Sequence record: PP418985.1
From: Escherichia phage UPWr_E1
Strand: one strand, 5' to 3'
Length of the DNA: 64,000 nt
How positions within the stretch are numbered: position 1 is the stretch's first letter; each line of letters begins with the position of its first letter. The position numbers and the translations under genes are program-made. The notes beneath the pieces were generated by a model. That model was given only the letters and a program-made list of their open reading frames with translations, was not told the DNA's origin and made no database searches. Shown piece by piece: positions 1 through 64,000 of this stretch.

Positions 1-164
1 ACTTTGACCGCGTGCTGGATATGCTTACCACGGATAAAGTGGAAGAAGTGATCGACGAGCTAACAAGAAATCAAATCACGCTGGCAGTACCGATCAAGTG
101 CGAATGCGGGGAATCTGGTGTATATTCATTATCAGGTCTATCCAGTTTCCTTAAAATTCTTTGA
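1..164 (+). CDS. partial CDS (3' end) of upstream late gene; position of T4 baseplate hub gene 26
   Basis: Frame 3 open from window edge to TGA 162-164, directly upstream of gene 25; assignment by synteny only. Confidence 0.4.
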   Translation, partial: FDRVLDMLTTDKVEEVIDELTRNQITLAVPIKCECGESGVYSLSGLSSFLKIL

Positions 165-172
165 GGTATAAC

Positions 173-559
173 ATGGCAACTATTAATCAGATGTATACTG
201 ATTTGGATCTCAATATATCCAGATCGTGGAATAACGACGTTAAAAAGAACATAGGGATTAAAGCGGTTAAGGATTCTATTCTACTGATCGTTACTACTCG
301 CAAGGGATCTCGTCCATTTGATCCACTGTTTGGATGTGATCTCAATAAATCACTGTTTGAGAACATGAACCCACTGACAGTGGATACCTTATCAAAAAAC
401 ATCAATGAGGCGATCCGAAACTATGAACCACGGGTCCGAAACCTGACAGTAGAAGTAACCCCGCAGTACGACGATAATTCAATCATAGTATCAATCTACT
501 TTTCGGTAATAGATAACCCAGATGATCTTGAACAACTACGCATAAGACTTGCAAAGTGA
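173..559 (+). CDS. 25: baseplate wedge protein gp25
   Basis: GAGG RBS then ATG 173; MATINQMYTDLD...TTRKGSRPFDPLFGCDL...NYEPR...FSVIDNPDDLEQL matches recalled T4 gp25; ORF-track start 161 is a TTG extension. Confidence 0.9.
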   Translation: MATINQMYTDLDLNISRSWNNDVKKNIGIKAVKDSILLIVTTRKGSRPFDPLFGCDLNKSLFENMNPLTVDTLSKNINEAIRNYEPRVRNLTVEVTPQYDDNSIIVSIYFSVIDNPDDLEQLRIRLAK

Positions 560-606
560 TTTTGTGTGTGATATGATATAGGTCTTAGTGTGAATAAGGG
601 GATATT

Positions 607-1014
607 ATGGACCTAAACGATTTGAAAGAACAATTAGAAGCTGACATGAAGATCGATGCGACTAAATTGCAATGGGAGGCGCTGAATAATCCGGTAGTAT
701 ACTCAAAGTGGTTAAGGATTTACAGCGAGGCGAAGCGAGAGACGATTGCTCTTGAGGCTAAAAAGAAAAAGGCTATGAAAAATCGTCTTGACTTTTACAC
801 TAACCGTAGTGATGACTGGTGTCGCGCTGAATATGAGAAATCAGAATTGAAAGTTGTTATGGCAGCAGACGACGAGATATTACCACTTGATACGAAAATT
901 GCATATTACCAGATGGTAATGGATTTCGCTGGTCGCGCACTTGATATCGTTAAATCTCGTGGATTTGCGATCAAGAATGCTATAGAATTGCGTATGCTGG
1001 AATCTGGTCGCTAA
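607..1014 (+). CDS. uvsY: UvsY recombination mediator
   Basis: AAGGGG RBS; 135 aa; KLQWEALNNPVVYSKW...RLDFYT...KSRGFAIK matches recalled T4 UvsY. Confidence 0.9.
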   Translation: MDLNDLKEQLEADMKIDATKLQWEALNNPVVYSKWLRIYSEAKRETIALEAKKKKAMKNRLDFYTNRSDDWCRAEYEKSELKVVMAADDEILPLDTKIAYYQMVMDFAGRALDIVKSRGFAIKNAIELRMLESGR

Positions 1015-1034
1015 ATACATGCAGGAGGAATTTT

Positions 1035-1211
1035 ATGAAAATCTGTATTTGTTGTAAACAACCTGTCGAGGATGCGTTAGCCGTCCAGACAGAAAACGGC
1101 GTTGTTCACACTGGCTACTGCTTACAGCTAGTAACAGAACGTTCGATTAGTGAAAATGCGAACGGCGAAGAACAAGAACAACTCGTAGAGCAAACAATGC
1201 TGTTAATGTAA
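1035..1211 (+). CDS. small Cys-rich hypothetical protein (uvsY.-1/-2 position)
   Basis: AGGAGG RBS 6 nt before ATG 1035; 58 aa; below ORF-track length cutoff. Confidence 0.45.
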   Translation: MKICICCKQPVEDALAVQTENGVVHTGYCLQLVTERSISENANGEEQEQLVEQTMLLM

Positions 1212-1244
1212 TTTGTTGATAACCGATTTTAATTGGTTTATTTT

Positions 1245-1270
1245 GCCCCATCATTGATGGGGCTTTTTTA
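1245..1270 (+). terminator. rho-independent terminator
   Basis: GCCCCATCA-t-TGATGGGGC stem followed by TTTTTTAT between convergent uvsY operon and uvsW.1. Confidence 0.7.
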
Positions 1271-1274
1271 TATC

Positions 1275-1511
1275 TTAAAAATCCTCTTCTGGCTCTTCTT
1301 CTGGCTCGTTGTCCGCTTCCAATTGCTTACGGCGTCCAGCGATGGCGTCACGGATCGAAATATCATCAGCAGGTTTCAATTCTGTTTCTTTCTTGCGCTT
1401 CTCATAATATGCCTCAAGTTCATTTAATCCCTCGATAGTATTACAAGAATAAATCTTACTCATGAAACCATCAATAGCGGCCTCAACCAAAAAACGTTTA
1501 AAGCTAATCAT
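1275..1511 (-). CDS. uvsW.1: UvsW.1-like small acidic protein
   Basis: GGAG RBS; 78 aa immediately downstream of uvsW, as in T4. Confidence 0.7.
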   Translation of the reverse strand: MISFKRFLVEAAIDGFMSKIYSCNTIEGLNELEAYYEKRKKETELKPADDISIRDAIAGRRKQLEADNEPEEEPEEDF

Positions 1512-1555
1512 TTTTTAATCTCCGTAGAATAAAGGGGCATTAAAGCCCCTATTTA

Positions 1556-3058
1556 TTAAATCTCGATTGTTTTCGTGGCATATTCGAATCGATCGGTGTT
1601 GTAAATTTTTATTCTTTCAAGCGCGTGTTTAAGAGCATAATTAAGGTGGCTAAACTGTTTCTTAGCATTCTTGCTCTTTGTCTTAACCGCCAAATGATCG
1701 ATAAGATCCCAAACGGTAGCAATATCCTTAGAACCATGTTTACGCAATGCACGACCGATACTCTGACGAACGATAGTTGATTCCTTCACTGGATGACCGA
1801 AAATAACATGATGCAAGTTCTTGATGGAAACACCAGTAGAGAACACACCATAAGACGCAACACAAATGATCCCTGTTTCCCCTTCCGCTAATTTCTTAAA
1901 TTCATCACGTTCTTCTGTCTTAACTCCACCGTCAATATAATAAACCTTGTCGTGTACCTTCTGCAACGCATCATACATAAGTTTTCCGTGCTTAGTATTG
2001 CGGAACATCAGGAATACGTTTTCGCCCTTCTTAGCGAGTTTTAGCGCCAAATTGCAAGCAAACTTATTTCGTCGTGGGTTAGACGTAATATACTTGATCT
2101 CTTCCGCATATTCTCTCCCCTTAACCGCGCTACATTCCTCATCGGTATAACGAAGGAAAAGACAGTTAATTTTCAGTTTTGTCACTTGGCCTTCTTCCAT
2201 CAGGCGGTCAATACTCACGATCTTAGAAATATCACCGAAAAGCCCGACATACTGCATCATGTTAGCTTTCCCGTCACGAGGGGAACCAGTCATGCCGATC
2301 TTAAATTGGCAATGATCCATATCAGTAACGATGTTTAGCAGGTTTTTAGCAGTGGCCTTGTGACATTCATCAACAATCACCATCCCGAATTGTTTAAACC
2401 ATTCACGAGGTTGTTTACATGCTGATTGCCACGTACTAACAACGATCAGGCGATCTCCTACATTCTTAGTAGTACCACTCATGATAGTATGAATTGCCTC
2501 ATAAGGAAACTGGCGATAATCAACAAAATCATCACGCATTTGCAGCACTAGCGACGTGGTAGGAACGATGATCAGCACTTTCCCTTCGTAGTTCTCTAAG
2601 TACCAGCGAGACAACATACAAGCAATCGCAGATTTACCAGCGGACGTAGGCAAAACTAACATACGGCGTTTATGATGAATACCTTCAAAGACAGCCTTTG
2701 ATTGATACCAATGCGGGGTGATCCTGTTAGCACCGGAATATAATTCTAAGTCGTTACACCATTTTGTAATTTCTTCTTCTGTAACCTGTTCTTTCTCGAA
2801 TAAGCGAGGGTCTACCCATACGCTATAGCCCATATTTTTAGCGAATATTCCCACGGTTTTAGTTAGGCCGATTGGCAACTTTCCATTGTAATCTAAAAGA
2901 CGAATACGCCCATCCCATCCGCCGTATTTTACTCGTTTTTGAAACCGTGCACCTTCAACTTCAAAGCTAAAATAATCCCTCATTTCTAATAAAATTGAAT
3001 CGCTACATTCAATTTGAACATGGGAGTAGTTCAGAAAGTGAATTTTAATATCTTGCAT
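1556..3058 (-). CDS. uvsW: UvsW SF2 DNA helicase
   Basis: Walker A LPTSAGKS, DECH box, helicase C motifs; collinear with recalled T4 UvsW starting MQDIKIHF; ORF-track start 3073 is a GTG extension. Confidence 0.9.
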   Translation of the reverse strand: MQDIKIHFLNYSHVQIECSDSILLEMRDYFSFEVEGARFQKRVKYGGWDGRIRLLDYNGKLPIGLTKTVGIFAKNMGYSVWVDPRLFEKEQVTEEEITKWCNDLELYSGANRITPHWYQSKAVFEGIHHKRRMLVLPTSAGKSAIACMLSRWYLENYEGKVLIIVPTTSLVLQMRDDFVDYRQFPYEAIHTIMSGTTKNVGDRLIVVSTWQSACKQPREWFKQFGMVIVDECHKATAKNLLNIVTDMDHCQFKIGMTGSPRDGKANMMQYVGLFGDISKIVSIDRLMEEGQVTKLKINCLFLRYTDEECSAVKGREYAEEIKYITSNPRRNKFACNLALKLAKKGENVFLMFRNTKHGKLMYDALQKVHDKVYYIDGGVKTEERDEFKKLAEGETGIICVASYGVFSTGVSIKNLHHVIFGHPVKESTIVRQSIGRALRKHGSKDIATVWDLIDHLAVKTKSKNAKKQFSHLNYALKHALERIKIYNTDRFEYATKTIEI

Positions 3059-3094
3059 AGCGAATAGCCTCACTCAATAAATACAGTATACAAA

Positions 3095-3102
3095 TATTTA
3101 TA
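3095..3102 (-). promoter_or_regulatory. T4-type late promoter TATAAATA (uvsW)
   Basis: tatttata on plus strand = TATAAATA on minus, 37 nt upstream of uvsW ATG. Confidence 0.55.
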
Positions 3103-3128
3103 CAAACACCCCCAATCAGGAGAATAAC

Positions 3129-3854
3129 ATGTTTGATAAAGAATATTTCGAAGAACTCCGCGCTATTGCGGCGTCCGACGACAAAGAAGCACAGAAAACA
3201 GCTAAAACAGAATTAGCTGACTACGCAAAACAATTTGATATCAAGGTCAAAAAGACGTTATCACTAGAGAACATGATCGAGTTCGTAGAAACCGAATTAA
3301 CTAAACTGGCTTCCGAAATGGAAGAAGAAACTCCGGCAGAAGGAACCAGTATTAACGATCTTATTCTGGCAGCAGATACCGCAGATGATAAAGTGGTATT
3401 CGACGAAGTTGATCCGTCTCTGGTTGAAGCAATGAAAGAACCCGAGATCGTCATTGAAGAAACAAAAGAAGAATCTCCAGCAGTTGAACCAGTGGTCGAA
3501 GAAGTTAAGTCAGTTGTTGAAGAAGCGCCGGAAGTTAAAGTGGAATCTCCGGTAGCCAACATTTTCTCCGACGAAGCAGAGCATCGTTCCCCAGCACATG
3601 ACACTGATTCATTTTGTGATCTTACTGGTTTCCGTCCGACCATTTGCTTGATCGGTGGCGGTCGTGGTTACTACTCCTGCCCGTGGTGGATTTTCGACTG
3701 GATTGTTAATACTCCAGATTGGAAGAAGTACCCAGAGCGTTTCCCGCACGCGTATGTACACGACACCCTCAAGTCACTGATCTATTATATCAAACGCGAT
3801 GGGTCTGTCAAGGTGCGAGAGACTAAACACAGCCAATTCCACACTCTTAAATAA
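3129..3854 (+). CDS. hypothetical protein with acidic E/V-rich centre and Cys/Trp-rich C-terminal domain; occupies T4 inh/segD position
   Basis: AGGAG RBS; 241 aa; synteny between uvsW and hoc; no motif recognised. Confidence 0.6.
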   Translation: MFDKEYFEELRAIAASDDKEAQKTAKTELADYAKQFDIKVKKTLSLENMIEFVETELTKLASEMEEETPAEGTSINDLILAADTADDKVVFDEVDPSLVEAMKEPEIVIEETKEESPAVEPVVEEVKSVVEEAPEVKVESPVANIFSDEAEHRSPAHDTDSFCDLTGFRPTICLIGGGRGYYSCPWWIFDWIVNTPDWKKYPERFPHAYVHDTLKSLIYYIKRDGSVKVRETKHSQFHTLK

Positions 3855-3932
3855 TAAGAGTGTAAAAGTTGTGAAATATTTGTTATGTTTTTAATTGTAG
3901 TTCCGTTATGCAATTAAAAAAGAGGATATTAC

Positions 3933-6476
3933 ATGTCTAACAAAATCAATGTATTACATCAAACAGAAGGTCCGGTTTATGGTTCCGTTGGTCGTCCACT
4001 TCTGTTAAAGATTGTTGTCAGTACAGCAGATTTTAAAGATTTTATAGCAGAATGGAAGCTGAACGGTGTAAATGTGCCAGCAGAACAAATTTCCGACGCG
4101 GATCAGTCTCTGTATATTGAGGAAATGCGAGAAAATCAATTTGGTACATATACATGTCACATTAAACTGAAAGACGAACCACAGGTCGGTGTAGATATTA
4201 AGCCTATTCTTGTACAGCGTAGATTTTTTATTGCACCGCAAGATCAGTCTCCGACGTATATTAAAAAACGAATCGGCGAAGAATTAACCCTATTCGCAAC
4301 ACCAGCAATTGAACTAGGTCAACACCCAGAGTTTCAATGGTATCGAAATCATATTCCGGTAGAACCAGAAAAAATCGAGGACAACCGAACCGTTCATATT
4401 GCCCGTGTTGGTCTTATTGATTTTGGCAATTATACGTGTCGTGTTACTGTCCGTGGTGAACCAGCATCACAATATTGGATTAATCCAATTATTGTAGAAA
4501 AGAATGATACCCCTCCTGTAGTGCATCTTAGCGAAGAATATCCTAGCTCTATTACAGTAGCAGAGGATTCAGCGGTACATCTCAATGTACTTGTTACATC
4601 AGATGATAAAGTATCGCCTATTGAGTATACGTGGATTCATAACGGTAGGATTGTTATCGAAGAAAACGGAAACTCTTTGGCAATTCCGCATATTCGAAAA
4701 GATCAGGAAGGTATCTGGCGTCTTGAGGTAAAACAAGGTGACACTACGGTGTATTCTAAAGATTGTCATATTGAGGTTGATAGTCAACCATTCTTTAGGA
4801 TCACACGTCAACCGCAAACTCTTAACGTGTCTGGCGGTGCTTTGGGTTTATTCAGCGTTGATTATAGAACAAACTATTCACCTGTAAAGATCCAGTGGTA
4901 TCGTAAAAAGAATACAGAACAGGAGTTTACACCAATTGTAGGTGAGACTAATAAAGATCTTCATATTACACCAGCTACTACTGAATTAAACCGAGCACGC
5001 TACAAAGCTCGTATCACGTATGGCACAGACCAATACAGAGATTCAGAAGAAGCTGAATTGCTAGTAGGTGAAGCATTAACTATTAGAATCACCAAACAAC
5101 CACAAGCTCTACAAAACGTCCGAGTTTCTTCCTCACAGACGATCACTTGTGAAGCTGAAACAAACTATGAACATTATCGCTTAGATTATCAGTGGTATAA
5201 AGATAACGAATTAATGCCAGGCAAAACATCTAATGTATTGCACTTCTCATCAATCAAAAAGACAGATGAGGGGCAATATAAGTGTATTGCATCAATGGGT
5301 ATTTCTGGTCATCGAATTACCGCAGAATCATCACCAGCACAGGTGACAGTAGACAATTCAAAGGCATCACTGACTATCACTAAACAGCCAACTGGTGCAA
5401 CAATTCGCACTGGTGGGTCGTGGTCTATTTCGGTCGAAGCAACATCAAACGATGCACTACCGATTCGCTATCGCTGGTTTAAAGACGGCGAAGATCTATT
5501 CCCACAAGGCGTTGAACAAAAAAACGTTTACGGTGAAGACCATGCTCAACCTGATTCGACTGGTGTATATACTTGTCGCGTTTCGGTTGGTTTTGGTGAT
5601 CACCGAGCGTCTCAAATGTCACATCCAGCAAGGGTGCTAATTAGCGATAATGTGGAAATTGTGCCGAATGACTTACAGGTCACCGCACATCCTCATGATA
5701 ATGACGTTAAGTATAATCAGCGTGTTATCTTAACAGCAAGATCTCAAAATAGCATCGGGTTAAAACCACATATTCAATGGAAAAAGGATGGTGTTGCTAT
5801 TCCGGGTGCAAATTCAGAGACTTTAGTCATTGAGCACGCGAAACCATTGGATGCAGGGGTTTACACCGCAGATATTACCGCAGCAGAAAAAACGGTAACA
5901 ACCAATCCGGCTACAGTTACTGTAGCAGAGCACAGCAATATTAATATCTTAAAACATCCAGTGGATGTGGTTGCAAAAGAAGGACAAACCACCGACATTG
6001 TATTGGAAGCTCATGCGGAACATTCTGACGGTGAAACCGAAGTTAGTTATCAGTGGCATAAAATTAAAGATGGCGTAGACACTGAAATAAGAGATGCAAC
6101 AAATAAAACTTTAGTTATCCCTCATGCACAGATCAGCAAGCAAGCTCATCAAGCGACCTATTACGCCGAGATAAAAGAAGAGAATGGACACGTTAAACAT
6201 AGCGAAAAAGTTCGAGTGGTGTTTACTACCGCGAAATTAAAACGCTATGTTCACCCGATCCCGTGGCGACGTACATCCTTCCAGTATCAAGGCTATTGGG
6301 TTATGGATGAGATTGATCGCTGTAATCGTGAAGGGCTTAACTGGCTTGAGGACTTTACGCACACCAAATATCCAGAAGAGATCGAAACTATTGCTGCATC
6401 ATTGCATCATTATTCAAATACTCATGTATTAGAATCTCGTAATGGTTATCTGGTTGATGGTACTCAACTATTTTAA
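3933..6476 (+). CDS. hoc: Hoc-like capsid decoration protein with ~7-8 Ig-like repeats and a shared C-terminal domain
   Basis: AGAGGA RBS; repeated W-Y/F-[KR]...G-x-Y-x-C Ig-like motifs (GNYTCRVTV, GQYKCIAS, GVYTCRVSV); C-terminal RYVHPIPWRRTSF...ESRNGY; hoc position. Confidence 0.7.
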   Translation: MSNKINVLHQTEGPVYGSVGRPLLLKIVVSTADFKDFIAEWKLNGVNVPAEQISDADQSLYIEEMRENQFGTYTCHIKLKDEPQVGVDIKPILVQRRFFIAPQDQSPTYIKKRIGEELTLFATPAIELGQHPEFQWYRNHIPVEPEKIEDNRTVHIARVGLIDFGNYTCRVTVRGEPASQYWINPIIVEKNDTPPVVHLSEEYPSSITVAEDSAVHLNVLVTSDDKVSPIEYTWIHNGRIVIEENGNSLAIPHIRKDQEGIWRLEVKQGDTTVYSKDCHIEVDSQPFFRITRQPQTLNVSGGALGLFSVDYRTNYSPVKIQWYRKKNTEQEFTPIVGETNKDLHITPATTELNRARYKARITYGTDQYRDSEEAELLVGEALTIRITKQPQALQNVRVSSSQTITCEAETNYEHYRLDYQWYKDNELMPGKTSNVLHFSSIKKTDEGQYKCIASMGISGHRITAESSPAQVTVDNSKASLTITKQPTGATIRTGGSWSISVEATSNDALPIRYRWFKDGEDLFPQGVEQKNVYGEDHAQPDSTGVYTCRVSVGFGDHRASQMSHPARVLISDNVEIVPNDLQVTAHPHDNDVKYNQRVILTARSQNSIGLKPHIQWKKDGVAIPGANSETLVIEHAKPLDAGVYTADITAAEKTVTTNPATVTVAEHSNINILKHPVDVVAKEGQTTDIVLEAHAEHSDGETEVSYQWHKIKDGVDTEIRDATNKTLVIPHAQISKQAHQATYYAEIKEENGHVKHSEKVRVVFTTAKLKRYVHPIPWRRTSFQYQGYWVMDEIDRCNREGLNWLEDFTHTKYPEEIETIAASLHHYSNTHVLESRNGYLVDGTQLF

Positions 6477-6482
6477 TATTAT

Positions 6483-6502
6483 TGGTCGCCCTTCGGGGCG
6501 AC
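6483..6502 (+). other. stem-loop GGTCGCCC-TTCG-GGGCGACC between the two hoc-like genes (no T-run)
   Basis: perfect 8-bp stem with UUCG tetraloop; lies inside the ORF-track N-terminal extension of the next gene. Confidence 0.5.
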
Positions 6503-6520
6503 CTTAACGGAGTTATTTTT

Positions 6521-7753
6521 ATGGCATTTACAGTAGCACTAAAATCAAATAAAAAATGTTTCCTTGCTGGCGATACATTTAAATTAACGGCTACATTAGC
6601 TGGGGTGGAAGATGGTCCGGTCCCATCAAATGTTACCTATGCATGGACTAAAAATGATCAGCCAATTGAAAATGAATCAAATGTATTAACGGTCTCTAAC
6701 GCAACAGCCGAGAGCGCCGGAAAATATAAAGTATCCGTTACTGACACAGACACACAAGAAGTGGTAGAATCTGCGGTTGTGTCAATGGCAGAAGCAGAAT
6801 TAGTAGTTAAAATTAATCATCCATCTAGCTACGTCGCATTCGATGAGGCGGTAGAATTAACAACTACGGTTTCATATTCAACCGGATTTGCACCGTCTAG
6901 CAATTACCAGTTGCATTATAAATGGGAACAAGATCAAACAAATTTAAACCATAGCGAAAGCACATTATCGATCAGCAACTTCGTCGATGACAACAATGGC
7001 GTTTATAAGGTTACTGTATGGGGCGAGTCAGAAACATCAGCGGACAGCGCCAGTGTTAAACTTGCAGCAATCTCTATATCTGTAGTTGAAGATGTACCAC
7101 TGGCAAAAACCGTCGCAATGGGTAAACCGATCACACTACCTTATCGCACGATGGGTGTTTCTATCGGTGACACGTCAGGTCTTCCGGCATTATCAACTAA
7201 ACAGTCATGGTATTTGCAGCGAGAAGGACAACCGCGCCCGACACTGATCGGGAGTGAGGTTGGGGAGGCATTGGAAGGGTTTTCTATCATGCCTAACGGC
7301 TATTTGCACAAAGAAGCTGCAACAATGGACGACACCGCTAACTTTTGGTGTATCGTAGAGTTGCTTCAAGAAATTGACGGGCAGCCAGTACCAATCGAAG
7401 AAAAAGGTAGCTCTCATTGCGCACTGGAAGTTGTAGAATCACTTCATAAGATGTTCCGGTATGTGCACCCGATCCCGTGGCGCAAAACTTCGTTTATCTA
7501 TATTGGATGGTGGGTATTCGACGAGATCGTTAAATTCAATGAGGCAGGGTTAGAATGGAGAAACCGTGAAGTTTACGAGGATAGCAAATATGCAAGCGAC
7601 ATCGAGACGATCGCGGCAGCGGAAGAAAAATATAGTGATTGCACTTGCATGGAATCTCGCAATGGTTTCATGTATCAGTCCAAAGAGTTCCATAAACTGG
7701 ACCGAGAGACATTAGAGCGTGTCCTGCGCATTCGTGAAACGCCTCCTGCTTAA
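6521..7753 (+). CDS. Hoc-like paralog (shorter Ig-like array, same C-terminal domain)
   Basis: GGAG RBS then ATG 6521; Ig-like motifs (GKYKVSVTD, GVYKVTVWG); C-terminal FRYVHPIPWRKTSF...ESRNGF, paralogous to 3933..6476. Confidence 0.65.
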   Translation: MAFTVALKSNKKCFLAGDTFKLTATLAGVEDGPVPSNVTYAWTKNDQPIENESNVLTVSNATAESAGKYKVSVTDTDTQEVVESAVVSMAEAELVVKINHPSSYVAFDEAVELTTTVSYSTGFAPSSNYQLHYKWEQDQTNLNHSESTLSISNFVDDNNGVYKVTVWGESETSADSASVKLAAISISVVEDVPLAKTVAMGKPITLPYRTMGVSIGDTSGLPALSTKQSWYLQREGQPRPTLIGSEVGEALEGFSIMPNGYLHKEAATMDDTANFWCIVELLQEIDGQPVPIEEKGSSHCALEVVESLHKMFRYVHPIPWRKTSFIYIGWWVFDEIVKFNEAGLEWRNREVYEDSKYASDIETIAAAEEKYSDCTCMESRNGFMYQSKEFHKLDRETLERVLRIRETPPA

Positions 7754-7764
7754 TGAAATCTATC

Positions 7765-7795
7765 AGCCATCCTTCGGGGTGGCTTTTTTGTTTTT
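7765..7795 (+). terminator. rho-independent terminator
   Basis: GCCATCC-TTCG-GGGTGGC followed by TTTTTTGTTTTT. Confidence 0.7.
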
Positions 7796-7800
7796 AGTGC

Positions 7801-7828
7801 TTGACAGTGTGATTTAGTGGCTTATAAT
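7801..7828 (+). promoter_or_regulatory. sigma70-type early promoter (TTGACA-16-TATAAT)
   Basis: consensus -35 and -10 hexamers directly after the terminator; leader ACACACATC resembles the repeated leader of the 49-64 kb modules. Confidence 0.6.
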
Positions 7829-7948
7829 GACACACATCAACAGGGCGTTACCCTATGAGGAAAATATTATGAATATGGGGTTGAAAATGGCTTTAATAAC
7901 TGTTACTGTCCTATTCGTTGTTGTGTTTATGAATGTATGAGGTGAAGT

Positions 7949-8146
7949 ATGAATGAGATTGTACGATTGATCAAAGAAACACCAATCGAGATGTATTTTC
8001 TGGCTTTGGTTGCAACAATGGTCTATCAGCTAGTCGCATGTCATGTATGGAAATCAGAAAATGCGTTTATCCGGTTTTTTGGTACTGTCATGATCCAGTT
8101 TCCGGTACTGATCACTATCCTGTTAATCGTCAATGAGGCGAAGTAA
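7949..8146 (+). CDS. small hydrophobic membrane protein
   Basis: GAGGTGA RBS; 65 aa with hydrophobic core. Confidence 0.5.
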   Translation: MNEIVRLIKETPIEMYFLALVATMVYQLVACHVWKSENAFIRFFGTVMIQFPVLITILLIVNEAK

Positions 8147-8421
8147 TGGACAAGAAAACAGCGTTAATGGTTTACATGCTACGCGAAGACCACGGTCTTA
8201 ATTTTGTTGATATTGCTAAAAAGATTGGCGGGTTCAGCGGACAAGATGCGGCTAAGGCATGGTTGATGGTAAAAGATGCACGAGAGGCTTACGCCAACCG
8301 TGAAAAGGTTGTTTATCGTAAACACCACATCAACAAAAAATTTAAAAATAAAGTTCAAAAACGTGTTGACAAGCCAAATAACACTGTTATAATGGACGCA
8401 TTCAAACGGGCAATGTCCTGA
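8146..8421 (+). CDS. basic hypothetical protein (possible HTH)
   Basis: ATGA start/stop overlap with upstream ORF; 91 aa, Lys-rich C-terminus. Confidence 0.5.
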   Translation: MDKKTALMVYMLREDHGLNFVDIAKKIGGFSGQDAAKAWLMVKDAREAYANREKVVYRKHHINKKFKNKVQKRVDKPNNTVIMDAFKRAMS

Positions 8422-8467
8422 TTTGTAATTAATATTCTGAATAACTAATCAATAGAGGTGACTAATT

Positions 8468-8905
8468 ATGAAATTCCGCAAAAACCACGTAGCAATGAAA
8501 AAAGCAATGTTTGAAGCATTCAAAGCAGTTGATCAGGGCGGTGTTACTCTGATTGAGCAAATTAATGTTGATGTTTGGCAGTCTCCGGCGATCACTTGCT
8601 CACGTCTGGCGACGGCTGGTCTTCTGAATGTTCACAGCTCTACAGCATACGACGAAGCATTGCAAGTTATTAAGGCTTTCGCTGGCGACGTTACCAGCAA
8701 GTGGGTCTATGAGAATAAAGGTGAAATTGCGGTTGCTCACGTAGGCAACAATATCCAGATGGAAATCAAGATTAAGGAAGGGTCTAAACGCAATCAGATG
8801 CTTGTTCGCTTCCAGCCATACAAAACTAACGTAGTGCCGGATGATCTGGTCATCTCTAAGAGTAATGTTACCATTCGCCGAAATCAGATCGTTATCAACA
8901 AATAA
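8468..8905 (+). CDS. hypothetical protein
   Basis: AGAGGTGA RBS; 145 aa; followed by a strong terminator. Confidence 0.6.
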   Translation: MKFRKNHVAMKKAMFEAFKAVDQGGVTLIEQINVDVWQSPAITCSRLATAGLLNVHSSTAYDEALQVIKAFAGDVTSKWVYENKGEIAVAHVGNNIQMEIKIKEGSKRNQMLVRFQPYKTNVVPDDLVISKSNVTIRRNQIVINK

Positions 8906-8914
8906 TTAACATTA

Positions 8915-8938
8915 GCCGTCCTTCGGGGCGGCTTTTTT
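8915..8938 (+). terminator. rho-independent terminator
   Basis: GCCGTCC-TTCG-GGGCGGC followed by TTTTTTGT. Confidence 0.75.
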
Positions 8939-8992
8939 GTATATATCATTAACATAATTTTAGTTTACATATGCACATTATTAATACAGTTT

Positions 8993-9030
8993 GATTAAAT
9001 TATGATCAAAACGAAGAAAGATCTTTAGAA
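8993..9030 (+). repeat. intergenic repeat copy A (GATTAAATTATGATCAAAACGAAGAAAGATCTTTAGAA)
   Basis: 5' 25 nt repeated at 9142-9166; 3' part CAAAACGAAGAAAGATCTTTAGAA identical to 46843-46866. Confidence 0.7.
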
Positions 9031-9141
9031 CATAGAAAATGTATCTTTGATTAATTATTAATCACCACATATTGTAACGCAAATGTTATACTCCGTAGGA
9101 GTTCGCGAAGCGATATCCTTTTGTGTAGTTTTTACATATAT

Positions 9142-9197
9142 GATTAAATTATGATCAAAACGAAGACTTATCTTATAGAATAATAAAAATTTGTTTC
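9142..9197 (+). repeat. intergenic repeat copy B
   Basis: GATTAAATTATGATCAAAACGAAGA ... TAGAATAATAAAAATTTGTTTCG; 3' 23 nt identical to 46862-46884. Confidence 0.7.
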
Positions 9198-9319
9198 GAA
9201 CATTTATTAATCAATTACTAGAAGTGTTTTATTGCTCGCTGTGCTCGCTTCCGCTACGCGGATACTTGTATTTGTTATTAACTTGTAGTATGATATTGCT
9301 TTCTATGGAGGAAAATATT

Positions 9320-9907
9320 ATGTTTGACCAGTTACAAGATCTATTTGGAGTAAAACCACTTCGTAGATGTGCTTTAATCGGCTCTAGAAAAGCGCCTAGC
9401 GACATTTTGATAATGGCTAGTACCATTGGGAGGGTATTGTCAGAAAATCGCGTTGTAGCGCATTCTGGAGGGGCTTACGGTATGGACAATGCTTTCATGA
9501 AGTATTACGATCCAGATTATAGAAAAATTTTCATTCCAAATTGGAAGTTTTATGACCACAAGCATAACGGTCATGATGTGATTGCATGGCAAACCTTAGA
9601 ACAAAAGAATCTGGCGATGGATGAATTAGAACACGTTTATGATAATCCTCGTTCTATACCGTTATACATGCAAAATTTATTTTCTAGAAATGTTGCTCAA
9701 GTCTTAGGTGAGACACTTGATGATCCTGTAGATTGTGTGTTATTCTGGGCGAAAGAAGTTAATGGAATCGTTTCGGGAGGAACTCGAATTGCTGTTTATG
9801 TTGCCCGTAGACATGGGATACCATGTTTTAACTTATATCATCAAGAAAATAGATCCGCCGTCGAAAAAATCTTGGGCGGATCTGATTTGTCTTGGTTAGA
9901 TATTTAG
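9320..9907 (+). CDS. SLOG-superfamily (DprA/LOG-like) Rossmann-fold protein
   Basis: GGAGGA RBS then ATG 9320; GSRKAP ... HSGGAYGMDNAF resembles the DprA GSR/SGxAxGID motifs; ORF-track start 9191 has no RBS. Confidence 0.55.
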   Translation: MFDQLQDLFGVKPLRRCALIGSRKAPSDILIMASTIGRVLSENRVVAHSGGAYGMDNAFMKYYDPDYRKIFIPNWKFYDHKHNGHDVIAWQTLEQKNLAMDELEHVYDNPRSIPLYMQNLFSRNVAQVLGETLDDPVDCVLFWAKEVNGIVSGGTRIAVYVARRHGIPCFNLYHQENRSAVEKILGGSDLSWLDI

Positions 9908-11149
9908 TTAAGCGTTGTCAATCTCAAGTGGTGGCAGTTCGATTCCTAAAATGTAGGACATTTCAGAGCGTCCAGCCATTTTACCCCAATCGTCACCCTT
10001 GATGATCTGGTGTTCTTCCTGATCAACTTTTGATGTATATGGGTTGACAGAGAGTGAATAACGATTCATAATAGCTACATGATGCTGGAAGCTATTAGGA
10101 TCAATTACGCTCTTATACGCGCCAGCGCCATCGGCTTCTGTGTATGGGGAGTAGAACAGCGAACCTACGCTCTCCATATCACCGATCATGTGCTTACAGC
10201 CAACTAGCATATAATCGAACGGCGTTACCGTGTCTGCGTACACTTCCAGACCGCAACGTAGACGTCCTTCGCTTAGAGCGTTGTCGGTTTCTTCCATCCA
10301 TCCGGTAGACTGCAACAGACCAACTACGCGAGAAGATGCTAAAACGTATGTGCCAGCAAAGGAGGAAGTACGCAACATTTGATTGCTCATTTCGCAAGCA
10401 TAGCGGTAAAGTTCACGAGCTTGTTTTGGTGCATCCTGAACGCCAACGAGAGAAAGTACACCATCAGTGGTGATTCCTTTAATTTTATAGCGAGTTGATA
10501 CAGTGATCAACTTCTGCATAATATCTTTGTTGATCTCTTCGGAAGCGACAGTAGCCAGAAGGTCGATCACAGAATTTTCAGAATTGATTTGGCTTGCCTC
10601 AAGATCCTGCATTAATTCAGTGGTGAACGAGGTTTTCAGTTTACGAGAACCTACATTAACTTGCCACTTGTCAAACTGCATAGAGGTAGACGCAATTTCG
10701 GTGTTTTTATCTTCAAAGTATTCTACCGATGCACAATCGCTATAGAAACGAATTTTGTTTGTCATTACGCCTTTAAAGATCGCAGCTTCTGGAGTTGCGG
10801 AATCTTCGCTAACTCGACCAGCAACAACAGCTTGATAAACTACGTCGCCAGATTTAAACAGATCACCGATCTTGTATTCTTTTTCCTGTGAAAATTCTTC
10901 GATCTCTGTACGATCACCAGCCGCGCCACCGTAGGTTGCAGCAGTTCGGAAAGTCATCTGACCATCACGATTAAGATAACGTAGGCCGTACAATGCAGAT
11001 ACTGGTTGATCCGTTGGCTGGATTGCTACCAGATCAGAGAAAATCAGGTTGTTTACCGCGCGAGTTAATGATAATAGTTGCGGTCGCGCTGTCTGGTTAG
11101 CTACTGAGGAAGTAGATTCCCGCAACAGTTCAGTAAAAATATGAGTCAT
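9908..11149 (-). CDS. 24: head vertex protein gp24
   Basis: gp23-paralog fold signature; start MTHIF; late promoter TATAAATA 38 nt upstream; ORF-track start 11227 is an extension across the promoter. Confidence 0.9.
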   Translation of the reverse strand: MTHIFTELLRESTSSVANQTARPQLLSLTRAVNNLIFSDLVAIQPTDQPVSALYGLRYLNRDGQMTFRTAATYGGAAGDRTEIEEFSQEKEYKIGDLFKSGDVVYQAVVAGRVSEDSATPEAAIFKGVMTNKIRFYSDCASVEYFEDKNTEIASTSMQFDKWQVNVGSRKLKTSFTTELMQDLEASQINSENSVIDLLATVASEEINKDIMQKLITVSTRYKIKGITTDGVLSLVGVQDAPKQARELYRYACEMSNQMLRTSSFAGTYVLASSRVVGLLQSTGWMEETDNALSEGRLRCGLEVYADTVTPFDYMLVGCKHMIGDMESVGSLFYSPYTEADGAGAYKSVIDPNSFQHHVAIMNRYSLSVNPYTSKVDQEEHQIIKGDDWGKMAGRSEMSYILGIELPPLEIDNA

Positions 11150-11186
11150 GTTTATGAATCCTGTATTTGCCTTAATGGATATATCA

Positions 11187-11194
11187 TATTTATA
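11187..11194 (-). promoter_or_regulatory. T4-type late promoter TATAAATA (gene 24)
   Basis: tatttata on plus strand. Confidence 0.6.
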
Positions 11195-11205
11195 CAAAAA
11201 GAAAA

Positions 11206-11225
11206 GGGAATCCCGAAGGATTCCC
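11206..11225 (-). terminator. rho-independent terminator after the fiber-like module
   Basis: GGGAATCC-TTCG-GGATTCCC followed by TTTTCTTTTT on minus strand. Confidence 0.65.
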
Positions 11226-11233
11226 AAATAAAA

Positions 11234-11386
11234 TTACTTCTTCCTAGAAACATTATCAACGCTACGGTTAACTTTGTTTACAAGATTAATTGCATGATCA
11301 GAACGAATAATTGCATAAGCTAATGCTAACATCAATTCGTCGTATTCCTTACGAGTCATAACATAGCTGTTTTCTTTCTTACTCAT
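11234..11386 (-). CDS. small hypothetical protein (50 aa)
   Basis: AAGGAGG RBS 5 nt before ATG; last gene of the inserted module. Confidence 0.45.
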   Translation of the reverse strand: MSKKENSYVMTRKEYDELMLALAYAIIRSDHAINLVNKVNRSVDNVSRKK

Positions 11387-11396
11387 GCATTCCTCC

Positions 11397-12329
11397 TTAT
11401 GGAGAATTTGGGGTTAATTCAGGGAACAGCGTGCCAAAACCAAAATTACCGCTAGCGTCACGCTGGAATGTCATAACAAGGTCGACATAAACCGGATCTG
11501 TAAATCTATCAAATCTATCCGACCCAATATCAACCATGAACGCTAATTTAATCTCATTAGAATTTGAGATCGCAGCGTCAGCACATGCACCAAAAATTAC
11601 CTGAGTATCTTTTGCCGTATATGCATTGACCTGTATGTTGGTTGGTTTCATTACATCGTTAGACAAACCAGATAGTTCTACTCGTCCATTAAATGACGCC
11701 AGACTTTGACCACCGCCTAGATAATGAATATGACCACCTTGTGAAGATTGTGTCCAGTCCATTAGCATAACCTTAAATCTAGCCTCAAAACGCCCTTCCA
11801 CGTAATATCGACCAGTTTCAAAGTTTTGTCTAATTGGTGTCCATGTGATGTGTGGTTTTCCGCTTACAGGATCGACAAGAGTCACACCTACGGCTGGCTT
11901 AATACTGACACTATCAAATGAACGTGATAGCCAATTCCATGTTTGATTGTCTAGGTTTGGCAATTGTGGAATATTCAATCCATCTAATCGGCTGTGTGCT
12001 CGTGCTGCTTCCGATTCTGCGGTAGTCGCTTTAGTCAGTGCATCAGTTGCTTTGCTCATGGATTGCCCTGCCGTTCGATCGGCAACATCAGCAGTTGATT
12101 TTGCAATCTCTGCCGTTCGATGTGCTGAACTTGCTGTTTCTGTTATTACGTCATCGCACGCAATAACAAAATCAATTACAGGATCGATCAATTGAGTGTT
12201 GATTGAGTTGGAAATTCGTTCAACATCACTTTCCATTAGAGCATTAGATTCATTTCCTGTGAAATGAGTAATTTCACCTTGAACAAAATCATTTTGCAAC
12301 TTGCTGATCTTTGCTTTAATATCGGTCAT
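11397..12329 (-). CDS. fiber-like protein with Ala/Thr-rich helical N-terminal region and globular C-terminal domain
   Basis: GGGGTGA RBS; 310 aa; TAEIAKSTADVADRTAGQS...ATDALTKATTAESEAARAH resembles side-tail-fiber stalks; not in the T4 23-24 interval. Confidence 0.7.
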   Translation of the reverse strand: MTDIKAKISKLQNDFVQGEITHFTGNESNALMESDVERISNSINTQLIDPVIDFVIACDDVITETASSAHRTAEIAKSTADVADRTAGQSMSKATDALTKATTAESEAARAHSRLDGLNIPQLPNLDNQTWNWLSRSFDSVSIKPAVGVTLVDPVSGKPHITWTPIRQNFETGRYYVEGRFEARFKVMLMDWTQSSQGGHIHYLGGGQSLASFNGRVELSGLSNDVMKPTNIQVNAYTAKDTQVIFGACADAAISNSNEIKLAFMVDIGSDRFDRFTDPVYVDLVMTFQRDASGNFGFGTLFPELTPNSP

Positions 12330-12344
12330 GAATCACCCCGCTAA

Positions 12345-14063
12345 TTATTGTGCTTGCTCTGGAAGTGCTTGTATATTTTCTATAGTAGCACCCCATTTAA
12401 CGGCATTTAAACGAGCTTTGTGCATATCGTCTTCTCCGACTATTGCCGCAAAACCCTTTTTAGCGTGGAAATTCGCCCATGTGTTATATGCTAGTGCACC
12501 TACGCGTTTTGCTGTGTCGTGTTCAACTTCATCAACCATCAGCATTGTGCGGAAAGGTGCAAATGCTACATCTGGGTTATCGTCTTGTGTCCATGAACCA
12601 CCATTAAACGACACCTGCCACCTGAACATCTCACCAGACGGAATTTGATTAATTCTCAACTTTAGAGATCTTGTTTTCTGGTTTTTCTGAGTTACGTCTA
12701 GTGGAACCTGATATCTAGCCGCTTGTCGTTCTCTACCATCATTCATCCTATGCCATGCGGTAACAACAAGCATAACCGGAATTGTGTTTGATGTTTTAAT
12801 AAAACTAACATCAACTAAAAGTTCCATATCATAGCTACCAGATTTAGGCGCAACCCACCAATGGTCGGCATCAGCTTGTCGATCTGGCTCTTTAATCTGT
12901 GGTGTGCATCCATAGTTATCATGAATGACATACTTCCACGGAATGTAAAAAGCACCACCGCCAGTTCCTGGATTTGTAACTTCGAGTAGATTTTGTGCAG
13001 TGGTAAACACGCTTGACACGCGAGGGAAAGCATAAATGGTAGCACCACCAGTGTGATCGCTGATCTGTAACCATTCGGTCCATCGATCAGTTCTCTTTGT
13101 ATAGGAACGGTGATACATTACGCCATCAATGCTTGTTGCGATCTGCAATACATGATCTTTACATGCATGAACATCTACAGAACCATGTGTTTGTGTTCCA
13201 TTTGGACGGTTTGCCGACCCCTCAAAGTAACAGAAACGGCCTTGTTTAGTCAAGGTGTTTAGGTCTAGCGTTTCTGGCGAAATTTCCGGTAGACGTTTAC
13301 CCAGACTGGTTAACATCGCCTCCTGATCACCATTTAAACCACCGCCACCACTTCCTTCCCCGCTTTGAGAGTTCCACTCACGCCATGCACCATTGTGTCG
13401 GATGCGAGAGTAAACACCACCATCAATAGAACGGACCACTTGAAGAATGCTACCATCGACGACATATACATCTGCGGACCCCTTATTCGCCATCATTGGA
13501 GGTTTGCCATAGGTTGCATCACCTACCGGATAGCGTCCGGGTGATGTGGTTACATCCAGATTGTTAATTGGATTCGTCGTAGTCCATTTTACCTCAATTG
13601 CAGATAGACGCTGCGCAACGTTCGCTAATACTTCTGGTACTGGAAATACAAGAGATTCCTGTGTTCCGTCTGAGTACGTGACTTCTAGAGTCCAGTTGCG
13701 ATCGTCCTCGGACAAATTCGCTTCGATTCTAGCAATGCCACGACCATTTTCGCCCTTCTCACCAGGAATACCCTGTTCACCCTGAATAACCCAGGTCATA
13801 TCGACCCATTTTGATTTATCGTAGGGAGATTGTGCTGTTTTACCAGTCCATAATTGGAGTTTTTCGCCACAAACAATAATTGTTTTTAGTCTTTCCAATT
13901 CTGGAAAATGTTCGGTAAAATATTCATCCCTAGCTTCTTCATTTTCGAAACGGTGAGTATTTTTAATTCCGCTAGGTACGTTAGTTCCGATCTGAATACC
14001 ACCACCAGAACAACCACCACTCACGGAACCAGCATTAATGATAGCTTGTGGATTTAGCTTCAT
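12345..14063 (-). CDS. fiber-like protein with collagen-like Gly-X-Y run and two knob-like repeats
   Basis: GGGGGT RBS then ATG 14063; GEQGIPGEKGENGRG; two repeats of ...DG-x-x-Y-x-R...W-x-E-W (SIDGGVYSRIRHNGAWREW, SIDGVMYHRSYTKRTDRWTEW) typical of pyocin/tail-fiber knob domains. Confidence 0.75.
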   Translation of the reverse strand: MKLNPQAIINAGSVSGGCSGGGIQIGTNVPSGIKNTHRFENEEARDEYFTEHFPELERLKTIIVCGEKLQLWTGKTAQSPYDKSKWVDMTWVIQGEQGIPGEKGENGRGIARIEANLSEDDRNWTLEVTYSDGTQESLVFPVPEVLANVAQRLSAIEVKWTTTNPINNLDVTTSPGRYPVGDATYGKPPMMANKGSADVYVVDGSILQVVRSIDGGVYSRIRHNGAWREWNSQSGEGSGGGGLNGDQEAMLTSLGKRLPEISPETLDLNTLTKQGRFCYFEGSANRPNGTQTHGSVDVHACKDHVLQIATSIDGVMYHRSYTKRTDRWTEWLQISDHTGGATIYAFPRVSSVFTTAQNLLEVTNPGTGGGAFYIPWKYVIHDNYGCTPQIKEPDRQADADHWWVAPKSGSYDMELLVDVSFIKTSNTIPVMLVVTAWHRMNDGRERQAARYQVPLDVTQKNQKTRSLKLRINQIPSGEMFRWQVSFNGGSWTQDDNPDVAFAPFRTMLMVDEVEHDTAKRVGALAYNTWANFHAKKGFAAIVGEDDMHKARLNAVKWGATIENIQALPEQAQ

Positions 14064-14070
14064 ATAATAA

Positions 14071-14379
14071 TTACCCCCGTTTAGCAAGATACACGGTTAC
14101 AGTAGAATCATTGGAAACAGATTTTACTTTTGCCCTAATAAATGACCATAATGTTTCAAACGCTCCACCATCAGTTGCATATTCATTACCATCAGCTTTC
14201 AATTCTGAAATAGTGAACCAACCTTTGCCATCTAAGGAACCTTCTAACGAGGCTTCCGCAATGACTTTTTGCCCTTCCCGTGCACCCTCTACGGTCATCT
14301 GTACTGTCATGTGCGTACTATGAACGCAGTTTACCGACGCGGAAACGGCTGGAGTTTTGGTCTTTATAAGTGTGTGCAT
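14071..14379 (-). CDS. hypothetical protein (102 aa), first gene of the fiber-like module
   Basis: AAGGGGAG RBS; preceded by late promoter TATAAATA and the gp23 terminator. Confidence 0.6.
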   Translation of the reverse strand: MHTLIKTKTPAVSASVNCVHSTHMTVQMTVEGAREGQKVIAEASLEGSLDGKGWFTISELKADGNEYATDGGAFETLWSFIRAKVKSVSNDSTVTVYLAKRG

Positions 14380-14417
14380 CTAATTTTCGCTCCCCTTAGA
14401 ATATAGGCTTGCAACCT

Positions 14418-14425
14418 TATTTATA
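14418..14425 (-). promoter_or_regulatory. T4-type late promoter TATAAATA (fiber-like module)
   Basis: tatttata on plus strand, 39 nt upstream of the ATG at 14379. Confidence 0.6.
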
Positions 14426-14440
14426 ACGGGATATAATACG

Positions 14441-14470
14441 CAAAAAGGGAAGACCCTTTCGAGTCTTCCC
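14441..14470 (-). terminator. rho-independent terminator downstream of gene 23
   Basis: GGGAAGAC-tcgaaag-GTCTTCCC followed by TTTTTG on minus strand. Confidence 0.7.
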
Positions 14471-14540
14471 TTTGGAATTAACACTTTACACTGTCATAAG
14501 GTTTATGATAAGTCGGGCATTGCACCCGACCGGAGTTTAA

Positions 14541-16139
14541 TTAGCAACCTTTAACCCATACACGGCGGAAGTATGCGTTTTTACCTACGCTGTCTTTGCT
14601 CAACATACCGGAGGTGATGCGAGCGGACGGTGCCTGGGTTTTGCTGTCTGCAAACGGGTTAATACCGATGCCGTAGCGAGTCTTGAAGCCCAGAACCGGG
14701 TGGAAAGACTGCGGATCGGTTGCACGCAGCGGAGTCAGAGCAACATACGGCGCATAGTAGATACCAGCATCCATTTCGTTGTCGCCTTTGTAGCCTACGG
14801 TGAAGTAGTCCTGACGAGCATACTGGTCGATGAATACTTTGTACTTACCAGCCAGAACACCAGCGAAAACAGCTTTAGTGGTGTCGGTATTCAGACCTTT
14901 TGCAGCACCCTGCATAGCAACACTGATACCCTGATCAGCAGAAGCCAGAATGTTTACAACGTTACGGGAAGCGATAACAAAGTTACCAGCACCGCGACCA
15001 GTCTGACGAGCGATTTCAGCAGCTTCTTTGTCGATCTGGTAGATCAGAGATTTGAAGGATTCACCAGCCCAACGAGCACCGCGAGTATCGATCGGGTCTT
15101 GCAGGTCAAATACACCAGCTTTAGAACCAACGGTCTGAGTCATACCAGTCTTACCAACCTGTGCGGTAAAGTTGATAACGTCAACGATTTCACGGTTGAT
15201 TTCCAGCAGAACTTCGTTAGCCAGGATAGCATTCAGTTCAGCGTCAGCATCCATACCGTGTACAGCACGCAGATCCTGCGCAACTTCGATAGAATAACGA
15301 GCTTTCAGTTGGCGAGATTTCGCTTCAACAACCTGTTTGTCAATACGCATCGACATTTCAGCCCACGGGTTATTGCTGGAACCGTTAAAGCCTTCCTGAA
15401 TTTCGGCAATGGAAGTAGCCATACCGAAAGCGATTTCAGCCAGTTTACCTTCTTCCATCAGCTTCATGACCACTTCATCTTCGGATTCATCACCTGATTT
15501 CTGCGGAGTTACTGCGCTAGAAGTTACGTTTTGCAGATATGCAATACCAGTGTCTGCAAACGTGTGATGTACAATGTCTCCCGGTTGGATCTGGGTAGAT
15601 AATGCCAGTTTAGCGAATGCAGTACCAGTAGGAGAACCAGTCGTTGCATTTTTTGCTGCCAGAGAGCTATGGAACACATCTGGCGCATACATCGGGTGGA
15701 ATGCTTCACGAACATTTTTAGGATTACCACCAGCCAGCGGGTCTGGACCGTATACAGAACGGATTGCAAAGATCTGGCTAGTCGGGGTGCTCATAGGCTG
15801 AACGCCACAAATATCAAATGCAATCAGGTTAGGAATAGCACGGCGAACCATACCGATAACAGCCGGACCTACGTTAGTGATTGCACCGCTAGTCTGACCT
15901 GCCGCAATCTGGGATGCGTCGTAACCGTGGTCGCCAGCAACTTCGGCTTCGGCGATAAAACCACCGAATGCTTCAACAACTTTTTCATCCTTATAGATCG
16001 GATCTACAGCAAAATCCGCTTCCTGAGATTCCAGAATTTTAGCAACCAGTTTCTGCTTAGACGCAGTTGCGATTTCCGGCAGTTTTTCGTTCTCCAGCAG
16101 CGGGGACCATTTTTCCATCAGTTCTTTGGTAGTTTTCAT
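14541..16139 (-). CDS. 23: major capsid protein gp23
   Basis: 532 aa; long identical blocks with recalled T4 gp23 (RRAIPNLIAFDICGVQPM, IDKQVVEAKSRQLKA, GARWAGESFK, YFTVGYKG...DAGIYYAPYVALTPLR). Confidence 0.95.
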   Translation of the reverse strand: MKTTKELMEKWSPLLENEKLPEIATASKQKLVAKILESQEADFAVDPIYKDEKVVEAFGGFIAEAEVAGDHGYDASQIAAGQTSGAITNVGPAVIGMVRRAIPNLIAFDICGVQPMSTPTSQIFAIRSVYGPDPLAGGNPKNVREAFHPMYAPDVFHSSLAAKNATTGSPTGTAFAKLALSTQIQPGDIVHHTFADTGIAYLQNVTSSAVTPQKSGDESEDEVVMKLMEEGKLAEIAFGMATSIAEIQEGFNGSSNNPWAEMSMRIDKQVVEAKSRQLKARYSIEVAQDLRAVHGMDADAELNAILANEVLLEINREIVDVINFTAQVGKTGMTQTVGSKAGVFDLQDPIDTRGARWAGESFKSLIYQIDKEAAEIARQTGRGAGNFVIASRNVVNILASADQGISVAMQGAAKGLNTDTTKAVFAGVLAGKYKVFIDQYARQDYFTVGYKGDNEMDAGIYYAPYVALTPLRATDPQSFHPVLGFKTRYGIGINPFADSKTQAPSARITSGMLSKDSVGKNAYFRRVWVKGC

Positions 16140-16172
16140 GTTCTTTAAACCTTGTTTGTTGTTAACCTAAAG

Positions 16173-16180
16173 TATTTATA
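16173..16180 (-). promoter_or_regulatory. T4-type late promoter TATAAATA (gene 23)
   Basis: tatttata on plus strand 34 nt upstream of the gene 23 ATG. Confidence 0.65.
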
Positions 16181-16198
16181 AAGTAGATTTGAATTACA

Positions 16199-16993
16199 TT
16201 AGATGAAATTCAGGTAGCGGGATACGCCGGAATCTACAGTTGCCTTTTTCTCTGATTCTTCGACAGCTTCTGCAATAACATTCAGCTTGTCGGCATCAGT
16301 ATTTAGTGATTCTTCAATCTTCGCTGGTTTGTCTTCTTTCTTAGCAACCATTTCGACAATTGCAGTTAATTTCTTATCGAAAGTTTCGCTATATTCCAGA
16401 CCTTCAATCAGCGCGGTTACTTTTTCTTTCTGAGTATCGGAAAGATCACGAGTGCTTTCATTGATCGCTTGTTCGCGCTTCATACCACGAATTTCGCTTT
16501 CAAGTTGCAGTTTGGCATCAAAGAGTTCAGAGGTTTTTTCTTTTTCTTCTTTGAGTGCTTCGTCAAGTTCAGCAACAACGTCTACAGATTCTTCCGGTAC
16601 TACAACATTGTGAGTAACGAAAACATCTTTCAGAGAACCAATCAGGGATTCGCACAGATCCGCTTTAATATTACGGGTAACGGCTTCTTTATTTTCTGCC
16701 AGCCATTTAGCGCCTAAGTGATTCAGGAATTTATCCGCATCTTCGTACAGTTTGGTTTCAATCTCGGTGCGTGCTTCTTCGACCTTTGATTCTACCAGTT
16801 CATCGGCTTTAGCGGCGATTTTTTCAATGTGGCTTTCTGCCAGAGCAACAGCATTAGCTTTCACCGCTTGAGCGTAGATAGTACCAAAATTTTCTTTTAC
16901 TTCCGGCGACAGTTCGACGGATTCAAACAGGTCATCGAGAGCAACGTCTACGGTGATCTGTTTTGCTTCTTCGAGCAGCATTTCTTTAAGCAT
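16199..16993 (-). CDS. 22: prohead core scaffold protein gp22
   Basis: 264 aa, acidic coiled-coil; N-terminal MLKE..L..EA; VVPEESVDVVAE block as in recalled T4 gp22. Confidence 0.9.
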   Translation of the reverse strand: MLKEMLLEEAKQITVDVALDDLFESVELSPEVKENFGTIYAQAVKANAVALAESHIEKIAAKADELVESKVEEARTEIETKLYEDADKFLNHLGAKWLAENKEAVTRNIKADLCESLIGSLKDVFVTHNVVVPEESVDVVAELDEALKEEKEKTSELFDAKLQLESEIRGMKREQAINESTRDLSDTQKEKVTALIEGLEYSETFDKKLTAIVEMVAKKEDKPAKIEESLNTDADKLNVIAEAVEESEKKATVDSGVSRYLNFI

Positions 16994-17024
16994 GGTTATA
17001 ACCTTCTTGTTGATAACGACGTTA

Positions 17025-17720
17025 TTATTTATAGCGTTTAGATAACGCTTCTGCGAGCGCCATAAACGCGCTATTATTCGATTCTACGATGTTTTGTTGT
17101 GAGGCTGTAGGGTTAGTCACTTTTTCGGTTTTATCGCTTTCTGGTGCGTCTGACGCGCTAGAATCGCTATCCGTTGACTCAACCACCGGAGTTACCCACG
17201 CATCTGGTGCGCTCGGACCCCATACAACATCAACACCAACCGTCAACACAAAACCTTCCTGTACAATATTGTATCCGCGACCTGAGTCTTTTAAACGACC
17301 CAACCCACGGGATGAAACGCCAGGAATCCAGCCAGCGCGAATCAGTGCAGCAAGTTTATCACCTGCGCCTTTATCCCCTTCAATAACACGGGCTTTACCC
17401 ATCACGTTATTACCTTCCCACCACAATTTTTCAATTATGATGCAAGCGTTAGATGGATCTGGCATTGCTCTTGCTGGGTGATTAAGTTCGCCTAGAGCTT
17501 GATGTGTCTCAACTTGTTCATGTATGTATTTAGTAACCGCATTTTCTAGAACGCTGCGAGGATACCAGCGTTTATTACGGTTTACTGTTTCGGCTTGCAG
17601 GAAAATCCCTTGAATATAGAGATTTCCTGTAGCCTTATCATCAAATGATTCAAGCAATGACGAACTACCGCGAGCACAAGGAACGCCCCATTGTTCGATC
17701 AGTAATTCGTTCTTTTCCAT
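17025..17720 (-). CDS. 21: prohead protease gp21
   Basis: 231 aa; position and size match T4 gp21. Confidence 0.85.
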   Translation of the reverse strand: MEKNELLIEQWGVPCARGSSSLLESFDDKATGNLYIQGIFLQAETVNRNKRWYPRSVLENAVTKYIHEQVETHQALGELNHPARAMPDPSNACIIIEKLWWEGNNVMGKARVIEGDKGAGDKLAALIRAGWIPGVSSRGLGRLKDSGRGYNIVQEGFVLTVGVDVVWGPSAPDAWVTPVVESTDSDSSASDAPESDKTEKVTNPTASQQNIVESNNSAFMALAEALSKRYK

Positions 17721-17731
17721 GTTGTTTCCTG

Positions 17732-18139
17732 TTATAATCCTAACGCCTTACGTTTACGCATTGCTTTTTTGCGCTTACGTTCCGCATGACGTTCGATAGA
17801 TGGATTTGCACGTTTGGTTTTTGCAGCACGACGGGCAATTTGACGGCGTTTAGCTTTGCTTAGGCCAGTAGTCATGTAAGCATTACGCTCACGGGTTTTG
17901 CGATCTTTCTTACGTGCAACTTCCCCGCGTGCGTTTACATGTTTAACCATTGCTTCGTTTACAGTAATTCCGTCGATAATAGACAGCATTGCTACCGCCA
18001 ATTCCGGCTCATCCTCGGAGATACCTTCAACGATTTTCAATAGTTCTTCTGACTCAAACATAGCCAACATGTCCAATTTTTCCTGTGCTTCCGGCAGAAA
18101 AGTTTCCAAGTCAGCTTTAGGAGTAAAATCTTTAATCAT
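17732..18139 (-). CDS. 68: prohead core protein gp68
   Basis: 135 aa, basic C-terminus; synteny between 67 and 21. Confidence 0.7.
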   Translation of the reverse strand: MIKDFTPKADLETFLPEAQEKLDMLAMFESEELLKIVEGISEDEPELAVAMLSIIDGITVNEAMVKHVNARGEVARKKDRKTRERNAYMTTGLSKAKRRQIARRAAKTKRANPSIERHAERKRKKAMRKRKALGL

Positions 18140-18151
18140 GTTGGCTTCCTA

Positions 18152-18376
18152 TTATTCGTCGTCTTCTTTGTCTTTTTTATCGTCTTTGCGATCTTCGTCT
18201 TCGTCGTCCTCATCATCGCGGTCTTTTTCTTCTTCACCTTCGATCATGACACTGGATGCGATTTCGACACGCTGGGATTCGATGATCTGGGCTTTTTTAG
18301 CCTCCATGATCTTATCAAATTCTTTTTCGATCAGCGTTAGATCGCGAGTTTTAATTGCTTCGATAAATTGTTTCAT
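18152..18376 (-). CDS. 67: prohead core protein gp67
   Basis: 74 aa with poly-acidic C-terminal tail; synteny after gene 20. Confidence 0.7.
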   Translation of the reverse strand: MKQFIEAIKTRDLTLIEKEFDKIMEAKKAQIIESQRVEIASSVMIEGEEEKDRDDEDDEDEDRKDDKKDKEDDE

Positions 18377-19942
18377 TTAAAAATCCTCTATTTCATCGGG
18401 AGTTTGTTTAAAGCGCGGATCGTTCGCTTCTTCTTCGATCTGTTTCTTCTCGGTGTCCATCTGGTCATCGGTATATTTCAGAATGTCACGCATCACTGTC
18501 TGGTTAGAGAAATACTTACCAATGTAAGGGGCGATACGTTCGATTAGACCGATTCGACGTTCTAAAATTTCCGCGTCTTTAACTTCTGTATAATAAGAGT
18601 CCCGATGGAAAACCACCTTGATATTATTTATTTCACGATCCCAATCGTCTTCCGTAATTACATTTTTGAGAATCAGATTATATTTAAGCGGATCGCGCAA
18701 TACTTCCGAAAACTGTGATTGCAGAGTTCTAATGAATTTCGAAAATTCCAACTCATCGCGAGTAATTTCTGAACCGTCACCGCCAATAACCATATTAGCA
18801 TCGGAGAGATTGCTACGTGACAATGGCACACGCAACGCTTCATACAATTTACGGTTAAAGTAGCGAATATCATCGATATCACTCATACCAGATGCACCAG
18901 GTAAAGTAGTAACATCGGTGATTGCTTTACCATCTCGACGCTGTAACCAGTAGTCCTCTGTCATTGATAGGTTTGCTTGCTGGTTTTTAAGTTTACCAGT
19001 CGATGCATCATAAACAACGCGGTTTTTAAAAGACTGTGCCACTGAGTTCATGTGCTGTGCAGCCTTGCGGTTGTTCATGTTTCCGGTATCAATAAAGAAT
19101 ACTCGACGTTCCGGTGCACGCGTGATACGATAAACGACCATTGCGTCTTCAAGCAATTTAAGCTGGTTTGCTGGCTTAACCGCCCGATGCAAATAACCAA
19201 TGATATATTTATCATCGCAATCCATCAAGCCGCTGTGAGCGTATGTAATAGCACTACGCGGGATTTTAACGCGACTATTGGGAGAGAATACTTGACCACC
19301 CGCGCAATAAGAACTATTGCCTACGGTGTAAATGAAATATTCTTTCGTTGCTTTATAAATTTTACCTTCCGGTGTGTCTTCTGTAATGATCTCGCGAACA
19401 TATTCAAGATTTCGTGGATCAAGCTGGCGTAATTCTACGATACCATCTTTTGGATTTTTACCGATGATTTTATGGAAGAAAATACGCGAATCGACATACC
19501 AGCGACGGAACATATCCTGACCGCGCTTATCAAACTGGATAGTGTTTAAAAGATCTTTAAATTCTTCATGAATGCGCTCTTTCACAGATTCACTAAAACC
19601 AGTCGCCTCAAGATTTAATGAAACAACGTCATGACCTTCTTCAAATACAATCGCATCGTTAACGATATTCTGTACAGCGTTTTCGACTTCATGGTTATTC
19701 ATCAAACCGCGATATGTGTTAACCAATTGCTTAGTTGTACTGATTTTCTGGTCGGTGCTGTAAAATTGCTGGGTAAGAGAGTTCCACGCGCTAGCCGGAG
19801 AGTTATCATTAATTTCTACTTCCGTAGCACCATCATTGTTTTTAGGTGCGGCGATAGACTCTGCTTTATCTTTAATTTGTTCTTCGTATTTGTCGTTGTC
19901 AAAATCAGCCCAACGCGCAAGCATTTTTAATCTACTAAACAT
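18377..19942 (-). CDS. 20: portal vertex protein gp20
   Basis: 521 aa; blocks RRWYVDSRIFFHKII, IIGYLHRAVKPANQLKLLEDA, YRITRAPERR, MTEDYWLQRRDGKA match recalled T4 gp20. Confidence 0.95.
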   Translation of the reverse strand: MFSRLKMLARWADFDNDKYEEQIKDKAESIAAPKNNDGATEVEINDNSPASAWNSLTQQFYSTDQKISTTKQLVNTYRGLMNNHEVENAVQNIVNDAIVFEEGHDVVSLNLEATGFSESVKERIHEEFKDLLNTIQFDKRGQDMFRRWYVDSRIFFHKIIGKNPKDGIVELRQLDPRNLEYVREIITEDTPEGKIYKATKEYFIYTVGNSSYCAGGQVFSPNSRVKIPRSAITYAHSGLMDCDDKYIIGYLHRAVKPANQLKLLEDAMVVYRITRAPERRVFFIDTGNMNNRKAAQHMNSVAQSFKNRVVYDASTGKLKNQQANLSMTEDYWLQRRDGKAITDVTTLPGASGMSDIDDIRYFNRKLYEALRVPLSRSNLSDANMVIGGDGSEITRDELEFSKFIRTLQSQFSEVLRDPLKYNLILKNVITEDDWDREINNIKVVFHRDSYYTEVKDAEILERRIGLIERIAPYIGKYFSNQTVMRDILKYTDDQMDTEKKQIEEEANDPRFKQTPDEIEDF

Positions 19943-19969
19943 TATTCACCTCGAATTGGGAGAAATTAA

Positions 19970-19988
19970 GCGGGGAACTTCTCCCCGC
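19970..19988 (-). other. intercistronic stem-loop GCGGGGA-n5-TCCCCGC between genes 19 and 20
   Basis: 7-bp inverted repeat; similar GCGGGG/CCCCGC hairpin between genes 18 and 19. Confidence 0.5.
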
Positions 19989-20000
19989 ATGATAATATAT

Positions 20001-20495
20001 TTATTCTACCCAATCGATAGCAAAAGTAACTTCAAACGTTTCAACTTCGTTGTTTTGTTCCCAATCGAGGGTTACTTCACCAACGTTGGTCGGGAAAATA
20101 CCGTACAATGTTTTTTCGCTAGTTGATTCGGTGTTACGGTTAAGTTGACGAACAATAGCTTGTTTCTTATATTGTGCAGGAGTTGCACCAGTGATCGCCG
20201 ATCCAGTACCATGTGTTTGATCGCTCCACGCAACGATAGCATCACGGATCTTGTGTGCGTCATCGTTGAATACAGTGATGGTCCAGTCGTCATATACACG
20301 GTCGCCAGCGATGTTAATTTTACGGTTTTGATAACCTACAGAGATTTTTTCTACGGTTGCAGCCGGGACAGTTGCCGCTTTACACATCAGCTTAAAGTTT
20401 TGCCCCAGATAAGGGATCTCAACTTCAAACAGGTTAGGACGAGCAAAATCGCCAGACTCGAAACCGCGTGTAATATCATTCAAATCGAGTGCCAT
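20001..20495 (-). CDS. 19: tail tube protein gp19
   Basis: 164 aa; FESGDFARPNLF, NRKINIAGDR, DDWTITVFNDDAH match recalled T4 gp19. Confidence 0.95.
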   Translation of the reverse strand: MALDLNDITRGFESGDFARPNLFEVEIPYLGQNFKLMCKAATVPAATVEKISVGYQNRKINIAGDRVYDDWTITVFNDDAHKIRDAIVAWSDQTHGTGSAITGATPAQYKKQAIVRQLNRNTESTSEKTLYGIFPTNVGEVTLDWEQNNEVETFEVTFAIDWVE

Positions 20496-20737
20496 AATTG
20501 ATATTCCTTAATAGAGCGGGGATTTTATCCCCGCTTGATTTAACTTTTAATCTATGCTAATTTACTGATTATGCCTGGTTAGCTGGACCGATAATTTCGT
20601 CAAAATCAGCACCAGTTGCAACAGCAGTGAAATTGAGCATGATATAGTTGATCGATTTTGCTGGTTTGATGAACATACTAGCAACAAATTCGTTACGATC
20701 AATTACATCCGGCGTGTTGTTCGTGGTGTCGCATTGT
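20465..20737. repeat. tandem duplication copy 1 (273 bp, identical to 20738-21010)
   Basis: contains the real gene 19 start and a displaced copy of the last 56 codons of gene 18. Confidence 0.9.
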
Positions 20738-21010
20738 CGCGTGTAATATCATTCAAATCGAGTGCCATAATTGATATTCCTTAATAGAGCGGGGATTTTA
20801 TCCCCGCTTGATTTAACTTTTAATCTATGCTAATTTACTGATTATGCCTGGTTAGCTGGACCGATAATTTCGTCAAAATCAGCACCAGTTGCAACAGCAG
20901 TGAAATTGAGCATGATATAGTTGATCGATTTTGCTGGTTTGATGAACATACTAGCAACAAATTCGTTACGATCAATTACATCCGGCGTGTTGTTCGTGGT
21001 GTCGCATTGT
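20738..21010. repeat. tandem duplication copy 2 (273 bp)
   Basis: contains the real gene 18 3' end and stop plus a second gene 19 start codon that runs into an out-of-frame stop after 21 codons. Confidence 0.9.
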
Positions 21011-22848
21011 ACTCGGAAGTCATAAATGCCACCCAGAGAGCGAATCGTGCTGAGATATTGCGAAACCTCCATACGGAAGGAAGCGCGAGTAAAGTTATCG
21101 TTGTTTTCAAACAGTTTGTATTTGCTTGAATCGCCGATATTCTTTTTCAGCATGTTAAACAGACGACGAACGTTAATGCGGTCAAACGGGCTAGGAACAG
21201 TAGTAGCGGTTTTATCACCCATCAGGATAAACCCTTCACCACCAGCACCAATTACCGGGTTAATTGCAGCCTGATACAGACGATCACGGTGTGCCTTGCG
21301 AGGCTCAATAGCCAGTTTAACTACGTTCATGATCTGACCACGGTTATAACCTGCCGGACTCATCCACGGTTGAGATACCGCATCAGTGCGAGCACACAAA
21401 CCAGCAATATCAGCAGCCAACGGAACCCAGCGGTTTACATCGTTGTATTTGTCATACTGATATTTGTAGTTACCATCAATAACCGCGTAAGTGGTATTAA
21501 TGTTCATGTTGTTGTCTGAATAATTGCTCTTTCCTTCTCGCCATGCGATCAGGTTATCAATTGCGGTAGTGACCGGAATATTAACAACAGTGCTACGCGG
21601 CGGAGAAACCATCACTAAGCAATCCTGACGCTCATCACCGATGGAAACAGCATGTTTCTGTACGGTGGAGAATGCATCACCTTCACCCGCACACGCACCA
21701 GCAATCAGCAGGTTTACATGAATAGACTCACGTTCAGCAAACAGATCCCAGCCTTTCATCATTGCGCCAATAAACGGATCAGCACCAACACCAACACCCG
21801 CAGTTGCGGATTCGTTAGCAGAAACACCACCAACCAAAGAGATGATACCACTGAAACCATCTACCCAGCCCTGAGCGGTTGCATAGATGTACTGACTAGC
21901 ACCACGAGCAAAGAAGTCGTCCATATAGATAGAATTGCCGTAAACGTCTTTATCCCCTTTCAGAGTAGACAGTACATAGGATTCTACCACAACACCATCT
22001 CGACGAACAATAAACGCATATTGATTATCATTCTGCGGTGCATATGGAATCAGGTTGCGTGCTGCGGCACGAGTTCCACCGAACGGATACAGTGTCAATT
22101 CAGGTGCTGCCGCTCCGCTAAACGCGCTACGTGCCAGAATCTCAACTTCCAGAGAGTTACCAATCTCACCAGCATAGATTGCACTTACCGCTGGCATATC
22201 ATACTTTTTGAGCTTAGTCAAAAATTCTTGATTGGTGATATTGGCGCGGGAAGTCTCCAGATCCGTTAAGAGAAGACCGGAATCGGTAACAATTTTAGAA
22301 ATGGTGATCGCCGCATTTGAGTTACCAGTGCCGGAAGTGATTTCTACGGTAAACCCATCCAGATTAGGATACACGCCAACGGATTTAGCCAGAGCAATGA
22401 TTTTCCCGGTTGGGATGAAAATACCTTTAATTTTACCTTCTGTATCTACTTTGGTTACTTTACCAGCGGTTTCAACTTCCTGACGATTGTATTTTACTTT
22501 AATTGAATCGCCTACTTTGTAGTTAGAACCTTCGTTGGTAATATTAAATTCTACGTTACCCGCGAGAGTGGTGGAGTTTTTCGCTTTTTCTGTATTCAGT
22601 ACACGAACAACACGCAGGTCGTTACCATACTGGAGGAAGTTAGCCCCGCTCATGAAATAGTCTGCGGTGTTATTATCCGGCTGACCAAATTTATTAACTA
22701 ATTCAACTTCATTAGTTACTTGAATAATCTGGAAAGCTGGACCCCATTGAAATTTACCTACCAGCGCCGCGCGACCAGTCGCAGATTGTACAATGGTAGT
22801 GGAGAGAGTAGTTTCTTTCGTTTCGAAACCCGGTGATAATAGAGTCAT
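20842..22848 (-). CDS. 18: tail sheath protein gp18
   Basis: 668 aa; MTLLSPG start; GKFQWGPAFQI, NFLQYGNDLRVVR, RWVPLAADIAGLCARTD, VPSPFDRINVRRLFNMLK match recalled T4 gp18. Confidence 0.95.
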   Translation of the reverse strand: MTLLSPGFETKETTLSTTIVQSATGRAALVGKFQWGPAFQIIQVTNEVELVNKFGQPDNNTADYFMSGANFLQYGNDLRVVRVLNTEKAKNSTTLAGNVEFNITNEGSNYKVGDSIKVKYNRQEVETAGKVTKVDTEGKIKGIFIPTGKIIALAKSVGVYPNLDGFTVEITSGTGNSNAAITISKIVTDSGLLLTDLETSRANITNQEFLTKLKKYDMPAVSAIYAGEIGNSLEVEILARSAFSGAAAPELTLYPFGGTRAAARNLIPYAPQNDNQYAFIVRRDGVVVESYVLSTLKGDKDVYGNSIYMDDFFARGASQYIYATAQGWVDGFSGIISLVGGVSANESATAGVGVGADPFIGAMMKGWDLFAERESIHVNLLIAGACAGEGDAFSTVQKHAVSIGDERQDCLVMVSPPRSTVVNIPVTTAIDNLIAWREGKSNYSDNNMNINTTYAVIDGNYKYQYDKYNDVNRWVPLAADIAGLCARTDAVSQPWMSPAGYNRGQIMNVVKLAIEPRKAHRDRLYQAAINPVIGAGGEGFILMGDKTATTVPSPFDRINVRRLFNMLKKNIGDSSKYKLFENNDNFTRASFRMEVSQYLSTIRSLGGIYDFRVQCDTTNNTPDVIDRNEFVASMFIKPAKSINYIMLNFTAVATGADFDEIIGPANQA

Positions 22849-22879
22849 TAGAATTTCCTCATCTTTTTATGCATTATCG

Positions 22880-25206
<2,327 letters not shown>

Positions 25207-25219
25207 AATAAATTACCTC

Positions 25220-26053
25220 TTAAAATTCTCTTACAATACGTGGACCCGGTGGAGTCGGCGCAACTGGTACAGGAATATCACTAGAATATGATTCTTTGAT
25301 TGTTCCGTCCCATTCTTCTTGTTCAACGTCACGTTTAACGACTTCATGATCCACAGATTCAAAATTGCCACTAGGATTTAATTCACGAGAATTAGCATGA
25401 AAATCAAGATAAATCGTCCTAATCTCTCCTTTAACGTCGGTAGCGGGAGGATAGATAAACCCGATGAACTCAAACATAATGGTCCACTCAAGACGGCGAC
25501 GAGAAAACTTATCTTCGCCTACCTGTTCATCTGGGGTAATAGAACTAATTGTGACCTGAATATCTCGATCAATCCATACATCATTACCGTGTAGTTCTTT
25601 AATCTTACAGTTAAAATGAGGCTGGAAGTAAGGAAGAATCTGTTCAATTATCTGAAACATATCATCTTCGTTACGCGTATAAATCCCCAACTCGAAAGTA
25701 AACTTATATGGTACAGGGTTATATTGTGTCACACTCCTGATTCCATCAGCCGTATATTTTGGTACTGTCTTATTTGCGATATTGGTTTTAAAGTTCTGGG
25801 CGTATGTCATATCAATCAAAGAAAGACACATACGCGGTAAAATAGTTTCTACCTTTGCTACGTCTTCCTCACTTGAGATATTGTTATATTTGTCCAGACT
25901 CATCATGAATTTTTCTTTCTTTGCGTAGGTGATAGGAACTTTAATAAAACGCTCACCGTCACTACGCACCCTTTTAATTTGTACACCGGAAAATAAATTA
26001 CCCAGCAATACAATATACCGTCTAATTGACGAATTATAGTGCCAACCGAACAT
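25220..26053 (-). CDS. 15: tail sheath stabilizer/completion protein gp15
   Basis: start MFGWHYNSS after AAGGGGG RBS; QDVAKVETILPR, QILPYFQPHF, SRRRLEWT match recalled T4 gp15; ORF-track start 26083 is a TTG extension. Confidence 0.9.
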   Translation of the reverse strand: MFGWHYNSSIRRYIVLLGNLFSGVQIKRVRSDGERFIKVPITYAKKEKFMMSLDKYNNISSEEDVAKVETILPRMCLSLIDMTYAQNFKTNIANKTVPKYTADGIRSVTQYNPVPYKFTFELGIYTRNEDDMFQIIEQILPYFQPHFNCKIKELHGNDVWIDRDIQVTISSITPDEQVGEDKFSRRRLEWTIMFEFIGFIYPPATDVKGEIRTIYLDFHANSRELNPSGNFESVDHEVVKRDVEQEEWDGTIKESYSSDIPVPVAPTPPGPRIVREF

Positions 26054-26079
26054 TTGACCCCCTTGTTTATGAGTATTTA

Positions 26080-26820
26080 TCAAAAATCGGCGAAAGGTGA
26101 ACCCTTGCCATTAATAGGATCAAATGGGTCAATAAAATCTTGTCCTTCGCTTCTGAATTGCTTATCTTCTTTGTACTGGTCTAAGTTGATATCTGTTAAC
26201 CCGTCCAGATTAGTGATCGGTGCAAGATCCAGATCTGCGAACTCATCAACATTAATTCCCTCATTACGCTGTAATTCTGGTCGCAATTCCTCGCCGCTAT
26301 ACACGAATTTCTCTGCAATAATTTTACGCATGGCATTTTTGCCAGCCTGAAAAAACGGCTGATATGGCTCGACGTAATTGATTTCAAAGAGATCATTACT
26401 CATTGGAATATAAATCAAGTCACCTGATTTTGGCTCTTGATCATCTACTTGATGCTTGAATAGGTTGGGGTTAACCGTAAAAGTTAGTTCATCATTGGCT
26501 TGATAACCGAAACTAGAGAAGAAATTACCAGCACCTTCATAACCATCAAACGAGTTAATATAAGCCGCAAATTTCCATGCTTTAGTGAATTTGCTTTGAA
26601 CATCTTCACCAAAGATCATATCTGGCTTGACAAATTCGCGAGGGATGTAATATAATTCTACACCTCGCATCTGAATAGCTTCTGCGACCATAACGTCGGC
26701 TAACGTCTGAGTATTTGTATATTTGTGAAAGTTCACATAAGGATTAAGAATCTCTGTTTGTCGTGTATTCTCATAATCCTTTTGCGATTCAAGGCGAGCA
26801 AAAAGAGTGTTGTTAAACAT
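26080..26820 (-). CDS. 14: neck protein gp14
   Basis: 246 aa; [30 protein letters not shown] match recalled T4 gp14. Confidence 0.9.
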
Positions 26821-26856
26821 ATGTTACTCCAAATGGGGGAATACTCCCCCAATAAA

Positions 26857-27789
26857 TCAAATCATGAGGATGCCGAACGGAGGATCTAATAATTCTAGTT
26901 CTTGTCGTAATTTCTCAATGTCGGCGCGTGCTTCTTCAATTATTCGGATACCATCAACCGTTACGCCGCCAGGCAATTGTAGACCTTGATGTTTAGCCAT
27001 TATCGACCCCCAAACCTCCTTAGTGAAGGCTGTAGCCATATCTTTTACCCAACGGTTATTATATGCACCTTGCTTGTTTTCTCTAATTGGTCCCATTCCT
27101 GCCGAAATCCCGCTCAATCCTGCGGTTGGGTTATCATAAACAGCACTAATTCCGCCAGCGGTAGAGCATCCTCCAGCATGAGCATAGCCAGCGACCGCTC
27201 CCATCATATCAGGAACGTCTACATAGCTTTTAACATACAATTCAACTACAATGAGATCGCCTTCTCGAAAATTACCAGTGATCTTAAGTTGTCCGTTTGC
27301 GCTGTTATACCAGTAATCGGGAAGAGGATTAAGCATGTTTTGCATAGTTGCGCGATAGCTCATCAACTGAGCAAAGTAGCCTAAGTCACCGCCCATTGCA
27401 TTTGGACCGTAGAACTTACTACAGCCGGAACCTAAACCACCATTTACACCAGCCAGACCTAACAGAAAGTCAGTAAACCACGGATAAACGGCAGTACCAT
27501 CCATTGTAGCCGCGCTACCTACGTTTGTTCGAATTATTTTAGTTACTGCGAATACTCCAGAGTCGCTTAAATCAAATACCCCGTGTTGCGCTTGATCTGC
27601 ACTAACACGAAATACTTTATAACCTTTATTCACACCATCGAAATGATATTCCCCATAGAGTTCTAGTGCTCTCTGAATACAATCGTAAATCTGGTCTTCT
27701 GTGACTTCTACGTTAATTACCGGTGCGCCTAAGCGACGCAGAATAGCGTCTTTTAATTCTCTTGGGTTATTGGTTACATATCCTGACAT
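26857..27789 (-). CDS. 13: neck protein gp13
   Basis: 310 aa; [53 protein letters not shown] match recalled T4 gp13. Confidence 0.9.
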
Positions 27790-27806
27790 AATATCACCTA
27801 TAAACG

Positions 27807-27826
27807 GAAAAGGGGCTTAACGCCCC
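27807..27826 (-). terminator. terminator-like hairpin after wac
   Basis: GGGGC-gttaa-GCCCC followed by TTTT on minus strand. Confidence 0.5.
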
Positions 27827-27835
27827 TTTAATTTC

Positions 27836-29605
27836 TTATACCGGAGAAATTCCAAAGAGGAACTCTTTAATTTGTAGCGGTTGCGCTAATGCTTCTACAG
27901 ATACACCCTTAATACGAATATCGATCCGGTCGCCCTTTTCAATATTTAGGAAAGCACTGGTAGAATAACTGATTAATTCATCAGTTCCATAATGACCATT
28001 TCGTACCTCATGTACAATCTGACCATTTTTAGCAATACCAACTACTAAAGTAGCGTTATGTGCCGCATGTACCGAACAACGGAAAACACAACGGAATAAG
28101 CCTTTGTCGTTAACCGTGACAAGAGATTCGCTCTTAACCATTCCACGCACAGGAACTTCTGCGGTCATATCGTTTAACGGGATTCCTTTGTATTGATCTT
28201 GCCCGTCGAGAGTAACATCAATCTGAGCGGTGTTTTTAAATGCACCAGCCGCCCATGCGACCTGAACCCATTCCCCGTGCTTACGTAGATAATGGAAACC
28301 ATCATCAGGAACGTCTGTTACCTTGCTTGCATTTGATGTGCTCAATGCCTTAACAGTTTTCACGATCCCATCTTGTTCAAGCTGCGTGCTTCCTTCTGGA
28401 TTGCCGTACATGTCGCTTGACAGCTTAATAACCCCAGCGGTTAGACCGGAATCGCGATCGCCGATCATTTGCTCGATATCCTGCACGCTTGCTTCTAAAC
28501 GCCCCTGCGTGTTTTCTACGATTTTCAGGCGACCAGCGATTGTGTGACGCTCGCTATCCGTACCCACTGTATTTGTTATACGTGCAACTTCACCGCGTAG
28601 GCCATCTGCGCCGCTAACACCGACAATAGATTTGAGGTCCACAAATTCCCGTTCTTGATTAGTCAATCGATAATCAATACTTCCAGCGGCTTGAGGATTG
28701 CCAATCTTATTTTCCAAAAGAGTTAACCGAGGACGAATACCAGCATCAACTCCATTGACTTCATCATTAAGCTGAGTATAATCAGACTGCAATTTAGTTA
28801 CTTTAGTACCGATATCAGGAATTGATTCAAACAGAATTGCTTTCTTTACTTCCTGAACTTCGTTTGATATACTAGCAATATTTCGAGTGTTTGTGCGAAG
28901 ACGAAGATAAACATTGTCTTGTGTTGCTAGTGATGTGTCGCCTAGCTCACTGCGCATTTTGTTAACTTGTTTTGTTAGCTCTCCAACGTCAGAATCTTGC
29001 CAGTCGTTTTCCAATTGGCGGATTCTCTGACCGTGGTTGCTTAATGCTTCCGTATTCTGAATTACTCGATATTTGATCCCTGAACCGGAACTACCCGGTT
29101 CAGGAGAACCGTTGATATTGAAGTTAGGGAAAGCGCCTAATTCTTGTTTGATGAAAGAAATATCATCATAGATTGTTCGTGTGCTCGGATCTGCTGCCGG
29201 ACGAACACCAATTTTCTTTCCGGTTTCTGCCAGTTCATCTACTGTGGTTTGTAATGTCCTTGAAGTTTCTCCTAAATTTTCTTCTACAGACTCAACCTTT
29301 GCAATAGTCTGATTGACAATATCAATAATACTACCATCAGCAACCGCGCCTAAAGTAGTTTTAATATCATTAACTGCTGTAACAACTTCGTTAACTTTTG
29401 TTACCGTTGTCTTAGAATTTTCATCCAGACGAACAATATTTTCTTGAATAGCATGAGGGGCGCGGTTAAGCGTCCCCTCATGTCCGGTTTCTGTAGTTGC
29501 TGCGCTTAGACATTCACCATTTTTAATCCAGCTAATAGAATGTTGTCCCTCTCCAGGGACACCATCGACGTTAGGGATCTTTCGAATGTTTAATTGTTCG
29601 ATCAT
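27836..29605 (-). CDS. wac: fibritin (whisker antigen control) with extra C-terminal domain
   Basis: N-terminal VDGVPGEGQHSISWIKNGE matches T4 fibritin; foldon-like GFHYLRKHGEWVQV followed by a further 135 aa. Confidence 0.85.
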   Translation of the reverse strand: MIEQLNIRKIPNVDGVPGEGQHSISWIKNGECLSAATTETGHEGTLNRAPHAIQENIVRLDENSKTTVTKVNEVVTAVNDIKTTLGAVADGSIIDIVNQTIAKVESVEENLGETSRTLQTTVDELAETGKKIGVRPAADPSTRTIYDDISFIKQELGAFPNFNINGSPEPGSSGSGIKYRVIQNTEALSNHGQRIRQLENDWQDSDVGELTKQVNKMRSELGDTSLATQDNVYLRLRTNTRNIASISNEVQEVKKAILFESIPDIGTKVTKLQSDYTQLNDEVNGVDAGIRPRLTLLENKIGNPQAAGSIDYRLTNQEREFVDLKSIVGVSGADGLRGEVARITNTVGTDSERHTIAGRLKIVENTQGRLEASVQDIEQMIGDRDSGLTAGVIKLSSDMYGNPEGSTQLEQDGIVKTVKALSTSNASKVTDVPDDGFHYLRKHGEWVQVAWAAGAFKNTAQIDVTLDGQDQYKGIPLNDMTAEVPVRGMVKSESLVTVNDKGLFRCVFRCSVHAAHNATLVVGIAKNGQIVHEVRNGHYGTDELISYSTSAFLNIEKGDRIDIRIKGVSVEALAQPLQIKEFLFGISPV

Positions 29606-31008
29606 TATTGTACCCTTATAACGTAGTTTAATGCAAGGCTTTTAACGCGAGTTTCGCCAGACGTTCTAACCTGTCTTGCGCTGTCAAAGTCTACTATAGC
29701 ACCCCAATCATCGCCCTTACCGTTTTTATAGTTGGTGTTCCATTGACCACCAATGAGACTAAATGCGCCATTAGCCCATCCACGATAGCGGTTAGCTACA
29801 GGGAATTGACCATTTATCCTTTGCATGGTATCATCTTGATACGTACCAAATCCGCGACCTGGATCTAAGCCTCGACCCCAATCACATCCACGAGCAACAA
29901 GACCGCGCATATCTGGAACAGCGAAATGATCTCCACCATCACCGCCGTATGTAAATCCAATGCGAGAAAACAATACTGGATATTGGTGTTTATTCAACCA
30001 TTGCCCGTTACAGATTTTGAATGCACCGTGATCATTGCTATTGAATGCAGTTAGAATAATTGCACCAATTGGCATACACCATGCATCCATTTCGTTTTTA
30101 GTGGTAAACTGGTTTCCGTCGCCATGTCCATGACGATATACATCACCCGTAACTACACCACCGCTTAGAGACAACACACGAGCATTTGCAGATAGCGCCG
30201 AGTTAGGCTCACCAGAACCGGGATTGTCTGTTAGTTTAACAACGCCAAATTGTCCAGTTGTTGCTTTAGTGTTTGCAAATTTTTGTGCTGATACTACTAC
30301 AGTGTTATCATTACCATCAATCATTTGCTGGGATGATGCAATTTTTACAGTACCCGCCTGATTCTCATTTGCTCGTGCATTAGCAAATGCATAAGGGCTA
30401 ACAGCAAATCCTTCTCGAATAGTCCCGGCAAGCGTTTGTTGGCTTGTCGCGAGTCGTACTAAACCCTCGCGGGATTCTGACGCTGTGTTTTGCTCTGGAA
30501 TCAATCCAGGAACAATCTGAGCAATAGCAGCGTGCATCTTTTTAGGCGTAACTGCCATAGTGTCATCGCTACCGATTTTTGCCGCATCCATAGAACAGAT
30601 TTTAATTGTACCCTGTACGGTTTCAGTTGCTTTCTTCTTCGCGAAGACATGAGTTAATGTATCTGGACCAATTGCGATGTTTGGCGTATCTCCCATAGCT
30701 TCATCATTGTTAGCATAACGAGTGATACCCTTAACAAATTTTGTTGCGTCCGGTCTTGACAGTTTAACAGCTAATGTTTTTGGGGTAACAATTTTAGTTC
30801 CATCCAATCCGTCATCTACTTCTTTTTGCGTAGCAATTTCAGCAATACCCGCTGTTTCTTCGGTTGCCGTTGGAAGACCTGCAATAGCAAACCCCTGAAT
30901 AGCGGCTAATGCCGCTTGTACGTTTTTTATATTGCTAGGCCAATTTCCGGTAGGGTCAAACTTAACATACTGTGCATCGTCTTTTACGTGATTAATAGTG
31001 TTATTCAT
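29605..31008 (-). CDS. 12: short tail fiber protein gp12
   Basis: 467 aa; YVKFDPT, VPDMRGL, LNYVIRV match recalled T4 gp12. Confidence 0.9.
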   Translation of the reverse strand: MNNTINHVKDDAQYVKFDPTGNWPSNIKNVQAALAAIQGFAIAGLPTATEETAGIAEIATQKEVDDGLDGTKIVTPKTLAVKLSRPDATKFVKGITRYANNDEAMGDTPNIAIGPDTLTHVFAKKKATETVQGTIKICSMDAAKIGSDDTMAVTPKKMHAAIAQIVPGLIPEQNTASESREGLVRLATSQQTLAGTIREGFAVSPYAFANARANENQAGTVKIASSQQMIDGNDNTVVVSAQKFANTKATTGQFGVVKLTDNPGSGEPNSALSANARVLSLSGGVVTGDVYRHGHGDGNQFTTKNEMDAWCMPIGAIILTAFNSNDHGAFKICNGQWLNKHQYPVLFSRIGFTYGGDGGDHFAVPDMRGLVARGCDWGRGLDPGRGFGTYQDDTMQRINGQFPVANRYRGWANGAFSLIGGQWNTNYKNGKGDDWGAIVDFDSARQVRTSGETRVKSLALNYVIRVQ

Positions 31009-31018
31009 AATTTACACC

Positions 31019-31663
31019 TTACGCAATACGCTTGAAATAAAATAGTGTTGAACCAAATTTTTCTTCCGTTCCCATTCTGGACCATGCACCATAACCATAA
31101 CGAGCAGGGGAATTTATTTCCCCACGAACGCTAATACCATATTTTTCTACGACCGTTGCTTCGTGTGCGTTTGAATCAATATACTGAATCTCTATTTTAT
31201 CATTACCAGTACCTTTCCGTTCAACTTTAGAAAATAAGATACTTTTGTCTTTCAATTCAGTAAATTTTGCTGCAACTGTCTCGCACAATGCAACATTCGA
31301 CGTTCCAACATTAACAACAAATGGATAACCCAAAACTTCAATTACAACTTTTTTCGCGGCTGGATCGTGTTTATTTGTTACCGTTCCAGTGAAGGACAGA
31401 GTTTCTATTTGTCCTGCCGCTTCCGGCGGTGTTGAATTTGTAGTTACCAATACATCACCAACATTAAGCATAGAAATGCTATACAAGTCATCAATTGCCG
31501 ATTGTACGTTGTTAATAAAAGAACCTTTGCGAGATTGGTCTACGTTTAATCCACCGATTGGGCGAATGTCGCCAATAATGGGGTCTTTCGACCCCGGATC
31601 GTATGAAATGAATGCTGCGTCGCTAGAAAATACACTTGCCTTAGAACGTGTTTTAGAAATCAT
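31019..31663 (-). CDS. 11: baseplate wedge protein gp11
   Basis: 214 aa; C-terminal YGYGAWS...TLFYFKR as in T4 gp11. Confidence 0.85.
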   Translation of the reverse strand: MISKTRSKASVFSSDAAFISYDPGSKDPIIGDIRPIGGLNVDQSRKGSFINNVQSAIDDLYSISMLNVGDVLVTTNSTPPEAAGQIETLSFTGTVTNKHDPAAKKVVIEVLGYPFVVNVGTSNVALCETVAAKFTELKDKSILFSKVERKGTGNDKIEIQYIDSNAHEATVVEKYGISVRGEINSPARYGYGAWSRMGTEEKFGSTLFYFKRIA

Positions 31664-31666
31664 ATA

Positions 31667-33469
31667 TTAACCTACCCTTAACCAACGATGAACGGTGCGA
31701 TATGGAGGAAGAATACCCATCATTGATGGGTCGGCATTCCCAGCATTAACTTTTACGATATCTTCACGGTATTTTGTGAATGCTGGACCCGCTGCGTCTG
31801 GGTCAACTTGACAACCACCGATGATGATTGATCCGCTATCATCCTTCACCAAAACACGATCAGTTGATTGTAATTCAGGAATCATATCTTTCTTGATTTG
31901 ATATGCAACTTCACCACCATTACCGCCAGCAGTATGTGTTGGTTGCCCGTGAATATCAAGATCGTTATTGTTTAATGCAAAATTCTGATCGCTTGCGTCA
32001 GAAGACCAACCAGCTAAAAACTCACCTTCTGCATACCGAACCCAGATGCCAAACCCCATATAGGTCGCTGGATTAGCTGGGTTATGTGCGTTTTCATATA
32101 TCGTGCCGATCGGATGGAAAATATCAAACAGTGAATATATATCCATAATTCGACCTGAATACTCTTCTGCCGGACGAGTGTTTTTCTGGCTAGGATTCTG
32201 GAAGTCTGTATATTCAATCTGTTTTGTTAAATTAACTTCGTCTTCGTTATTGAGATAAATCTTGTCTGCTTTTTCTTTAATTCCGCCGACACCATCCCAT
32301 TCTAATAGAGTTCCGATATCGTTATTAAACCAACGAATTGTTATAGTATCTCTATTGTCCAACGCTTTAGCTAATTTAATCCCTGTTACAATGCTATTCT
32401 CATCAAATACCAGTGAATAATCTTCTCCAGACTGTACCCACTGACCGCCAGCAAGTGCGCAACTCTCTTCGGTTTCTCCGTCAGCACCTTCACAGACAAA
32501 CGAAGGAAGATCAGCATCACCAGCTTTAATCATTTGAGTACCATTTATTAATAACTCAAATGAATTTGGGTTAATTATATCACGTTTACTAACGCCCAAA
32601 TCAGCGTTGGTAAATTCTTTTTTCTTCGATAAATCACCTACCCACACTTCACCAGGAATAGTTTCGAGTGCTGTCATTCCGGTATCATACACTCTAATTG
32701 TGTGTGTGATATAACTAGATCGGAATGATGCAATTCCGTCCATATATGTAATAATTTGAACGGTGTCCCCAGCCGAACAAGGAAAACGAAGTTTTATGCT
32801 TTTGCCATCAAGTTCAACAAGTGATCCATCCTCACCAATTGAACCGTAGTTAGAGTCATTACTAAAAGACTTGCCATAATATAAAAGGTTTCCTCGATAA
32901 TATACTTCGACATTTCGAGTGTTATATGTGTTGGAACCAAATACATTAGGGAAATCTGTTTGCCCTTCTGTGGCAATATAAACTTCCTTAGCTACTGTGC
33001 TTAGATCAGACGTAGTAATAGTGTCAACACGCTTGTTTTCGATATATTCCCAGCGTCCAGGCGCACAATAAACCAATTCAACATCCATGAAATCTTTATA
33101 CAATTCTCGGTCGATTGGTGATCCTTTAATTGTATCGCCTTGTGCTGGCTTAAGTGTTACGTTATGAGACGCCCACGAGCGCCAAACATCACGAAGTTTA
33201 ATTGTCTTGTTATAATCACCAACTCCACCTTTAGGAAGCTCTACCGACACCGAGTTGTTTGTTGTATTGATAGCCCACGCATCACCAAAATTAGGCTTTA
33301 ATAATGGCGCTGTATGCGTTTTCCATGCACCGGACGCGTGGGGGGTATCACCATCCCCCAGCTTAGTATAAAGTTCAGAAAAGTTGGCGTTGATCTTTTG
33401 ACCGCCCTTTCTTAGATAATCACCCGTACCGTCATCTACAACGTTACCGATATTAATTAATTGTTTCAT
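31667..33469 (-). CDS. 10: baseplate wedge protein gp10
   Basis: 600 aa; MKQLINIGNVVDDGTGDYLRKGG, ELVYCAPGRWEY, PIGTIYENA.NP.NP.TYMGFG, FALNNNDLD match recalled T4 gp10. Confidence 0.9.
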   Translation of the reverse strand: MKQLINIGNVVDDGTGDYLRKGGQKINANFSELYTKLGDGDTPHASGAWKTHTAPLLKPNFGDAWAINTTNNSVSVELPKGGVGDYNKTIKLRDVWRSWASHNVTLKPAQGDTIKGSPIDRELYKDFMDVELVYCAPGRWEYIENKRVDTITTSDLSTVAKEVYIATEGQTDFPNVFGSNTYNTRNVEVYYRGNLLYYGKSFSNDSNYGSIGEDGSLVELDGKSIKLRFPCSAGDTVQIITYMDGIASFRSSYITHTIRVYDTGMTALETIPGEVWVGDLSKKKEFTNADLGVSKRDIINPNSFELLINGTQMIKAGDADLPSFVCEGADGETEESCALAGGQWVQSGEDYSLVFDENSIVTGIKLAKALDNRDTITIRWFNNDIGTLLEWDGVGGIKEKADKIYLNNEDEVNLTKQIEYTDFQNPSQKNTRPAEEYSGRIMDIYSLFDIFHPIGTIYENAHNPANPATYMGFGIWVRYAEGEFLAGWSSDASDQNFALNNNDLDIHGQPTHTAGGNGGEVAYQIKKDMIPELQSTDRVLVKDDSGSIIIGGCQVDPDAAGPAFTKYREDIVKVNAGNADPSMMGILPPYRTVHRWLRVG

Positions 33470-34320
33470 GTAGCAACCCCGATTTTAATAGTGTCTGTGG
33501 CTTTAACTGCTAAACGAATATTTTCGCCAGTAGCCTTATACTCTGCATATACTTTATCGCCGGAACCAATGAAATAACGAACCGTGTATAATTCGTCTTC
33601 TGTTTTCTGTAAAACCGCATATTCTGTCGCGTAAACTTTTCCGGCTCTGGCATCAATCATCAATAGAGTTTCGCTTGAGCGCATTTTTGACCCCGCCGTA
33701 TTGCTAGCGGTTGTTAATAGTTTAATTGATACATATTCTGTTTTTGCTGCAATAGCAACGTTGGTTGCAACTCCAGTTACATTAACTGTCCTATCTAATG
33801 GTGTGGTTGTGTCGGTAAACATACTTTCTATACCCAGCCGCCAGGTAACTCTATTACCTTCAACGGCAGTGCACCAGACGGTGACTTTTGAGAAAGGTTG
33901 TGTTATTGCTGCGTCACCGGAATACCCGCTAATAGAATCTCCTGCTTGAGTTCTAATGTTTAGTGGTGTTGTTGCCGAAAAGCTACCGTTACTATTTATG
34001 AACACAACACCCTCACCAACTTTAGCTTTAGGAAGGATTGCTATTAATGCGCCTTGAGTTGTGTCAATATCATGCAGACTACCAATCTCTACCGCCGTTC
34101 CTACATAATTTTGTCGTGGGTGTTTCTGATAGTATCCAGTGGCATGAATAACCATTCGACCAGCACCATGATCAATCTCTTTTAGACGTTGGTCCGCAAA
34201 TGCGTCATAGATCGAATCAAAGTTATCATTAATTTTAACGCCACCGTCATATAAGATATCACCAGTCGATGGATTGCCGACTGTACCTGTGTCTATTCTT
34301 TTCTTTGGAACTTGTGCCAT
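33466..34320 (-). CDS. 9: baseplate wedge tail-fiber connector gp9
   Basis: 284 aa; PKKRIDTGTVGNPSTGDILYDGG, HATGYYQKH, FINSNGS match recalled T4 gp9. Confidence 0.85.
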   Translation of the reverse strand: MAQVPKKRIDTGTVGNPSTGDILYDGGVKINDNFDSIYDAFADQRLKEIDHGAGRMVIHATGYYQKHPRQNYVGTAVEIGSLHDIDTTQGALIAILPKAKVGEGVVFINSNGSFSATTPLNIRTQAGDSISGYSGDAAITQPFSKVTVWCTAVEGNRVTWRLGIESMFTDTTTPLDRTVNVTGVATNVAIAAKTEYVSIKLLTTASNTAGSKMRSSETLLMIDARAGKVYATEYAVLQKTEDELYTVRYFIGSGDKVYAEYKATGENIRLAVKATDTIKIGVAT

Positions 34321-34347
34321 TGTTTAATTCCTCATGTTATGATGTAT

Positions 34348-34355
34348 TATTTATA
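34348..34355 (-). promoter_or_regulatory. T4-type late promoter TATAAATA (gene 9)
   Basis: tatttata on plus strand 28 nt upstream of the gene 9 ATG. Confidence 0.6.
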
Positions 34356-34364
34356 AAATACATA

Positions 34365-34389
34365 CAAAAAAGCCGCCCACGAGGACGGC
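34365..34389 (-). terminator. rho-independent terminator after the methyltransferase cassette
   Basis: GCCGTCC-tcgt-GGGCGGC followed by TTTTTTG on minus strand. Confidence 0.7.
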
Positions 34390-34395
34390 TTATAA

Positions 34396-35235
34396 TTAAA
34401 TGTCAAACAAGTCTGAGAGCGTCCCAGACGCTGTTTCATGTTCCGGTAAGGTAATCTCCTTACTTTCTTCTATTTGTTCGTTAGGACGCGATTTAGGAGC
34501 TTCTGTGGCTTCTTTCTCGTAATACCGAACCTCAACCACTTCTGTTAAAACGTTGGTGCTGTGCCATTCATCGCGATAGATTGATGTATCGATACCACAT
34601 CCGGCATAAGTCACTAAACCAGTTTGTTTGCTCCATTTTAGATATTTATTAGACTTCACGGTCCCGTCATAATAAGGTCTGCCGGAATAGGCAAAACCAG
34701 CGGAACCCGAAGGAACAATAAAATAGCCAACATCGGCAAACTTCTGGCCTAATGTCATAACCTTAAATTCAAACTCACCACCAGTATATTCAAATACATC
34801 CTTTGTGTCGGTAGTATTGATTTTCCCGAAAGGTGGATTGCTAATTACAACATCGAATTTTTCGTTTGACTCAAATTCGAATACATCGCTTGTGATCCAT
34901 TCTGCTTCCGGTAATAGTCGTTTACCGATCCGCGCAAATTCTGGATTGAGTTCGACGCATACGATCTTTTCTGGCTTACAACGATGTAACATACAAAAAG
35001 ATAAACGACCGATCCCAGCACAAAGATCCAATACTTTTCCGGTACAGTGTGCATCAATGGTAAAATCCCAGGCAAGACCTTCTGGTGTAAAGAATGCACC
35101 TGAACCGCCTAGACCATCGCCCTGATAGTTGTTATAGCAAAATTCTTTTTCTTCATATGTCAATGGACGATCTGAATTAATCAACTCCATTGCTCGGTCG
35201 TGTAATTTTTGTTCTTGTTTAGAAAGTCGTGCCAT
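34396..35235 (-). CDS. SAM-dependent methyltransferase (gamma-class, NPPF catalytic motif; amino-methyltransferase type)
   Basis: motif I VLDLCAGIGRLS upstream of motif IV VVISNPPFG; 279 aa; TAATG overlap with upstream ORF. Confidence 0.75.
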   Translation of the reverse strand: MARLSKQEQKLHDRAMELINSDRPLTYEEKEFCYNNYQGDGLGGSGAFFTPEGLAWDFTIDAHCTGKVLDLCAGIGRLSFCMLHRCKPEKIVCVELNPEFARIGKRLLPEAEWITSDVFEFESNEKFDVVISNPPFGKINTTDTKDVFEYTGGEFEFKVMTLGQKFADVGYFIVPSGSAGFAYSGRPYYDGTVKSNKYLKWSKQTGLVTYAGCGIDTSIYRDEWHSTNVLTEVVEVRYYEKEATEAPKSRPNEQIEESKEITLPEHETASGTLSDLFDI

Positions 35236-35564
35236 TATTTAACCTTTGCAGTGACGGTAACGCTATGCCCCAAATAAACATGAGACATAAAGAACACAAA
35301 GTTTTTAAATTGCGGATTCTTTCGAATAAACCGTTTCAATTTTCGAATACAAGTAATGTTATGGTCATAATTAGAGTAATTAAATTTGATACCCTGTTCC
35401 ATCATCGCATTAACTTCATCTTGAGAATGCCACTTCTTATCATGGTCACAAAACCAATAGTTATCATGCCATTTTTCTTGAAGATGCAAGCCCCAAAACA
35501 CTTTATGCATTGGATGTTTTGGTTTACCCATTGTGTAATGCAGTTTAATATTTACGCGTGCCAT
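35235..35564 (-). CDS. hypothetical protein (109 aa), His/Trp-rich
   Basis: translationally coupled within the cassette; starts MAR like its neighbours. Confidence 0.55.
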   Translation of the reverse strand: MARVNIKLHYTMGKPKHPMHKVFWGLHLQEKWHDNYWFCDHDKKWHSQDEVNAMMEQGIKFNYSNYDHNITCIRKLKRFIRKNPQFKNFVFFMSHVYLGHSVTVTAKVK

Positions 35565-35809
35565 TTTCTATCACTCCACATACCGAAAGTTGGATTATAC
35601 ACAAAATGTATAGCTTCATCAATAGTCTTGAATCGTTTGGTTACGTTAGCGCAATTAATACCCTCCCATAGTTCATCGGTGTAATCGGATAGTGATGAAT
35701 GAGTATGATCGATGATCTCTCCGATCTTTTCACCGTTCGCGATCACATCCCAACCGCAAGGGGATACCTGAATTGCTTCACAATTATCTGTAAATTTACG
35801 ACGTGCCAT
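35552..35809 (-). CDS. hypothetical protein (85 aa)
   Basis: GGAGGA RBS; first gene after the cassette promoter. Confidence 0.55.
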   Translation of the reverse strand: MARRKFTDNCEAIQVSPCGWDVIANGEKIGEIIDHTHSSLSDYTDELWEGINCANVTKRFKTIDEAIHFVYNPTFGMWSDRKWHA

Positions 35810-35838
35810 AATTTATCCTCCGTTGTTTAGATGTGAGC

Positions 35839-35866
35839 ATTATACCTTACCTGACAAGATTGTCAA
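35839..35866 (-). promoter_or_regulatory. sigma70-type early promoter (TTGACA-16-TATAAT) for the methyltransferase cassette
   Basis: consensus hexamers on minus strand inside the late baseplate gene cluster. Confidence 0.65.
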
Positions 35867-35876
35867 CACCCAAAAT

Positions 35877-35905
35877 GTAAAAAGCCAACTCTCTCGAATT
35901 GGCTT
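35877..35905 (-). terminator. rho-independent terminator after gene 8
   Basis: AAGCCAA-ttcgagagag-TTGGCTT followed by TTTT on minus strand. Confidence 0.6.
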
Positions 35906-35919
35906 TTAAAATCATACAC

Positions 35920-36915
35920 TTAGAACTCAAACAATACAGAAACAAGTTCTGTTTGATCTAATGACCGAACGATAGGTTGTCGGTTTTCCATATAGATCAT
36001 TTCGCCTGAGTGCGGCTCTAAGTCTTGCGGACGGTACTTATCTTTAACCGCTTTAACGTCTGGATCGCTAGGGCGTGCTTTCTTTTCCAATGGGTTAAGG
36101 ATAATGCTTAACTGACGGAAACCAGTATTACCCACTAACGCGGAAGTTGGGAATTGCGCAGAGTCCATATAAGCCTGAAAACGCAAAGTTACTACTTTCA
36201 GCCGATAAAGCAGATTATAGTCATTATACCAGGTGATCACATTGTCATAGCCCCAACGCGCCGGATCTTGTCTCAATTCATCCGGGAATGGAACAACAAT
36301 ATGTTCATTGGTGCAACGGTTGATCGCCGCATCAGGCGGAATTGTGTACAGGTATTCCCAACGATATCCATCACCCATATCAATAGAATCGCCCTTTCCT
36401 ACAGGTGGCGCAATTGATTCATGGGTAGGTGTCCACTTTCCTCCCAACTTCAAACACTCTACTTTAGCGTCAATGCTTGAAATAGAGCAGTAACCGCGAT
36501 CAGGAACATCTGTTACACGGTAAACCATCCAGCCGCTACCAACATCTGTACGGTTATATGGTGCTGAGTTTACGACAACAATGTCATTGATAAAGAACGT
36601 GCGCGGGTTATCCTGTCCGGTATCACCCCAATCTTTACGAGGGATAACCGCATCAAGAAGTGATTTGTTAATCTTAACCGCCCCCATCATATGGGTCCAC
36701 ATGTCAACAACACCAGCCGTTGAATCGGTCGGATAAGGTGGGGCAAAGCCCACCTCTTTTTCGTTTTCTGACCACGGCTCCGAACGTCCAAACGTTCCAT
36801 AAATTGTAATTTGATTTGCTCCATCGCCTACAGAATTATAGAAGTTCAGAAGTTTTTCTGTTCTGAATTTGCTAGTAATGATTGAGCGATAGATCACACT
36901 ATTTTCATTAGCCAT
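35920..36915 (-). CDS. 8: baseplate wedge protein gp8
   Basis: 331 aa; VIYRSIITSKFRTEKLLNFYNS, FGRSEPWS.NE.EVGFAPPYPTDS, HSGEMIYMENR match recalled T4 gp8. Confidence 0.9.
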   Translation of the reverse strand: MANENSVIYRSIITSKFRTEKLLNFYNSVGDGANQITIYGTFGRSEPWSENEKEVGFAPPYPTDSTAGVVDMWTHMMGAVKINKSLLDAVIPRKDWGDTGQDNPRTFFINDIVVVNSAPYNRTDVGSGWMVYRVTDVPDRGYCSISSIDAKVECLKLGGKWTPTHESIAPPVGKGDSIDMGDGYRWEYLYTIPPDAAINRCTNEHIVVPFPDELRQDPARWGYDNVITWYNDYNLLYRLKVVTLRFQAYMDSAQFPTSALVGNTGFRQLSIILNPLEKKARPSDPDVKAVKDKYRPQDLEPHSGEMIYMENRQPIVRSLDQTELVSVLFEF

Positions 36916-39900
36916 TAATTTTCCTCTGTGTCGGATTCTTCGGATCTCGTGGATTTCCTATATTATCCTTCAACCGTTTATCCACGAGTTCACGGAACAT
37001 AGAGAACGTTACCGCTGATTGGTCAAACAATGGACTCATATCAAACCGACGTTCGCTTGCTTTCAGACCGTGGAATAGTTCGCTATTTTCCTGATCGTAA
37101 TCAGGCGGTACAGGGAACTCTTCGCCAATTGTCGGTGACGTTAAGTATAATGGTTTCCCTGTTAGCGGGTCAATCTTAATATTTCCATCAACATCAAGGT
37201 CAGCAACACGATCAGGATACACTCTAGGTAATCCGCTGTCAAACTTATAGTTTTTAAGAGTTCTGATTATAGTTTCTACGTGTCTCATACTTAACCCGCT
37301 ATTAATAAACATTGTAAGAAGAGTAACACCTATGAAACCAAAACCCACAGGATGAACAAATCTCATAACGTCATTTGCATATCTGGAAGTAGGTAAAGCA
37401 CTCTTAATCTTCATGGTGTATTGGCTGCGTGAGCGGTTGATATAGTCGATTGAACTACTTAACAACTCTTTACCACGTACACCAACAAGGATCATCCCCT
37501 CGAATGCAGTTTTCTCTGACTTGATCAATTGACCTTCTTCGAACCTTCCGATCAGGTTATGAATGGTTATTCGCCAGCGTAGGCGACCTCCTTCATATTC
37601 CCTTTCAAGATACGTCACGTTAGCCCGTCCGGTTGGAGTATAGATCGTGCGTCCTACGATATCCTCATCAATATTCGTTGAACTAACAACAATATCATAC
37701 TCTAGTCCGGCTTGTGATTCAACCTCAATTTCTACATCTTCGTTATAAAGCAACTTAAACAGGAACTTATAAGAAGCCTCCACACCCTTAGTGGAATAAA
37801 AATCTGATTTACGGGATTCAAAGAATCTTACTACCGCATCTCGCTTGTTTTTGTCTGCATAGATATTTCGTTTGTTCATCTCTGACCAAAGATACTCATA
37901 TGCATCTTGTTCTCGTGGATATTTGTTTTTAATCAGATTTTTTAGTTTGTTATAGTATGTTCCTGAACCATCACTTAAGAATTGCAGATAATATTCAGAA
38001 AATTTTCTGAAATTTTCATTCTCCAGCAAGAAACTGTCTGGTGTCATCTTATTCAATAAAGGCCGTAAATCTGGATCTTGTTCTCTGTCATAGTGAACTG
38101 GAACCCAGGGCACTTCACGAACCTGATTCTGTAATTCTGCAACAAGTGCTACATTTGTAGGTTTCCAATATACACCGACCTGATCGCGAACACGATAATT
38201 AAATTGATAAAATCCTATGATCTCCCCTGTGTTTTTATGGAACATCACACCAGATGCATATTGTTTGAATCCTTCAAATTTAACGTTGTTCAGATAACAG
38301 GTTACGGTCCCTTTATCATATACTTCACGGTTAATTCTGTTTTTATCAAGAATGCCGGAAGTATCAACTTCCTGAGTATAGACAACTTCTGGATAAACAA
38401 CCAACGGGCGATTATCATTTGTGATCCATACACGAACACCGTTTCGACGCATCCATGTATAATCAGCCTCATTATAATACGCTTGCGGTCCTAATTCCCA
38501 AATACGCAAATCATCATAACTTGCTCTGAAAGTAGTTTGATGTATTTTCTTATCAGTTAGATAAGTTGGCTCCTGAGAATATTTTACTGCCTCGCTTAAT
38601 TCATATTTCGCGGCAGTTTCTGGATCAGGTAAAATGCTTTCGAAATGATGATTATAATGGCTTATGAATGCCTCATCACCATTGGTTGACATATTACTGA
38701 ACCCATGCTGAATATATTCCCTTTCTTGCGGAGTGTTGCCAAATACTCGCTGAAAAGATAATCCATCGCTCCCAATCAAGTATACCCCCGCATCGTCTGA
38801 CGGGACAACGTTTCCAGGTTTAGTCGGATCTTGATAACGCTGTTTAACTTCACCTGTAACAAATACCAGTAATTTTCCGTCAACAACATCCATTTTCTGA
38901 ATAACAGCTTTGTCATTTCCTGTTACCCGGATAATATCAGGGTCAAATATCTTTTCCCCAAATGTAGGCGAACCCTGAACGGTATCAACCGGAGTATTCT
39001 TAAGGCGAATCCGGCGAATAACATCCTTAGCACCAACCCACAAATAGTCATCACTACACGCCATAGCTTCGGCGTATTTTGTAGTGTCTCCTGTCAGTCT
39101 AGCAAGTACACCAAATACTTCAACATCAAACCCTAAATCGTTTTCGTCACCAACTTTTGCGAATGTGATAGTATCATCACTAAAGCGAACATCGTCGGCA
39201 CTCCATCGGGTATCGCTGGCTTGTCGTCCGTAAAAGATACGGTCATATCCTAAAACGTAAGTAGTAATCTTAGACTGATAAACGCATGTACGGGAAACCG
39301 GATTGCCTACACGGTCGTTAAACGCTTTATATGCTTTCCATGATTGGCCTTTATCGTTCGACACCTTCACAATTGGCTGGAATCGCTCAAAAAGATATAG
39401 CACACCGTTCATTTCCGCTAACATGGTGCGGTTTATGTCAGTACAGACTTTTTCTATATGATCTTGGATCTCGTGAAAGTTTTCATCAACAATAATTTTG
39501 TTAGAAATATTTGTGATGTTTGCATATTCAGGACTGAAAACAAAATCTTCCTGCATCAATGATGCTTGAATTAAATCAGTATTGAATTTAATATAATCAC
39601 GATTATCATATGTAAACTTTTGCTTAACAAATTCATTCGCCAGATTAAATTCTCGCATCGTTGAAAAGTTGTAAGCATTGGTCTTGAATGTCTGAAACTC
39701 TTCGGTTTCAATCCATTTACTTTGTTCAAATCCTTCTGCGGCTACTGCTACACGAAACTTGTAATAATATTCTGGAAAAAGGTTTTTATCTTCAAACCAG
39801 TTTTGATCGGCAGTATATCCCAGGTTTACCCAGCTTAACTCATCGACGGGGATGATCTCCCCGTCTCGCGTTCTGGTTTCGGCTAACTCCACAAAATAAA

Positions 39901-39994
39901 AGAAGTTTTCGCCTACGTCATCCCATGTGATATACGCCTGATTAGCAGACAATTTTTCTATTGTCAAGCTAGTTACACTAGGCGCTTTAATCAT
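36908..39994 (-). CDS. 7: baseplate wedge initiator gp7
   Basis: 1028 aa; size and position between 6 and 8; overlapping stop/start with both neighbours. Confidence 0.85.
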   Translation of the reverse strand: MIKAPSVTSLTIEKLSANQAYITWDDVGENFFYFVELAETRTRDGEIIPVDELSWVNLGYTADQNWFEDKNLFPEYYYKFRVAVAAEGFEQSKWIETEEFQTFKTNAYNFSTMREFNLANEFVKQKFTYDNRDYIKFNTDLIQASLMQEDFVFSPEYANITNISNKIIVDENFHEIQDHIEKVCTDINRTMLAEMNGVLYLFERFQPIVKVSNDKGQSWKAYKAFNDRVGNPVSRTCVYQSKITTYVLGYDRIFYGRQASDTRWSADDVRFSDDTITFAKVGDENDLGFDVEVFGVLARLTGDTTKYAEAMACSDDYLWVGAKDVIRRIRLKNTPVDTVQGSPTFGEKIFDPDIIRVTGNDKAVIQKMDVVDGKLLVFVTGEVKQRYQDPTKPGNVVPSDDAGVYLIGSDGLSFQRVFGNTPQEREYIQHGFSNMSTNGDEAFISHYNHHFESILPDPETAAKYELSEAVKYSQEPTYLTDKKIHQTTFRASYDDLRIWELGPQAYYNEADYTWMRRNGVRVWITNDNRPLVVYPEVVYTQEVDTSGILDKNRINREVYDKGTVTCYLNNVKFEGFKQYASGVMFHKNTGEIIGFYQFNYRVRDQVGVYWKPTNVALVAELQNQVREVPWVPVHYDREQDPDLRPLLNKMTPDSFLLENENFRKFSEYYLQFLSDGSGTYYNKLKNLIKNKYPREQDAYEYLWSEMNKRNIYADKNKRDAVVRFFESRKSDFYSTKGVEASYKFLFKLLYNEDVEIEVESQAGLEYDIVVSSTNIDEDIVGRTIYTPTGRANVTYLEREYEGGRLRWRITIHNLIGRFEEGQLIKSEKTAFEGMILVGVRGKELLSSSIDYINRSRSQYTMKIKSALPTSRYANDVMRFVHPVGFGFIGVTLLTMFINSGLSMRHVETIIRTLKNYKFDSGLPRVYPDRVADLDVDGNIKIDPLTGKPLYLTSPTIGEEFPVPPDYDQENSELFHGLKASERRFDMSPLFDQSAVTFSMFRELVDKRLKDNIGNPRDPKNPTQRKING

Positions 39995-41895
39995 TGAGCA
40001 ATTGCCTCCAGACTAATAGTTGTATACTGAGGACGGAGATCGTTTTCAAACACGATCAAAGAACCGTCTTTAGTAAAGATGTTATCAGCAATCGGTTTAG
40101 CTGTCAACTCAATATATGAACCAGTAAAGCGATCGCTATTGATATTCAGTTTACCCAGATCCCATGAAATAAGGTCTTCATAATGCTGAACCTCTCCAAC
40201 CTCAAAGTATAGGTCCGCACCGTCGATAATCTCTTTATCAAAATCAGTGCCGGAATAGTGCGGTAAAGCGATTGTAGAACCAACAGGGAAAGGTCCAACC
40301 AGCAATTTAGCTAAACCGGATTCTTTGTTCATTTCTGTACTTACATAATGGATCGGATATTGCTTGTCGTCCTTTTCGAAGTTGAATGAACTAGACTTAA
40401 TTCCGCTCTTATACTGGTTTAAAAACTTGATTCCAGCCATAGGTGCTTTATAGAAGTTGTCGATCTCTCGCACCATCTCGATTTCTGCACTAGAACCTAT
40501 CACAGACACGTCAGCTTTGTCAATACGAGCAAGCATTTTAGACTTACTAAATGTCTGGTTAAAAATTTCCACTTCGTCGGTATAATATGCATCAATCTGA
40601 TCAATAACCGCACCGCGCAACCACTGCTCTGATTCTGACAAGTCGTTGATTGAATAGGAAACTTTAATATTCTGTTTAATATACAGATAGTTAGGGTCAA
40701 TTATGCTCGGCGTGATAGGGGCAAGATTATATTTTGCCAGATAATCCCGCATATCTTCTTTTTGAACAGTTGTCAAACGCAAGCCAGATTTAGGCTTAAC
40801 AGCAACAAAAGCATAACCCGGTTTTTCTCGGTCGGTGAAACATTGTACAGCCTGAACAATACTACCAAAACGGCTAGACACAAAAGCCTCATAGTCGGAA
40901 GCAGTTACACAACGACGCTGAGATTCACGCATTACCGGAGCAAGTTCACGAATACGTTCGATTGATTCAGGATCACCACCACCATCTGCACCGACATAAT
41001 CACGATCATTTGTCGGATTCTCAATAATTTTAACAATAGAAATTGATGCCAATGTATCCGCATATGTAAAATTAACTGAACCGTTTGCTTCCGCGCCCTT
41101 AGTGCTGATATATTCAATAACAATATTAGCACCAGTTGACGGCTTAAGTCCACCAATATAATTTGCTTCCAGTGCACCGCCAGCAGCAGATAAAGTTGAT
41201 TCACCTTCACCAAAGAAGATTTCTGTATGTCCGTCTACGGTTTCACGCATATAGAAAATATTACTAGCGCCAGTTGCATTAACAATACTTTCTCGCGTCC
41301 AGTCTTTCCATTCAGCACCGTCTACCCACAACTTAACCTGAGCGCGGTCAATATCAGGGTCACGGATCAGAATTTGTTTCTTCGGATCAAATAACATTTC
41401 TGTACGAACAATACGACCTTGTGCGACTTTAAGCATAGGCGTATATAAACCATTTGAACCTAAAACGCTCACAACGTCTTCTGTAGTCACAAACGGATAA
41501 GACGTCTGGCGATCCACACTTGCAATAAATTTAGTTCCTCGTGGGATTCGAATACTTGCCGGATTTCGCGGATGTGATACATGCAACATAATTGTAGTTG
41601 ATGCACTAGTTTTACTTGCTGGCAAATATCCTAAATCTTGCGCGGCTTGAACCACTGAACTACGTTTAATTGCAGTTCTGATAAAAGATTCATATAGAGC
41701 GGCGTTAGCGAATTGCTGAATATACAGAGTGTTATATGCGAGCAAGTCCATCAATACGTTAATACCAGCACCATTAAAATCAAAATCTTTAAATTCTTCC
41801 TGGTTTCTCATCCAGTCTGTTAATGCGCTTTTAATTTCATCGAATGTAGCAGCATTAAAAATATCAGGAATTTGTGTAATCTTTTGCTTTGTCAT
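39991..41895 (-). CDS. 6: baseplate wedge protein gp6
   Basis: 634 aa; [48 protein letters not shown] match recalled T4 gp6. Confidence 0.9.
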
Positions 41896-42185
41896 TTTAT
41901 GAATACCTTCGGTGATGCCATAGCGACGGTATCGCCACAGCTAATACGATCTGCCATTTGAATTGCTTTCTTTCCGGTAACAAATACTTTCGGGGTACTG
42001 GCGACCGTAGTTCCCCCGTGTGTATCATAAGGCTTTGTTGTTTTTGTGTGTGGTGTAATTGGGTCTCCTTCGACTAATACAGGGATACCCTCAACAAATA
42101 CCTTAGATTGAGTTGCATTAATTACCGTAGGTGGGTAGTTTCCGTGCCCTGTAGTTTTAGCTTTATCGTAGGATAATCCAGCCAT
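41892..42185 (-). CDS. 5.4: PAAR-repeat spike tip protein gp5.4
   Basis: 97 aa; SGHGNYPP ... VFVEG ... CGD pattern typical of PAAR proteins; directly downstream of 5 and 5.1. Confidence 0.8.
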
Positions 42186-42751
42186 TAAACACCCCTATGT
42201 ACATAATCTCTTAGTTGCTGCGCCCACACATCCCAATTTCCAAAAACGGTTTGAGTATAAACTTTCTCTATTGTGTGCTCGGTTACTACCGGAGGCGGAT
42301 TAGTTTCACCAGCACCCTCTCGGCTATTGGAACCACCACTATTTCCTTCACCGGAACCACCAGAAGACTCTGAAACAGATTGGATATAGGTTAGGGTTAC
42401 TTTATAAGTATAAACCTCCTGTAGACGTGTAGGAGCGTTAAAATAATATAGATCTGCGGTAGTTGGATCTGGTAAATCATCAAAACTTCCGGCAGATTTT
42501 TTAATTCGATCTTTCGTTATATATTTAAGAGAATCCGCGCCAAGCGAAAAACTATCCCGATACTCACCAGATATTTTAGTTTCTTCAACGGTAACGCCCT
42601 TATTAGGGCGATACTCGCTGATCTTAAACTCTTTAATCGTGTATGTGGTATTTGCATCCGGTGGCGTTGCTTTATAAGAGAACACCACCTCAAAGATTTC
42701 TCGCTCGCTGATATCCTCCAATTTTGAACTCATCGGAAGAATTTCAACCAT
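42185..42751 (-). CDS. hypothetical protein (gene 5.1 position)
   Basis: 188 aa; synteny only. Confidence 0.55.
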
Positions 42752-42759
42752 TAGTTACC

Positions 42760-44559
42760 TCACCCAAGATCAATACGGCTACCATCAATTTTAACTGTAC
42801 CAGATGCAATATCTTTAACGCTTGCACCACAATTACGGGACCAGTCACCATTAACCTGATCGGATTTAGTGCCGTTGACGGTCATATTAAAATTACCCTC
42901 AACGGTTAAATCATAGTTACCTTTAATTGTCTCGGTAGTGTTACCCTCGATCATTAATTCAGCATTACCCTTGACATTAGCCGTCAAATTAGCGTCAAGC
43001 TGTGCGATAACATCACCGACAACATGCATATTAGCTGTACCTTCAACGGTCTGATTAACATTACCACGAATAAATTCAGTGACGTTACCATCAACGGTTT
43101 GCATCACATTACCCATATAATAAACTTGCGCGTCACCTTCAACAACAACTTGCAAATTACCCTTAACGTTTACTTTCCGGCCTTGTTTAACGATCAGATA
43201 ATCATCGCCTTCAATCTTTTCTACCCTCGTTCCGTCCGGTCTGGTTTCTTCAAATGTACCAGAAGGATGTTTGCGATGATATCGCTCATGAGAAGGAGTA
43301 TCATCAATCTCGATAATATGACCGCTCTCCGACTCGTACACATGGTTATAAGGATACCTTGCAGAATACGAACTCTTAGGCTCTTTAAACATGATTCGTG
43401 TGTCTTGTGGGGTAAACGGTGCTTCTGGGTCTTCTTCTGCTCTCTGCGTCTTATAGGCAGCAATACGGGCATTTCTCAAACGTGCTCGCGGATCATCAGA
43501 AATTGATTCCTCTTTCTTTGGAGCAATTACGCCATATGATTCTAAGTTACCAGTAAGAATAATTTTAGAAACACGGCTTGACCGTCCTGGAGTTTGGTTA
43601 GCCCATACCGATTGACGTAATCCATCATAGGCTTGTTTCCATTCTTCCGCCAGCATTGCAGCAAGACTATTCTTAAATTTACCCAATCCACCAACACCCA
43701 TTTGAAACGCCATATTTTCTAATGCCATACGACGAGAAGCATTACACTTATTATAGACAGGTGCAATTCGTGGATGTTTGCGCATATCACGACGAGTCTT
43801 TTCTATATCGTCAGCAAATACTTTACTAACTTCTTCGGCGGTAAGTCTTCCGTTTGTAACTTCACGCCCTACCAGCTTAGAAAGTTCATTATTGATAATA
43901 CCAAGATCACTGGTTTTCTTATAAATGATCAAATGCCCGATGCCTATTGTCGGATATCCTTCTGAATCAAGATACCATTTCTCGCGATATCCCTCATCGC
44001 CCCGCAGCATTTTTTCTATTGTATATTCTGGGTTATCATCAACCGGAATTTGGTCTAATGGCTCGTCGTCTGGATTTACTGCAACTCCAGTGTTTTCATC
44101 TCGAATATAGACACTATCAGGTTTTGTTGTTTGTCCGGTTTCTGGGTTAATACCGCCACGAGCAAGAATATTAACATCATTACCAATATAACGAGGATAT
44201 GCACCAGAAGGGTCGCAAAACCCTTCTGTAGTGAGTGGTTTCTCTGTATATTGTCCGGCAATAGTGCCAAGAATAACGCAGTTTAAATAACGTTCATCTA
44301 AAGCCAAACCAAACACCATTGAACCTTCAACAATACCAGTAGGGCTTTGACCTATACCGGAGATCGCCGCGCTTGTAATATCTTGCACTGGCGTAATCCA
44401 TAATAGATCTTCGGTTGGAAGACCTTGAATGTCACCGTGTGCGGATAGCGAAGGATGTATACCATGAATCCTAACCTGAACTCGGCCTAACATTAATGGG
44501 TCTTCCCTGTTTTCTACAATTCCGGTAAACCATTTAACGGAGTTATTAAACATTAGCAT
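42760..44559 (-). CDS. 5: baseplate hub and tail lysozyme gp5
   Basis: N-terminal FTGIVENREDPLMLGRVQVRIHGIHP; central T4-lysozyme-like domain (DSEGYPTIGIGHL ... MAFQMG ... WANQTPGRS); C-terminal V-x-G-N beta-helix repeats. Confidence 0.9.
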   Translation of the reverse strand: MLMFNNSVKWFTGIVENREDPLMLGRVQVRIHGIHPSLSAHGDIQGLPTEDLLWITPVQDITSAAISGIGQSPTGIVEGSMVFGLALDERYLNCVILGTIAGQYTEKPLTTEGFCDPSGAYPRYIGNDVNILARGGINPETGQTTKPDSVYIRDENTGVAVNPDDEPLDQIPVDDNPEYTIEKMLRGDEGYREKWYLDSEGYPTIGIGHLIIYKKTSDLGIINNELSKLVGREVTNGRLTAEEVSKVFADDIEKTRRDMRKHPRIAPVYNKCNASRRMALENMAFQMGVGGLGKFKNSLAAMLAEEWKQAYDGLRQSVWANQTPGRSSRVSKIILTGNLESYGVIAPKKEESISDDPRARLRNARIAAYKTQRAEEDPEAPFTPQDTRIMFKEPKSSYSARYPYNHVYESESGHIIEIDDTPSHERYHRKHPSGTFEETRPDGTRVEKIEGDDYLIVKQGRKVNVKGNLQVVVEGDAQVYYMGNVMQTVDGNVTEFIRGNVNQTVEGTANMHVVGDVIAQLDANLTANVKGNAELMIEGNTTETIKGNYDLTVEGNFNMTVNGTKSDQVNGDWSRNCGASVKDIASGTVKIDGSRIDLG

Positions 44560-44570
44560 AATTAATCACC

Positions 44571-45125
44571 TTACACATCAGCCTTTTCCATTTCTCGAAT
44601 GAATGCGTTAATAAATTGTTTAATTTGTGTAGGATCTATGATCTTGATCTTGCGTCGTTCCTCATTGCGGAGAATCGCATCTTCCAGTGTGTCTACTGCC
44701 GATAATGCACCATGAAACTGCAAATGACGATGATGAATATCTCCTTTATCATACCAATTGCTTGATCCTTTCGGATATTCTGTAAGATTCCAATACTTGT
44801 TTCCGTCAATATCAACGTGGTATAATACTTGATTTCCTCCTACATTTGCATATCGCTGTTCGGCTGACTCATATGCTGTCTCTTGATCGGTGATCCAGTC
44901 ATGGAACGGATCGTATACGTCATTAAGCATCAGCAAGATCCAGTAAAGTTGTTGGTTTCCGTATACTTCATATGCAACTTGTTCCGGTCGTGGACTACCT
45001 TGAATGTAATATGTTTGTATGTTATAATCAGAAATTATTGCGTTGAAATATGCGCGGTAATTGCGCACAATGTCAGTAATCATCTTGCCGTTGTATTCAA
45101 TGGCAGGGAAGAAAGAAAAGAGCAT
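44571..45125 (-). CDS. 53: baseplate wedge protein gp53
   Basis: 184 aa; MLFSFF start, YYIQGSPRPE, QLYWILLM.ND.YDP, NVGG.Q.LYHV match recalled T4 gp53. Confidence 0.9.
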   Translation of the reverse strand: MLFSFFPAIEYNGKMITDIVRNYRAYFNAIISDYNIQTYYIQGSPRPEQVAYEVYGNQQLYWILLMLNDVYDPFHDWITDQETAYESAEQRYANVGGNQVLYHVDIDGNKYWNLTEYPKGSSNWYDKGDIHHRHLQFHGALSAVDTLEDAILRNEERRKIKIIDPTQIKQFINAFIREMEKADV

Positions 45126-45157
45126 TTTAGCACCCTCAATTGATAAATAGTATTATG

Positions 45158-45165
45158 TATTTATA
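45158..45165 (-). promoter_or_regulatory. T4-type late promoter TATAAATA (gene 53) in a divergent intergenic region
   Basis: tatttata on plus strand; region flanked by a perfect 10-bp inverted repeat TTTAGCACCC/GGGTGCTAAA that supplies both RBSs. Confidence 0.6.
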
Positions 45166-45180
45166 ATAAAGGGTGCTAAA

Positions 45181-45654
45181 ATGGGAGGATCTAACACTTA
45201 TAAGGGCAAGTATGTTCCTGAGAATAAGGAAAAGTATAAAGGGGATATACGTAAAATCACATACCGTTCAAGCTGGGAAAGATGGATCATGCAGTGGCTA
45301 GACCGCAATCCTAGAGTTGCAAAATGGGGATCTGAGACCGTAGTAATTCCTTATGAGTCATCAACAGACGGAAAAAGACACAGATACTTTATGGACTTTT
45401 ACGTTAAGTTTGATGATGGCAAGGAGCATTTATGGGAAGTTAAACCAGCTAAAGAGACAAGGCCACCTGAAAAGCCAAAAAGAATGACCGCGAAGACAAA
45501 GCAACGGTATATGCATGAAGTATGGACGTACACAAAAAATACTGAAAAATGGTTAGCTGCCGTGAAATTATGCCAAAAGCATAACATGGAGTTTAAGATC
45601 ATCACCGAACATGCATTAAAGAAAGTATTTGGCTTTAAAGGGCTTAACAAATAG
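45181..45654 (+). CDS. 4: head completion protein gp4 (by synteny)
   Basis: 157 aa, divergent from gene 53 as in T4; sequence identity not verified. Confidence 0.55.
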   Translation: MGGSNTYKGKYVPENKEKYKGDIRKITYRSSWERWIMQWLDRNPRVAKWGSETVVIPYESSTDGKRHRYFMDFYVKFDDGKEHLWEVKPAKETRPPEKPKRMTAKTKQRYMHEVWTYTKNTEKWLAAVKLCQKHNMEFKIITEHALKKVFGFKGLNK

Positions 45655-45665
45655 AGGATAATATT

Positions 45666-46487
45666 ATGAGCGTATTTGAAATAATCACAGAAGACGAAAA
45701 GCCGTCTCCCCAAAAACGAAAGTCTAAACAGTGGGTCGAATTGGGTGTAGAATTTGCGAAAGCAAAAGCCAAAGGCATGACAGCTAAAGCATTTGCAGAT
45801 TCTAAGGGAATAGCCTATGCGACTTTCACTAAAAGTATGTCTCGTTATGCCAGCGAAATTAAAACAGCTATAGAAGTTGAAAAACTAAAAGGGAAAGGTG
45901 CAAAGGGTCTCAATAAGCAGCAACGCGCAATGATGATGATTAATGATTTTCGTGCGTCTATGCGTGCTGTATCAAAGAGTCGTCCTAAAGAAAAATCACA
46001 GGAGTGGTTTACTAAAACAATAAAAGCGGGAATAAAGGGACACCAGATTGTAAAACCGCAAGTAGGGCGAATCTATACCTTTATGTATGATGCGAAGTAT
46101 AAAGACACTTTGCCATATTGGGATGTTTTCCCGCTGATCATTTGTCTGGGTGATTCTAAGACAAAGGCGGGTAATACTGTAATGCTAGGTCTTAACTTAC
46201 ACTATGTAACGCCTAAAGCCCGTCAGCAGTTTCTGGAAGCACTTTTAAAGCAATATGCATCTACTCCTACCTTGAGCAATAAAACACGCTTAAAAATCAA
46301 ATGGAGCGATGTAAAAGGTATGCGTGGAAGTGATCACATGATCAAAGCATATCTACCAGGACACATTAAAACAAAACTTGTTGAGATTAGCCCGAAAGAC
46401 TGGAGCAATATTATCTATATGCCTACATATCAGTTTATGTCAAAAGGCAAGAAATACGACGCAAGGAAAGTTTGGAAGGATGCATAA
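45666..46487 (+). CDS. 2: DNA end protector protein gp2
   Basis: 273 aa; GRIYTFMYDAKYKDTLPYWDVFPL block as recalled for T4 gp2; synteny. Confidence 0.7.
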   Translation: MSVFEIITEDEKPSPQKRKSKQWVELGVEFAKAKAKGMTAKAFADSKGIAYATFTKSMSRYASEIKTAIEVEKLKGKGAKGLNKQQRAMMMINDFRASMRAVSKSRPKEKSQEWFTKTIKAGIKGHQIVKPQVGRIYTFMYDAKYKDTLPYWDVFPLIICLGDSKTKAGNTVMLGLNLHYVTPKARQQFLEALLKQYASTPTLSNKTRLKIKWSDVKGMRGSDHMIKAYLPGHIKTKLVEISPKDWSNIIYMPTYQFMSKGKKYDARKVWKDA

Positions 46488-46493
46488 GATTAA

Positions 46494-46516
46494 GCCCGTC
46501 AATGACGGGCTTTTTT
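46494..46516 (+). terminator. rho-independent terminator after gene 2
   Basis: GCCCGTC-aat-GACGGGC followed by TTTTTT. Confidence 0.7.
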
Positions 46517-46517
46517 A

Positions 46518-46772
46518 TTATAGATCGATAGCATGAGCATAACCATGTAAGAAGTCTTTTAATTCTTCCTTATTGGTAACACGCTGTAAAATCTCTAATG
46601 CCTTGTCGCGATCACGTAATGCACCTGAAAGGGATTTTATTTGGTCATCCCTTTCTGCAATCTGCTTAAGCAGATCTGTATTGCATTTAGACAAATAGAG
46701 AACTTCACCCCGCAATGTTGCCAATTCGTTGTCCAAACGATCATAGAGTTTTAACAAAATGTCTTCTGTCAT
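46518..46772 (-). CDS. hypothetical coiled-coil protein (84 aa)
   Basis: GAGGA RBS; convergent with gene 2; no homolog recognised. Confidence 0.4.
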   Translation of the reverse strand: MTEDILLKLYDRLDNELATLRGEVLYLSKCNTDLLKQIAERDDQIKSLSGALRDRDKALEILQRVTNKEELKDFLHGYAHAIDL

Positions 46773-46842
46773 AAGAAGTCCTCGTATAGTACCCGTTTTA
46801 TTTATTACTGTATAAAAATATAGTTATTGGTTAAAACATAAC

Positions 46843-46884
46843 CAAAACGAAGAAAGATCTTTAGAATAATAAAAATTTGTTTCG
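46843..46884 (+). repeat. intergenic repeat copy C (CAAAACGAAGAAAGATCTTTAGAATAATAAAAATTTGTTTCG)
   Basis: joins the 3' parts of repeat copies A and B at 9.0-9.2 kb; contains the 10-bp palindrome AAAGATCTTT. Confidence 0.7.
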
Positions 46885-46961
46885 GTTAAAAAGTAGTCAG
46901 TGCCTACGGCACGTCGCAAAGCGACAATTGTTAATAAATATTTTCATTTGAGGAATCAGTA

Positions 46962-47552
46962 ATGTCTAATCTCTTTAACTATGCTAACCCTAGCAACTGG
47001 CAGATCAATATTCCAGATGGACAACTAACAAAAGGCTTTACTTTAAATGCTCAAGGTGTTACACTTCCTGCTATAACCATTCCACCGACTAAGCAAGTTG
47101 CTGGTCAATATGGTTTGGCGGTCGCTGATTATCCGTCTAGTCATGTAGAGTTTGACCCGTTGGTAGTCCGGTTTATTGTCGATGAGCATTTGGAAAGCTA
47201 TCTAAACCTTTACACATGGATGCTTTCTATAGTAGACTACAATAACGGTAACTCCACTGCGTGGAAGGATTCAATGCCGGAAGCCGTTCAAGTTCACATG
47301 ATGGACAATGAACGCCGTAACATTGTATGCACCTTTAACTTTTATGGTTGTTGGTGTTCACAATTGGGGGAACTTGAGTTAACATACACCGATGATATGC
47401 ATGAATCTCTGGTATGTACTGCAATTCTTCCATTTAAAACAATGAGCATTGAACGTGATGGTCAACTGATCGTTCCTCGCCCTGCAATTCAGGCGGCGGA
47501 TCGTCAGCGAGTGGAAGGTATTAAAGCTATGCACCCTGCTTTTAGAAAGTAA
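46962..47552 (+). CDS. 3: tail completion/sheath stabilizer gp3 (by synteny)
   Basis: 196 aa between gene 2 and gene 1; GAGGAA RBS; identity not verified. Confidence 0.5.
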   Translation: MSNLFNYANPSNWQINIPDGQLTKGFTLNAQGVTLPAITIPPTKQVAGQYGLAVADYPSSHVEFDPLVVRFIVDEHLESYLNLYTWMLSIVDYNNGNSTAWKDSMPEAVQVHMMDNERRNIVCTFNFYGCWCSQLGELELTYTDDMHESLVCTAILPFKTMSIERDGQLIVPRPAIQAADRQRVEGIKAMHPAFRK

Positions 47553-47567
47553 TAAGAGGCTTATATA

Positions 47568-48224
47568 ATGAAATTGATTGCACTTTGTGGTAAAAAGCGA
47601 GTAGGAAAAGACACTGCCGCGTTAATCATTGATGGACATAGTTATCAACTGGCAGCACCGATCAAAGAAATCTTATGCGAATGTCAACCGGAATTAGGAC
47701 TGACTTATCTTGACTTTGACGGGTTGGGGCGTGACAGAGAAGCCGATCTAGGTATTGATACATATACCGCGCATAAGTGGTTTATTCAGTGTCTGCTTAT
47801 GCTAGATTCTAAGTATGGCGGTAGTTCCTTTACTTGTGATCGTCTGGCTGAGATTTACAAGGTCGTTAATGAGATCGGCGAAAAACATAATAACGTCTGG
47901 TCTATTCGTCTCATGTTAACCACTCTCGGTACTGATATAATGGTTAACTTGATCAATCCGCTTTATTGGTGTAATCTCTTCGTGAATGAGTTTATGAAGC
48001 GCAAAAATGAAGAAGGGTATTTTGTAGTGGTTGATGTGCGTCAGCCTATTGAAATTGCTCTCATGCGTTCTATGGGTGCTAAGGTGTTGCATATTCAGCG
48101 TGATACTGGTATTGTATCGACTCACTCAACCGAAAAAGGAATTGTGCCTATTGACGGTGAAACCATTATCATAAATAATGGTACATTAGAAGAATTTGAA
48201 AGCGCGGTTCTAGCGAACATTTAA
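47568..48224 (+). CDS. 1: deoxynucleoside monophosphate kinase gp1
   Basis: P-loop CGKKRVGKDT; LAAPIKE, WSIRLMLTTLGTD, YWCNLF match recalled T4 gp1. Confidence 0.9.
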   Translation: MKLIALCGKKRVGKDTAALIIDGHSYQLAAPIKEILCECQPELGLTYLDFDGLGRDREADLGIDTYTAHKWFIQCLLMLDSKYGGSSFTCDRLAEIYKVVNEIGEKHNNVWSIRLMLTTLGTDIMVNLINPLYWCNLFVNEFMKRKNEEGYFVVVDVRQPIEIALMRSMGAKVLHIQRDTGIVSTHSTEKGIVPIDGETIIINNGTLEEFESAVLANI

Positions 48225-48256
48225 TAAAAAGTTATCAACAAGTAGGAGATGTGAAT

Positions 48257-48508
48257 ATGTCCAATCAGCATGAGCAAATGATTAATGTCCTGAAAGTACG
48301 TCTGTTTGACACTCAAGAAAAGGCCGCATTCTTAGAAGGCCAACTGAAAGATCGTGAGCGTGTATTGATGGAACTGGTACGCATTCTTGGTATTCAGCCA
48401 GATGAAAATGGCACTGTTTCCCTTGATGCTATCGTCGAAGAAGTAAAAGCACTTCTCCCTAAAGACGAAGACGCAGAAGAGGAAGTAGAACTGATCACGG
48501 AGGCTTGA
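48257..48508 (+). CDS. 57A: tail fiber assembly chaperone gp57A-like
   Basis: GGAG RBS then ATG 48257; 83 aa acidic coiled-coil; position after gene 1. Confidence 0.65.
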   Translation: MSNQHEQMINVLKVRLFDTQEKAAFLEGQLKDRERVLMELVRILGIQPDENGTVSLDAIVEEVKALLPKDEDAEEEVELITEA

Positions 48509-48510
48509 TT

Positions 48511-48975
48511 ATGACCCCGTTTCGAGAATCCGTTAAAGGTACATATGCGGCGGTTAAATTCACTGAGGATACACTAGACCGCATTGAAAAATTGCAGGAG
48601 TTCTACGACCTGCCTAATGCCGTTCCTCGTGATAAACTGCATAGTACTATCTTATATTCTCGTGTTTATGTTCCGTTTATCCCAGAAGAAGGGGAGAAGT
48701 TCTTAGGCTCTCTATGCCATCTGAAAGTGTTTGAAACTCAATCCGGTACTAATGCGCTTGTGCTGGCATTTGAAAGCGACTACATGCAATTCAGACACGA
48801 TATCGGCACTGCTTTAGGTGCGACGTGGGATTATCCTGAATATGTACCGCATATCACGCTTTCTTATGATGTTGGTGCGCGTAAATTTGGCACTGACCTA
48901 GAGTTCGATTTAGAGATTGTCCGATCTCATGAGTATGTCGAAGATCTAGATCTGGAGTGGACGACCAAACTGTAA
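48511..48975 (+). CDS. 57B: 57B-position protein with two H-x-[TS]-x motifs (2H phosphoesterase-like)
   Basis: GGAGG RBS then ATG 48511; HSTI and HITL motifs about 85 residues apart. Confidence 0.6.
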   Translation: MTPFRESVKGTYAAVKFTEDTLDRIEKLQEFYDLPNAVPRDKLHSTILYSRVYVPFIPEEGEKFLGSLCHLKVFETQSGTNALVLAFESDYMQFRHDIGTALGATWDYPEYVPHITLSYDVGARKFGTDLEFDLEIVRSHEYVEDLDLEWTTKL

Positions 48976-48982
48976 TTCTATA

Positions 48983-49007
48983 CCCCGAAAATTTTTCGGG
49001 GTTTTTT
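48983..49007 (+). terminator. rho-independent terminator
   Basis: CCCCGAAAA-t-TTTTCGGGG followed by TTTTTTG. Confidence 0.7.
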
Positions 49008-49018
49008 GTTTTTATGTG

Positions 49019-49047
49019 TTGACAACCATAAACGACTATAGCATAAT
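49019..49047 (+). promoter_or_regulatory. PeSL-like early promoter module 1
   Basis: TTGACA-17-CATAAT, then conserved leader CATATCGAAACGAAACACAC and RBS AGGAGAATCAAA. Confidence 0.6.
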
Positions 49048-49084
49048 GCACATATCGAAACGAAACACACTTAGGAGAATCAAA

Positions 49085-49462
49085 ATGATGATGATGTTTA
49101 AAGATAAATTCGAATGTCACTACACCCGTAACTTTGACTTAGTATCCCGCTACTACATTCATAAAGAAACTGGAACGCAAGTAGTTCTTGAATCTCACAG
49201 CGAAGTAGGATTCGATTCAACAAAAGTAGCAATTAGTGCTCGCTTCTGGGATAACGGCAAATTTGCTTATATCGCTTGGAACGACGACGAAAATGTAATT
49301 ACAGTAGCTTTCGGTGATGACTACTACACTAAAAAGACTTTCGATAGTAAGCCATCAAATGAATACCTGAAAGCGTATGTGCAGCACATGTTCCAACGTG
49401 TTCTGACCGGAATGGAAATCAATGTCATGAAAGACATTGTAGACGAAGTAAAATATTCTTAA
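49085..49462 (+). CDS. hypothetical protein (125 aa)
   Basis: ATG 49085 after the conserved leader RBS; ORF-track start 49016 lies inside the promoter. Confidence 0.6.
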   Translation: MMMMFKDKFECHYTRNFDLVSRYYIHKETGTQVVLESHSEVGFDSTKVAISARFWDNGKFAYIAWNDDENVITVAFGDDYYTKKTFDSKPSNEYLKAYVQHMFQRVLTGMEINVMKDIVDEVKYS

Positions 49463-49468
49463 AAATAG

Positions 49469-49497
49469 TTGACAACATGAAACGGGGGTAGTAAGAT
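49469..49497 (+). promoter_or_regulatory. PeSL-like early promoter module 2
   Basis: TTGACA-17-TAAGAT; hairpin GGGGG-tagtaagata-CCCCC spans the -10. Confidence 0.55.
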
Positions 49498-49528
49498 ACC
49501 CCCACAAACAAACGAAAGGAGAATCAAA

Positions 49529-49687
49529 ATGAAATTTATCGGTAAAACTTTTATGTTCGTAGCTGGTACTCTGTTTACTGCAACTCTGTTAGCTGGTGGC
49601 TTAGATATCTTTACTGCCTTTGAAACTTTCGGGTATACTGTAGCATCGGGTGCTCTCTTCGGATTGGGTTTAGCGATTAGCAAATAA
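49529..49687 (+). CDS. small membrane protein (52 aa)
   Basis: AGGAGAATCAAA RBS; hydrophobic; below ORF-track cutoff. Confidence 0.5.
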   Translation: MKFIGKTFMFVAGTLFTATLLAGGLDIFTAFETFGYTVASGALFGLGLAISK

Positions 49688-49696
49688 GGTGATAAT

Positions 49697-49900
49697 ATGG
49701 AATTGGATATGGTTAAAGCAAAATTTATGGGTAAGGATAAGAGCGGTAAAACATTTGTTATTAATAGAACATTGTTTCGCTCTGACCTTAAGTGGGTAAC
49801 ACAACAATTTGCGGAAGTCAACGAGGCAGTTGTGACATGCTTTGTTGATGATAAAAAAGTTTTTGAAATTGATCGTCGTGGGGTGTCTAATGATCACTAA
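49697..49900 (+). CDS. hypothetical protein (67 aa)
   Basis: AAGGTGA RBS. Confidence 0.5.
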   Translation: MELDMVKAKFMGKDKSGKTFVINRTLFRSDLKWVTQQFAEVNEAVVTCFVDDKKVFEIDRRGVSNDH

Positions 49901-50087
49901 ACTGTTTAGCAATACTTTGTTTATGATTGCATTTGTTTTCTTTCTGTGTCTGATGATCGGTGTTGTTACAGTAGGTAGCTATTCCGGTGTTACCTTAGAT
50001 GATTTTTGCAAACTTGTTTTGATCTCGTTTATACCTAGTATTCTGCTCGCTTTATGTGGTGCTTTTAAATGGCTTTGTACGCTATGA
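49890..50087 (+). CDS. small membrane protein
   Basis: GGGGTG RBS then ATG 49890; hydrophobic. Confidence 0.45.
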   Translation: MITKLFSNTLFMIAFVFFLCLMIGVVTVGSYSGVTLDDFCKLVLISFIPSILLALCGAFKWLCTL

Positions 50088-50194
50088 ACGAAATAGAACG
50101 AATGATGTTGATAGGTGGACCTGAGTTCACTAAATTTGATGCAATTCTTATTGCGTTTGGTTTTCTTATGATCTTTTGTATGGTGGCGCTATGA
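50084..50194 (+). CDS. small membrane peptide (36 aa)
   Basis: ATGA overlaps on both sides (translational coupling). Confidence 0.35.
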   Translation: MNEIERMMLIGGPEFTKFDAILIAFGFLMIFCMVAL

Positions 50195-50415
50195 GTAGTA
50201 TAAAATATTTCGCTTTCTTGTGCTTTATGATGTTCTTTACATTCTTAGCATGTGTTTTCTTTACCTGGCTTGCTCATGTTGATAATGCAACCGGACCGTT
50301 TTACTTCTTCTGTGTATTGTCTGTGTTGACTGGTGCTTTTGTTACGTGGATGATTCGAGATTGTTACGGAATGTATAAGTTTGAAAAGACTCGACCGAAA
50401 TGGGGCAAACGATGA
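50191..50415 (+). CDS. small membrane protein
   Basis: GGTGG RBS; two hydrophobic segments. Confidence 0.5.
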   Translation: MSSIKYFAFLCFMMFFTFLACVFFTWLAHVDNATGPFYFFCVLSVLTGAFVTWMIRDCYGMYKFEKTRPKWGKR

Positions 50416-50594
50416 AATTATTTGCGTGGCTAATTATTTTAAATGTAATTGTTAAGACCTTTCTCGCTGGTCTGATGATGGCGCATAGCACCGAACCAGA
50501 AGAAGCATTAACGTATTTTGTTGCTTATGTGTTGGGATTCTTGCTTACTGCGTGGATGTGTGATGAATATCGAAGAATTGAGGTAAAACCATGA
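50412..50594 (+). CDS. small membrane protein
   Basis: ATGA overlap with upstream ORF. Confidence 0.5.
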   Translation: MKLFAWLIILNVIVKTFLAGLMMAHSTEPEEALTYFVAYVLGFLLTAWMCDEYRRIEVKP

Positions 50595-50809
50595 AAATGA
50601 CTTTTTATATCTTAGCAAGTATCATGCTTGTGATCTCTTCTGCACTATTTGCATTTCTTACCGTCTGGGGGATCTGTACTGATGCGAAGCCGTGGGATAT
50701 CGTAGAAAATGCGGTTATGTTCCTGATTAGTATCATGTGTCTTTTTGATGCCTTTGACTCTATAAAAGAAGAAGATCAAAAACGTCGCGAGAGAAAGCGA
50801 TATAAATAA
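50591..50809 (+). CDS. small membrane protein with basic C-terminus
   Basis: GAGGTAAAACC RBS; stop codon lies within a TATAAATA motif. Confidence 0.5.
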   Translation: MKMTFYILASIMLVISSALFAFLTVWGICTDAKPWDIVENAVMFLISIMCLFDAFDSIKEEDQKRRERKRYK

Positions 50810-50814
50810 TAGTG

Positions 50815-50984
50815 AACTAAAGACAGCGCGGTTAGAATGATTTGGACGTCACCTAGCCGCATTTATTACAGCGTATGGGATTGATCCGGTATGCTAAAGC
50901 ATTCACTTGCTAGGCCGCTAGCAGGTTGGAGACAAGGAAGATTCGCTACCTTCCCTATAAGCCACTCTTCGGAGTGGCTTTTTT
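50815..50984 (+). ncRNA. candidate small RNA (about 170 nt, no ORF)
   Basis: TATAAATA at 50801-50808 upstream, internal hairpins, ends at a strong terminator; no ORF longer than 15 codons; not tRNA-like. Confidence 0.25.
50961..50984 (+). terminator. rho-independent terminator
   Basis: GCCACTC-TTCG-GAGTGGC followed by TTTTTT. Confidence 0.75.
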
Positions 50985-51011
50985 ATTGCCTAAAATTTTT
51001 TAAAAAAGTTG

Positions 51012-51040
51012 TTGACTCCAGGTCCAGCCTATAGCATAAT
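51012..51040 (+). promoter_or_regulatory. PeSL-like early promoter module 3
   Basis: A-tract, TTGACT-17-CATAAT, leader ACACACATCGAAACGAAACACAC. Confidence 0.6.
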
Positions 51041-51086
51041 ACACACATCGAAACGAAACACACTTTCTTAAACGGAGAATCAAATT

Positions 51087-51272
51087 ATGGCACGTCGCAT
51101 CACTAAAGCACTGAAAGCAGTAAGCAAAGAAAACGTAGTAGCTATTCTGGTAATCTGGGGTTATAACGAAGAATCCGCTAAACAGAAAGTTGAAGCAGGG
51201 TTTGAGATGGCAGTAAAAGCAATGCCGAATGATGACTCTGTAGGGCTGGCAAATTATATCGCATATTTCTGA
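51087..51272 (+). CDS. hypothetical protein (61 aa)
   Basis: leader RBS GGAGAATCAAA. Confidence 0.55.
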   Translation: MARRITKALKAVSKENVVAILVIWGYNEESAKQKVEAGFEMAVKAMPNDDSVGLANYIAYF

Positions 51273-51281
51273 TAAAAAGTG

Positions 51282-51312
51282 TTGACAGGGGAGGATAAAC
51301 TCCCCTACAATA
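51282..51312 (+). promoter_or_regulatory. PeSL-like early promoter module 4
   Basis: TTGACA-18-TACAAT; hairpin GGGGAG-gataaa-CTCCCC in the spacer. Confidence 0.55.
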
Positions 51313-51340
51313 CAACCATCAACGAAACGGGAGAATCAAA

Positions 51341-51562
51341 ATGATTAACTTTAAAGACGCAGCAAAAGAAATTATCGACTTTGAGCGCGAACTGTTTGAA
51401 ATGGAACCTAATATGAGTAAACTGGAACTGGCTAACCAGATCTGGTGCTCTAAAATGAATCCAGCAGACCGCTTAGAAGTTGTGAACATCGTAGGTGAAG
51501 TGAAAGGTAGTGCATTAATGAAACTCCGCGCTTGTCACGCTTACATTGCTGATCAACTGTGA
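51341..51562 (+). CDS. hypothetical protein (73 aa)
   Basis: leader RBS GGGAGAATCAAA. Confidence 0.55.
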   Translation: MINFKDAAKEIIDFERELFEMEPNMSKLELANQIWCSKMNPADRLEVVNIVGEVKGSALMKLRACHAYIADQL

Positions 51563-51572
51563 GGGATATATC

Positions 51573-51767
51573 ATGGGAGATAAACCATTAGTACAACTAA
51601 GAGTACGCTATAACCAGATTTTAGCATTACTTAAAGCTGAGGGTGTAGATCCATCGGACCGCGAGGCTGTAAAAGCGTGTCTATCTGATACGGTACAACC
51701 AAAGCATAATTTTGCTTGTTATATGTACTTTTACAGTAGGTTGAATAGACCGTTTGAGTTTGAATAA
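51573..51767 (+). CDS. hypothetical protein (64 aa)
   Basis: GAGGGA RBS then ATG 51573. Confidence 0.5.
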   Translation: MGDKPLVQLRVRYNQILALLKAEGVDPSDREAVKACLSDTVQPKHNFACYMYFYSRLNRPFEFE

Positions 51768-51789
51768 CGTTAAGTGTTGAGGTGATACT

Positions 51790-51990
51790 ATGGATATTAA
51801 AGAGCAACTTGTATTAGTTCGAGAATCGGCTAAAGACCACGGCATGAGCGAAGAATTTGTTGAATGGTTTATTGATAACAAATTCAATCCAAGCCCAAAT
51901 TCGACTTTTAACTATTTGGCTATGTCCATTATGTGGGAAGGTTGGAAAGGCGCGGTAGAAACTGCCTTAAAAATTATGAAAAAAGACTAA
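51790..51990 (+). CDS. hypothetical protein (66 aa)
   Basis: GAGGTGA RBS. Confidence 0.5.
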   Translation: MDIKEQLVLVRESAKDHGMSEEFVEWFIDNKFNPSPNSTFNYLAMSIMWEGWKGAVETALKIMKKD

Positions 51991-51997
51991 AAAGTTG

Positions 51998-52026
51998 TTG
52001 ACACGCGAGAGGGTGTATAGCATAAT
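51998..52026 (+). promoter_or_regulatory. PeSL-like early promoter module 5
   Basis: TTGACA-17-CATAAT; hairpin GGGTGTA-tagcataa-TACACCC over the -10; leader CATCGAAACGAAACACAC. Confidence 0.6.
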
Positions 52027-52064
52027 ACACCCATCGAAACGAAACACACTAAGGAGTATCAAAA

Positions 52065-52391
52065 ATGAAACCAGTATCTGTTAAAGTTATCTTCTCTGAA
52101 TCTTCTGTATTCGCTAACGCAAACGAAGTATTCCACTTCGAAGACTTCGAGCGTAAAGCACAGGACGCGGCAGCAAAAGCCTATGAAAGCGAATATGACA
52201 AAACTCAAATCGAGGTTACTTTCGAAAACGGCACTACTTACGCTTGCCGCCTTGACCTGGGTGATCGTCTGTCTGGCTTCCGTCACCATGTAGAGAAGAC
52301 AATCGCTTTCTCTAAAACCGAAAAAGGAAAACACTACTTTTCTGTATTCGGTACTGAAAATCTGGATTTCTTGAAAACTGTTTCTTTCTAA
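52065..52391 (+). CDS. hypothetical protein (108 aa)
   Basis: leader RBS AAGGAGTATCAAAA. Confidence 0.6.
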   Translation: MKPVSVKVIFSESSVFANANEVFHFEDFERKAQDAAAKAYESEYDKTQIEVTFENGTTYACRLDLGDRLSGFRHHVEKTIAFSKTEKGKHYFSVFGTENLDFLKTVSF

Positions 52392-52399
52392 GGTACAAT

Positions 52400-52582
52400 A
52401 TGAAAAAGATTAATTGGTTAGCGAACATAGGCGCGGTATGCGCCTTTAACATCCTCGGATGGATAATGTTACATTTTGATGAGCGAGTTTCAAAATGTGA
52501 CGGTGCATTAATTCTCGGATCGGCTAGCATATTCATTATGCTGTATGCAATTGCTGTTGACTTAAGCCGCGAGGATTGTTAA
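52400..52582 (+). CDS. small membrane protein
   Basis: hydrophobic 60 aa. Confidence 0.5.
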   Translation: MKKINWLANIGAVCAFNILGWIMLHFDERVSKCDGALILGSASIFIMLYAIAVDLSREDC

Positions 52583-52583
52583 T

Positions 52584-52781
52584 ATGACGATCAAGAATAT
52601 GTTTTTCAACTTCGTAGGTGCTTCCATTCTTTCAATGCTATATCTTGTGATTGTATGGATGGGCGACTATGAATTAACTAACGATGAAAATCTGACAGTG
52701 TTTACTGTCTTGACGATGATCATTTACACTGTCTTTCTTGTCTTGGATTTTATTGTGTTTCTTTACAAAACGGTGACTTGA
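52584..52781 (+). CDS. small membrane protein
   Basis: hydrophobic 65 aa. Confidence 0.5.
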   Translation: MTIKNMFFNFVGASILSMLYLVIVWMGDYELTNDENLTVFTVLTMIIYTVFLVLDFIVFLYKTVT

Positions 52782-52978
52782 TGACGATTAGGAAAAATGA
52801 TATTGGTTTTGTTGCGGGTATCGCTAGCGTCTTTACTGTTGTTATTTTGCTAATGCTTTTACCCGGTGTATTCTCTGACCAGATTGAATTGTATATAGCT
52901 TTTATCTGTTGCATTTATACTTGGTTTGCAATGTTTGTGATTAGTCTAATTATGCAATTCGTAGTTAACAAATTTTAA
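52778..52978 (+). CDS. small membrane protein
   Basis: ATGA overlap with upstream ORF; hydrophobic 66 aa. Confidence 0.5.
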   Translation: MMTIRKNDIGFVAGIASVFTVVILLMLLPGVFSDQIELYIAFICCIYTWFAMFVISLIMQFVVNKF

Positions 52979-52999
52979 ATTTAATGTGAGGATTATATT

Positions 53000-53320
53000 A
53001 TGAGCAAACTGTTTGAAACTCCGCGTGAAATTCTGATTGACAAGCTGAAAGAACGTGGTTTTAAAATTAAAGATGCAACAAAATACAGCCGAATTGATGA
53101 AATTAAGTTGCATTCTCTTGATGAACTGGTAGAATATGTTGCGGCAGTTGCTGATCCGCAGTTTGATGTGATTGTAGGTGACGTTGAATATCTCGATAAT
53201 GTATATTCATTCTTCACTTATGGTAAAATTGTGTCTGTGAAAATTTCATTCTGTGAAAATGTGGAGGTGCTTGCTAGTGAACCAGAAGAACCAACTGACA
53301 ACGGTCCTACGGCAGCGTAA
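53000..53320 (+). CDS. hypothetical protein (106 aa)
   Basis: GAGGA RBS. Confidence 0.55.
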   Translation: MSKLFETPREILIDKLKERGFKIKDATKYSRIDEIKLHSLDELVEYVAAVADPQFDVIVGDVEYLDNVYSFFTYGKIVSVKISFCENVEVLASEPEEPTDNGPTAA

Positions 53321-53591
53321 CAAGGAAGACCGCCTGATTTATTCGCTGGCGGTTATCCTTGAAAAAGAATTGCCGGATCTTGAGGTAGTTTTTACTGACC
53401 GACCAGTCGGCCAACGTTACGGAGGATATGACAGCCTAGTTTATCCTTCATATAGCCTTGAAATGTGGTTAGAAGATTTTAAAAATCTGGCTGATACATC
53501 TAAACCGCTTTATTTGTGGGATGTTGAGTATAATTGCGATCCTAACTGGCCTGGTATTAATGTTTATGCGTCTATGACTTTAAAGGTGTGA
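53253..53591 (+). CDS. hypothetical ORF overlapping the previous one by 68 nt in another frame
   Basis: no convincing RBS; may be the continuation of 53000..53320 after a frameshift. Confidence 0.3.
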   Translation: MKMWRCLLVNQKNQLTTVLRQRNKEDRLIYSLAVILEKELPDLEVVFTDRPVGQRYGGYDSLVYPSYSLEMWLEDFKNLADTSKPLYLWDVEYNCDPNWPGINVYASMTLKV

Positions 53592-53593
53592 TA

Positions 53594-53752
53594 ATGGTTG
53601 AACAAATGTTAACTTCAATGGTAATGGCTTTCTGTATGGTTGTTGTTATGATTGCAATGATCCCTAAAGAGAGAATGAATCTGCTTGTCGCTGTCTGTAT
53701 GGGCGTTGTTTGTGGATGGTTTGGGATCGCGCTAGAACAAGCTCTGCGTTGA
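53594..53752 (+). CDS. small membrane protein (52 aa)
   Basis: AAGGTG RBS; Met/Val-rich hydrophobic. Confidence 0.45.
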   Translation: MVEQMLTSMVMAFCMVVVMIAMIPKERMNLLVAVCMGVVCGWFGIALEQALR

Positions 53753-53813
53753 TTAACAATGCGGGTAGTACATTCCACTACCCGCACTAATTTATCTCAC
53801 TGGAGGATTTTCT

Positions 53814-54002
53814 ATGGCGTTTTATCTATGGTTGCTTATAGTATGCTTTGTAATGGGTTTATGCTTCTATACTGGCGTATTCTGTTTTGTCGCCTGGATA
53901 GACGGCGGATTCTCTAATATCATTTTGCTTGCCGGATCAATTGCCTCGTTTCTGTTGATATGGCTTTTTTCTTATTTGTTTGGTGAATGGGGTTTATTAT
54001 GA
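53814..54002 (+). CDS. small membrane protein
   Basis: GGAGGA RBS; two hydrophobic segments. Confidence 0.5.
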   Translation: MAFYLWLLIVCFVMGLCFYTGVFCFVAWIDGGFSNIILLAGSIASFLLIWLFSYLFGEWGLL

Positions 54003-54178
54003 ACAAATATATGTTTTGGGCGACCCTTGCCTATGTTGTGATTGCGGTAGTCTGGGGATTCTGTGTTATTGTCGCTTCTCTGATCTGGTGGGAATCACTT
54101 GGCGCGGGTTGTCTTATTAGCGGCGCATCATGTCTTATCACTGGCGTGATTGTTGGTTTTCTTATTTGGGAGGATTGA
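53999..54178 (+). CDS. small membrane protein
   Basis: ATGA overlap with upstream ORF. Confidence 0.5.
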   Translation: MNKYMFWATLAYVVIAVVWGFCVIVASLIWWESLGAGCLISGASCLITGVIVGFLIWED

Positions 54179-54180
54179 CA

Positions 54181-54396
54181 ATGGTTTTCTTCGGTCTTAT
54201 TATAATGGTGCTTAATGTCATTTGTGGCGTTGCTATGTTAGCTATGGCCTTTACTGTTCCTATGTCTGTTGACAGCGCCGCATCCGTAGGTGTGTTGGGA
54301 ATTGTAAACCTGTTTACTGCCCTAGCATGTTGGATCACCGGACGCGATGAGGTAATGTATTACTTTTATAAACGTAAACAGAGAAAAGGAAAATAA
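54181..54396 (+). CDS. small membrane protein
   Basis: GGGAGGA RBS then ATG 54181. Confidence 0.5.
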   Translation: MVFFGLIIMVLNVICGVAMLAMAFTVPMSVDSAASVGVLGIVNLFTALACWITGRDEVMYYFYKRKQRKGK

Positions 54397-54397
54397 T

Positions 54398-54589
54398 ATG
54401 AGATTTGCATTTGGTTTTACCGTGATGTTGATTATTGCTCTGAGTATGTGTACCGGAATGCTTGTATTTGGTCTTGCAAACGGGTTTAGCATTTATAATA
54501 ATCAGTGGGTTGATTGGGGAATGGTTGTCGTTAATGCGATCCTGATTGGTGCTAATACAAGAACTCTATGCAGGATCGCCGGAATCTAA
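54398..54589 (+). CDS. small membrane protein
   Basis: GGAAAA then ATG; hydrophobic. Confidence 0.5.
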   Translation: MRFAFGFTVMLIIALSMCTGMLVFGLANGFSIYNNQWVDWGMVVVNAILIGANTRTLCRIAGI

Positions 54590-54617
54590 ATATTATCACT
54601 CACAAAGGGGGTGAATA

Positions 54618-55007
54618 ATGTTTAAATTATCTCAAAGAAGCAAAGATCGGCTTGTTGGTGTGCATCCTGATCTGGTAAAAGTCGTTCATCGTGCATTAGA
54701 ACTGACTCCGGTCGATTTTGGTATTACAGAAGGTGTACGTAGTCTCGCAACGCAAAAGAAATATGTTGCGGAAGGTAAATCTAAGACTATGAAATCTCGT
54801 CATCTTCACGGTTTCGCGGTTGATGTTGTAGCGTATCCGAAAGATAAAGATACATGGAACATGAAATATTACCGCATGATCGCTGATGCATTTAAACAAG
54901 CTGGTCGAGAATTGGGTGTTCCTGTTGAGTGGGGCGGGGATTGGACTAGTTTTAAAGATGGTCCTCATCTACAATTGCCACACAGCAAATACCCAGATCC
55001 AAAATAA
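54618..55007 (+). CDS. peptidase M15-type L-alanyl-D-glutamate peptidase (endolysin-like), no signal peptide
   Basis: zinc-site motifs SRHLHGFAVD and WGGDW...DGPHLQL as in VanY/T5-Lys-type peptidases. Confidence 0.75.
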   Translation: MFKLSQRSKDRLVGVHPDLVKVVHRALELTPVDFGITEGVRSLATQKKYVAEGKSKTMKSRHLHGFAVDVVAYPKDKDTWNMKYYRMIADAFKQAGRELGVPVEWGGDWTSFKDGPHLQLPHSKYPDPK

Positions 55008-55069
55008 AATATTAACCATCAACGGGGAGACAATCTAAGGATCTCTCCCCGTTCACTGGAGACTTGACA

Positions 55070-55555
55070 ATGAATATTGATGTAAAATTAGAAAGTAAAG
55101 ATTTGATTTATGCTGCATGTGTTTCTGCCGTAGATGGCATCATAGAACGCCGTAAGCGACGCAATTTTGCTGATGACCTAGATTCCATCGTCTCAATCAA
55201 TTTAGGGCGTCAAACAGGGCATACAGACGCTACAATCAAGTTATATGACCATTATACGCGAAAAGGATACAGTGTCTTTATCGTTTCGACAACGCGGGAA
55301 CATGTCAAAACGATCCGAGATCGCGGTCGCGGTGAAAATGTAAATATTTCAAATGTAGATTGTACGTCGATCCGAACTTTCCTGAATCCTATTACATGGC
55401 GAGGTCGTCGGCTTGACAAAACAATCTTTATCCTAGATACTACCATGCGCGGATTTACTGACAGCGTATTGCAGTTTTTAGAATTAAATCGACTTAGTGT
55501 TGGAAGGGGTAGTGTAGAAGACCAACCTATTTTCATTGGCTTAGGCATCAACTAA
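55070..55555 (+). CDS. hypothetical protein (162 aa)
   Basis: GGAG RBS then ATG 55070. Confidence 0.55.
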   Translation: MNIDVKLESKDLIYAACVSAVDGIIERRKRRNFADDLDSIVSINLGRQTGHTDATIKLYDHYTRKGYSVFIVSTTREHVKTIRDRGRGENVNISNVDCTSIRTFLNPITWRGRRLDKTIFILDTTMRGFTDSVLQFLELNRLSVGRGSVEDQPIFIGLGIN

Positions 55556-55690
55556 TGAAAAATAAAGATAGCGTAGCTCGTCGATTCCGTGCTACAATCA
55601 ATAAGAATCGTAAAGTCCAACCTGATAAACTCTATGGGGTTTTGGTTGGAAAAGTTAATGACGAACGTCCTGATCTATAAGAGGTGAATT

Positions 55691-56107
55691 ATGGAATTTA
55701 AAGCAATTCAAATCATGAAAGGTGAGCATAAAGGTACTATTATTGGTGGACATTTCGCGCCTATGATTCTGGTATCAGAACCGAAAGCACTGATCGGCGC
55801 TAAAGTAATTGTTAGTAAAACTTTCGCAGAAGACCATGTGATCACCGCAGAAGACGTAGATTCGCTGGCACTGCACACAACTAGCTTCCGTCCGGTGATT
55901 GTAGATAATGGTGCTCCTGTTGTCGAAGGTGGTCAGCACCTAAATGTTAACGTATTGTTACGAGAAATGTTACTTGACGCGGTTGAACATCCTGAGAAGT
56001 ACCCGCAGCTTACAATTCGCGTTTCTGGTTACGCAGTGCGCTTCAATAGTCTGACTCCAGACCAGCAGCGTGACGTTATCGCGCGTACCTTTACCGAATC
56101 TCTCTAA
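55691..56107 (+). CDS. grcA: autonomous glycyl radical cofactor GrcA/YfiD-like protein
   Basis: C-terminal [12 protein letters not shown]...[38 protein letters not shown] nearly identical to recalled E. coli GrcA, including glycyl-radical motif RVSGY. Confidence 0.85.
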
Positions 56108-56116
56108 TTTTTCATC

Positions 56117-56150
56117 AAGCCAATCCAAAAAGGGTTGGCTTTTTCTTTTT
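56117..56150 (+). terminator. rho-independent terminator after grcA
   Basis: AAGCCAA...TTGGCTT stem followed by TTTTCTTTTT. Confidence 0.55.
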
Positions 56151-56193
56151 ATGATGTTATGATGCAATCTCTTAATCAATTGAGGGTTTAATT

Positions 56194-56892
56194 ATGCATA
56201 CAATGGTTAAAATGGTCTTCGGATCTCACTTATACGGCCTTGATACTGAAAATTCAGATAAAGATTATCGTGGTATCTTTGTTCCGACTGCGAAAGAAAT
56301 TATCTTAGGATCGATGAAAGAACACTATGACCAAAGCACTAGCGGTCAAGGTATCAAGAACACCAAAGACGATATTGACGTTAATATGTTCAGTCTAAAA
56401 CGGTTTATTAATCTGGCATGTAAAGGTGATATTGGCGCTATTGATATGGTGCACGCGCCTAGTAACATGTTGATTGAATCCTCCAGAGAATGGGAATACA
56501 TCCGAACACATCGCGATAAATTCTATCATGTTGGGATGTGGGGTTTATCTGGTTATCTCAAAAAGCAGGTAGTCAAATCTGAAAAGTATTTCAGTAACTG
56601 GAAAGATCTTTCTCATGCTCTGCGTGTTGGTTATCAGCTACTTGAAATCTATCAGACAGGTGATCTACAATTCCCGCTCGCGCGACGTTCTTCTATTTTA
56701 GCGTGTAAGTTAGGAGAAAGAACCTTTGATAATGTGCGGGAAGAATTGAAAGATCTCTACGAACGTGTTAAACTCGCGCGTGAAGAGGCAAAGAAAAACG
56801 GTATGCCGGAAGAACCGGATGTTGACTTTTGGAAAGATTTATTAGAATATATTCATCTGACCGTTGTTCTGGAACACTATACCCGTGGTTAA
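56194..56892 (+). CDS. Pol-beta-superfamily nucleotidyltransferase-fold protein
   Basis: FGSHLYGLDTENSDKDYRGIF fits the G[SG]-x9-13-D-x-D nucleotidyltransferase signature; 232 aa. Confidence 0.55.
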   Translation: MHTMVKMVFGSHLYGLDTENSDKDYRGIFVPTAKEIILGSMKEHYDQSTSGQGIKNTKDDIDVNMFSLKRFINLACKGDIGAIDMVHAPSNMLIESSREWEYIRTHRDKFYHVGMWGLSGYLKKQVVKSEKYFSNWKDLSHALRVGYQLLEIYQTGDLQFPLARRSSILACKLGERTFDNVREELKDLYERVKLAREEAKKNGMPEEPDVDFWKDLLEYIHLTVVLEHYTRG

Positions 56893-56913
56893 TTAATATA
56901 GGAGATTAATAAA

Positions 56914-57108
56914 ATGCAAGTTTATACCAATAGTAATAAAGGCAATGATATCACACCGGGAAAGATGTATGATTTTACCCCAGCACGAGACGACGAACAT
57001 CCACCGACCATCGGATATATTGAAGATGATGCGGGGTTTCGTATTACGATCCTTCTTGATGGTGGATGTTCTCATCTTCGCGGTGATCATTGGGAGTTAG
57101 TACCATGA
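56914..57108 (+). CDS. small protein, paralog family member 1
   Basis: KMYDFTP ... DGGCSHLRGDHWELV. Confidence 0.5.
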   Translation: MQVYTNSNKGNDITPGKMYDFTPARDDEHPPTIGYIEDDAGFRITILLDGGCSHLRGDHWELVP

Positions 57109-57350
57109 AATATGTAATTGCACCTTATAGTAACCGCAAGTATATTACACCGAATACACTGTATGAATATACACCACATGAAAGATTTGCGAATAGTGGT
57201 TATATCCGTGATGATAAGGGACACCAGATTTTTATTTGCCTCAAAAATTGTGCACACTTAGACGGTCGAACATGGACACTGGTCGAAGAACCAAAACAAC
57301 CTGAGAATAAAGGTCTTTGGAACGCAATTAAAAAATTCTTGAAAAAGTAG
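57105..57350 (+). CDS. small protein, paralog family member 2
   Basis: ATGA overlap; TLYEYTP ... KNCAHLDGRTWTLV. Confidence 0.5.
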   Translation: MKYVIAPYSNRKYITPNTLYEYTPHERFANSGYIRDDKGHQIFICLKNCAHLDGRTWTLVEEPKQPENKGLWNAIKKFLKK

Positions 57351-57379
57351 TTGACACACATGTTCGGGGGTAGTAATAT
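57351..57379 (+). promoter_or_regulatory. PeSL-like early promoter module 6
   Basis: TTGACA-17-TAATAT; hairpin GGGGG-tagtaatata-CCCCC; leader CATCGAAACAACAAAGGAG. Confidence 0.55.
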
Positions 57380-57410
57380 ACCCCCATCGAAACAACAAAG
57401 GAGTATTAAA

Positions 57411-57749
57411 ATGAGTGTTAAAGAAGTATTTGTTTATACTGACTATGACGGGTGCGCCTATCTCACTGCCGGAAAACTTTACCATTGTGAGATTATTCAT
57501 GGTACGCTAGGTCGAATTATGTGCGATCCGATTACAAAATTGTGGAAAAACAATCCTAGTGAGCGAGAAACTATTATTAACCTAGATTCAGACGGTTGTT
57601 CACATTTGGACTATAGAAAATGGCATATCGTGACACATGATGCTTATGGTATTCATCTTGCTACTAAAGAATTAACTATAGAGAAATTCAAGTTTAAAGA
57701 AATCCCGTTTGTATACTGGCTTCGCAATTTGTTTAAGAAAGGAGAATAA
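57411..57749 (+). CDS. small protein, paralog family member 3 (duplicated module)
   Basis: KLYHCE ... SDGCSHLDYRKWHIV. Confidence 0.5.
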   Translation: MSVKEVFVYTDYDGCAYLTAGKLYHCEIIHGTLGRIMCDPITKLWKNNPSERETIINLDSDGCSHLDYRKWHIVTHDAYGIHLATKELTIEKFKFKEIPFVYWLRNLFKKGE

Positions 57750-57750
57750 A

Positions 57751-58173
57751 ATGGAAACAATTAACGTACATGTTCGCCGTAGCAAGCTGCGCAGATTCTT
57801 CGAAACTGAAATGCGTAAGACTAACGCACAAATCAAAGAAAAGTGCTTGAATAATGGTTACGGTGAGTATATTTTCATTCGCTTTAGTCCGCATATGATC
57901 GACCGTCTAACCGACCGCCATATCGATGAACATAAGACAATGGAACTATTCAATAAGGTAGAAACTCGTTTGCCGGAGATCTTCGACTTCCTGAAAATGG
58001 AAGACCGACCTAATCGATTAGAAATCACTGACGGTAACATGTGGATCGGGATGACAGTAGACCTAATTGAAGACGGTAAGCCATATCACGGTCTATGCTG
58101 TCGAATGATTATAGAGAATCCAAAACGACTGGCGGGTAAAATGTCGGCTGTTGTTTTGAAAGTGGACCAATAA
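57751..58173 (+). CDS. hypothetical protein (140 aa)
   Basis: GGAGAA RBS then ATG 57751. Confidence 0.55.
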   Translation: METINVHVRRSKLRRFFETEMRKTNAQIKEKCLNNGYGEYIFIRFSPHMIDRLTDRHIDEHKTMELFNKVETRLPEIFDFLKMEDRPNRLEITDGNMWIGMTVDLIEDGKPYHGLCCRMIIENPKRLAGKMSAVVLKVDQ

Positions 58174-58195
58174 TGGAGATTGGTTAAAATAATGC

Positions 58196-58224
58196 TTGAC
58201 TTTCTGGTGATAGGGCTATATTAT
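58196..58224 (+). promoter_or_regulatory. sigma70-type promoter (TTGACT-17-TATTAT)
   Basis: upstream of the secreted transglycosylase gene. Confidence 0.5.
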
Positions 58225-58258
58225 GGAATCAGAAAGTTAAGCCAAACAGGAGAAATTA

Positions 58259-58849
58259 ATGTTAAAAGTTCTAAAAGCGATAGTATTGAGTCTGTCACTA
58301 GCCGTTGGTGCTACACACGCATCGACTAGCGCACCGATCAAAAAAGCGCCGATAGACAACTTTACAGCACACCAACTAGATAATTTACATTTCGCCTATC
58401 AATATGGCGAACAATTCGAGAAAAGCGGTAAGTTGAAAAATGACCATCCGAATATTCGCTATGACGGAAAGGGTTTAGGCCACATCCTGGCGGGTATCGC
58501 ATGGCAAGAATCAAGCGCGGGTGCAAACTTAGCACCAAAGAAAAATCATCATGCTTATGGATTATTTCAAAATTACCTTAAAACGGTGAAAGCGAAAAAT
58601 GCAAAGCGCGGTGTTAAAATGAGTGATCGCCAGACTATCAAATTTATCATGAATCGCGAGGTTTCTGCATTCTACGCGATGGATGAGTTAGCATACTGGC
58701 TGGATGTTCGAAACGGTAATATCCGACTCGCGCTAGCTTCTTACAATGCAGGATGGAACTATAAAGCCGGTTTAGGTTATGCTGATGACGTACTAAAAAA
58801 GGCTAACCATCTAAAGAGTAAAGGCATTCTTAAAACTAAACGCTATTGA
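58259..58849 (+). CDS. secreted lytic transglycosylase (SLT-domain) protein
   Basis: signal peptide MLKVLKAIVLSLSLAVGATHA; SLT motifs AWQESS...YGLFQ and YNAG. Confidence 0.7.
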   Translation: MLKVLKAIVLSLSLAVGATHASTSAPIKKAPIDNFTAHQLDNLHFAYQYGEQFEKSGKLKNDHPNIRYDGKGLGHILAGIAWQESSAGANLAPKKNHHAYGLFQNYLKTVKAKNAKRGVKMSDRQTIKFIMNREVSAFYAMDELAYWLDVRNGNIRLALASYNAGWNYKAGLGYADDVLKKANHLKSKGILKTKRY

Positions 58850-58856
58850 GGAATAT

Positions 58857-59216
58857 ATGAAAAAGTTGACAATAATTGCTATGATTGCTATGATGTTCTC
58901 GGCTGGTGCGCTTGCTAGTAATGAGCGCCCTTATCCAAAGTTCGAATATAAAGGATTTGAGATCAACAAAAAGATCATTAAAACTTTCTGTGATGATGAT
59001 AACATGTGTAGTGATTTTATCGCGCTCGAACTTGATGAAGCATACAAACAAGGTCGAGACGAAAAACGAAAAAATCGAGCATGGGATCTGAGTATTGCCA
59101 GCTTTGCTAAAACAAAACGCAACCTATGTGATACTGCCCCTGATAAGCAATTATGCTTTGCTTATCGCGACACACTGTTAAGCCGTTTTATGGCTGGGTT
59201 GTCTTCCCGTGACTAA
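58857..59216 (+). CDS. secreted hypothetical protein with 4 Cys
   Basis: signal peptide MKKLTIIAMIAMMFSAGALA. Confidence 0.55.
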   Translation: MKKLTIIAMIAMMFSAGALASNERPYPKFEYKGFEINKKIIKTFCDDDNMCSDFIALELDEAYKQGRDEKRKNRAWDLSIASFAKTKRNLCDTAPDKQLCFAYRDTLLSRFMAGLSSRD

Positions 59217-59231
59217 TGAGAGGTTTATATT

Positions 59232-59687
59232 ATGATTATTGATACTGTAAAGGGCGATCTCATCGCCCTGTTTAAACAAGGAAACGGTCATTTAATTCAT
59301 GGTTGTAATTGTTTTCATACTATGGGCGCTGGTATTGCTGCAAAGATCGCGAAAGAGTTCCCGCAAGCGTTAGAGATTGACAAGCAAACTTCTCGCGGTA
59401 AGGTAGAAAAGCTGGGTGGGTTTAGTGTCTGGACGCATCAAGTTAATGGTTATAACTGGTGCGGGGTGAATCTCTATACCCAATTCCGACCGGGTCCAAA
59501 TGCTGAATATGGTGCTATCCTGAAAGGATTTGAGACTATCAATGATGTTTTTGAAGGTGCTATACAGCCTTTCTATATTCCTAAAATCGGTTGCGGTATC
59601 GGTGGCCTTGAGTGGGAATGTGTAGAAGAGATCATTAATATTGCTACTCCAGACATTAACATTGTGGTGGTTGAATATGACAAATAA
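59232..59687 (+). CDS. macro-domain-like protein (putative ADP-ribose binding/processing)
   Basis: LIHGCNCFHTMGAGIAAKI and IPKIGCGIGGL resemble macro-domain motifs (VNAAN..GGGV.GAI and P.IG.G..G); tentative. Confidence 0.4.
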   Translation: MIIDTVKGDLIALFKQGNGHLIHGCNCFHTMGAGIAAKIAKEFPQALEIDKQTSRGKVEKLGGFSVWTHQVNGYNWCGVNLYTQFRPGPNAEYGAILKGFETINDVFEGAIQPFYIPKIGCGIGGLEWECVEEIINIATPDINIVVVEYDK

Positions 59688-59871
59688 AAATGATCTATAT
59701 TCCGGTGATTGGGTGAAACGTCAGTCTGTAGAAAACGTAACTTGTTTTCGTTGTTTCACTGAATACAATATAAAAACCGCTCCTGTTAGTGTTCCAAAGA
59801 CAGACGGGTATTATATTAAAGAACCGCATTGCCCTAAATGTAAATGTCGATTATATTGGAGTCATCTATGA
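59677..59871 (+). CDS. small zinc-ribbon-like protein
   Basis: CFRC ... CPKCKC; ATG 59677. Confidence 0.45.
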   Translation: MTNKNDLYSGDWVKRQSVENVTCFRCFTEYNIKTAPVSVPKTDGYYIKEPHCPKCKCRLYWSHL

Positions 59872-60086
59872 AGAAGCCTAATACCGCTCACATGAAAGAA
59901 AACTGCCGATGTGTTAGATGTGGTTGGCCTATCATCTTCACTTGCTGTAACGACGATATGCAGCGTTTACCGTGGGGAATGTGGGATTGGTGGATGTATT
60001 GTAGCAATAAAGGATGCCTCCACCACGAAGGCGAAGGAGTATTTCAGGAAACGCCTGATTGGGTGGAGGTGATAGAAAATGCTTGA
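59868..60086 (+). CDS. small Cys-rich protein
   Basis: GGAG RBS then ATG 59868; CRCVRCGW ... CC ... C..KGC. Confidence 0.45.
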   Translation: MKKPNTAHMKENCRCVRCGWPIIFTCCNDDMQRLPWGMWDWWMYCSNKGCLHHEGEGVFQETPDWVEVIENA

Positions 60087-60372
60087 GACTATCATTAACC
60101 TTGTTATGTGGACTTTTAATTTCGTTATTGTTATTATGGCGGGTATTGAGATTGTCAAGCAATATCTGTTACAATCCAGAAATAAACATGTTGTAATTGA
60201 TATGGACTCTCAAGGAAATAAGCTGATCCGGTTAGAATATGGTCGGGAATATTGGGTAGGTTATCCAAAGACACTACGCGGATTTATCTTTGCTATGGGT
60301 GTTTGCTTCTTTTTCCTTTGTATCTGGGTTTATGTTGGTTTATGTCTTGCTGGATTTTTGGAGATTAATTAA
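60079..60372 (+). CDS. membrane protein (97 aa)
   Basis: two hydrophobic segments; stop overlaps tk start. Confidence 0.5.
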   Translation: MLETIINLVMWTFNFVIVIMAGIEIVKQYLLQSRNKHVVIDMDSQGNKLIRLEYGREYWVGYPKTLRGFIFAMGVCFFFLCIWVYVGLCLAGFLEIN

Positions 60373-60968
60373 TGGCGCAACTATATTTCTACTATGCATC
60401 TATGAACGCTGGCAAATCAACTTCCCTGTTACAAAGTGCTTATAACTATACCGAACGTGATATGCGAGTATTAATTCTTAAGCCAGCGATTGATAATCGA
60501 GATTCAGAAAGTGAAGTTGTTTCCCGAATTGGTCTAAGTGCTCCAGCGATCACCTTCACTAAATCGGATGATCTTTTCGACTTGGTTTATCGTGAATCAC
60601 TAGGTAAGCGTAGACCGGATCGCTGGCGTCCAGATGCTGTATTTGTAGATGAAGCCCAATTTATGACTAAAGAGCATGTTTTAGGCTTGTGTGCGCTTGT
60701 TGATGATGCAAATATCCCTGTACTGTGCTATGGCCTTCGCACTGACTTTCAGGGCAATCTATTTGAAGGATCTGCGGCATTGATGGCATTTGCTGATAAA
60801 CTGGTCGAAATGAAGGGTATTTGTCATTGCGGTAAGAAAGCAACAATGGTCCTTCGTGTAGATAAAGAGGGTAATGTTATTCGCGATGGTGCTCAAATAG
60901 AAGTTGGTGCAGAGGATAAATATGTTTCTGTGTGCCGTAAACATTTTATTGACGGCACTACCAACTAA
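60372..60968 (+). CDS. tk: thymidine kinase
   Basis: P-loop MNAGKSTSLL; VFVDEAQF; C-terminal CHCG...C zinc site; matches recalled T4 Tk. Confidence 0.9.
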   Translation: MAQLYFYYASMNAGKSTSLLQSAYNYTERDMRVLILKPAIDNRDSESEVVSRIGLSAPAITFTKSDDLFDLVYRESLGKRRPDRWRPDAVFVDEAQFMTKEHVLGLCALVDDANIPVLCYGLRTDFQGNLFEGSAALMAFADKLVEMKGICHCGKKATMVLRVDKEGNVIRDGAQIEVGAEDKYVSVCRKHFIDGTTN

Positions 60969-60995
60969 GAGTTAATCATAAATAAAGCCCCAGAT

Positions 60996-61003
60996 TATAA
61001 ATA
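60996..61003 (+). promoter_or_regulatory. T4-type late promoter TATAAATA (rI-like gene)
   Basis: exact TATAAATA 34 nt upstream of the ATG at 61037. Confidence 0.5.
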
Positions 61004-61036
61004 TAACTGAATATTTTCAATCTGGGGGAATGACTT

Positions 61037-61339
61037 ATGTCATTTATTCGTAAAACTCTAACAGCGGCAATATGCTTGACTGCGGTCGGAAGTGTCAGTG
61101 CTGATCAATATGATCCAACTGGTGACTTTACTGATTATTTCGACGGTGCAATGATAGTATATGTAAACAAAATATCTCCTTCCATTGAAACCAGCCAGAA
61201 ATTTCATGCCCATATTATGAAGATGTATGCTCGTAGTAAATGTATGGATTCTAAGCAGTGTTTTATTATGGGGGAATATGCCGCACAACAATTTGTTATG
61301 TTGCATAATGTGGAGAATCGAGAACATGAAATTCAGTGA
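61037..61339 (+). CDS. rI: RI-like lysis inhibition regulator (periplasmic)
   Basis: signal-anchor then DP...F...YV.K.S......F...M..Y....C.....C pattern as in recalled T4 RI; adjacent to tk as in T4. Confidence 0.5.
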   Translation: MSFIRKTLTAAICLTAVGSVSADQYDPTGDFTDYFDGAMIVYVNKISPSIETSQKFHAHIMKMYARSKCMDSKQCFIMGEYAAQQFVMLHNVENREHEIQ

Positions 61340-61724
61340 TTTTCGAAAGACGTCCGAAGAGGGAAAAGCTAATAAAGTTGACCGCTTTATCGGTGAATGT
61401 CTGATGAGTGTTACTTATATGCATTCTGCGCATTTTGGGGTAACTGGTCCTGGATCTTATGCAAAACATAAGGCTCTAGAAGAGTTCTATCTTGAAATGC
61501 AAGAATTGGTTGATAATTTCACTGAAACCAATATTGGGATCACTGGTCGTTATCAGCCAACGTTGGTCGTCCGCAAGGAGATTAGCGAAATTGCCTATTT
61601 GCAAGAGTTAACGCAAATGGCTAGTGAGATTTATAATGATGTTGATAGCTCGTTACAGAGCGTTTTAGACGATATAAAAGTTCTATGCTTTAAAACAATT
61701 TATAAACTCACTCGACTGGCTTAA
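61326..61724 (+). CDS. hypothetical protein (132 aa)
   Basis: GAGAA then ATG 61326; 14-nt overlap with rI-like ORF. Confidence 0.5.
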   Translation: MKFSDFRKTSEEGKANKVDRFIGECLMSVTYMHSAHFGVTGPGSYAKHKALEEFYLEMQELVDNFTETNIGITGRYQPTLVVRKEISEIAYLQELTQMASEIYNDVDSSLQSVLDDIKVLCFKTIYKLTRLA

Positions 61725-61745
61725 TGTCAGTCACAGGGGGGATAC

Positions 61746-63893
61746 ATGCCAGCAGAAATTAAAAACACTACAATTAACTCACAAATTTGGCTTCCTCATA
61801 CTTTTGAATGTTCTATTGTTGCTGAGTCGGAAGACCCAGAGAAAAGACGAAAAGGTTATTTGTGGAAAAAGAATGATAAGTTGATCACCATGACAGATGG
61901 TCCATCTTTTCCACTAAAATCTGTTAAAGAGGAAGATAAAACAGGTTGGTCTGTTAATGTTCGTGGTTTTGCTCAAGATGATGAAAATCTTTCTGGCGAA
62001 TCCGTAGATATCGGCACGGAAAACTTCACCTTTGAACTTTTTGATAATCCATATGTGGAACATGTATACCCGCCGACGTCTTTTAATATTGGTGATGAAA
62101 TCAAGGCAAAAATTGTTTTCCGTAGTCATATCCAGCCTAATATTTCGGTTGACCTTTATTATAATGATGGTTTGGTTGATTCCGTTGATGGTGATCTGGG
62201 GTTAGACCATCGTGAATTTAAAATTGCAAAATTCGCGTGGCCTGAATTTTCCGGTACATATAAAATGGAATTGAGTGATGAACATGGTGAGGTTAAATTT
62301 GTATATCCTTTCTATGCAAACATCACTGAAAATAAGGAAGTATTCAACGTACAAAAATATGCACCTGCCTATTTTACCGTAGATGACGATGCACCGAATC
62401 AGGCGGAATATACTATTGTCCGATATCGACTAGAGCGTAATGATGGTAGTTTGGTTTATGAGTCTAAAGATAAGACTTTGTATGTAACTAAACATGCTCA
62501 AGAGTCTGACGCCGGAGAATATGTTGCTTTTGTTCGTGCATATAAGGTTGTTAATGGTCCTGGTGCTGGGACCGAATATGTGGATGGTGAAAAACATCGA
62601 TTCACAGTTAACGTAAAAGAAAACGAATTTTTTAGCCGTGATTTTAGTGCTATTGATTTTCGTTATCCTTCTGGATCTACTGTAAACCTTGATATGCCAG
62701 TGATGCAAGCCGATAGCTCATGGAATCGTCATTATGGTATGCTTACTAACAACGTTTACTTTACGTGGATGCTTGGCGGTAAGAAACTACAAAGTAAAAA
62801 ATATGGCGATGAGGGTTATGACCGGATAACGCTATCTGGATTGCAATATGATAACAGCGTTGCGCTTCAATTGTTGGTTGCTCCTGCCAATCCAGCGGGT
62901 GAACAGGTGATTCCTAACGGTCGCCCATTATTTTATGATCGTCGTATGCTTGAGATTTATGATAAAGAGTATGATTATCGTAATATTGAAGTGGGTGAAC
63001 CTATTGTTCTCAAGATCGTAGATCCTGAACCGCCAGCTAGTGATGATCCTGAACAAACGCGAACTTTGGTTATCACCAAAAACGACGTTAAAGTAACGGA
63101 ACTTCCGCTAGGTACTAAGGAATATAAGATCACCGACTCTGCGGACAGAGACCATAACGGCATCTGGGCGCATGAATATCGTGATAGTCCGAGTAAAGAT
63201 CCATTTAGCGCACATACTGATTTTGATATTGCTGGTCGTTCGACCTATCATGTTGAAGTAGTGCCGAATATGGAGTTTGACGGTCCTCATCCGGTACAGG
63301 TTACGGAAGGTGATACCCTGACGCTAGAAGCAACCATGCTAAAACCGCCAGCCTCATATGTTCCGACTTATGAGTTTAGTAAAAACGGTGTTAAACTGGA
63401 CATGGAGGACTCACGAAGTCCGATTTACCGTAAAGCAAACGTTACGCTAGAGGATGCTGGTGTTTATCGATTTGTTGCATTTGCTGATAAAAACAGCAAC
63501 GATGAACTAGATCCTGGCGAGATTGTCGGGTATACAAAATATGTTCAGGTTGTAGTTAATAAACGTCCTGTGCGACCGGATGAACCTAGACCGGAAGTTA
63601 AAATTGTTACTATGTTTAACGAGTTTAGCAAAGGCCGATTTAGTCCGTGTCCGTATTGGGTGATTGATGAGCTTGTCGAATTGATGGAAGACCCGCATGG
63701 TTGGATGGATAAACTTGAAGATTCTGTCTACTATGACTGGCAAATCACTATCTTTAATGAGTTCCTAAAAGGTAAGGATTTGTATCTTCAAGATTCGTGT
63801 AATGGTTATTGGGCGATTGTCCGCCAGAAGGATATGTCTATTGAAACTGGCTATGGGCGATTCAAACACTACTATACAAATGGACGTGAATAA
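61746..63893 (+). CDS. large Hoc-like protein: Ig/beta-sandwich repeats plus Hoc-type C-terminal domain
   Basis: GGGGGG RBS; GEYVAFVRAYKV and GVYRFVAFAD Ig-like motifs; C-terminal PYWVIDELVEL...DSCNGYWAIV resembles the C-termini of 3933..6476 and 6521..7753. Confidence 0.6.
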   Translation: MPAEIKNTTINSQIWLPHTFECSIVAESEDPEKRRKGYLWKKNDKLITMTDGPSFPLKSVKEEDKTGWSVNVRGFAQDDENLSGESVDIGTENFTFELFDNPYVEHVYPPTSFNIGDEIKAKIVFRSHIQPNISVDLYYNDGLVDSVDGDLGLDHREFKIAKFAWPEFSGTYKMELSDEHGEVKFVYPFYANITENKEVFNVQKYAPAYFTVDDDAPNQAEYTIVRYRLERNDGSLVYESKDKTLYVTKHAQESDAGEYVAFVRAYKVVNGPGAGTEYVDGEKHRFTVNVKENEFFSRDFSAIDFRYPSGSTVNLDMPVMQADSSWNRHYGMLTNNVYFTWMLGGKKLQSKKYGDEGYDRITLSGLQYDNSVALQLLVAPANPAGEQVIPNGRPLFYDRRMLEIYDKEYDYRNIEVGEPIVLKIVDPEPPASDDPEQTRTLVITKNDVKVTELPLGTKEYKITDSADRDHNGIWAHEYRDSPSKDPFSAHTDFDIAGRSTYHVEVVPNMEFDGPHPVQVTEGDTLTLEATMLKPPASYVPTYEFSKNGVKLDMEDSRSPIYRKANVTLEDAGVYRFVAFADKNSNDELDPGEIVGYTKYVQVVVNKRPVRPDEPRPEVKIVTMFNEFSKGRFSPCPYWVIDELVELMEDPHGWMDKLEDSVYYDWQITIFNEFLKGKDLYLQDSCNGYWAIVRQKDMSIETGYGRFKHYYTNGRE

Positions 63894-63906
63894 AATATAA
63901 TCAAAA

Positions 63907-63930
63907 GCCATCCGAAAGGGTGGCTTTTTT
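63907..63930 (+). terminator. rho-independent terminator
   Basis: GCCATCC-gaaa-GGGTGGC followed by TTTTTTCG. Confidence 0.75.
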
Positions 63931-63942
63931 CGTTTTTAGGTG

Positions 63943-63971
63943 TTGACAACCGGAATAGGGTATAGCATAAT
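63943..63971 (+). promoter_or_regulatory. PeSL-like early promoter module 7 (gene start lies beyond window end)
   Basis: TTGACA-17-CATAAT, then leader CACACATCGACAACAAAGGAGAATCAAA. Confidence 0.6.
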
Positions 63972-64000
63972 GCACACATCGACAACAAAGGAGAATCAAA

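What the first reader, a model, noticed from the sequence alone, without database searches (positions are those of the whole stretch)
11234..14470. Late-promoter-driven fiber-like gene module inserted between major capsid gene 23 and vertex gene 24
T4 has no structural genes between 23 and 24 that I can recall. Here a terminator after gene 23 is followed by a TATAAATA late promoter and four genes (102 aa, 572 aa, 310 aa, 50 aa), then a second terminator and the gene 24 late promoter. The 572-aa protein has a collagen-like GEQGIPGEKGENGRG run and two knob-like repeats (SIDGGVYSRIRHNGAWREW; SIDGVMYHRSYTKRTDRWTEW) of the kind seen in pyocin and phage tail-fiber tips. The 310-aa protein has an Ala/Thr-rich helical stalk plus a globular C-terminus. 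Location inside the head operon with late expression suggests either head fibers or an auxiliary adhesin module.
Basis: partly seen in the sequence, partly recalled or inferred. Interest (0 to 1): 0.8.

Follow-up and report, generated by a model that had tools for sequence, protein, structure and literature searches.

The report
Spare fibre genes beside capsid genes
Between the two capsid-shell genes of this T4-type (RB49-like) coliphage lies a late-expressed four-gene set encoding two short knob-tipped fibres, probably extra host-binding adhesins, which laboratory relatives such as RB49 have lost by deletion.

Summary
On the minus strand, between gp23 (14541-16139) and gp24 (9908-11149), lie a terminator, a TATAAATA late promoter, four genes with ribosome-binding sites (102, 572, 310 and 50 aa), a second terminator and the gp24 late promoter.

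"Inserted" is the wrong direction. RB49, Phi1, JSE and G37-3 carry scars of the module with identical microhomology junctions, so it is ancestral and was deleted. The small first gene followed by a fibre gene also sits between gp23 and gp24 in Aeromonas phage 31 and in an uncultured T4-like contig.

My reading is a dispensable accessory adhesin cassette carried on the virion. Whether the fibres dock on the head, neck or baseplate is unresolved. No function has been published for these genes. Interest is moderate to high.

The parts
14541..16139 (-). gp23 major capsid protein gene (left flank, not part of the module)
   Evidence: 532-aa ORF. The corresponding gene is annotated major capsid protein in Brandy, Phi1, JK32 and G2248. 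Pfam Gp23 hits the orthologue in L009.
14439..14473 (-). Intrinsic terminator after gp23: 13-bp stem, 4-nt loop, then UUUUUG
   Evidence: Fold energy -20.9 kcal/mol, z -5.0, with 0 of 200 shuffles folding as well. Annotated as a terminator in G2248. An extra hairpin lies at 14511-14531 (-12.9 kcal/mol).
14418..14425 (-). T4-type late promoter TATAAATA for the module
   Evidence: Exact match about 39 nt upstream of the ORF-A ATG. Retained unchanged in the deletion derivatives Phi1 and RB49.
14071..14379 (-). ORF-A: 102-aa beta-rich protein, a conserved partner of the fibre gene and a putative adaptor or lectin-like subunit
   Evidence: PHROG 16217, function unknown. Homologues lie directly upstream of a fibre gene in L009, L014, L015 and Aeromonas phage 31, and the domain is fused to an SGNH esterase in Pseudomonas phage Orisa03. 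dN/dS 0.05-0.11. Only non-significant CBM32/F5-F8-type-C hints.
12345..14063 (-). ORF-B: 572-aa mosaic fibre protein
14028..14063 (-). ORF-B residues 1-12 (MKLNPQAIINAG): putative docking peptide
   Evidence: Residues 1-34 are the most conserved segment of ORF-B: 73.5% identical against 46% overall in the most distant orthologue. The motif M-x-[LI]-N-P-x-A-[IV]-[IL]-N recurs at the N-termini of the fibres that follow ORF-A in L014 and in Aeromonas phage 31, which are otherwise unrelated. pLDDT is below 50 in the monomer model.
13788..13961 (-). ORF-B residues 35-92: N-domain, followed in relatives by collagen repeats
   Evidence: A profile search finds this domain at the N-termini of many otherwise different proteins. 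pLDDT is 56-86.
13737..13781 (-). ORF-B residues 95-109: five Gly-X-Y triplets (short collagen-like segment)
   Evidence: Read directly from the sequence. The Gly columns are invariant or nearly so. Relatives carry long Pfam Collagen repeats at the same place.
13368..13577 (-). ORF-B residues 163-232: knob repeat 1
13056..13277 (-). ORF-B residues 263-336: knob repeat 2
   Evidence: Same evidence as for knob 1. The knob region matches tail-fibre proteins that carry Peptidase_S74 or GDPD domains.
12474..13031 (-). ORF-B residues ~345-530: distal TNF/C1q-like jelly-roll head
11397..12329 (-). ORF-C: 310-aa coiled-coil fibre with a globular head
   Evidence: 17 homologue clusters. Model pLDDT 76. 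dN/dS 0.07-0.14.
11979..12233 (-). ORF-C residues 33-117: a single 85-residue helix (alanine-zipper coiled coil)
   Evidence: Pfam Alanine_zipper matches residues 62-116 at 23.1 bits, exactly the cut-off. The model shows helix 33-117.
11430..11927 (-). ORF-C residues 135-300: distal beta-sandwich head
11234..11386 (-). ORF-D: 50-aa helical protein, last gene of the operon; its link to the fibres is uncertain
   Evidence: PHROG 16600, function unknown. It stays intact and 48-49/50 identical in phages that have lost the fibres. Present in L009 at 37% identity. Absent from the L014 and Aeromonas modules.
11196..11225 (-). Intrinsic terminator closing the module: 8-bp stem, UUCG loop, T-run
   Evidence: Fold energy -14.2 kcal/mol, z -3.0. 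Found by the consensus scan. Annotated in G2248.
11187..11194 (-). Late promoter TATAAATA of gp24 (right boundary)
   Evidence: Exact match 38 nt upstream of the gp24 ATG at 11149.
9908..11149 (-). gp24 vertex protein gene (right flank)
   Evidence: 413 aa, 94.9% identical to Phi1 gp24.

Best explanation
The interval holds a self-contained late operon, an accessory-adhesin cassette.

**Expression.** Late in infection the TATAAATA promoter drives four genes, bounded by intrinsic terminators.

**The two fibres.** Two of the products are short fibres, presumably trimeric.
- ORF-B is built from a small N-domain, a five-triplet collagen-like segment, two pyocin-type knobs and a distal TNF/C1q-like head.
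- ORF-C is built from an ~85-residue alanine-zipper coiled coil and a distal lectin-like beta-sandwich head.

**Proposed mechanism (inferred).**
- Both fibres are incorporated into the virion through their strongly conserved N-terminal segments. ORF-A, the 102-aa protein always encoded just upstream, acts as adaptor or co-subunit.
- Their heads give reversible binding to a surface glycan such as O-antigen or capsule, or to the environment. This improves adsorption on wild, smooth hosts.
- The docking site is not resolved. The capsid is my leading guess (about 0.4), then the neck or baseplate (about 0.35).

**History.** The cassette is not needed on rough laboratory strains. It is ancestral to the RB49-like genus and was lost in the RB49/Phi1/JSE lineage by two microhomology-mediated deletions.

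**What is shown:** gene structure, folds, purifying selection, ancestry and deletion, and conserved synteny.

**What is inferred:** trimer state, presence in the virion, ligand, role of ORF-A and docking site.
For: **Transcription unit.** Late promoter, ribosome-binding sites and flanking terminators are all present.

**Real genes.** dN/dS is 0.05-0.15 for all four ORFs. GC content matches the flanks.

**Fibre and receptor-binding folds.**
- Every named viral Foldseek hit is of the fibre or tail/receptor-binding class, or a collagen/C1q-domain protein; none is a head-fibre or capsid-decoration protein.
- The knob profile retrieves pyocin fibres first among 177,635 PDB sequences.
- Proteins that share the knobs carry Peptidase_S74 or GDPD domains and match PHROG tail-fibre families.
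- ORF-C's head is closest to the pyocin fibre foot and to the AP22 and lactococcal receptor-binding heads.

**Conserved proximal ends, exchangeable distal parts.**
- ORF-B residues 1-34 are its best conserved part.
- JK32 has a third fibre that shares only ORF-C's N-terminal ~110 residues.
- dS of ORF-B and ORF-C is 2-5 times that of gp23 and gp24, indicating exchange of alleles.

**Ancestral and dispensable.**
- Only 5 of 58 matching phage records hold the whole module.
- RB49, Phi1, JSE and G37-3 share junctions at window 14371, 12739 and 11558. The first deletion ends at 12880. They keep scraps of ORF-B and a frameshifted ORF-C tail, and in Phi1 the ORF-A start codon reads ATA instead of ATG. 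The junctions show CACA and AATGA microhomology.

**Conserved synteny.** The same four genes lie between gp23 and gp24 in a 169-kb metagenomic genome in which ORF-B is only 46% identical. An ORF-A homologue followed by a fibre gene lies between gp23 and gp24 in Aeromonas phage 31 (Pfam tail-fibre repeats plus Sf6-type knob) and in a third T4-like lineage, L014.

**Circumstantial phenotypes.**
- Brandy49, which carries the module, crosses O-antigen layers by an unexplained mechanism. [quoted passage not shown]
- JK32, which also carries it, depends on the O-antigen chain-length gene wzzB in O157:H7; no such signal is reported for RB49, whose only listed determinant is OmpA (bioRxiv 10.64898/2026.07.23.740414).
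Against: - There is no virion proteomics or imaging for any phage that carries the module.
- The electron microscopy reported for JK32 describes ordinary T4-like morphology and mentions no extra fibres.
- The models are monomers. Mean pLDDT for ORF-B is only 66.6, and I could not model trimers, ORF-A or any complex.
- Brandy's deposited ORF-B carries a 1-nt deletion that splits it into 250 + 347 aa. If the deletion is real, Brandy49's phenotype cannot depend on an intact ORF-B.
- Nothing resembles a known head-fibre or decoration protein.
- In non-T4 phages of ~43-45 kb, ORF-A relatives sit among tail-fibre, tailspike and lysis genes.
- An N-domain relative in a crAss-like phage lies in the tail-gene region.
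- The gp23-gp24 gap may simply be a site that tolerates insertions. From my own knowledge, T4 carries the homing endonuclease gene segD there.
Confidence: 0.6

Rival explanations
1. The proteins are the same, but they are auxiliary tail or neck fibres. They would dock on the baseplate periphery, on the long-tail-fibre or whisker system, or on the collar. The location next to the capsid genes would then be an accident of a permissive intergenic site.
For: - The virion-protein structural neighbours are tail fibres, tail spikes or baseplate receptor-binding proteins, apart from the PRD1 P5 vertex spike and a few capsid-protein jelly rolls; the remaining neighbours are the TNF/C1q family.
- ORF-A relatives in Orisa03 and in L022-L024 lie in receptor-binding gene clusters next to baseplate, tail-fibre and lysis genes.
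- The N-domain relative in a crAss-like phage lies in the tail region.
- In a Vibrio siphophage the relative lies between the head-tail adaptor gene and the tail-completion gene, which suggests the neck.
Against: - In T4-like genomes fibre genes normally sit beside their attachment partners, whereas here the unit stays between gp23 and gp24 in three lineages whose gp23 is only ~70% identical.
- Another N-domain fibre lies next to hoc-like and inh head genes.
- No similarity was found to T4 gp9, gp10, gp11, gp12, gp34 or Wac attachment domains in Pfam, PHROG or PDB searches.
Confidence: 0.3
2. The products are not virion components. They would be late-made soluble or cell-surface proteins, for example lectin-like factors released at lysis that bind debris or receptors, or factors that block superinfection or alter the cell surface.
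For: - No direct evidence places them in the virion.
- ORF-A has weak carbohydrate-binding-module hints.
- In Orisa-like phages the neighbouring collagen/knob protein appears to start with a signal-peptide-like hydrophobic segment.
- Brandy tolerates a split ORF-B.
Against: - The window's proteins carry no signal peptide or membrane segment (sequence).
- The layout of a conserved proximal end, a stalk and a distal head is that of assembled fibres.
- The late promoter sits in the structural gene block.
- Relatives carry typical virion-fibre modules, such as Peptidase_S74 chaperone domains.
Confidence: 0.07
3. The module is decaying or selfish cargo with no current function, comparable to the homing-endonuclease genes that occupy such gaps in T-even phages.
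For: - The module is missing from most cultured relatives.
- The interval varies in length.
Against: - Purifying selection acts on all four ORFs.
- The four-gene synteny is kept down to 46% protein identity.
- No nuclease or mobility domains were detected.
- About 150 member sequences fall in 22 clusters, nearly all full length.
Confidence: 0.03

Closest known systems
R-type pyocin and P2-type tail fibres (P. aeruginosa PA0620; PDB 6cl5, 6cl6, 6cu2, 6cxb)
   Different: - Here the knobs and the foot-like head are on two separate proteins.
- ORF-B ends in a TNF/C1q-like head instead of a foot.
- The N-terminal attachment region is unrelated to the P2 gpH/pyocin baseplate-binding domain.
- No Tfa-type chaperone gene follows.
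- The genes lie in the head operon of a T4-like phage.
Collagen-stalk plus TNF/C1q-head proteins (PRD1 vertex spike P5, Bacillus BclA, complement C1q)
   Different: The window's protein has only five triplets, and about 230 residues of other domains (beta-domain and two knobs) separate them from the head. There is no sequence similarity. Trimer state was not tested.
Dispensable accessory side fibres lost in laboratory stocks (lambda Stf, T5 L-shaped fibres pb1); from my own knowledge
   Same: These are additional fibres that speed adsorption by reversible glycan binding. They are not essential on laboratory strains, and in lambda they were lost by mutation in the common laboratory lineage. This parallels the deletion in RB49, Phi1 and JSE.
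   Different: No homology. Those fibres are attached to the tail, whereas the docking site here is unknown. The functional parallel is an inference.
Capsid fibres and decorations (phi29 gp8.5, Agrobacterium phage 7-7-1 vertex fibres, T4 Hoc, phi24B gp84)
   Same: - Late structural accessory proteins that extend from the head and mediate first contact.
- In 7-7-1 a small beta-domain link protein at the pentamer centre is proposed as the fibre anchor (PMC12796354).
- phi24B gp84 uses a small N-terminal capsid-binding domain fused to an esterase (bioRxiv 10.64898/2026.04.10.717836). This echoes the fusion of the ORF-A domain to an esterase in Orisa03.
   Different: No sequence or fold match to any of them. 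ORF-A is not DUF1737. Capsid location is untested here.
Aeromonas phage 31 / 44RR2.8t ORF162w-ORF163w (genus Biquartavirus)
   Same: Same position between gp23 and gp24. ORF162w is an ORF-A homologue (35% identity, E 8e-11). The next gene is a fibre with the same N-terminal peptide (MILNPKAVLN) and a TNF-like Sf6-type knob.
   Different: There is one short fibre (288 aa, Pfam Phage_fiber_rpt plus Phage_tail_NK) instead of two, and no ORF-D. Apart from the first ten residues it is not homologous to ORF-B. It is likewise uncharacterised.

Membership tests
Pyocin-knob-containing fibre proteins (R-type pyocin / phage tail-fibre class) | One or more knob domains with the conserved motif and fold | tested here: met
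   - The two repeats are homologous to each other (hhalign 99.3%, E 3.7e-20).
- The knob profile's three best PDB hits are R1/R2 pyocin fibres (E 1.3e-3, 0.09, 0.11).
- PHROG 18794 and tail-fibre PHROGs match relatives.
Pyocin-knob-containing fibre proteins (R-type pyocin / phage tail-fibre class) | N-terminal baseplate-attachment domain of the P2 gpH/pyocin type | tested here: not met
   No Pfam, PHROG, NCBIfam or PDB match of that kind. The N-domain belongs to a different family, one that is followed by collagen repeats.
Pyocin-knob-containing fibre proteins (R-type pyocin / phage tail-fibre class) | Homotrimeric assembly | not testable with these tools
   Only monomer predictions were available. 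The trimer is inferred from the collagen-like segment, the TNF-like head and the alanine-zipper helix.
C1q/TNF-like head domain | Ten-strand jelly-roll of TNF topology at the distal end | tested here: met
Collagen triple-helix repeat (Pfam PF01391) | Uninterrupted Gly-X-Y repeats long enough to reach the family threshold | tested here: not met
   The window's protein has only five triplets and gives no Pfam hit. The Gly periodicity is conserved. Relatives have threshold-passing repeats at the same position. It is a minimal collagen-like segment, not a Pfam member.
Lpp/OprI alanine-zipper lipoproteins | Alanine-zipper trimeric coiled coil | tested here: inconclusive
   Pfam PF11839 scores 23.1 bits, exactly the cut-off, over residues 62-116. 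NCBIfam gives 20.9 against a cut-off of 43. A continuous helix 33-117 is predicted.
Lpp/OprI alanine-zipper lipoproteins | Signal peptide with lipobox | tested here: not met
   The N-terminus MTDIKAKISKLQNDF has no hydrophobic signal and no lipobox Cys. ORF-C resembles the coiled coil only and is not a lipoprotein.
Phage head fibres / capsid decoration proteins | Homology to a known head-fibre or decoration protein (phi29 gp8.5, Hoc, Soc, DUF1737 and others) | tested here: not met
Phage head fibres / capsid decoration proteins | Gene in the head-morphogenesis block under late control | tested here: met
   The module lies between gp23 and gp24 with its own late promoter. The position is conserved in L009, L014 and Aeromonas phage 31.
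Phage head fibres / capsid decoration proteins | Physical presence on the capsid | not testable with these tools
   This needs virion proteomics, cryo-EM or immunolabelling. Published electron microscopy of JK32 reports nothing unusual.
T4-type late transcription unit | TATAAATA -10 element without a -35, upstream of the first gene; terminator downstream | tested here: met
   Dependence on gp55/gp33 cannot be tested here.

The most novel reading that the evidence does not exclude
These would be the first genetically defined capsid fibres of a T4-like phage. ORF-A would be a new capsid-adaptor family, sitting for example at gp24 vertices or on gp23 capsomers. It would capture the conserved N-terminal peptide (M-x-L-N-P-x-A-I-I-N) of interchangeable fibres. 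The system would be shared by several genera of Straboviridae but missed because RB49, Phi1 and JSE had deleted it. It could then explain how some RB49-like therapy phages cope with O-antigen barriers.
Probability: 0.3. Interest if true: 0.8.

Novelty: new variant of a known kind. Interest (0 to 1): 0.6.

Why it matters
RB49-like (Krischvirus) phages are used in therapeutic cocktails. Their host range has been explained entirely by the long-tail-fibre adhesin gp38. [quoted passage not shown]

This analysis shows that a subset of the genus, including Brandy, JK32, G2248, SSG23 and many uncultured relatives, encodes two or three further fibre proteins of the receptor-binding type. It also shows that the type phages lack them only because of an old deletion. 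That yields testable candidates for accessory host recognition.

The work also defines a small protein family (ORF-A) that accompanies fibre and receptor-binding-type genes in several phage groups: directly upstream of the fibre gene in the T4-like lineages, and adjacent to or fused with such proteins in others. Finally, it raises the possibility of head-borne fibres in the T4 family.

Tried and rejected
1. **Direct sequence annotation.** Pfam, PHROG, NCBIfam and PDB-sequence searches of the four proteins gave no significant named family, apart from the borderline alanine-zipper hit.
2. **ORF-A.**
   - A profile search against PDB gave only non-significant hits, including a CBM32 domain at E 1.3. 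I do not claim a fold.
3. **Acquired island.** Rejected: composition matches the flanks and the relatives carry scars.
4. **Module bounded by mobile regulatory cassettes.** Both ends do have a terminator plus late promoter pair. However, the deletion junctions lie inside ORF-A, ORF-B and ORF-C at 4-5 nt microhomologies, not at those cassettes.
5. **Homology between ORF-C and other downstream genes.** I tested the genes that follow the fibre in L014, L015 and L022-L024. No match was found. A shared "LQNGFV" string in the L023 133-aa protein is not supported by an HMM search.
6. **ORF-A as an obligate partner of the N-domain.** Rejected: N-domain fibres occur without ORF-A in crAss-like, Vibrio and other contigs.
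7. **Literature.** I found no proteomic, structural or genetic study of these genes.
8. **PF27308.** This Pfam accession is precomputed for three ORF-B homologues but is absent from the local Pfam copy, so I could not name it.

Full report
**What is there**

The window is a Krischvirus (RB49-like, Straboviridae) genome segment. The closest deposited records are Shigella phage SSG23 and phage Brandy, at about 93% identity over the region. An IMG/VR contig, L020, is nearly identical.

All relevant genes are on the minus strand.
- gp23 is at 14541-16139.
- Two hairpins follow it. The stronger has its stem at 14444-14473 and folds at -20.9 kcal/mol, z -5.0.
- A TATAAATA late promoter lies at 14418-14425.
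- ORF-A (102 aa) is at 14071-14379.
- ORF-B (572 aa) is at 12345-14063.
- ORF-C (310 aa) is at 11397-12329.
- ORF-D (50 aa) is at 11234-11386.
- A UUCG-loop terminator has its stem at 11206-11225 (-14.2 kcal/mol).
- The gp24 late promoter is at 11187-11194, and gp24 runs from 11149 down to 9908.

The octamer is only mildly enriched in the window, 10 against 5.9 expected. Its placement in front of genes is what makes it credible.

**The genes are real**

Against Brandy, G2248 and JK32 all four ORFs show dN/dS of 0.05-0.15, similar to gp23 and gp24. GC content does not differ from the flanks. Synonymous divergence of ORF-B and ORF-C is two to five times that of the flanking capsid genes. Against G2248, dS is 0.79 and 0.95 compared with 0.27 and 0.44. 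Against JK32 it is 1.6 and 2.2 compared with 0.39. This pattern fits old, exchanged alleles rather than relaxed constraint.

**ORF-B**

A database search found 22 homologue clusters, nearly all full length, down to 38% identity. Almost all come from uncultured sources. A model built on their alignment has modest overall confidence (pLDDT 66.6) but resolves separate domains.

- Residues 1-34 are disordered.
- Residues 35-92 form a small alpha/beta domain.
- Residues 95-109 are the Gly-X-Y run.
- Residues 110-141 form a small beta domain, followed by a short helix.
- Two beta knobs span about 163-232 and 263-336, separated by a Gly-rich linker and a helix.
- A C-terminal beta-sandwich spans about 345-530, with pLDDT 80-92.

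The two knobs are homologous to each other (hhalign 99.3%). A profile of them retrieves the R1/R2 pyocin tail fibres as the top three of 177,635 PDB sequences, the best at E 1.3e-3.

An exhaustive profile search shows that the protein is a mosaic.
- The N-domain occurs at the N-termini of many otherwise different proteins. It is usually followed by collagen repeats, up to dozens of triplets.
- The knobs occur in tail-fibre proteins that carry Peptidase_S74 or GDPD domains.
- The C-terminal head occurs alone in ~300-aa proteins.

Against predicted viral structures, the named matches are tail-fibre, tail or receptor-binding proteins, or collagen/C1q-domain proteins.

**ORF-C**

There are 17 homologue clusters. 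The model (pLDDT 76) shows one helix spanning residues 33-117 and a beta-sandwich spanning about 135-291.

Pfam Alanine_zipper matches at exactly its threshold. There is no signal peptide or lipobox, so this is a coiled-coil resemblance only.

**ORF-A and ORF-D**

ORF-A has no significant named relative. It does have a clear genomic habit: its homologues sit directly upstream of a fibre gene.
- In a 169-kb Krischvirus-like metagenomic genome (L009).
- In a third T4-like lineage (L014: gp23, 102 aa, a 675-aa collagen fibre, 828 aa, gp24).
- In L015 and L016.
- In Aeromonas phages 31 and 44RR2.8t.

In Pseudomonas phage Orisa03 the ORF-A domain forms the N-terminus of a GDSL/SGNH esterase. That protein lies next to collagen-repeat and pectate-lyase-like proteins. 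In three ~43-kb viral contigs ORF-A stands among tail-fibre, tailspike and endolysin genes.

The fibres that follow ORF-A in the three T4-like lineages share an N-terminal peptide. It reads MKLNPQAIIN here, MDINPSAVIN in L014 and MILNPKAVLN in Aeromonas phage 31. The Aeromonas fibre is otherwise unrelated, with Pfam tail-fibre repeats plus an Sf6-type knob. Residues 1-34 are also the best conserved part of ORF-B. I therefore infer that this peptide is a docking element and that ORF-A is its partner, either as an adaptor or as a lectin-like co-subunit. This is inference, not demonstration.

ORF-D stays intact in phages that lack the fibres. It is absent from the L014 and Aeromonas modules. Its membership of the functional unit is doubtful.

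**Ancestral, not inserted**

Only 5 of 58 matching phage records carry the full module. The others are not empty.

RB49, Phi1, JSE and G37-3 keep the following:
- the terminator, the late promoter and the ribosome-binding site, plus the first codons of ORF-A (in Phi1 the ATG reads ATA);
- a 100-140-nt scrap of ORF-B's head region (window 12880-12739; missing in JSE);
- the last ~160 nt of ORF-C with frameshifts, which is annotated as Phi1 ORF161.1;
- an intact ORF-D.

The junctions are the same in all four, at window 14371, 12739 and 11558, with the first deletion ending at 12880. They show CACA and AATGA microhomology. This points to one ancestral double deletion by illegitimate recombination, followed by further erosion in some lineages.

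The ORF-B scrap resembles a different allele, like P0001, rather than the window's own allele. JK32 has an additional 614-aa coiled-coil protein that shares only ORF-C's N-terminal ~110 residues. So the cassette varies by adding and swapping distal parts on conserved proximal ends, as receptor-binding modules typically do.

**Where the fibres sit**

I could not settle this.

*For the capsid.*
- The ORF-A and fibre pair stays between gp23 and gp24 in three lineages whose gp23 is about 70% identical and whose gp24 is about 48% identical.
- Another N-domain fibre lies next to hoc-like and inh genes.
- There are precedents of vertex fibres anchored by small beta-domains (PMC12796354) and of a small capsid-binding domain fused to an esterase (phi24B gp84).

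*Against the capsid.*
- No similarity to any known head protein was found.
- The virion-protein structural neighbours are tail fibres or receptor-binding proteins, apart from PRD1 P5 and a few capsid-protein jelly rolls; the rest are the TNF/C1q family.
- ORF-A relatives in non-T4 phages lie with tail-associated receptor-binding genes.
- N-domain relatives lie in a crAss-like tail region and in a siphophage neck region.
- Electron microscopy of JK32 reports ordinary T4 morphology.
- From my own knowledge, T4 carries the homing endonuclease gene segD in this gap, so the gap tolerates insertions.

My estimates are: virion-borne accessory fibres about 0.8, of which capsid about 0.4, neck or tail about 0.35, and the rest undecided.

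**Possible phenotypes (circumstantial)**

Brandy49 carries the module. It has the broadest host range of the RB49-like phages studied, and it passes several O-antigen types without using them as receptor, by an unexplained mechanism. Its authors considered only gp38 and gp12 (PMC9569957).

JK32 also carries the module. It uses Tsx, and it loses infectivity when the O-antigen chain-length regulator wzzB is disrupted in O157:H7. RB49 uses OmpA, and no such signal is reported for it.

One caution applies. Brandy's deposited ORF-B has a 1-nt deletion in the Gly-rich linker that splits it into 250 + 347 aa. This may be a sequencing error or a real loss.

**Verdict**

- The fibre-like reading is supported by fold, profile and context evidence.
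- "Inserted" should be replaced by "ancestral and deleted in the laboratory lineage".
- The head-fibre idea remains open.
- The folds belong to a known kind, phage fibre adhesins. The combination, the ORF-A partner family, the conserved position in the T4-type head operon and the loss in the type phages appear undescribed in the literature I could search.

Noticed in passing
window 3933-6476 (+) and 6482-7753 (+): Two adjacent multi-Ig-domain proteins (847 and 423 aa; Pfam Ig_3 at E 2e-43 and 2e-9) lie on the strand opposite to gp24. They are presumably Hoc and a long Hoc-like paralogue. The same pair (841 and 411 aa) is present in the divergent contig L009.
   Followed up: partly
window 9320-9907 (+): A 195-aa ORF converges on gp24 and ends where gp24 ends. 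It has a weak DprA-like match (Pfam DNA_processg_A, E 8e-5, below the cut-off). It corresponds to Phi1 ORF164.
   Followed up: partly
L003 5257-7101 (Shigella phage JK32): JK32 has an extra 614-aa "tropomyosin-like" gene between ORF-C and ORF-D. Its first ~110 residues are homologous to ORF-C's N-terminus (34-39% identity). The rest is a longer coiled coil with a different end, so it looks like a third fibre on the same docking module.
   Followed up: partly
L001 2038-3767 (phage Brandy, MZ504876): The ORF-B orthologue is annotated as two CDSs because of a 1-nt deletion (AAA to AA at nt 729) in the Gly-rich linker between the knobs. This may be a real pseudogene or a sequencing error.
   Followed up: partly
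L007 4995-6159 (Aeromonas phage 31; also 44RR2.8t and Stenotrophomonas phage IME13): Another T4-like genus has, between gp23 and gp24, an ORF-A homologue followed by a 288-aa protein with Pfam tail-fibre repeats and an Sf6-type needle knob. In IME13 the ORF-A homologue is not annotated at all.
   Followed up: partly
L008 6974-12019 (Pseudomonas phage Orisa03); L022-L024: In ~43-45-kb non-T4 phages the ORF-A domain is either fused to a GDSL/SGNH esterase or free-standing. It lies next to a collagen-repeat protein with a conserved C-terminal domain and next to pectate-lyase-like or T7-type fibre proteins, just after the lysis genes. The collagen protein appears to begin with a signal-peptide-like segment, which is odd for a virion protein.
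   Followed up: partly
L019 2274-5797: In another T4-like contig, a 391-aa protein made of N-domain, collagen repeats and a coiled coil (P0050) lies directly after inh and a 757-aa Hoc-like Ig protein. No ORF-A homologue is nearby.
   Followed up: no
window 14410-14480 and 11180-11236 (-): Both ends of the module have the same layout: a GGGAA...TTCCC hairpin, a T-run, then TATAAATA within 10-25 nt. This is reminiscent of the regulatory cassettes proposed to mediate module shuffling in RB49 and phi1. The actual deletion junctions do not use them.
   Followed up: partly
P0003, P0007, P0008 (ORF-B homologues): The protein database lists a precomputed Pfam accession, PF27308.1, for these three homologues. 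That family is absent from the local Pfam copy, and rescanning did not reproduce any hit.
   Followed up: partly
L006 7627-10674 (Vibrio phage 489E54-1) and about 85 other Vibrio phage records: The ORF-B N-domain opens a 1015-aa protein encoded between the head-tail adaptor gene and the tail-completion gene of a siphophage. This may be a neck or head fibre in marine Vibrio phages.
   Followed up: no

What the first reader, a model, noticed from the sequence alone, without database searches (positions are those of the whole stretch)
20465..21010. Perfect 273-bp tandem duplication spanning the gene 18 / gene 19 junction
Positions 20465-20737 and 20738-21010 are identical. The unit runs from inside the gene 19 5' end to inside the gene 18 3' end, so the locus holds intact gene 18 and gene 19 plus a second copy of the intergenic hairpin, RBS and gene 19 start codon (a 21-codon fusion peptide) and a displaced copy of the last 56 codons of gene 18. 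Perfect identity indicates either a very recent duplication or an assembly artifact.
Basis: seen in the sequence. Interest (0 to 1): 0.6.

Follow-up and report, generated by a model that had tools for sequence, protein, structure and literature searches.

The report
Perfect 273-bp duplication, probably assembly artefact
A T4-like phage genome carries two identical back-to-back copies of a 273-base stretch across the tail-sheath/tail-tube gene boundary; no relative has it, and it is most likely a leftover overlap from genome assembly rather than biology.

Summary
Window 20465-20737 and 20738-21010 are identical (273 bp, 2.0 copies, 0 mismatches), and the junction has no microhomology. The window is a Krischvirus (RB49/JSE-like T4 relative), with genes 17, 18, 19 and 20 on the minus strand. 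Genes 18 (sheath) and 19 (tube) are both intact. The extra copy adds a second intergenic hairpin, RBS and gene 19 ATG, giving a 21-codon out-of-frame ORF, plus a start-less copy of the last 55 codons of gene 18. All 58 close relatives in GenBank, two metagenome contigs encoding the identical gp19, and two IMG/VR contigs hold a single copy. The novel junction is absent from every collection searched. Deleting one copy restores exact colinearity with phage JSE. Documented T4 duplications and deletions carry 3-13 bp of microhomology at their joints; this one has none, as expected for a blind join. A 273-bp perfect repeat is also a good substrate for T4-type recombination, so it should be unstable. 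Best explanation (about 0.68): an untrimmed overlap between contig ends left in when a circularly permuted genome was closed, rotated or concatenated. Main rival (about 0.28): a real, very recent, neutral duplication in the sequenced clone. Only reads or PCR can decide. Low interest.

The parts
20738..21010 (-). Copy of the 273-bp unit that comes first on the coding (minus) strand. It holds 1 nt plus the last 55 codons of the intact gene 18, the TAA stop, the 73-nt intergenic region, and the first 31 nt of a gene 19 start that runs into the junction.
20465..20737 (-). Copy that comes second on the coding strand. It holds the displaced, start-less gene 18 3' fragment, the intergenic region, and the first 31 nt of the intact gene 19.
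20737..20738 (.). Novel junction (...GTCGCATTGT|CGCGTGTAAT... on the plus strand). It has 0 bp of microhomology and 0/10 identities within +-5 nt of the two parental breakpoints. It is absent from all collections searched.
20842..22848 (-). Gene 18, tail sheath, intact at 668 aa. Its 3' end lies in the 20738-21010 copy.
   Evidence: Pfam sheath domains on the homologue
20001..20495 (-). Gene 19, tail tube, intact at 164 aa. Its 5' end lies in the 20465-20737 copy.
20703..20768 (-). 21-codon ORF created by the duplication. It has 10 codons of gene 19, then reads out of frame through gene 18 sequence: MALDLNDITRDNATPRTTRRM*. It is preceded by the duplicated RBS (AAGGA).
20569..20736 (-). Displaced copy of the last 55 codons of gene 18 plus the stop codon. 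It has no start of its own in frame with upstream translation; an internal Met would give at most a 35-aa ORF (20569-20676).
20514..20536 (.). Intergenic 18/19 stem-loop, copy next to the true gene 19. On the mRNA it reads GCGGGGAU-AAA-AUCCCCGC. The 90-nt fold is -21.1 kcal/mol, z = -3.45. The stem is conserved and the loop varies among relatives.
20787..20809 (.). Intergenic 18/19 stem-loop, duplicated copy directly after the gene 18 stop codon.
22880..22887 (-). T4-type late promoter motif TATAAATA upstream of gene 18. The unit itself contains none, so the duplication adds no promoter.

Best explanation
The second copy is most likely not present in the phage DNA. T4-type phages have circularly permuted, terminally redundant genomes, so an assembler sees a circle, breaks it at an arbitrary place, and leaves the same sequence at both ends of the contig. 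Adjacent contigs can overlap in the same way. If the ends are then joined, or the sequence is rotated or concatenated, without trimming the overlap, the result is an exact head-to-tail duplication. It has exactly two copies and 100% identity, and it sits at an arbitrary position relative to genes with no homology at the joint. That is what is seen here. Shown: the duplication, its exactness, the blunt joint, and its absence from all relatives. Inferred: that it arose in silico.
For: (1) There are exactly 2.0 copies with 0/273 mismatches and no spacer. (2) Microhomology at the joint is 0 bp, and 0/10 bases are identical within +-5 nt. Random position pairs 273 bp apart in this genome give 0 bp in 54% of cases, so this is the expected result of a blind join. 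By contrast, real T4 rearrangement joints carry short homologies: 6-10 bp at segmental amplification boundaries (PMC9391042) and 3-13 nt at all 18 unique deletions (PMC8262927). (3) All 58 close relatives span 1428 = 1701-273 bp. The 80-nt junction probe matches relatives only as two pieces 273 bp apart. Two metagenome contigs encoding the identical gp19 have a 72-nt 18/19 gap, and two IMG/VR contigs are single copy. The junction is absent from IMG/VR, JGI metagenome contigs and GTDB genomes. (4) Deleting one copy restores one continuous alignment to JSE across the site. (5) The breakpoints fall at arbitrary places, inside codon 11 of gene 19 and at the third base of a gene 18 codon. They are not at the hairpin, a repeat or a divergence boundary. 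(6) The artefact class is documented. Turner et al. [quoted passage not shown] The CheckV paper says assemblers break a circular template at a random location and leave a repeat at the contig start and end (PMC8116208). (7) T4-type homologous recombination works on homologies of under 50 to about 150 bp. A real 273-bp perfect tandem repeat with no selected content should therefore be lost quickly.
Against: No reads are available, so the in-silico origin is inferred and not shown. At 273 bp, the length is not one of the de Bruijn k-mer sizes (55/77/99/127/141) that mark the most common form of this artefact. It requires an overlap-type assembler, a long-read or hybrid assembly, or manual joining of contigs. 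The rest of the window is a clean consensus, with 59/59 reference genes full length and in a single frame, so there is no independent sign of a sloppy assembly. The repeat lies inside the window and not at a record end, and the source record could not be found, so I could not check whether it was rotated. A phage stock grown from a single plaque could carry a real new duplication at high frequency.
Confidence: 0.68

Rival explanations
1. This is a real, very recent, selectively neutral tandem duplication in the sequenced phage clone. It would have been made by homology-independent illegitimate joining during replication or repair, such as a topoisomerase- or end-joining-type event, and fixed by the single-plaque bottleneck before sequencing. 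Both genes remain intact. The only products are a 21-aa peptide and about 200 nt of extra untranslated RNA with a second hairpin ahead of gene 19.
For: Both copies share the same 4 differences from JSE, so the event is lineage specific and recent. Genes 18 and 19 are intact, and the extra start terminates after 21 codons well before the true gene 19 RBS, so the cost should be small. An extra 273 bp is 0.17% of a roughly 165-kb headful-packaged genome. T4 is known to form tandem duplications. Deletions without minihomology were seen in a uvsX-deleted T4 background, so blunt joints are possible. The length is not a k-mer size, and the assembly is otherwise clean.
Against: Microhomology is zero, whereas wild-type T4 joints carry 3-13 bp. 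The unit holds no complete gene, so nothing maintains it against efficient recombination between 273-bp repeats. It is absent from every relative and every collection searched. A new duplication in a randomly picked plaque is rare a priori (inference).
Confidence: 0.28
2. This is a real duplication kept by selection because it changes expression of the late tail operon. A second stem-loop would attenuate or stabilise the transcript between sheath and tube genes. Alternatively, a decoy RBS and leader peptide would tune the gp19:gp18 ratio.
For: The unit carries the complete intergenic control region: a hairpin with z = -3.45 and a stem conserved among relatives, an RBS and a start codon. No promoter is added, so any effect would be post-initiation.
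Against: No relative has it among 58 close genomes and several metagenome contigs. Perfect identity means there has been no time for selection to be visible. The breakpoints are arbitrary and drag along 166 nt of gene 18 coding sequence that serves no obvious purpose. Nothing tested here supports a benefit.
Confidence: 0.03
3. The repeat is a true physical direct terminal repeat of the virion DNA, with fixed genome ends, that ended up internal after the record was rotated.
For: Turner et al. describe true terminal repeats that end up in the middle of deposited sequences.
Against: The phage is a Krischvirus in the Straboviridae. From established knowledge, T4-type phages package by the headful and are circularly permuted, without fixed ends. 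Fixed ends inside the gene 18/19 coding region of the late operon are implausible, and no relative record begins or ends here.
Confidence: 0.01

Closest known systems
Untrimmed contig-end overlap in assemblies of circular or circularly permuted phage genomes (described in Turner et al. 2021, PMC8785237, and the CheckV paper, PMC8116208)
   Same: There are exactly two identical copies, head to tail. The position is arbitrary relative to genes, the joint has no homology, and related genomes lack it.
   Different: The length of 273 bp is not a de Bruijn k-mer length. The repeat is internal to the sequence rather than at its two ends, so an extra step (closing, rotating or concatenating) has to be assumed.
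T4 microhomology-mediated segmental amplifications and deletions (dmd-tifA amplification, Srikant et al. 2022, PMC9391042; minihomology recombination, Wu et al. 2021, PMC8262927)
   Same: It is a head-to-tail tandem repeat in a T4-type genome, and a lineage-specific, recent event.
   Different: Those joints retain one copy of a 3-13 bp homology, whereas this joint has 0 bp. Their units contain a selected gene, are 1 kb or longer, and are often present in more than 2 copies. This unit contains no complete gene and has exactly 2 copies.
T4 Hp17 amplification of the gene 16-19 region (Wu, Wu & Black 1991, as summarised in PMC10893049)
   Same: It is in the same genomic neighbourhood, and one breakpoint lies in gene 19.
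   Different: Hp17 units arise by recombination between the gene 16 pac sequence and a homologous box in gene 19. They span gene 17 and are selected for more TerL. Here the partner breakpoint is in the gene 18 3' end, no homology box exists, and gene 17 is not included.
PeSL-mediated modular shuffling in RB49-type phages (Arbiol et al. 2010, PMC2839356)
   Same: It occurs in the same phage genus. The intergenic hairpin has the GGGG...CCCC stem typical of PeSL stem-loops.
   Different: PeSL exchanges occur between promoter/stem-loop cassettes in hyperplastic regions. The breakpoints here are in coding sequence, 50-200 nt from the hairpin. That paper's inverse-PCR control in the virion module (g17) was negative.

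Membership tests
Assembly artefact: unmerged contig-end overlap | The two copies are 100% identical, number exactly two, and are directly adjacent. | tested here: met
   273/273 identical, 2.0 copies, no spacer
Assembly artefact: unmerged contig-end overlap | The joint is blind, with no more flanking homology than chance gives, and sits at an arbitrary position relative to genes and signals. | tested here: met
   0 bp of microhomology, where chance gives 0 bp in 54% of random pairs. The breakpoints are inside codons and not at a hairpin, repeat or mosaic boundary.
Assembly artefact: unmerged contig-end overlap | It is absent from independent assemblies and related genomes. | tested here: met
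   58 close GenBank relatives, 2 metagenome contigs and 2 IMG/VR contigs are all single copy. The junction is absent from three large collections.
Assembly artefact: unmerged contig-end overlap | The overlap length equals the assembler's k-mer. This applies to the de Bruijn form only. | tested here: not met
   The length is 273 bp, against the typical 55/77/99 or 127/141. This excludes the simple SPAdes/MEGAHIT form but not overlap-type, long-read or manual joins.
Assembly artefact: unmerged contig-end overlap | No reads span the junction, and read depth over the unit equals that of the flanks. | not testable with these tools
   No read data. The source record was not found.
T4-type microhomology-mediated tandem duplication | A short homology (3-13 bp) is present at both parental breakpoints, with one copy retained at the joint. 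| tested here: not met
   0 bp; 0/10 identical within +-5 nt.
T4-type microhomology-mediated tandem duplication | The copies are arranged head to tail in tandem. | tested here: met
T4-type microhomology-mediated tandem duplication | The unit contains a gene whose dosage is selected. | tested here: not met
   The unit holds only a gene 18 3' fragment, the intergenic region and 31 nt of gene 19.
Hp17-type gene 16/gene 19 amplification | Recombination occurs between the gene 16 pac sequence and a homologous box in gene 19, and the unit spans gene 17. | tested here: not met
   The unit lies entirely within 20465-21010. No gene 16/gene 19 repeat was found; the only repeat involving the gene 16 3' end pairs with the gene 17 3' end.
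True direct terminal repeat of virion DNA | Fixed physical ends lie at the repeat boundaries. | not testable with these tools
   This needs read-start statistics. The taxonomy (Krischvirus, Straboviridae) and the headful packaging of T4-type phages argue against it.

The most novel reading that the evidence does not exclude
The duplication is real and is maintained in this phage. It would act as a newly born regulatory module, with a second stem-loop plus a decoy RBS and 21-codon leader ORF between the sheath and tube genes that retunes the stoichiometry of the two most abundant tail proteins. It would be a caught-in-the-act example of how intergenic control regions and micro-ORFs arise in conserved virion operons.
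Probability: 0.03. Interest if true: 0.4.

Novelty: not a real feature. Interest (0 to 1): 0.1.

Why it matters
It matters mainly as quality control. If the duplication is an artefact, the deposited genome is 273 bp too long and should be corrected. Gene callers may otherwise annotate a spurious small ORF or a gene 18 fragment, and comparative analyses would score a false structural variant in a core virion operon. If it turns out to be real, it would be a modest example of a homology-independent tandem duplication in a T4-type phage. That is unusual, because documented T4 joints use microhomology, but it would not be a new kind of element.

Tried and rejected
(1) Looking for the source record or an independent assembly of the same strain. 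The best GenBank phage matches are only about 93-98% identical. The exact gp18 is not on record. The exact gp19 occurs on two short metagenome contigs from other strains, both single copy. (2) Searching for the junction elsewhere. A 32-mer and a 20-mer in IMG/VR, and a 28-mer in JGI metagenome contigs and GTDB genomes, all gave zero hits. (3) An apparent coincidence, that an IMG/VR contig seemed to start near the breakpoint, was only a storage-chunk boundary. (4) Hp17-type or other homology-driven recombination was rejected, because neither breakpoint sits at a repeat. (5) PeSL- or hairpin-mediated exchange was rejected, because the breakpoints are not at the stem-loop. (6) A mosaic or recombination boundary, or a strain-mixture contig break, at the breakpoints was rejected. 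The nearest differences from relatives are 20-50 bp away. (7) An unpolished long-read assembly is not supported, because 59/59 reference genes are full length in a single frame. (8) A promoter inside the unit was ruled out: there is no TATAAATA, and sigma-70-like hits are at chance level. (9) Rfam and tRNA scans of the window found nothing. (10) Kumagai et al. 1993 on T4 rII duplication joints could not be read, as it is not held.

Full report
**1. Observation.** Window positions 20465-20737 and 20738-21010 are identical over all 273 bases. The period-273 identity covers exactly 546 bp and does not extend by a single base on either side. Tandem Repeats Finder reports this as the only tandem array in the 64-kb window, with period 273, 2.0 copies, 100% matches and score 1092. 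The repeat finder agrees.

**2. Genomic context.** The window belongs to a Krischvirus, an RB49/JSE/phi1-like T4 relative in the Straboviridae. The locus matches 58 phage records at 95-99% identity, annotated as tail sheath, tail tube and portal. The genes lie on the minus strand:
- gene 17 (TerL), 22883-24709
- gene 18 (sheath, 668 aa), 20842-22848
- gene 19 (tube, 164 aa), 20001-20495
- gene 20 (portal), 18377-19942

A T4-type late promoter motif, TATAAATA, sits at 22887-22880 upstream of gene 18. There is none inside the repeat unit. The source genome itself is not in the GenBank phage collection: the best long match is about 93% identical over 94% of 20 kb. Its exact gp18 is not in the large protein and contig index.

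**3. Anatomy on the coding strand.** The copy met first (21010-20738) contains, in order:
- 1 nt plus the last 55 codons of gene 18, then TAA
- a 73-nt intergenic region with a stem-loop (GCGGGGAU-AAA-AUCCCCGC) and an AAGGA ribosome-binding site
- the first 31 nt of gene 19

The junction falls inside codon 11 of this gene 19 start. Translation continues out of frame through gene 18 sequence and stops after 21 codons (MALDLNDITR|DNATPRTTRRM*, 20768-20703). The second copy (20737-20465) supplies a start-less repeat of the gene 18 C-terminus, the second hairpin and RBS, and the start of the intact gene 19. The only correction is 55 codons plus 1 nt instead of 56. The 90-nt intergenic RNA folds at -21.1 kcal/mol, with z = -3.45 against shuffles. 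Among relatives the stem is conserved and the loop (20523-20527) varies.

**4. Comparison with relatives.**
- All 58 close relatives match the 1701-bp query over 1428 bp, which is exactly 273 bp shorter.
- An 80-nt probe centred on the junction matches them only as two pieces 273 bp apart.
- Two metagenome contigs encoding the identical gp19 have a 72-nt gap between genes 18 and 19.
- Two IMG/VR contigs carrying the wild-type right flank are single copy.
- The junction sequence is absent from IMG/VR (32-mer and 20-mer), from JGI metagenome contigs and from GTDB genomes.
- Removing one copy gives a single continuous alignment to phage JSE across the site.
- Both copies share the same 4 differences from JSE, so the event is specific to this sequence.

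**5. The joint.** In the reconstructed single-copy sequence, the two breakpoints share no homology. Microhomology is 0 bp, and 0 of 10 bases are identical within +-5 nt. Slipped alignments give runs of no more than 5 bases, the same as elsewhere. For 20,000 random pairs of positions 273 bp apart in this genome, 54% also give 0 bp, so this is what a homology-blind join looks like. Real T4 rearrangements look different. Segmental amplification boundaries coincide with 6-10 bp microhomologies (Srikant et al. 2022). All 18 unique CRISPR-escape deletions were flanked by 3-13 nt minihomologies, and joints without homology appeared only in a uvsX-deleted phage (Wu et al. 2021). The known amplification in this neighbourhood, Hp17, needs a homology box shared by the gene 16 pac site and gene 19, and it spans gene 17. 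No such box is involved here. The breakpoints are not at the hairpin, not at any repeat, and not at a divergence boundary against relatives.

**6. Stability.** T4-type homologous recombination acts on homologies of under 50 to about 150 bp. By inference, a 273-bp perfect tandem repeat containing no complete gene would collapse readily and has nothing to select for its retention. A real duplication would therefore have to be extremely recent, for example fixed by the last single-plaque purification.

**7. Best explanation.** The features fit the documented artefact in which an assembler breaks a circular or circularly permuted template at a random place and leaves the same sequence at both contig ends (CheckV paper). 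Turner et al. [quoted passage not shown] I put this at about 0.68. Three points count against it:
- 273 bp is not a de Bruijn k-mer length, so an overlap-type assembler, a hybrid assembly or a manual join must be assumed.
- The rest of the window is a clean consensus, with 59 of 59 reference genes full length and in one frame.
- I have no reads.

**8. Rivals.**
- A real, neutral, very recent duplication is at about 0.28. It is viable, because both genes are intact and the extra ORF ends well before the true gene 19 RBS. The addition is only 0.17% of the genome.
- A selected regulatory duplication is at about 0.03. Nothing supports a benefit, and no relative has it.
- True physical terminal repeats are at about 0.01. 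This is a headful-packaging lineage, and the ends would lie in coding sequence.

**9. Verdict.** The feature is most likely not biological. It can be settled only by read mapping across 20737|20738, by depth over the unit, or by a PCR across 20400-21100 giving about 701 bp versus about 428 bp. Interest is low (0.1).

**10. Other things seen.** The window also contains four PeSL-type early-promoter cassettes, a known feature of RB49-type phages. It has an unexplained 73-nt repeat family and a matching GCGGGG...CCCCGC hairpin after gene 19. A 27-nt repeat joins the acidic C-terminal coding ends of genes 16 and 17.

Noticed in passing
window 49002-49085, 50995-51078, 51981-52064, 63926-63989 (+): There are four copies of a 64-69-nt cassette: an AT-rich stretch, TTGACA, a 17-nt spacer, TATAGCATAAT, and a conserved leader CATCGAAACGAAACACAC. 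They lie upstream of small plus-strand ORFs. They match the published description of PeSL early-promoter cassettes in RB49/phi1 hyperplastic regions (PMC2839356), so they are a known feature.
   Followed up: partly
window 8992-9064, 9141-9213, 46828-46900 (+): There are three copies of a roughly 73-nt intergenic repeat with an invariant core, TGRTTAAA..AT.A.CAAAACGAAGA...ATCTT.TAGAA.A...AAAAT.T.T. Two copies are 149 bp apart between ORFs 8468-8905 and 9191-9907. The third is upstream of the ORF at 46962. It has no Rfam match, and its function is unexplained. It may be a middle or early regulatory leader.
   Followed up: partly
window 19970-19988 (-) and 20516-20534 / 20789-20807: The stem-loops after gene 18 and after gene 19 use the same GCGGGG...CCCCGC stem with different loops. 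In relatives the gene 18/19 stem is conserved while the loop bases (20523-20527) differ in nearly every genome compared. The GGGG...CCCC stem resembles PeSL stem-loops but has no early promoter attached.
   Followed up: partly
window 22954-22980 and 24732-24758 (-): A 27-nt direct repeat, 85% identical, links the 3' ends of gene 17 (TerL) and gene 16 (TerS). The two copies encode similar acidic tails, LDEMGDEYA and MDEIEDEEA. In T4 the gene 16 3' end is the preferred pac site and recombines with a box in gene 19. Here the only partner found is in gene 17. Whether this means anything for packaging or amplification is unknown.
   Followed up: partly
window 9191-9907 (+): The window has one continuous 238-aa ORF where the closest annotated relative, SSG23, lists two overlapping CDSs: a 53-aa hypothetical protein and a 195-aa DprA-like protein. 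Both map to the same frame in the window. This suggests a frameshift or annotation split in SSG23, or a fusion here.
   Followed up: no
window 3933-7750 and 27839-31663: Against the nearest relative, SSG23, most virion proteins are 96-100% identical. An 846-aa protein (69%), the Hoc-like protein (66%), fibritin (79%), the collar fibre (71%) and a baseplate wedge subunit (72%) are much more divergent, and the gp18 middle region lowers that protein to 92%. This is typical mosaicism of surface-exposed and host-range modules.
   Followed up: no

What the first reader, a model, noticed from the sequence alone, without database searches (positions are those of the whole stretch)
27836..28243. Fibritin (wac) carries a ~135-residue domain beyond the foldon-like segment
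T4 fibritin ends at the foldon. Here the foldon-like GFHYLRKHGEWVQV is followed by a further domain (…GLFRCVFRCSVHAAHNATLVVGIAKNGQIVHEV…SAFLNIEKGDRIDIRI…) whose hydrophobic pattern suggests a jelly-roll fold, possibly C1q/TNF-like. A globular head on the whiskers could serve as a sensor or adhesin.
Basis: partly seen in the sequence, partly recalled or inferred. Interest (0 to 1): 0.5.

Follow-up and report, generated by a model that had tools for sequence, protein, structure and literature searches.

The report
Fibritin whisker with C1q/TNF-like head
The neck-whisker protein of this RB49-like E. coli phage keeps a T4-type foldon hairpin and then adds a 138-residue head predicted to have the C1q/TNF fold; this extra C-terminal module has been described in RB49-type phages since 2005, so only the fold assignment adds anything.

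Summary
ORF 27836-29605 (minus strand, 589 aa) is fibritin (wac), lying between gene 12 and gene 13 of a Krischvirus (RB49/JSE-like) phage. It aligns with T4 fibritin up to and including the foldon (residues 431-451). It then continues for 138 residues, whereas T4 fibritin stops 7 residues after its foldon.

- AlphaFold2 gives a confident all-beta model (pLDDT 90.8).
- Pfam BclA_C and C1q give consistent sub-threshold hits across relatives.
- The domain is under purifying selection (dN/dS 0.15-0.39).

It is not new. This is the "RB49-type" fibritin C-terminal module of Letarov et al. 2005 and Letarov & Krisch 2013, reported there as required for trimerisation. All 57 Krischvirus records carry it. 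Related heads sit on fibritins of Serratia and Cronobacter phages, and a same-fold foldon+head tail occurs in about 170 Klebsiella-type phage records.

Most likely role: a trimeric knob that nucleates and registers the coiled coil and caps the whisker. Its binding partner (the phage's own long tail fibre or the host surface) is unresolved. I found no paper stating the fold. Interest is low to moderate.

The parts
27836..29605 (-). wac (fibritin, neck whiskers and collar), 589 aa plus stop
   Evidence: ORF. T4 fibritin E 1.6e-52. PHROG 1056 E 6.5e-181. 94% nt identity to JSE/phiS wac. Lies between gene 12 and gene 13 as in RB49 and JSE.
29456..29605 (-). N-terminal neck-binding domain, residues 1-50
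   Evidence: Aligns to T4 fibritin residues 6-50. 100% identical to JSE and 82% to RB49.
28316..29455 (-). Segmented coiled-coil shaft, residues 51-430
   Evidence: Collinear alignment with the T4 fibritin shaft. It is the most variable part of the protein (mean column entropy 0.76).
28463..28543 (-). Shaft segment equivalent to T4 whisker helix alpha11 (T4 residues 361-386), here about residues 355-381
   Evidence: Equivalence read from the HMMER alignment. In T4 this helix docks in the CBM-like groove of the gp35 kneecap (bioRxiv 10.64898/2026.03.06.709160). It is moderately conserved within the shaft.
28253..28315 (-). Foldon-like segment, residues 431-451 (DVPDDGFHYLRKHGEWVQVAW)
   Evidence: Pfam Fibritin_C match runs to residue 450. 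Aligns to the T4 foldon. AF2 places a hairpin at 438-449. It is the most conserved stretch of the whole protein (entropy 0.21-0.26; dN/dS 0-0.05).
27839..28252 (-). C-terminal head, residues 452-589: predicted C1q/TNF-like beta-sandwich
27809..27829 (-). GC-rich hairpin (AAAGGGGC-GTTA-GCCCCTTT) in the 46-nt spacer between the wac stop and the gene 13 start; possible terminator or RNA-stability element
   Evidence: Sequence. Flagged as terminator-like by the scan. Function not tested.

Best explanation
The last 138 residues of this fibritin fold into a C1q/TNF-like beta-sandwich. Because fibritin is a parallel trimer, the three copies should form a compact three-fold knob on top of the foldon hairpin at the distal tip of each whisker or collar fibre.

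First job (most likely): a C-terminal folding and registration nucleus. The knob and foldon trimerise first and set the register of the long segmented coiled coil. C1q/collagen NC1 heads, the BclA C-terminal domain and the T4 foldon itself work this way.

Second job: a distal contact surface. I think this surface more likely touches the phage's own long tail fibre near or below the knee (the gp36 region) than the host cell.

The basic docking that holds fibres retracted is probably still made by the shaft (the alpha11-equivalent helix) with the gp35 kneecap, as in T4.

Status of each step:
- Shown here: the domain exists, its predicted fold, its conservation and its distribution.
- Taken from the literature: RB49 fibritin needs its expanded C-terminus to fold.
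- Inferred: the trimeric state of the head and its partner.
For: - Sequence link: 10 of 12 relatives hit Pfam BclA_C (best E 2.6e-7). The head profile finds P0024 (E 6.5e-6 over 1.84 billion proteins), which itself passes Pfam TNF (25.4 bits against a cut-off of 23).
- Nucleus role: Letarov & Krisch report that only T4 and JS98 fibritins fold with the foldon alone. RB49 fibritin needs sequences in its expanded C-terminal domain (PMC3797505).
- The foldon plus the C-terminal half of the head are the most conserved parts of the protein.
- Shaft docking retained: in T4 the gp35 CBM-like groove binds fibritin 361-386. The gp35 homologue is 95-100% conserved in 56 of the 58 close (Krischvirus-level) matches. 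It aligns over 85-96% of its length with T2 and RB69 gp35.
- Tail-fibre partner: an RB49-type long gp36 C-terminal domain is detectable only in a narrow set. At 92-100% coverage it is in Krischvirus and Serratia phages WSPA and PS2. It is partly detectable in SP1 (61%) and Klebsiella K65 (69%). All of these also carry a foldon+head fibritin. This fits the gpwac/gp36 covariation of Letarov 2005.
Against: - No trimer model could be made, so the oligomeric state of the head is inferred.
- Within Krischvirus, gp36 identity (88-100%) does not track the wac or head allele class.
- Co-occurrence across genera is confounded by phylogeny.
- In T4 the resolved whisker-fibre contact is in the shaft, not at the C-terminus, so a tip contact is not required.
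- The closest solved phage analogues are host-binding heads (A-1(L) gp33 CBD, phage 1358 RBP, PRD1 P5, TM4 gp23 RBD).
- The window protein's own Pfam scores are below the curated cut-offs.
Confidence: 0.55

Rival explanations
1. The head is an auxiliary adhesin or lectin. Six (or twelve) knobs at the neck would bind host surface glycans (LPS core, O-antigen or capsule) reversibly. This would concentrate virions on cells or sense the surface, as proposed for Ig-like fibritin tips in RB43.
For: - The stem-CBD construct of A-1(L) gp33 binds host cells (PMC10966104).
- wac is co-inherited with gp11/gp12 as one divergent cassette.
- LPS-specific k-mers were reported in the fibritin gene next to gp12 (bioRxiv 10.64898/2026.04.02.716166).
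- Head dN/dS is higher than shaft dN/dS in two of three comparisons (0.39 against 0.10; 0.21 against 0.09). Variation concentrates in the long A-A' loop and strand D.
Against: - The head is 77-96% identical across all 57 Krischvirus records. There is no replacement of the head by an unrelated domain and dN/dS is well below 1, unlike true host-range tips.
- Linkage with gp12 is explained by adjacency.
- Between allele types, head dS (0.57) is lower than shaft dS (1.73), so the head is the less diverged part.
- No binding data exist.
Confidence: 0.22
2. The head is only a structural cap and folding clamp with no ligand. It replaces or reinforces the foldon as the trimerisation nucleus, and all tail-fibre interactions are made by the shaft.
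For: - RB49 fibritin requires its C-terminal extension for folding (PMC3797505).
- T4 docking uses shaft helix alpha11 and gp35.
- There is no allele-level covariation with gp36.
- TNF/C1q heads are classic trimerisation nuclei for collagen and coiled-coil stalks (established knowledge of C1q, collagen VIII/X NC1 and BclA).
Against: - A 138-residue domain is large when a 27-residue foldon is already present and is the most conserved element.
- A conserved surface loop (NGHYGTDEL, 536-544, entropy 0.16) and strand E suggest a functional site beyond the core.
- Letarov 2005 reported genetic evidence for a gpwac C-terminus/gp36 interaction (as summarised in PMC3797505).
Confidence: 0.2
3. The extension is not a real folded domain. 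It would be a disordered tail, a continuation of the coiled coil, or the result of a frameshift or annotation artefact.
For: None found. In KPV15 the homologous piece is split from wac, but by an apparent frameshift in a record with many split genes.
Against: - The model is confident and all-beta.
- The 1770-nt length is identical in 17 phages and selection is purifying.
- The same head occurs in 57 Krischvirus records and in metagenomes.
Confidence: 0.01

Closest known systems
RB49-type fibritin (gpwac) C-terminal module (Letarov et al. 2005, J Bacteriol 187:1055; Letarov & Krisch 2013, PMC3797505)
   Same: It is the same protein family. The window head is 79% identical to the RB49 head and 92% to the JSE head. 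Length (589 aa), gene position and host group are the same.
   Different: Nothing essential. The window allele is JSE-type with five private substitutions, including F520L in the head. The papers I could read call the module alien or unrelated to T4 Wac and give no fold. The 2005 paper could not be read here.
T4 fibritin and its foldon (PDB 2bsg, 1aa0, 1rfo)
   Same: N-terminal domain, segmented coiled coil and foldon hairpin are homologous. Gene order 12-wac-13 is the same.
   Different: T4 stops 7 residues after the foldon, whereas this protein adds a 138-residue beta-sandwich. In T4 the foldon alone nucleates trimerisation; in RB49-type fibritin it reportedly does not (PMC3797505).
C1q/TNF superfamily heads on trimeric stalks (C1q, collagen VIII NC1, BclA C-terminal domain, ExsFA/BxpB, EDA-A1)
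   Different: Sequence identity is 9-19%. The window protein is below the Pfam cut-offs. The stalk is an alpha-helical coiled coil plus foldon, not collagen. The trimer was not modelled.
TNF-like knobs of phage fibres: cyanophage A-1(L) STF gp33 CBD (8ke9), cyanophage A4 tail fibre (9k09), PRD1 P5, Sf6 tail-needle knob, phage 1358 RBP
   Different: Those are tail or vertex fibres with shown or proposed host binding (PMC10966104). This one is on the neck whiskers, whose known job in T4 is to handle the phage's own tail fibres.
Fibritins of Jiaodavirus/Marfavirus Klebsiella phages (KPV15 type) and of Serratia and Cronobacter phages (92A1, WSPA, 4S, PS2, Muldoon, SP1, VP8)
   Same: Same architecture: shaft, foldon motif, then a beta head of about 130-140 residues. 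The Serratia and Cronobacter heads are detectable by sequence (25-34%). The KPV15 piece matches my model by Foldseek (E 4.4e-10, TM 0.74-0.77) and shares the foldon motif.
   Different: The heads are only about 24-34% identical or not alignable by BLAST beyond the foldon. The fold of the KPV15-type head was inferred from BFVD, not modelled here.

Membership tests
Fibritin (gpwac), Pfam PF07921 / PHROG 1056 | Conserved N-terminal domain of about 50 aa that binds the neck | tested here: met
   Residues 7-50 align to T4 fibritin residues 6-49 with long identical runs. 82-100% identical among Krischvirus.
Fibritin (gpwac), Pfam PF07921 / PHROG 1056 | Long segmented coiled-coil shaft collinear with T4 fibritin | tested here: met
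   One HMMER alignment, query 7-432 to T4 6-437, E 1.6e-52. PHROG 1056 covers 1-582.
Fibritin (gpwac), Pfam PF07921 / PHROG 1056 | Foldon hairpin motif (PxDG..Y.RK.GEWV) | tested here: met
   Pfam Fibritin_C 87.4 bits against a cut-off of 21, covering 368-450. Aligns to T4 residues 455-480. AF2 hairpin at 438-449.
Fibritin (gpwac), Pfam PF07921 / PHROG 1056 | Gene located between gene 12 (short tail fibre) and gene 13 (neck) | tested here: met
RB49-type fibritin C-terminal module | Sequence homology of the post-foldon region to RB49 gpwac (AAP04366) | tested here: met
   tblastn: 79% identity over 138 of 138 residues to RB49 wac. All 57 hits are Krischvirus.
RB49-type fibritin C-terminal module | C-terminal extension required for trimerisation and folding | not testable with these tools
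   Biochemical claim from PMC3797505. The primary 2005 paper is not held.
C1q/TNF superfamily (Pfam C1q PF00386, TNF PF00229, BclA_C PF18573) | Ten-strand antiparallel jelly-roll sandwich | tested here: met
C1q/TNF superfamily (Pfam C1q PF00386, TNF PF00229, BclA_C PF18573) | Profile score above the curated family cut-off | tested here: not met
   Window head: BclA_C 16.8 bits (cut-off 38) and C1q 15.1 bits (cut-off 23.7). Relatives reach E 2.6e-7. P0018 carries a precomputed PF18573 hit. So fold-level membership is supported, but no family-level assignment can be made.
C1q/TNF superfamily (Pfam C1q PF00386, TNF PF00229, BclA_C PF18573) | Homotrimer about a three-fold axis, with N and C termini at the stalk end | not testable with these tools
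The trimer is inferred from fibritin being a parallel trimer (PMC3797505).
Phage receptor-binding heads of TNF-like fold | Direct binding to a host surface receptor | not testable with these tools
   Only structural resemblance is available and the analogy to A-1(L) gp33.
Phage receptor-binding heads of TNF-like fold | Hypervariability or module swapping between close relatives, as in host-range determinants | tested here: not met
   The head is 77-96% identical in all 57 Krischvirus, with no alternative head types and dN/dS 0.15-0.39. Homologous recombination does occur inside the gene.

The most novel reading that the evidence does not exclude
There are two linked readings.

(1) The knob is a glycan-binding adhesin or sensor. 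RB49-like whiskers would then be a third set of host-sensing fibres, and host binding at the neck would release the tail fibres.

(2) Evolutionary: 'foldon hairpin + TNF-like head' is the ancestral fibre-tip module of Straboviridae fibritins. It is present in Krischvirus, in Serratia and Cronobacter phages and in about 170 Klebsiella-type phage records, and similar hairpin+head tips occur on cyanophage fibres. On this reading the famous bare T4 foldon is the leftover neck of a lost knob.
Probability: 0.2. Interest if true: 0.55.

Novelty: already known. Interest (0 to 1): 0.3.

Why it matters
Fibritin controls whether T4-like phages keep their tail fibres retracted, and its foldon is a widely used trimerisation tag.

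Knowing that the RB49-type "alien" C-terminus is a C1q/TNF-like knob sitting on a retained foldon gives three things:
- A concrete structural hypothesis for why these fibritins cannot fold with the foldon alone.
- Defined surfaces to mutate: the conserved loop 536-544 and the variable A-A' loop 465-488.
- An evolutionary link between whisker tips and the TNF-like tips of other phage fibres.

For annotation, the head of this and of 57 related phages can be labelled by fold. It does not reveal a new kind of system.

Tried and rejected
- **PDB sequence searches.** The whole protein and a 12-sequence head profile found nothing for the head. Only fold comparison worked.
- **NCBIfam.** No meaningful hit.
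- **Word-indexed protein search with the head alone.** It returned only two 110-aa fragments, so the full-length query was needed.
- **Exhaustive profile search of 1.84 billion representatives.** It gave 9 hits. Three (P0021, P0023, P0026) are repeat proteins with unrelated Pfam content and I treat them as spurious.
- **Genomic context of P0024, the only non-fibritin relative passing Pfam TNF.** It lies on a 2.9-kb contig with unannotated neighbours, which is uninformative.
- **Allele-level covariation of the head with gp36.** Rejected. JSE-type wac phages carry gp36 alleles from 88% to 100% identity to JSE, while RB49-type wac phages sit at 94-97%.
- **Strong diversifying selection on the head.** Not supported (dN/dS below 0.4).
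- **Letarov 2005 (PMC545706).** Could not be read.
- **Literature searches.** Terms combining fibritin with C1q or TNF-like found no paper assigning this fold.
- **PF28231.1.** This Pfam accession is precomputed on the four closest relatives but is not in the Pfam copy available, so I could not tell what it covers.

Full report
**What is there.** The window is part of a Krischvirus (RB49/JSE/Phi1-like) E. coli myovirus. The ORF at 27836-29605 on the minus strand encodes 589 aa. It lies between gene 12 (29605-31008) and gene 13 (26857-27789). Its DNA is 94% identical to wac of phages JSE and phiS and 76-79% identical to wac of RB49, Phi1 and ECD7. PHROG 1056 'fibritin neck whisker' matches residues 1-582 (E 6.5e-181). 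HMMER aligns residues 7-432 with T4 fibritin (2bsg_A, 487 aa, E 1.6e-52). It separately aligns residues 424-449 with the T4 foldon (T4 residues 455-480). Pfam Fibritin_C covers residues 368-450 (87.4 bits). T4 fibritin ends 7 residues after its foldon; this protein continues for 138 residues.

**Is the extension a real domain?** Seventeen Krischvirus wac genes (the window plus 16 fetched) are all 1770 nt with no indels.

| Comparison | Head dN/dS | Shaft dN/dS |
|---|---|---|
| Within JSE-type alleles | 0.39 | 0.10 |
| Within the RB49 group | 0.15 | 0.20 |
| Between the two groups | 0.21 | 0.09 |

The foldon has dN/dS of 0-0.05. The head is therefore under purifying selection, somewhat more relaxed than the shaft in two of the three comparisons. 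In a 14-sequence alignment that includes metagenomic relatives down to 51% identity, the foldon (431-450) is the most conserved stretch of the whole protein (entropy 0.21). The C-terminal half of the head (531-589) comes next (0.41-0.51). Variation in the head concentrates in a long loop (465-488) and one strand (529-535). The loop NGHYGTDEL (536-544) is almost invariant.

**Fold.**
- AlphaFold2 on residues 425-589 with 12 relatives gave mean pLDDT 90.8 and pTM 0.84. The model has a hairpin at 438-449 (the foldon) followed by a beta-sandwich with strands from 453 to 588.
- Foldseek against the PDB agrees (BxpB, ExsF, C1QL, BclA; best E 6e-8).
- By sequence the signal is weak but consistent. 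The window head gives BclA_C E 0.007 and C1q E 0.03, both below the Pfam cut-offs. Of 12 relatives, 10 hit BclA_C (best E 2.6e-7) and 8 hit C1q.
- A head profile searched against 1.84 billion representative proteins found only 9 hits at E up to 0.001. Five are fibritins of about 590 aa. One, P0024, is a tandem two-domain protein that itself passes Pfam TNF (25.4 bits against a cut-off of 23).
- No solved structure is detectable by sequence.

**Is it known?** Yes. Letarov & Krisch 2013 (PMC3797505) summarise Letarov et al. 2005. They describe about eight alternative fibritin C-terminal modules, one of them the RB49 type (AAP04366). They state that only T4 and JS98 fibritins trimerise with the foldon alone, while RB49 and the others need sequences in the expanded C-terminal domain. 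[quoted passage not shown] The window head is 79% identical to the RB49 head. I found no paper that names the fold, and the 2005 paper itself was not available. The fold assignment may therefore be new in print, but the feature is not.

**Distribution.**
- Among 50,697 phage records, the head is found by tblastn in all 57 Krischvirus records (77.5-96% identity) and nowhere else at E up to 0.001.
- Stepping through a metagenomic relative and Serratia phage 92A1 shows related heads (25-54% identity). They sit on 591-aa fibritins of Serratia phages 92A1, WSPA, 4S, PS2, Muldoon and SP1, and of Cronobacter phage VP8.
- Foldseek against predicted viral structures found many phage fibres with collagen repeats and C1q-like tips. 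It also found a 159-aa KPV15 protein (E 4.4e-10, TM 0.74-0.77) and a 141-aa Morganella phage MP1 'fibritin'.
- The KPV15 ORF lies directly after a 421-aa 'neck whiskers' CDS and starts with a foldon motif (AYLRKQGEW). It reads on from wac in another frame, so it is the C-terminus of a fibritin split by a frameshift.
- The same piece lies inside 'fibritin' CDSs in 170 records of Klebsiella, Raoultella, Erwinia and Yersinia phages.

Foldon plus a head of about 130-140 residues is thus common in Straboviridae outside the T-evens.

**How it probably works.**
- In T4, a recent cryo-EM preprint shows that the retracted long tail fibre is held by the CBM-like groove of the gp35 kneecap binding whisker helix alpha11 (fibritin 361-386). 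Collar fibritins clamp gp37 (bioRxiv 10.64898/2026.03.06.709160). The resolved contact is therefore in the shaft, not at the foldon.
- The equivalent segment here is about residues 355-381, and it is moderately conserved.
- The gp35 homologue is 95-100% identical in 56 of the 58 close (Krischvirus-level) matches. It aligns over 85-96% of its length with T2 and RB69 gp35. Shaft docking is therefore probably retained.
- The head is best explained first as a trimerisation and registration nucleus. This is the classical role of C1q/NC1/BclA heads and of the foldon, and it agrees with the RB49 biochemistry cited above.
- Whether the knob also binds something is open. For a tail-fibre partner: Letarov's covariation of the gpwac and gp36 C-termini. 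Krischvirus gp36 is 496 aa. The gp36 C-terminal domain is detectable at 92-100% coverage only in Krischvirus and in Serratia phages WSPA and PS2. It is partly detectable in SP1 (61%) and Klebsiella K65 (69%), all of which also carry foldon+head fibritins.
- Against a tail-fibre partner: that co-occurrence is confounded by phylogeny, and within Krischvirus gp36 alleles (88-100%) do not track wac allele classes.
- For a host partner: the nearest solved phage analogues are receptor-binding heads, and the stem-CBD of A-1(L) gp33 binds cells (PMC10966104). The head also shows somewhat raised dN/dS with loop-focused variation.
- Against a host partner: the head has no alternative types and is far less variable than real host-range tips.

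My estimates are: nucleus role about 0.8, tail-fibre contact about 0.4, host or environmental ligand about 0.2-0.25.

**Surroundings.**
- Compared with RB49, the flanking genes 8, 13, 14, 15, 17 and 19 are 98-100% identical in protein. By contrast gp10 is 89.5%, gp11 73%, gp12 71% and Wac 78%.
- A sliding-window comparison places this divergent block at about 27,950-33,400, ending in the last 150 nt of wac. The window carries the JSE-type cassette.
- Synonymous divergence between the two allele types is saturated in the shaft (dS 1.7) but only 0.57 in the head.
- Phages E26 and Makalu002 switch from RB49-type to JSE-like sequence at about codon 480, inside the head. Homologous recombination therefore shuffles parts of wac within the genus. 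This nuances the view that fibritin evolves only by slow vertical divergence.

**Verdict.** The feature itself is already known as the RB49-type fibritin module and is widespread. What this work adds is the fold assignment, the finding that the foldon is retained and is the best-conserved element, and the distribution.

Noticed in passing
window about 27950-33400 (3' part of gene 10, gene 11, gene 12, wac): Relative to RB49 this block is strongly diverged: gp11 73%, gp12 71%, Wac 78%, gp10 89.5% aa identity. The flanking genes 8, 13, 14, 15, 17 and 19 are 98-100% identical. The window carries the JSE-type version, so this is an allelic cassette exchanged by recombination within Krischvirus.
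   Followed up: partly
wac codons about 451-510 (window about 28075-28255); loci L015 (E26) and L019 (Makalu002): E26 and Makalu002 wac are 97-100% RB49-type up to about codon 480, then 89-96% identical to the window (JSE-type) allele. This is a recombination breakpoint inside the head domain.
   Followed up: partly
window 27809-27829: A perfect 8-bp GC-rich hairpin (AAAGGGGC gtta GCCCCTTT) followed by a T-rich run lies in the 46-nt wac-gene 13 spacer. It is terminator-like in both orientations.
   Followed up: no
window about 26080 (gene 14/gene 15 junction) against L002 11214-11969: JSE has a homing endonuclease gene between genes 14 and 15. It is absent from the window and from RB49, where the two genes abut.
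   Followed up: no
L021 (Klebsiella phage KPV15) 20804-22569: The annotated 421-aa 'neck whiskers protein' and the following 159-aa hypothetical protein look like one fibritin split by a frameshift. The second piece starts with a foldon motif and has a TNF-like predicted fold. The same piece lies within fibritin CDSs in 170 phage records. Letarov & Krisch describe KP15 fibritin as carrying an Ig-like domain, which may be this head.
   Followed up: partly
proteins P0003-P0006 (closest relatives): They carry a precomputed Pfam accession, PF28231.1, that is absent from the Pfam copy available here and from more distant relatives. It may be a recent family covering this head. I could not check it.
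   Followed up: no
P0024 / locus L020 1177-2118: A 313-aa metagenomic protein made of two tandem TNF-like domains is the nearest non-fibritin relative of the head (profile E 6.5e-6; Pfam TNF 25.4 bits). It lies on a 2.9-kb contig with unannotated neighbours.
   Followed up: partly
window 28046-28048 (codon 520): The window Wac has Leu at position 520 in head strand C, where all 16 other Krischvirus sequences examined and the metagenomic relatives have Phe. It is one of five window-specific substitutions.
   Followed up: no
L003 32548-34038 (JSE gene 36) and L005 3001-5949 (Serratia phage 92A1): Krischvirus gp36 is 496 aa and its homologue in Serratia phage 92A1 is 982 aa. The first ~50 residues of the C-terminal query (gp36 residues about 230-273) match tail-fibre proteins of many Klebsiella phages and the T5 L-shaped fibre at 60-75% identity, which looks like a shared fibre motif.
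   Followed up: no
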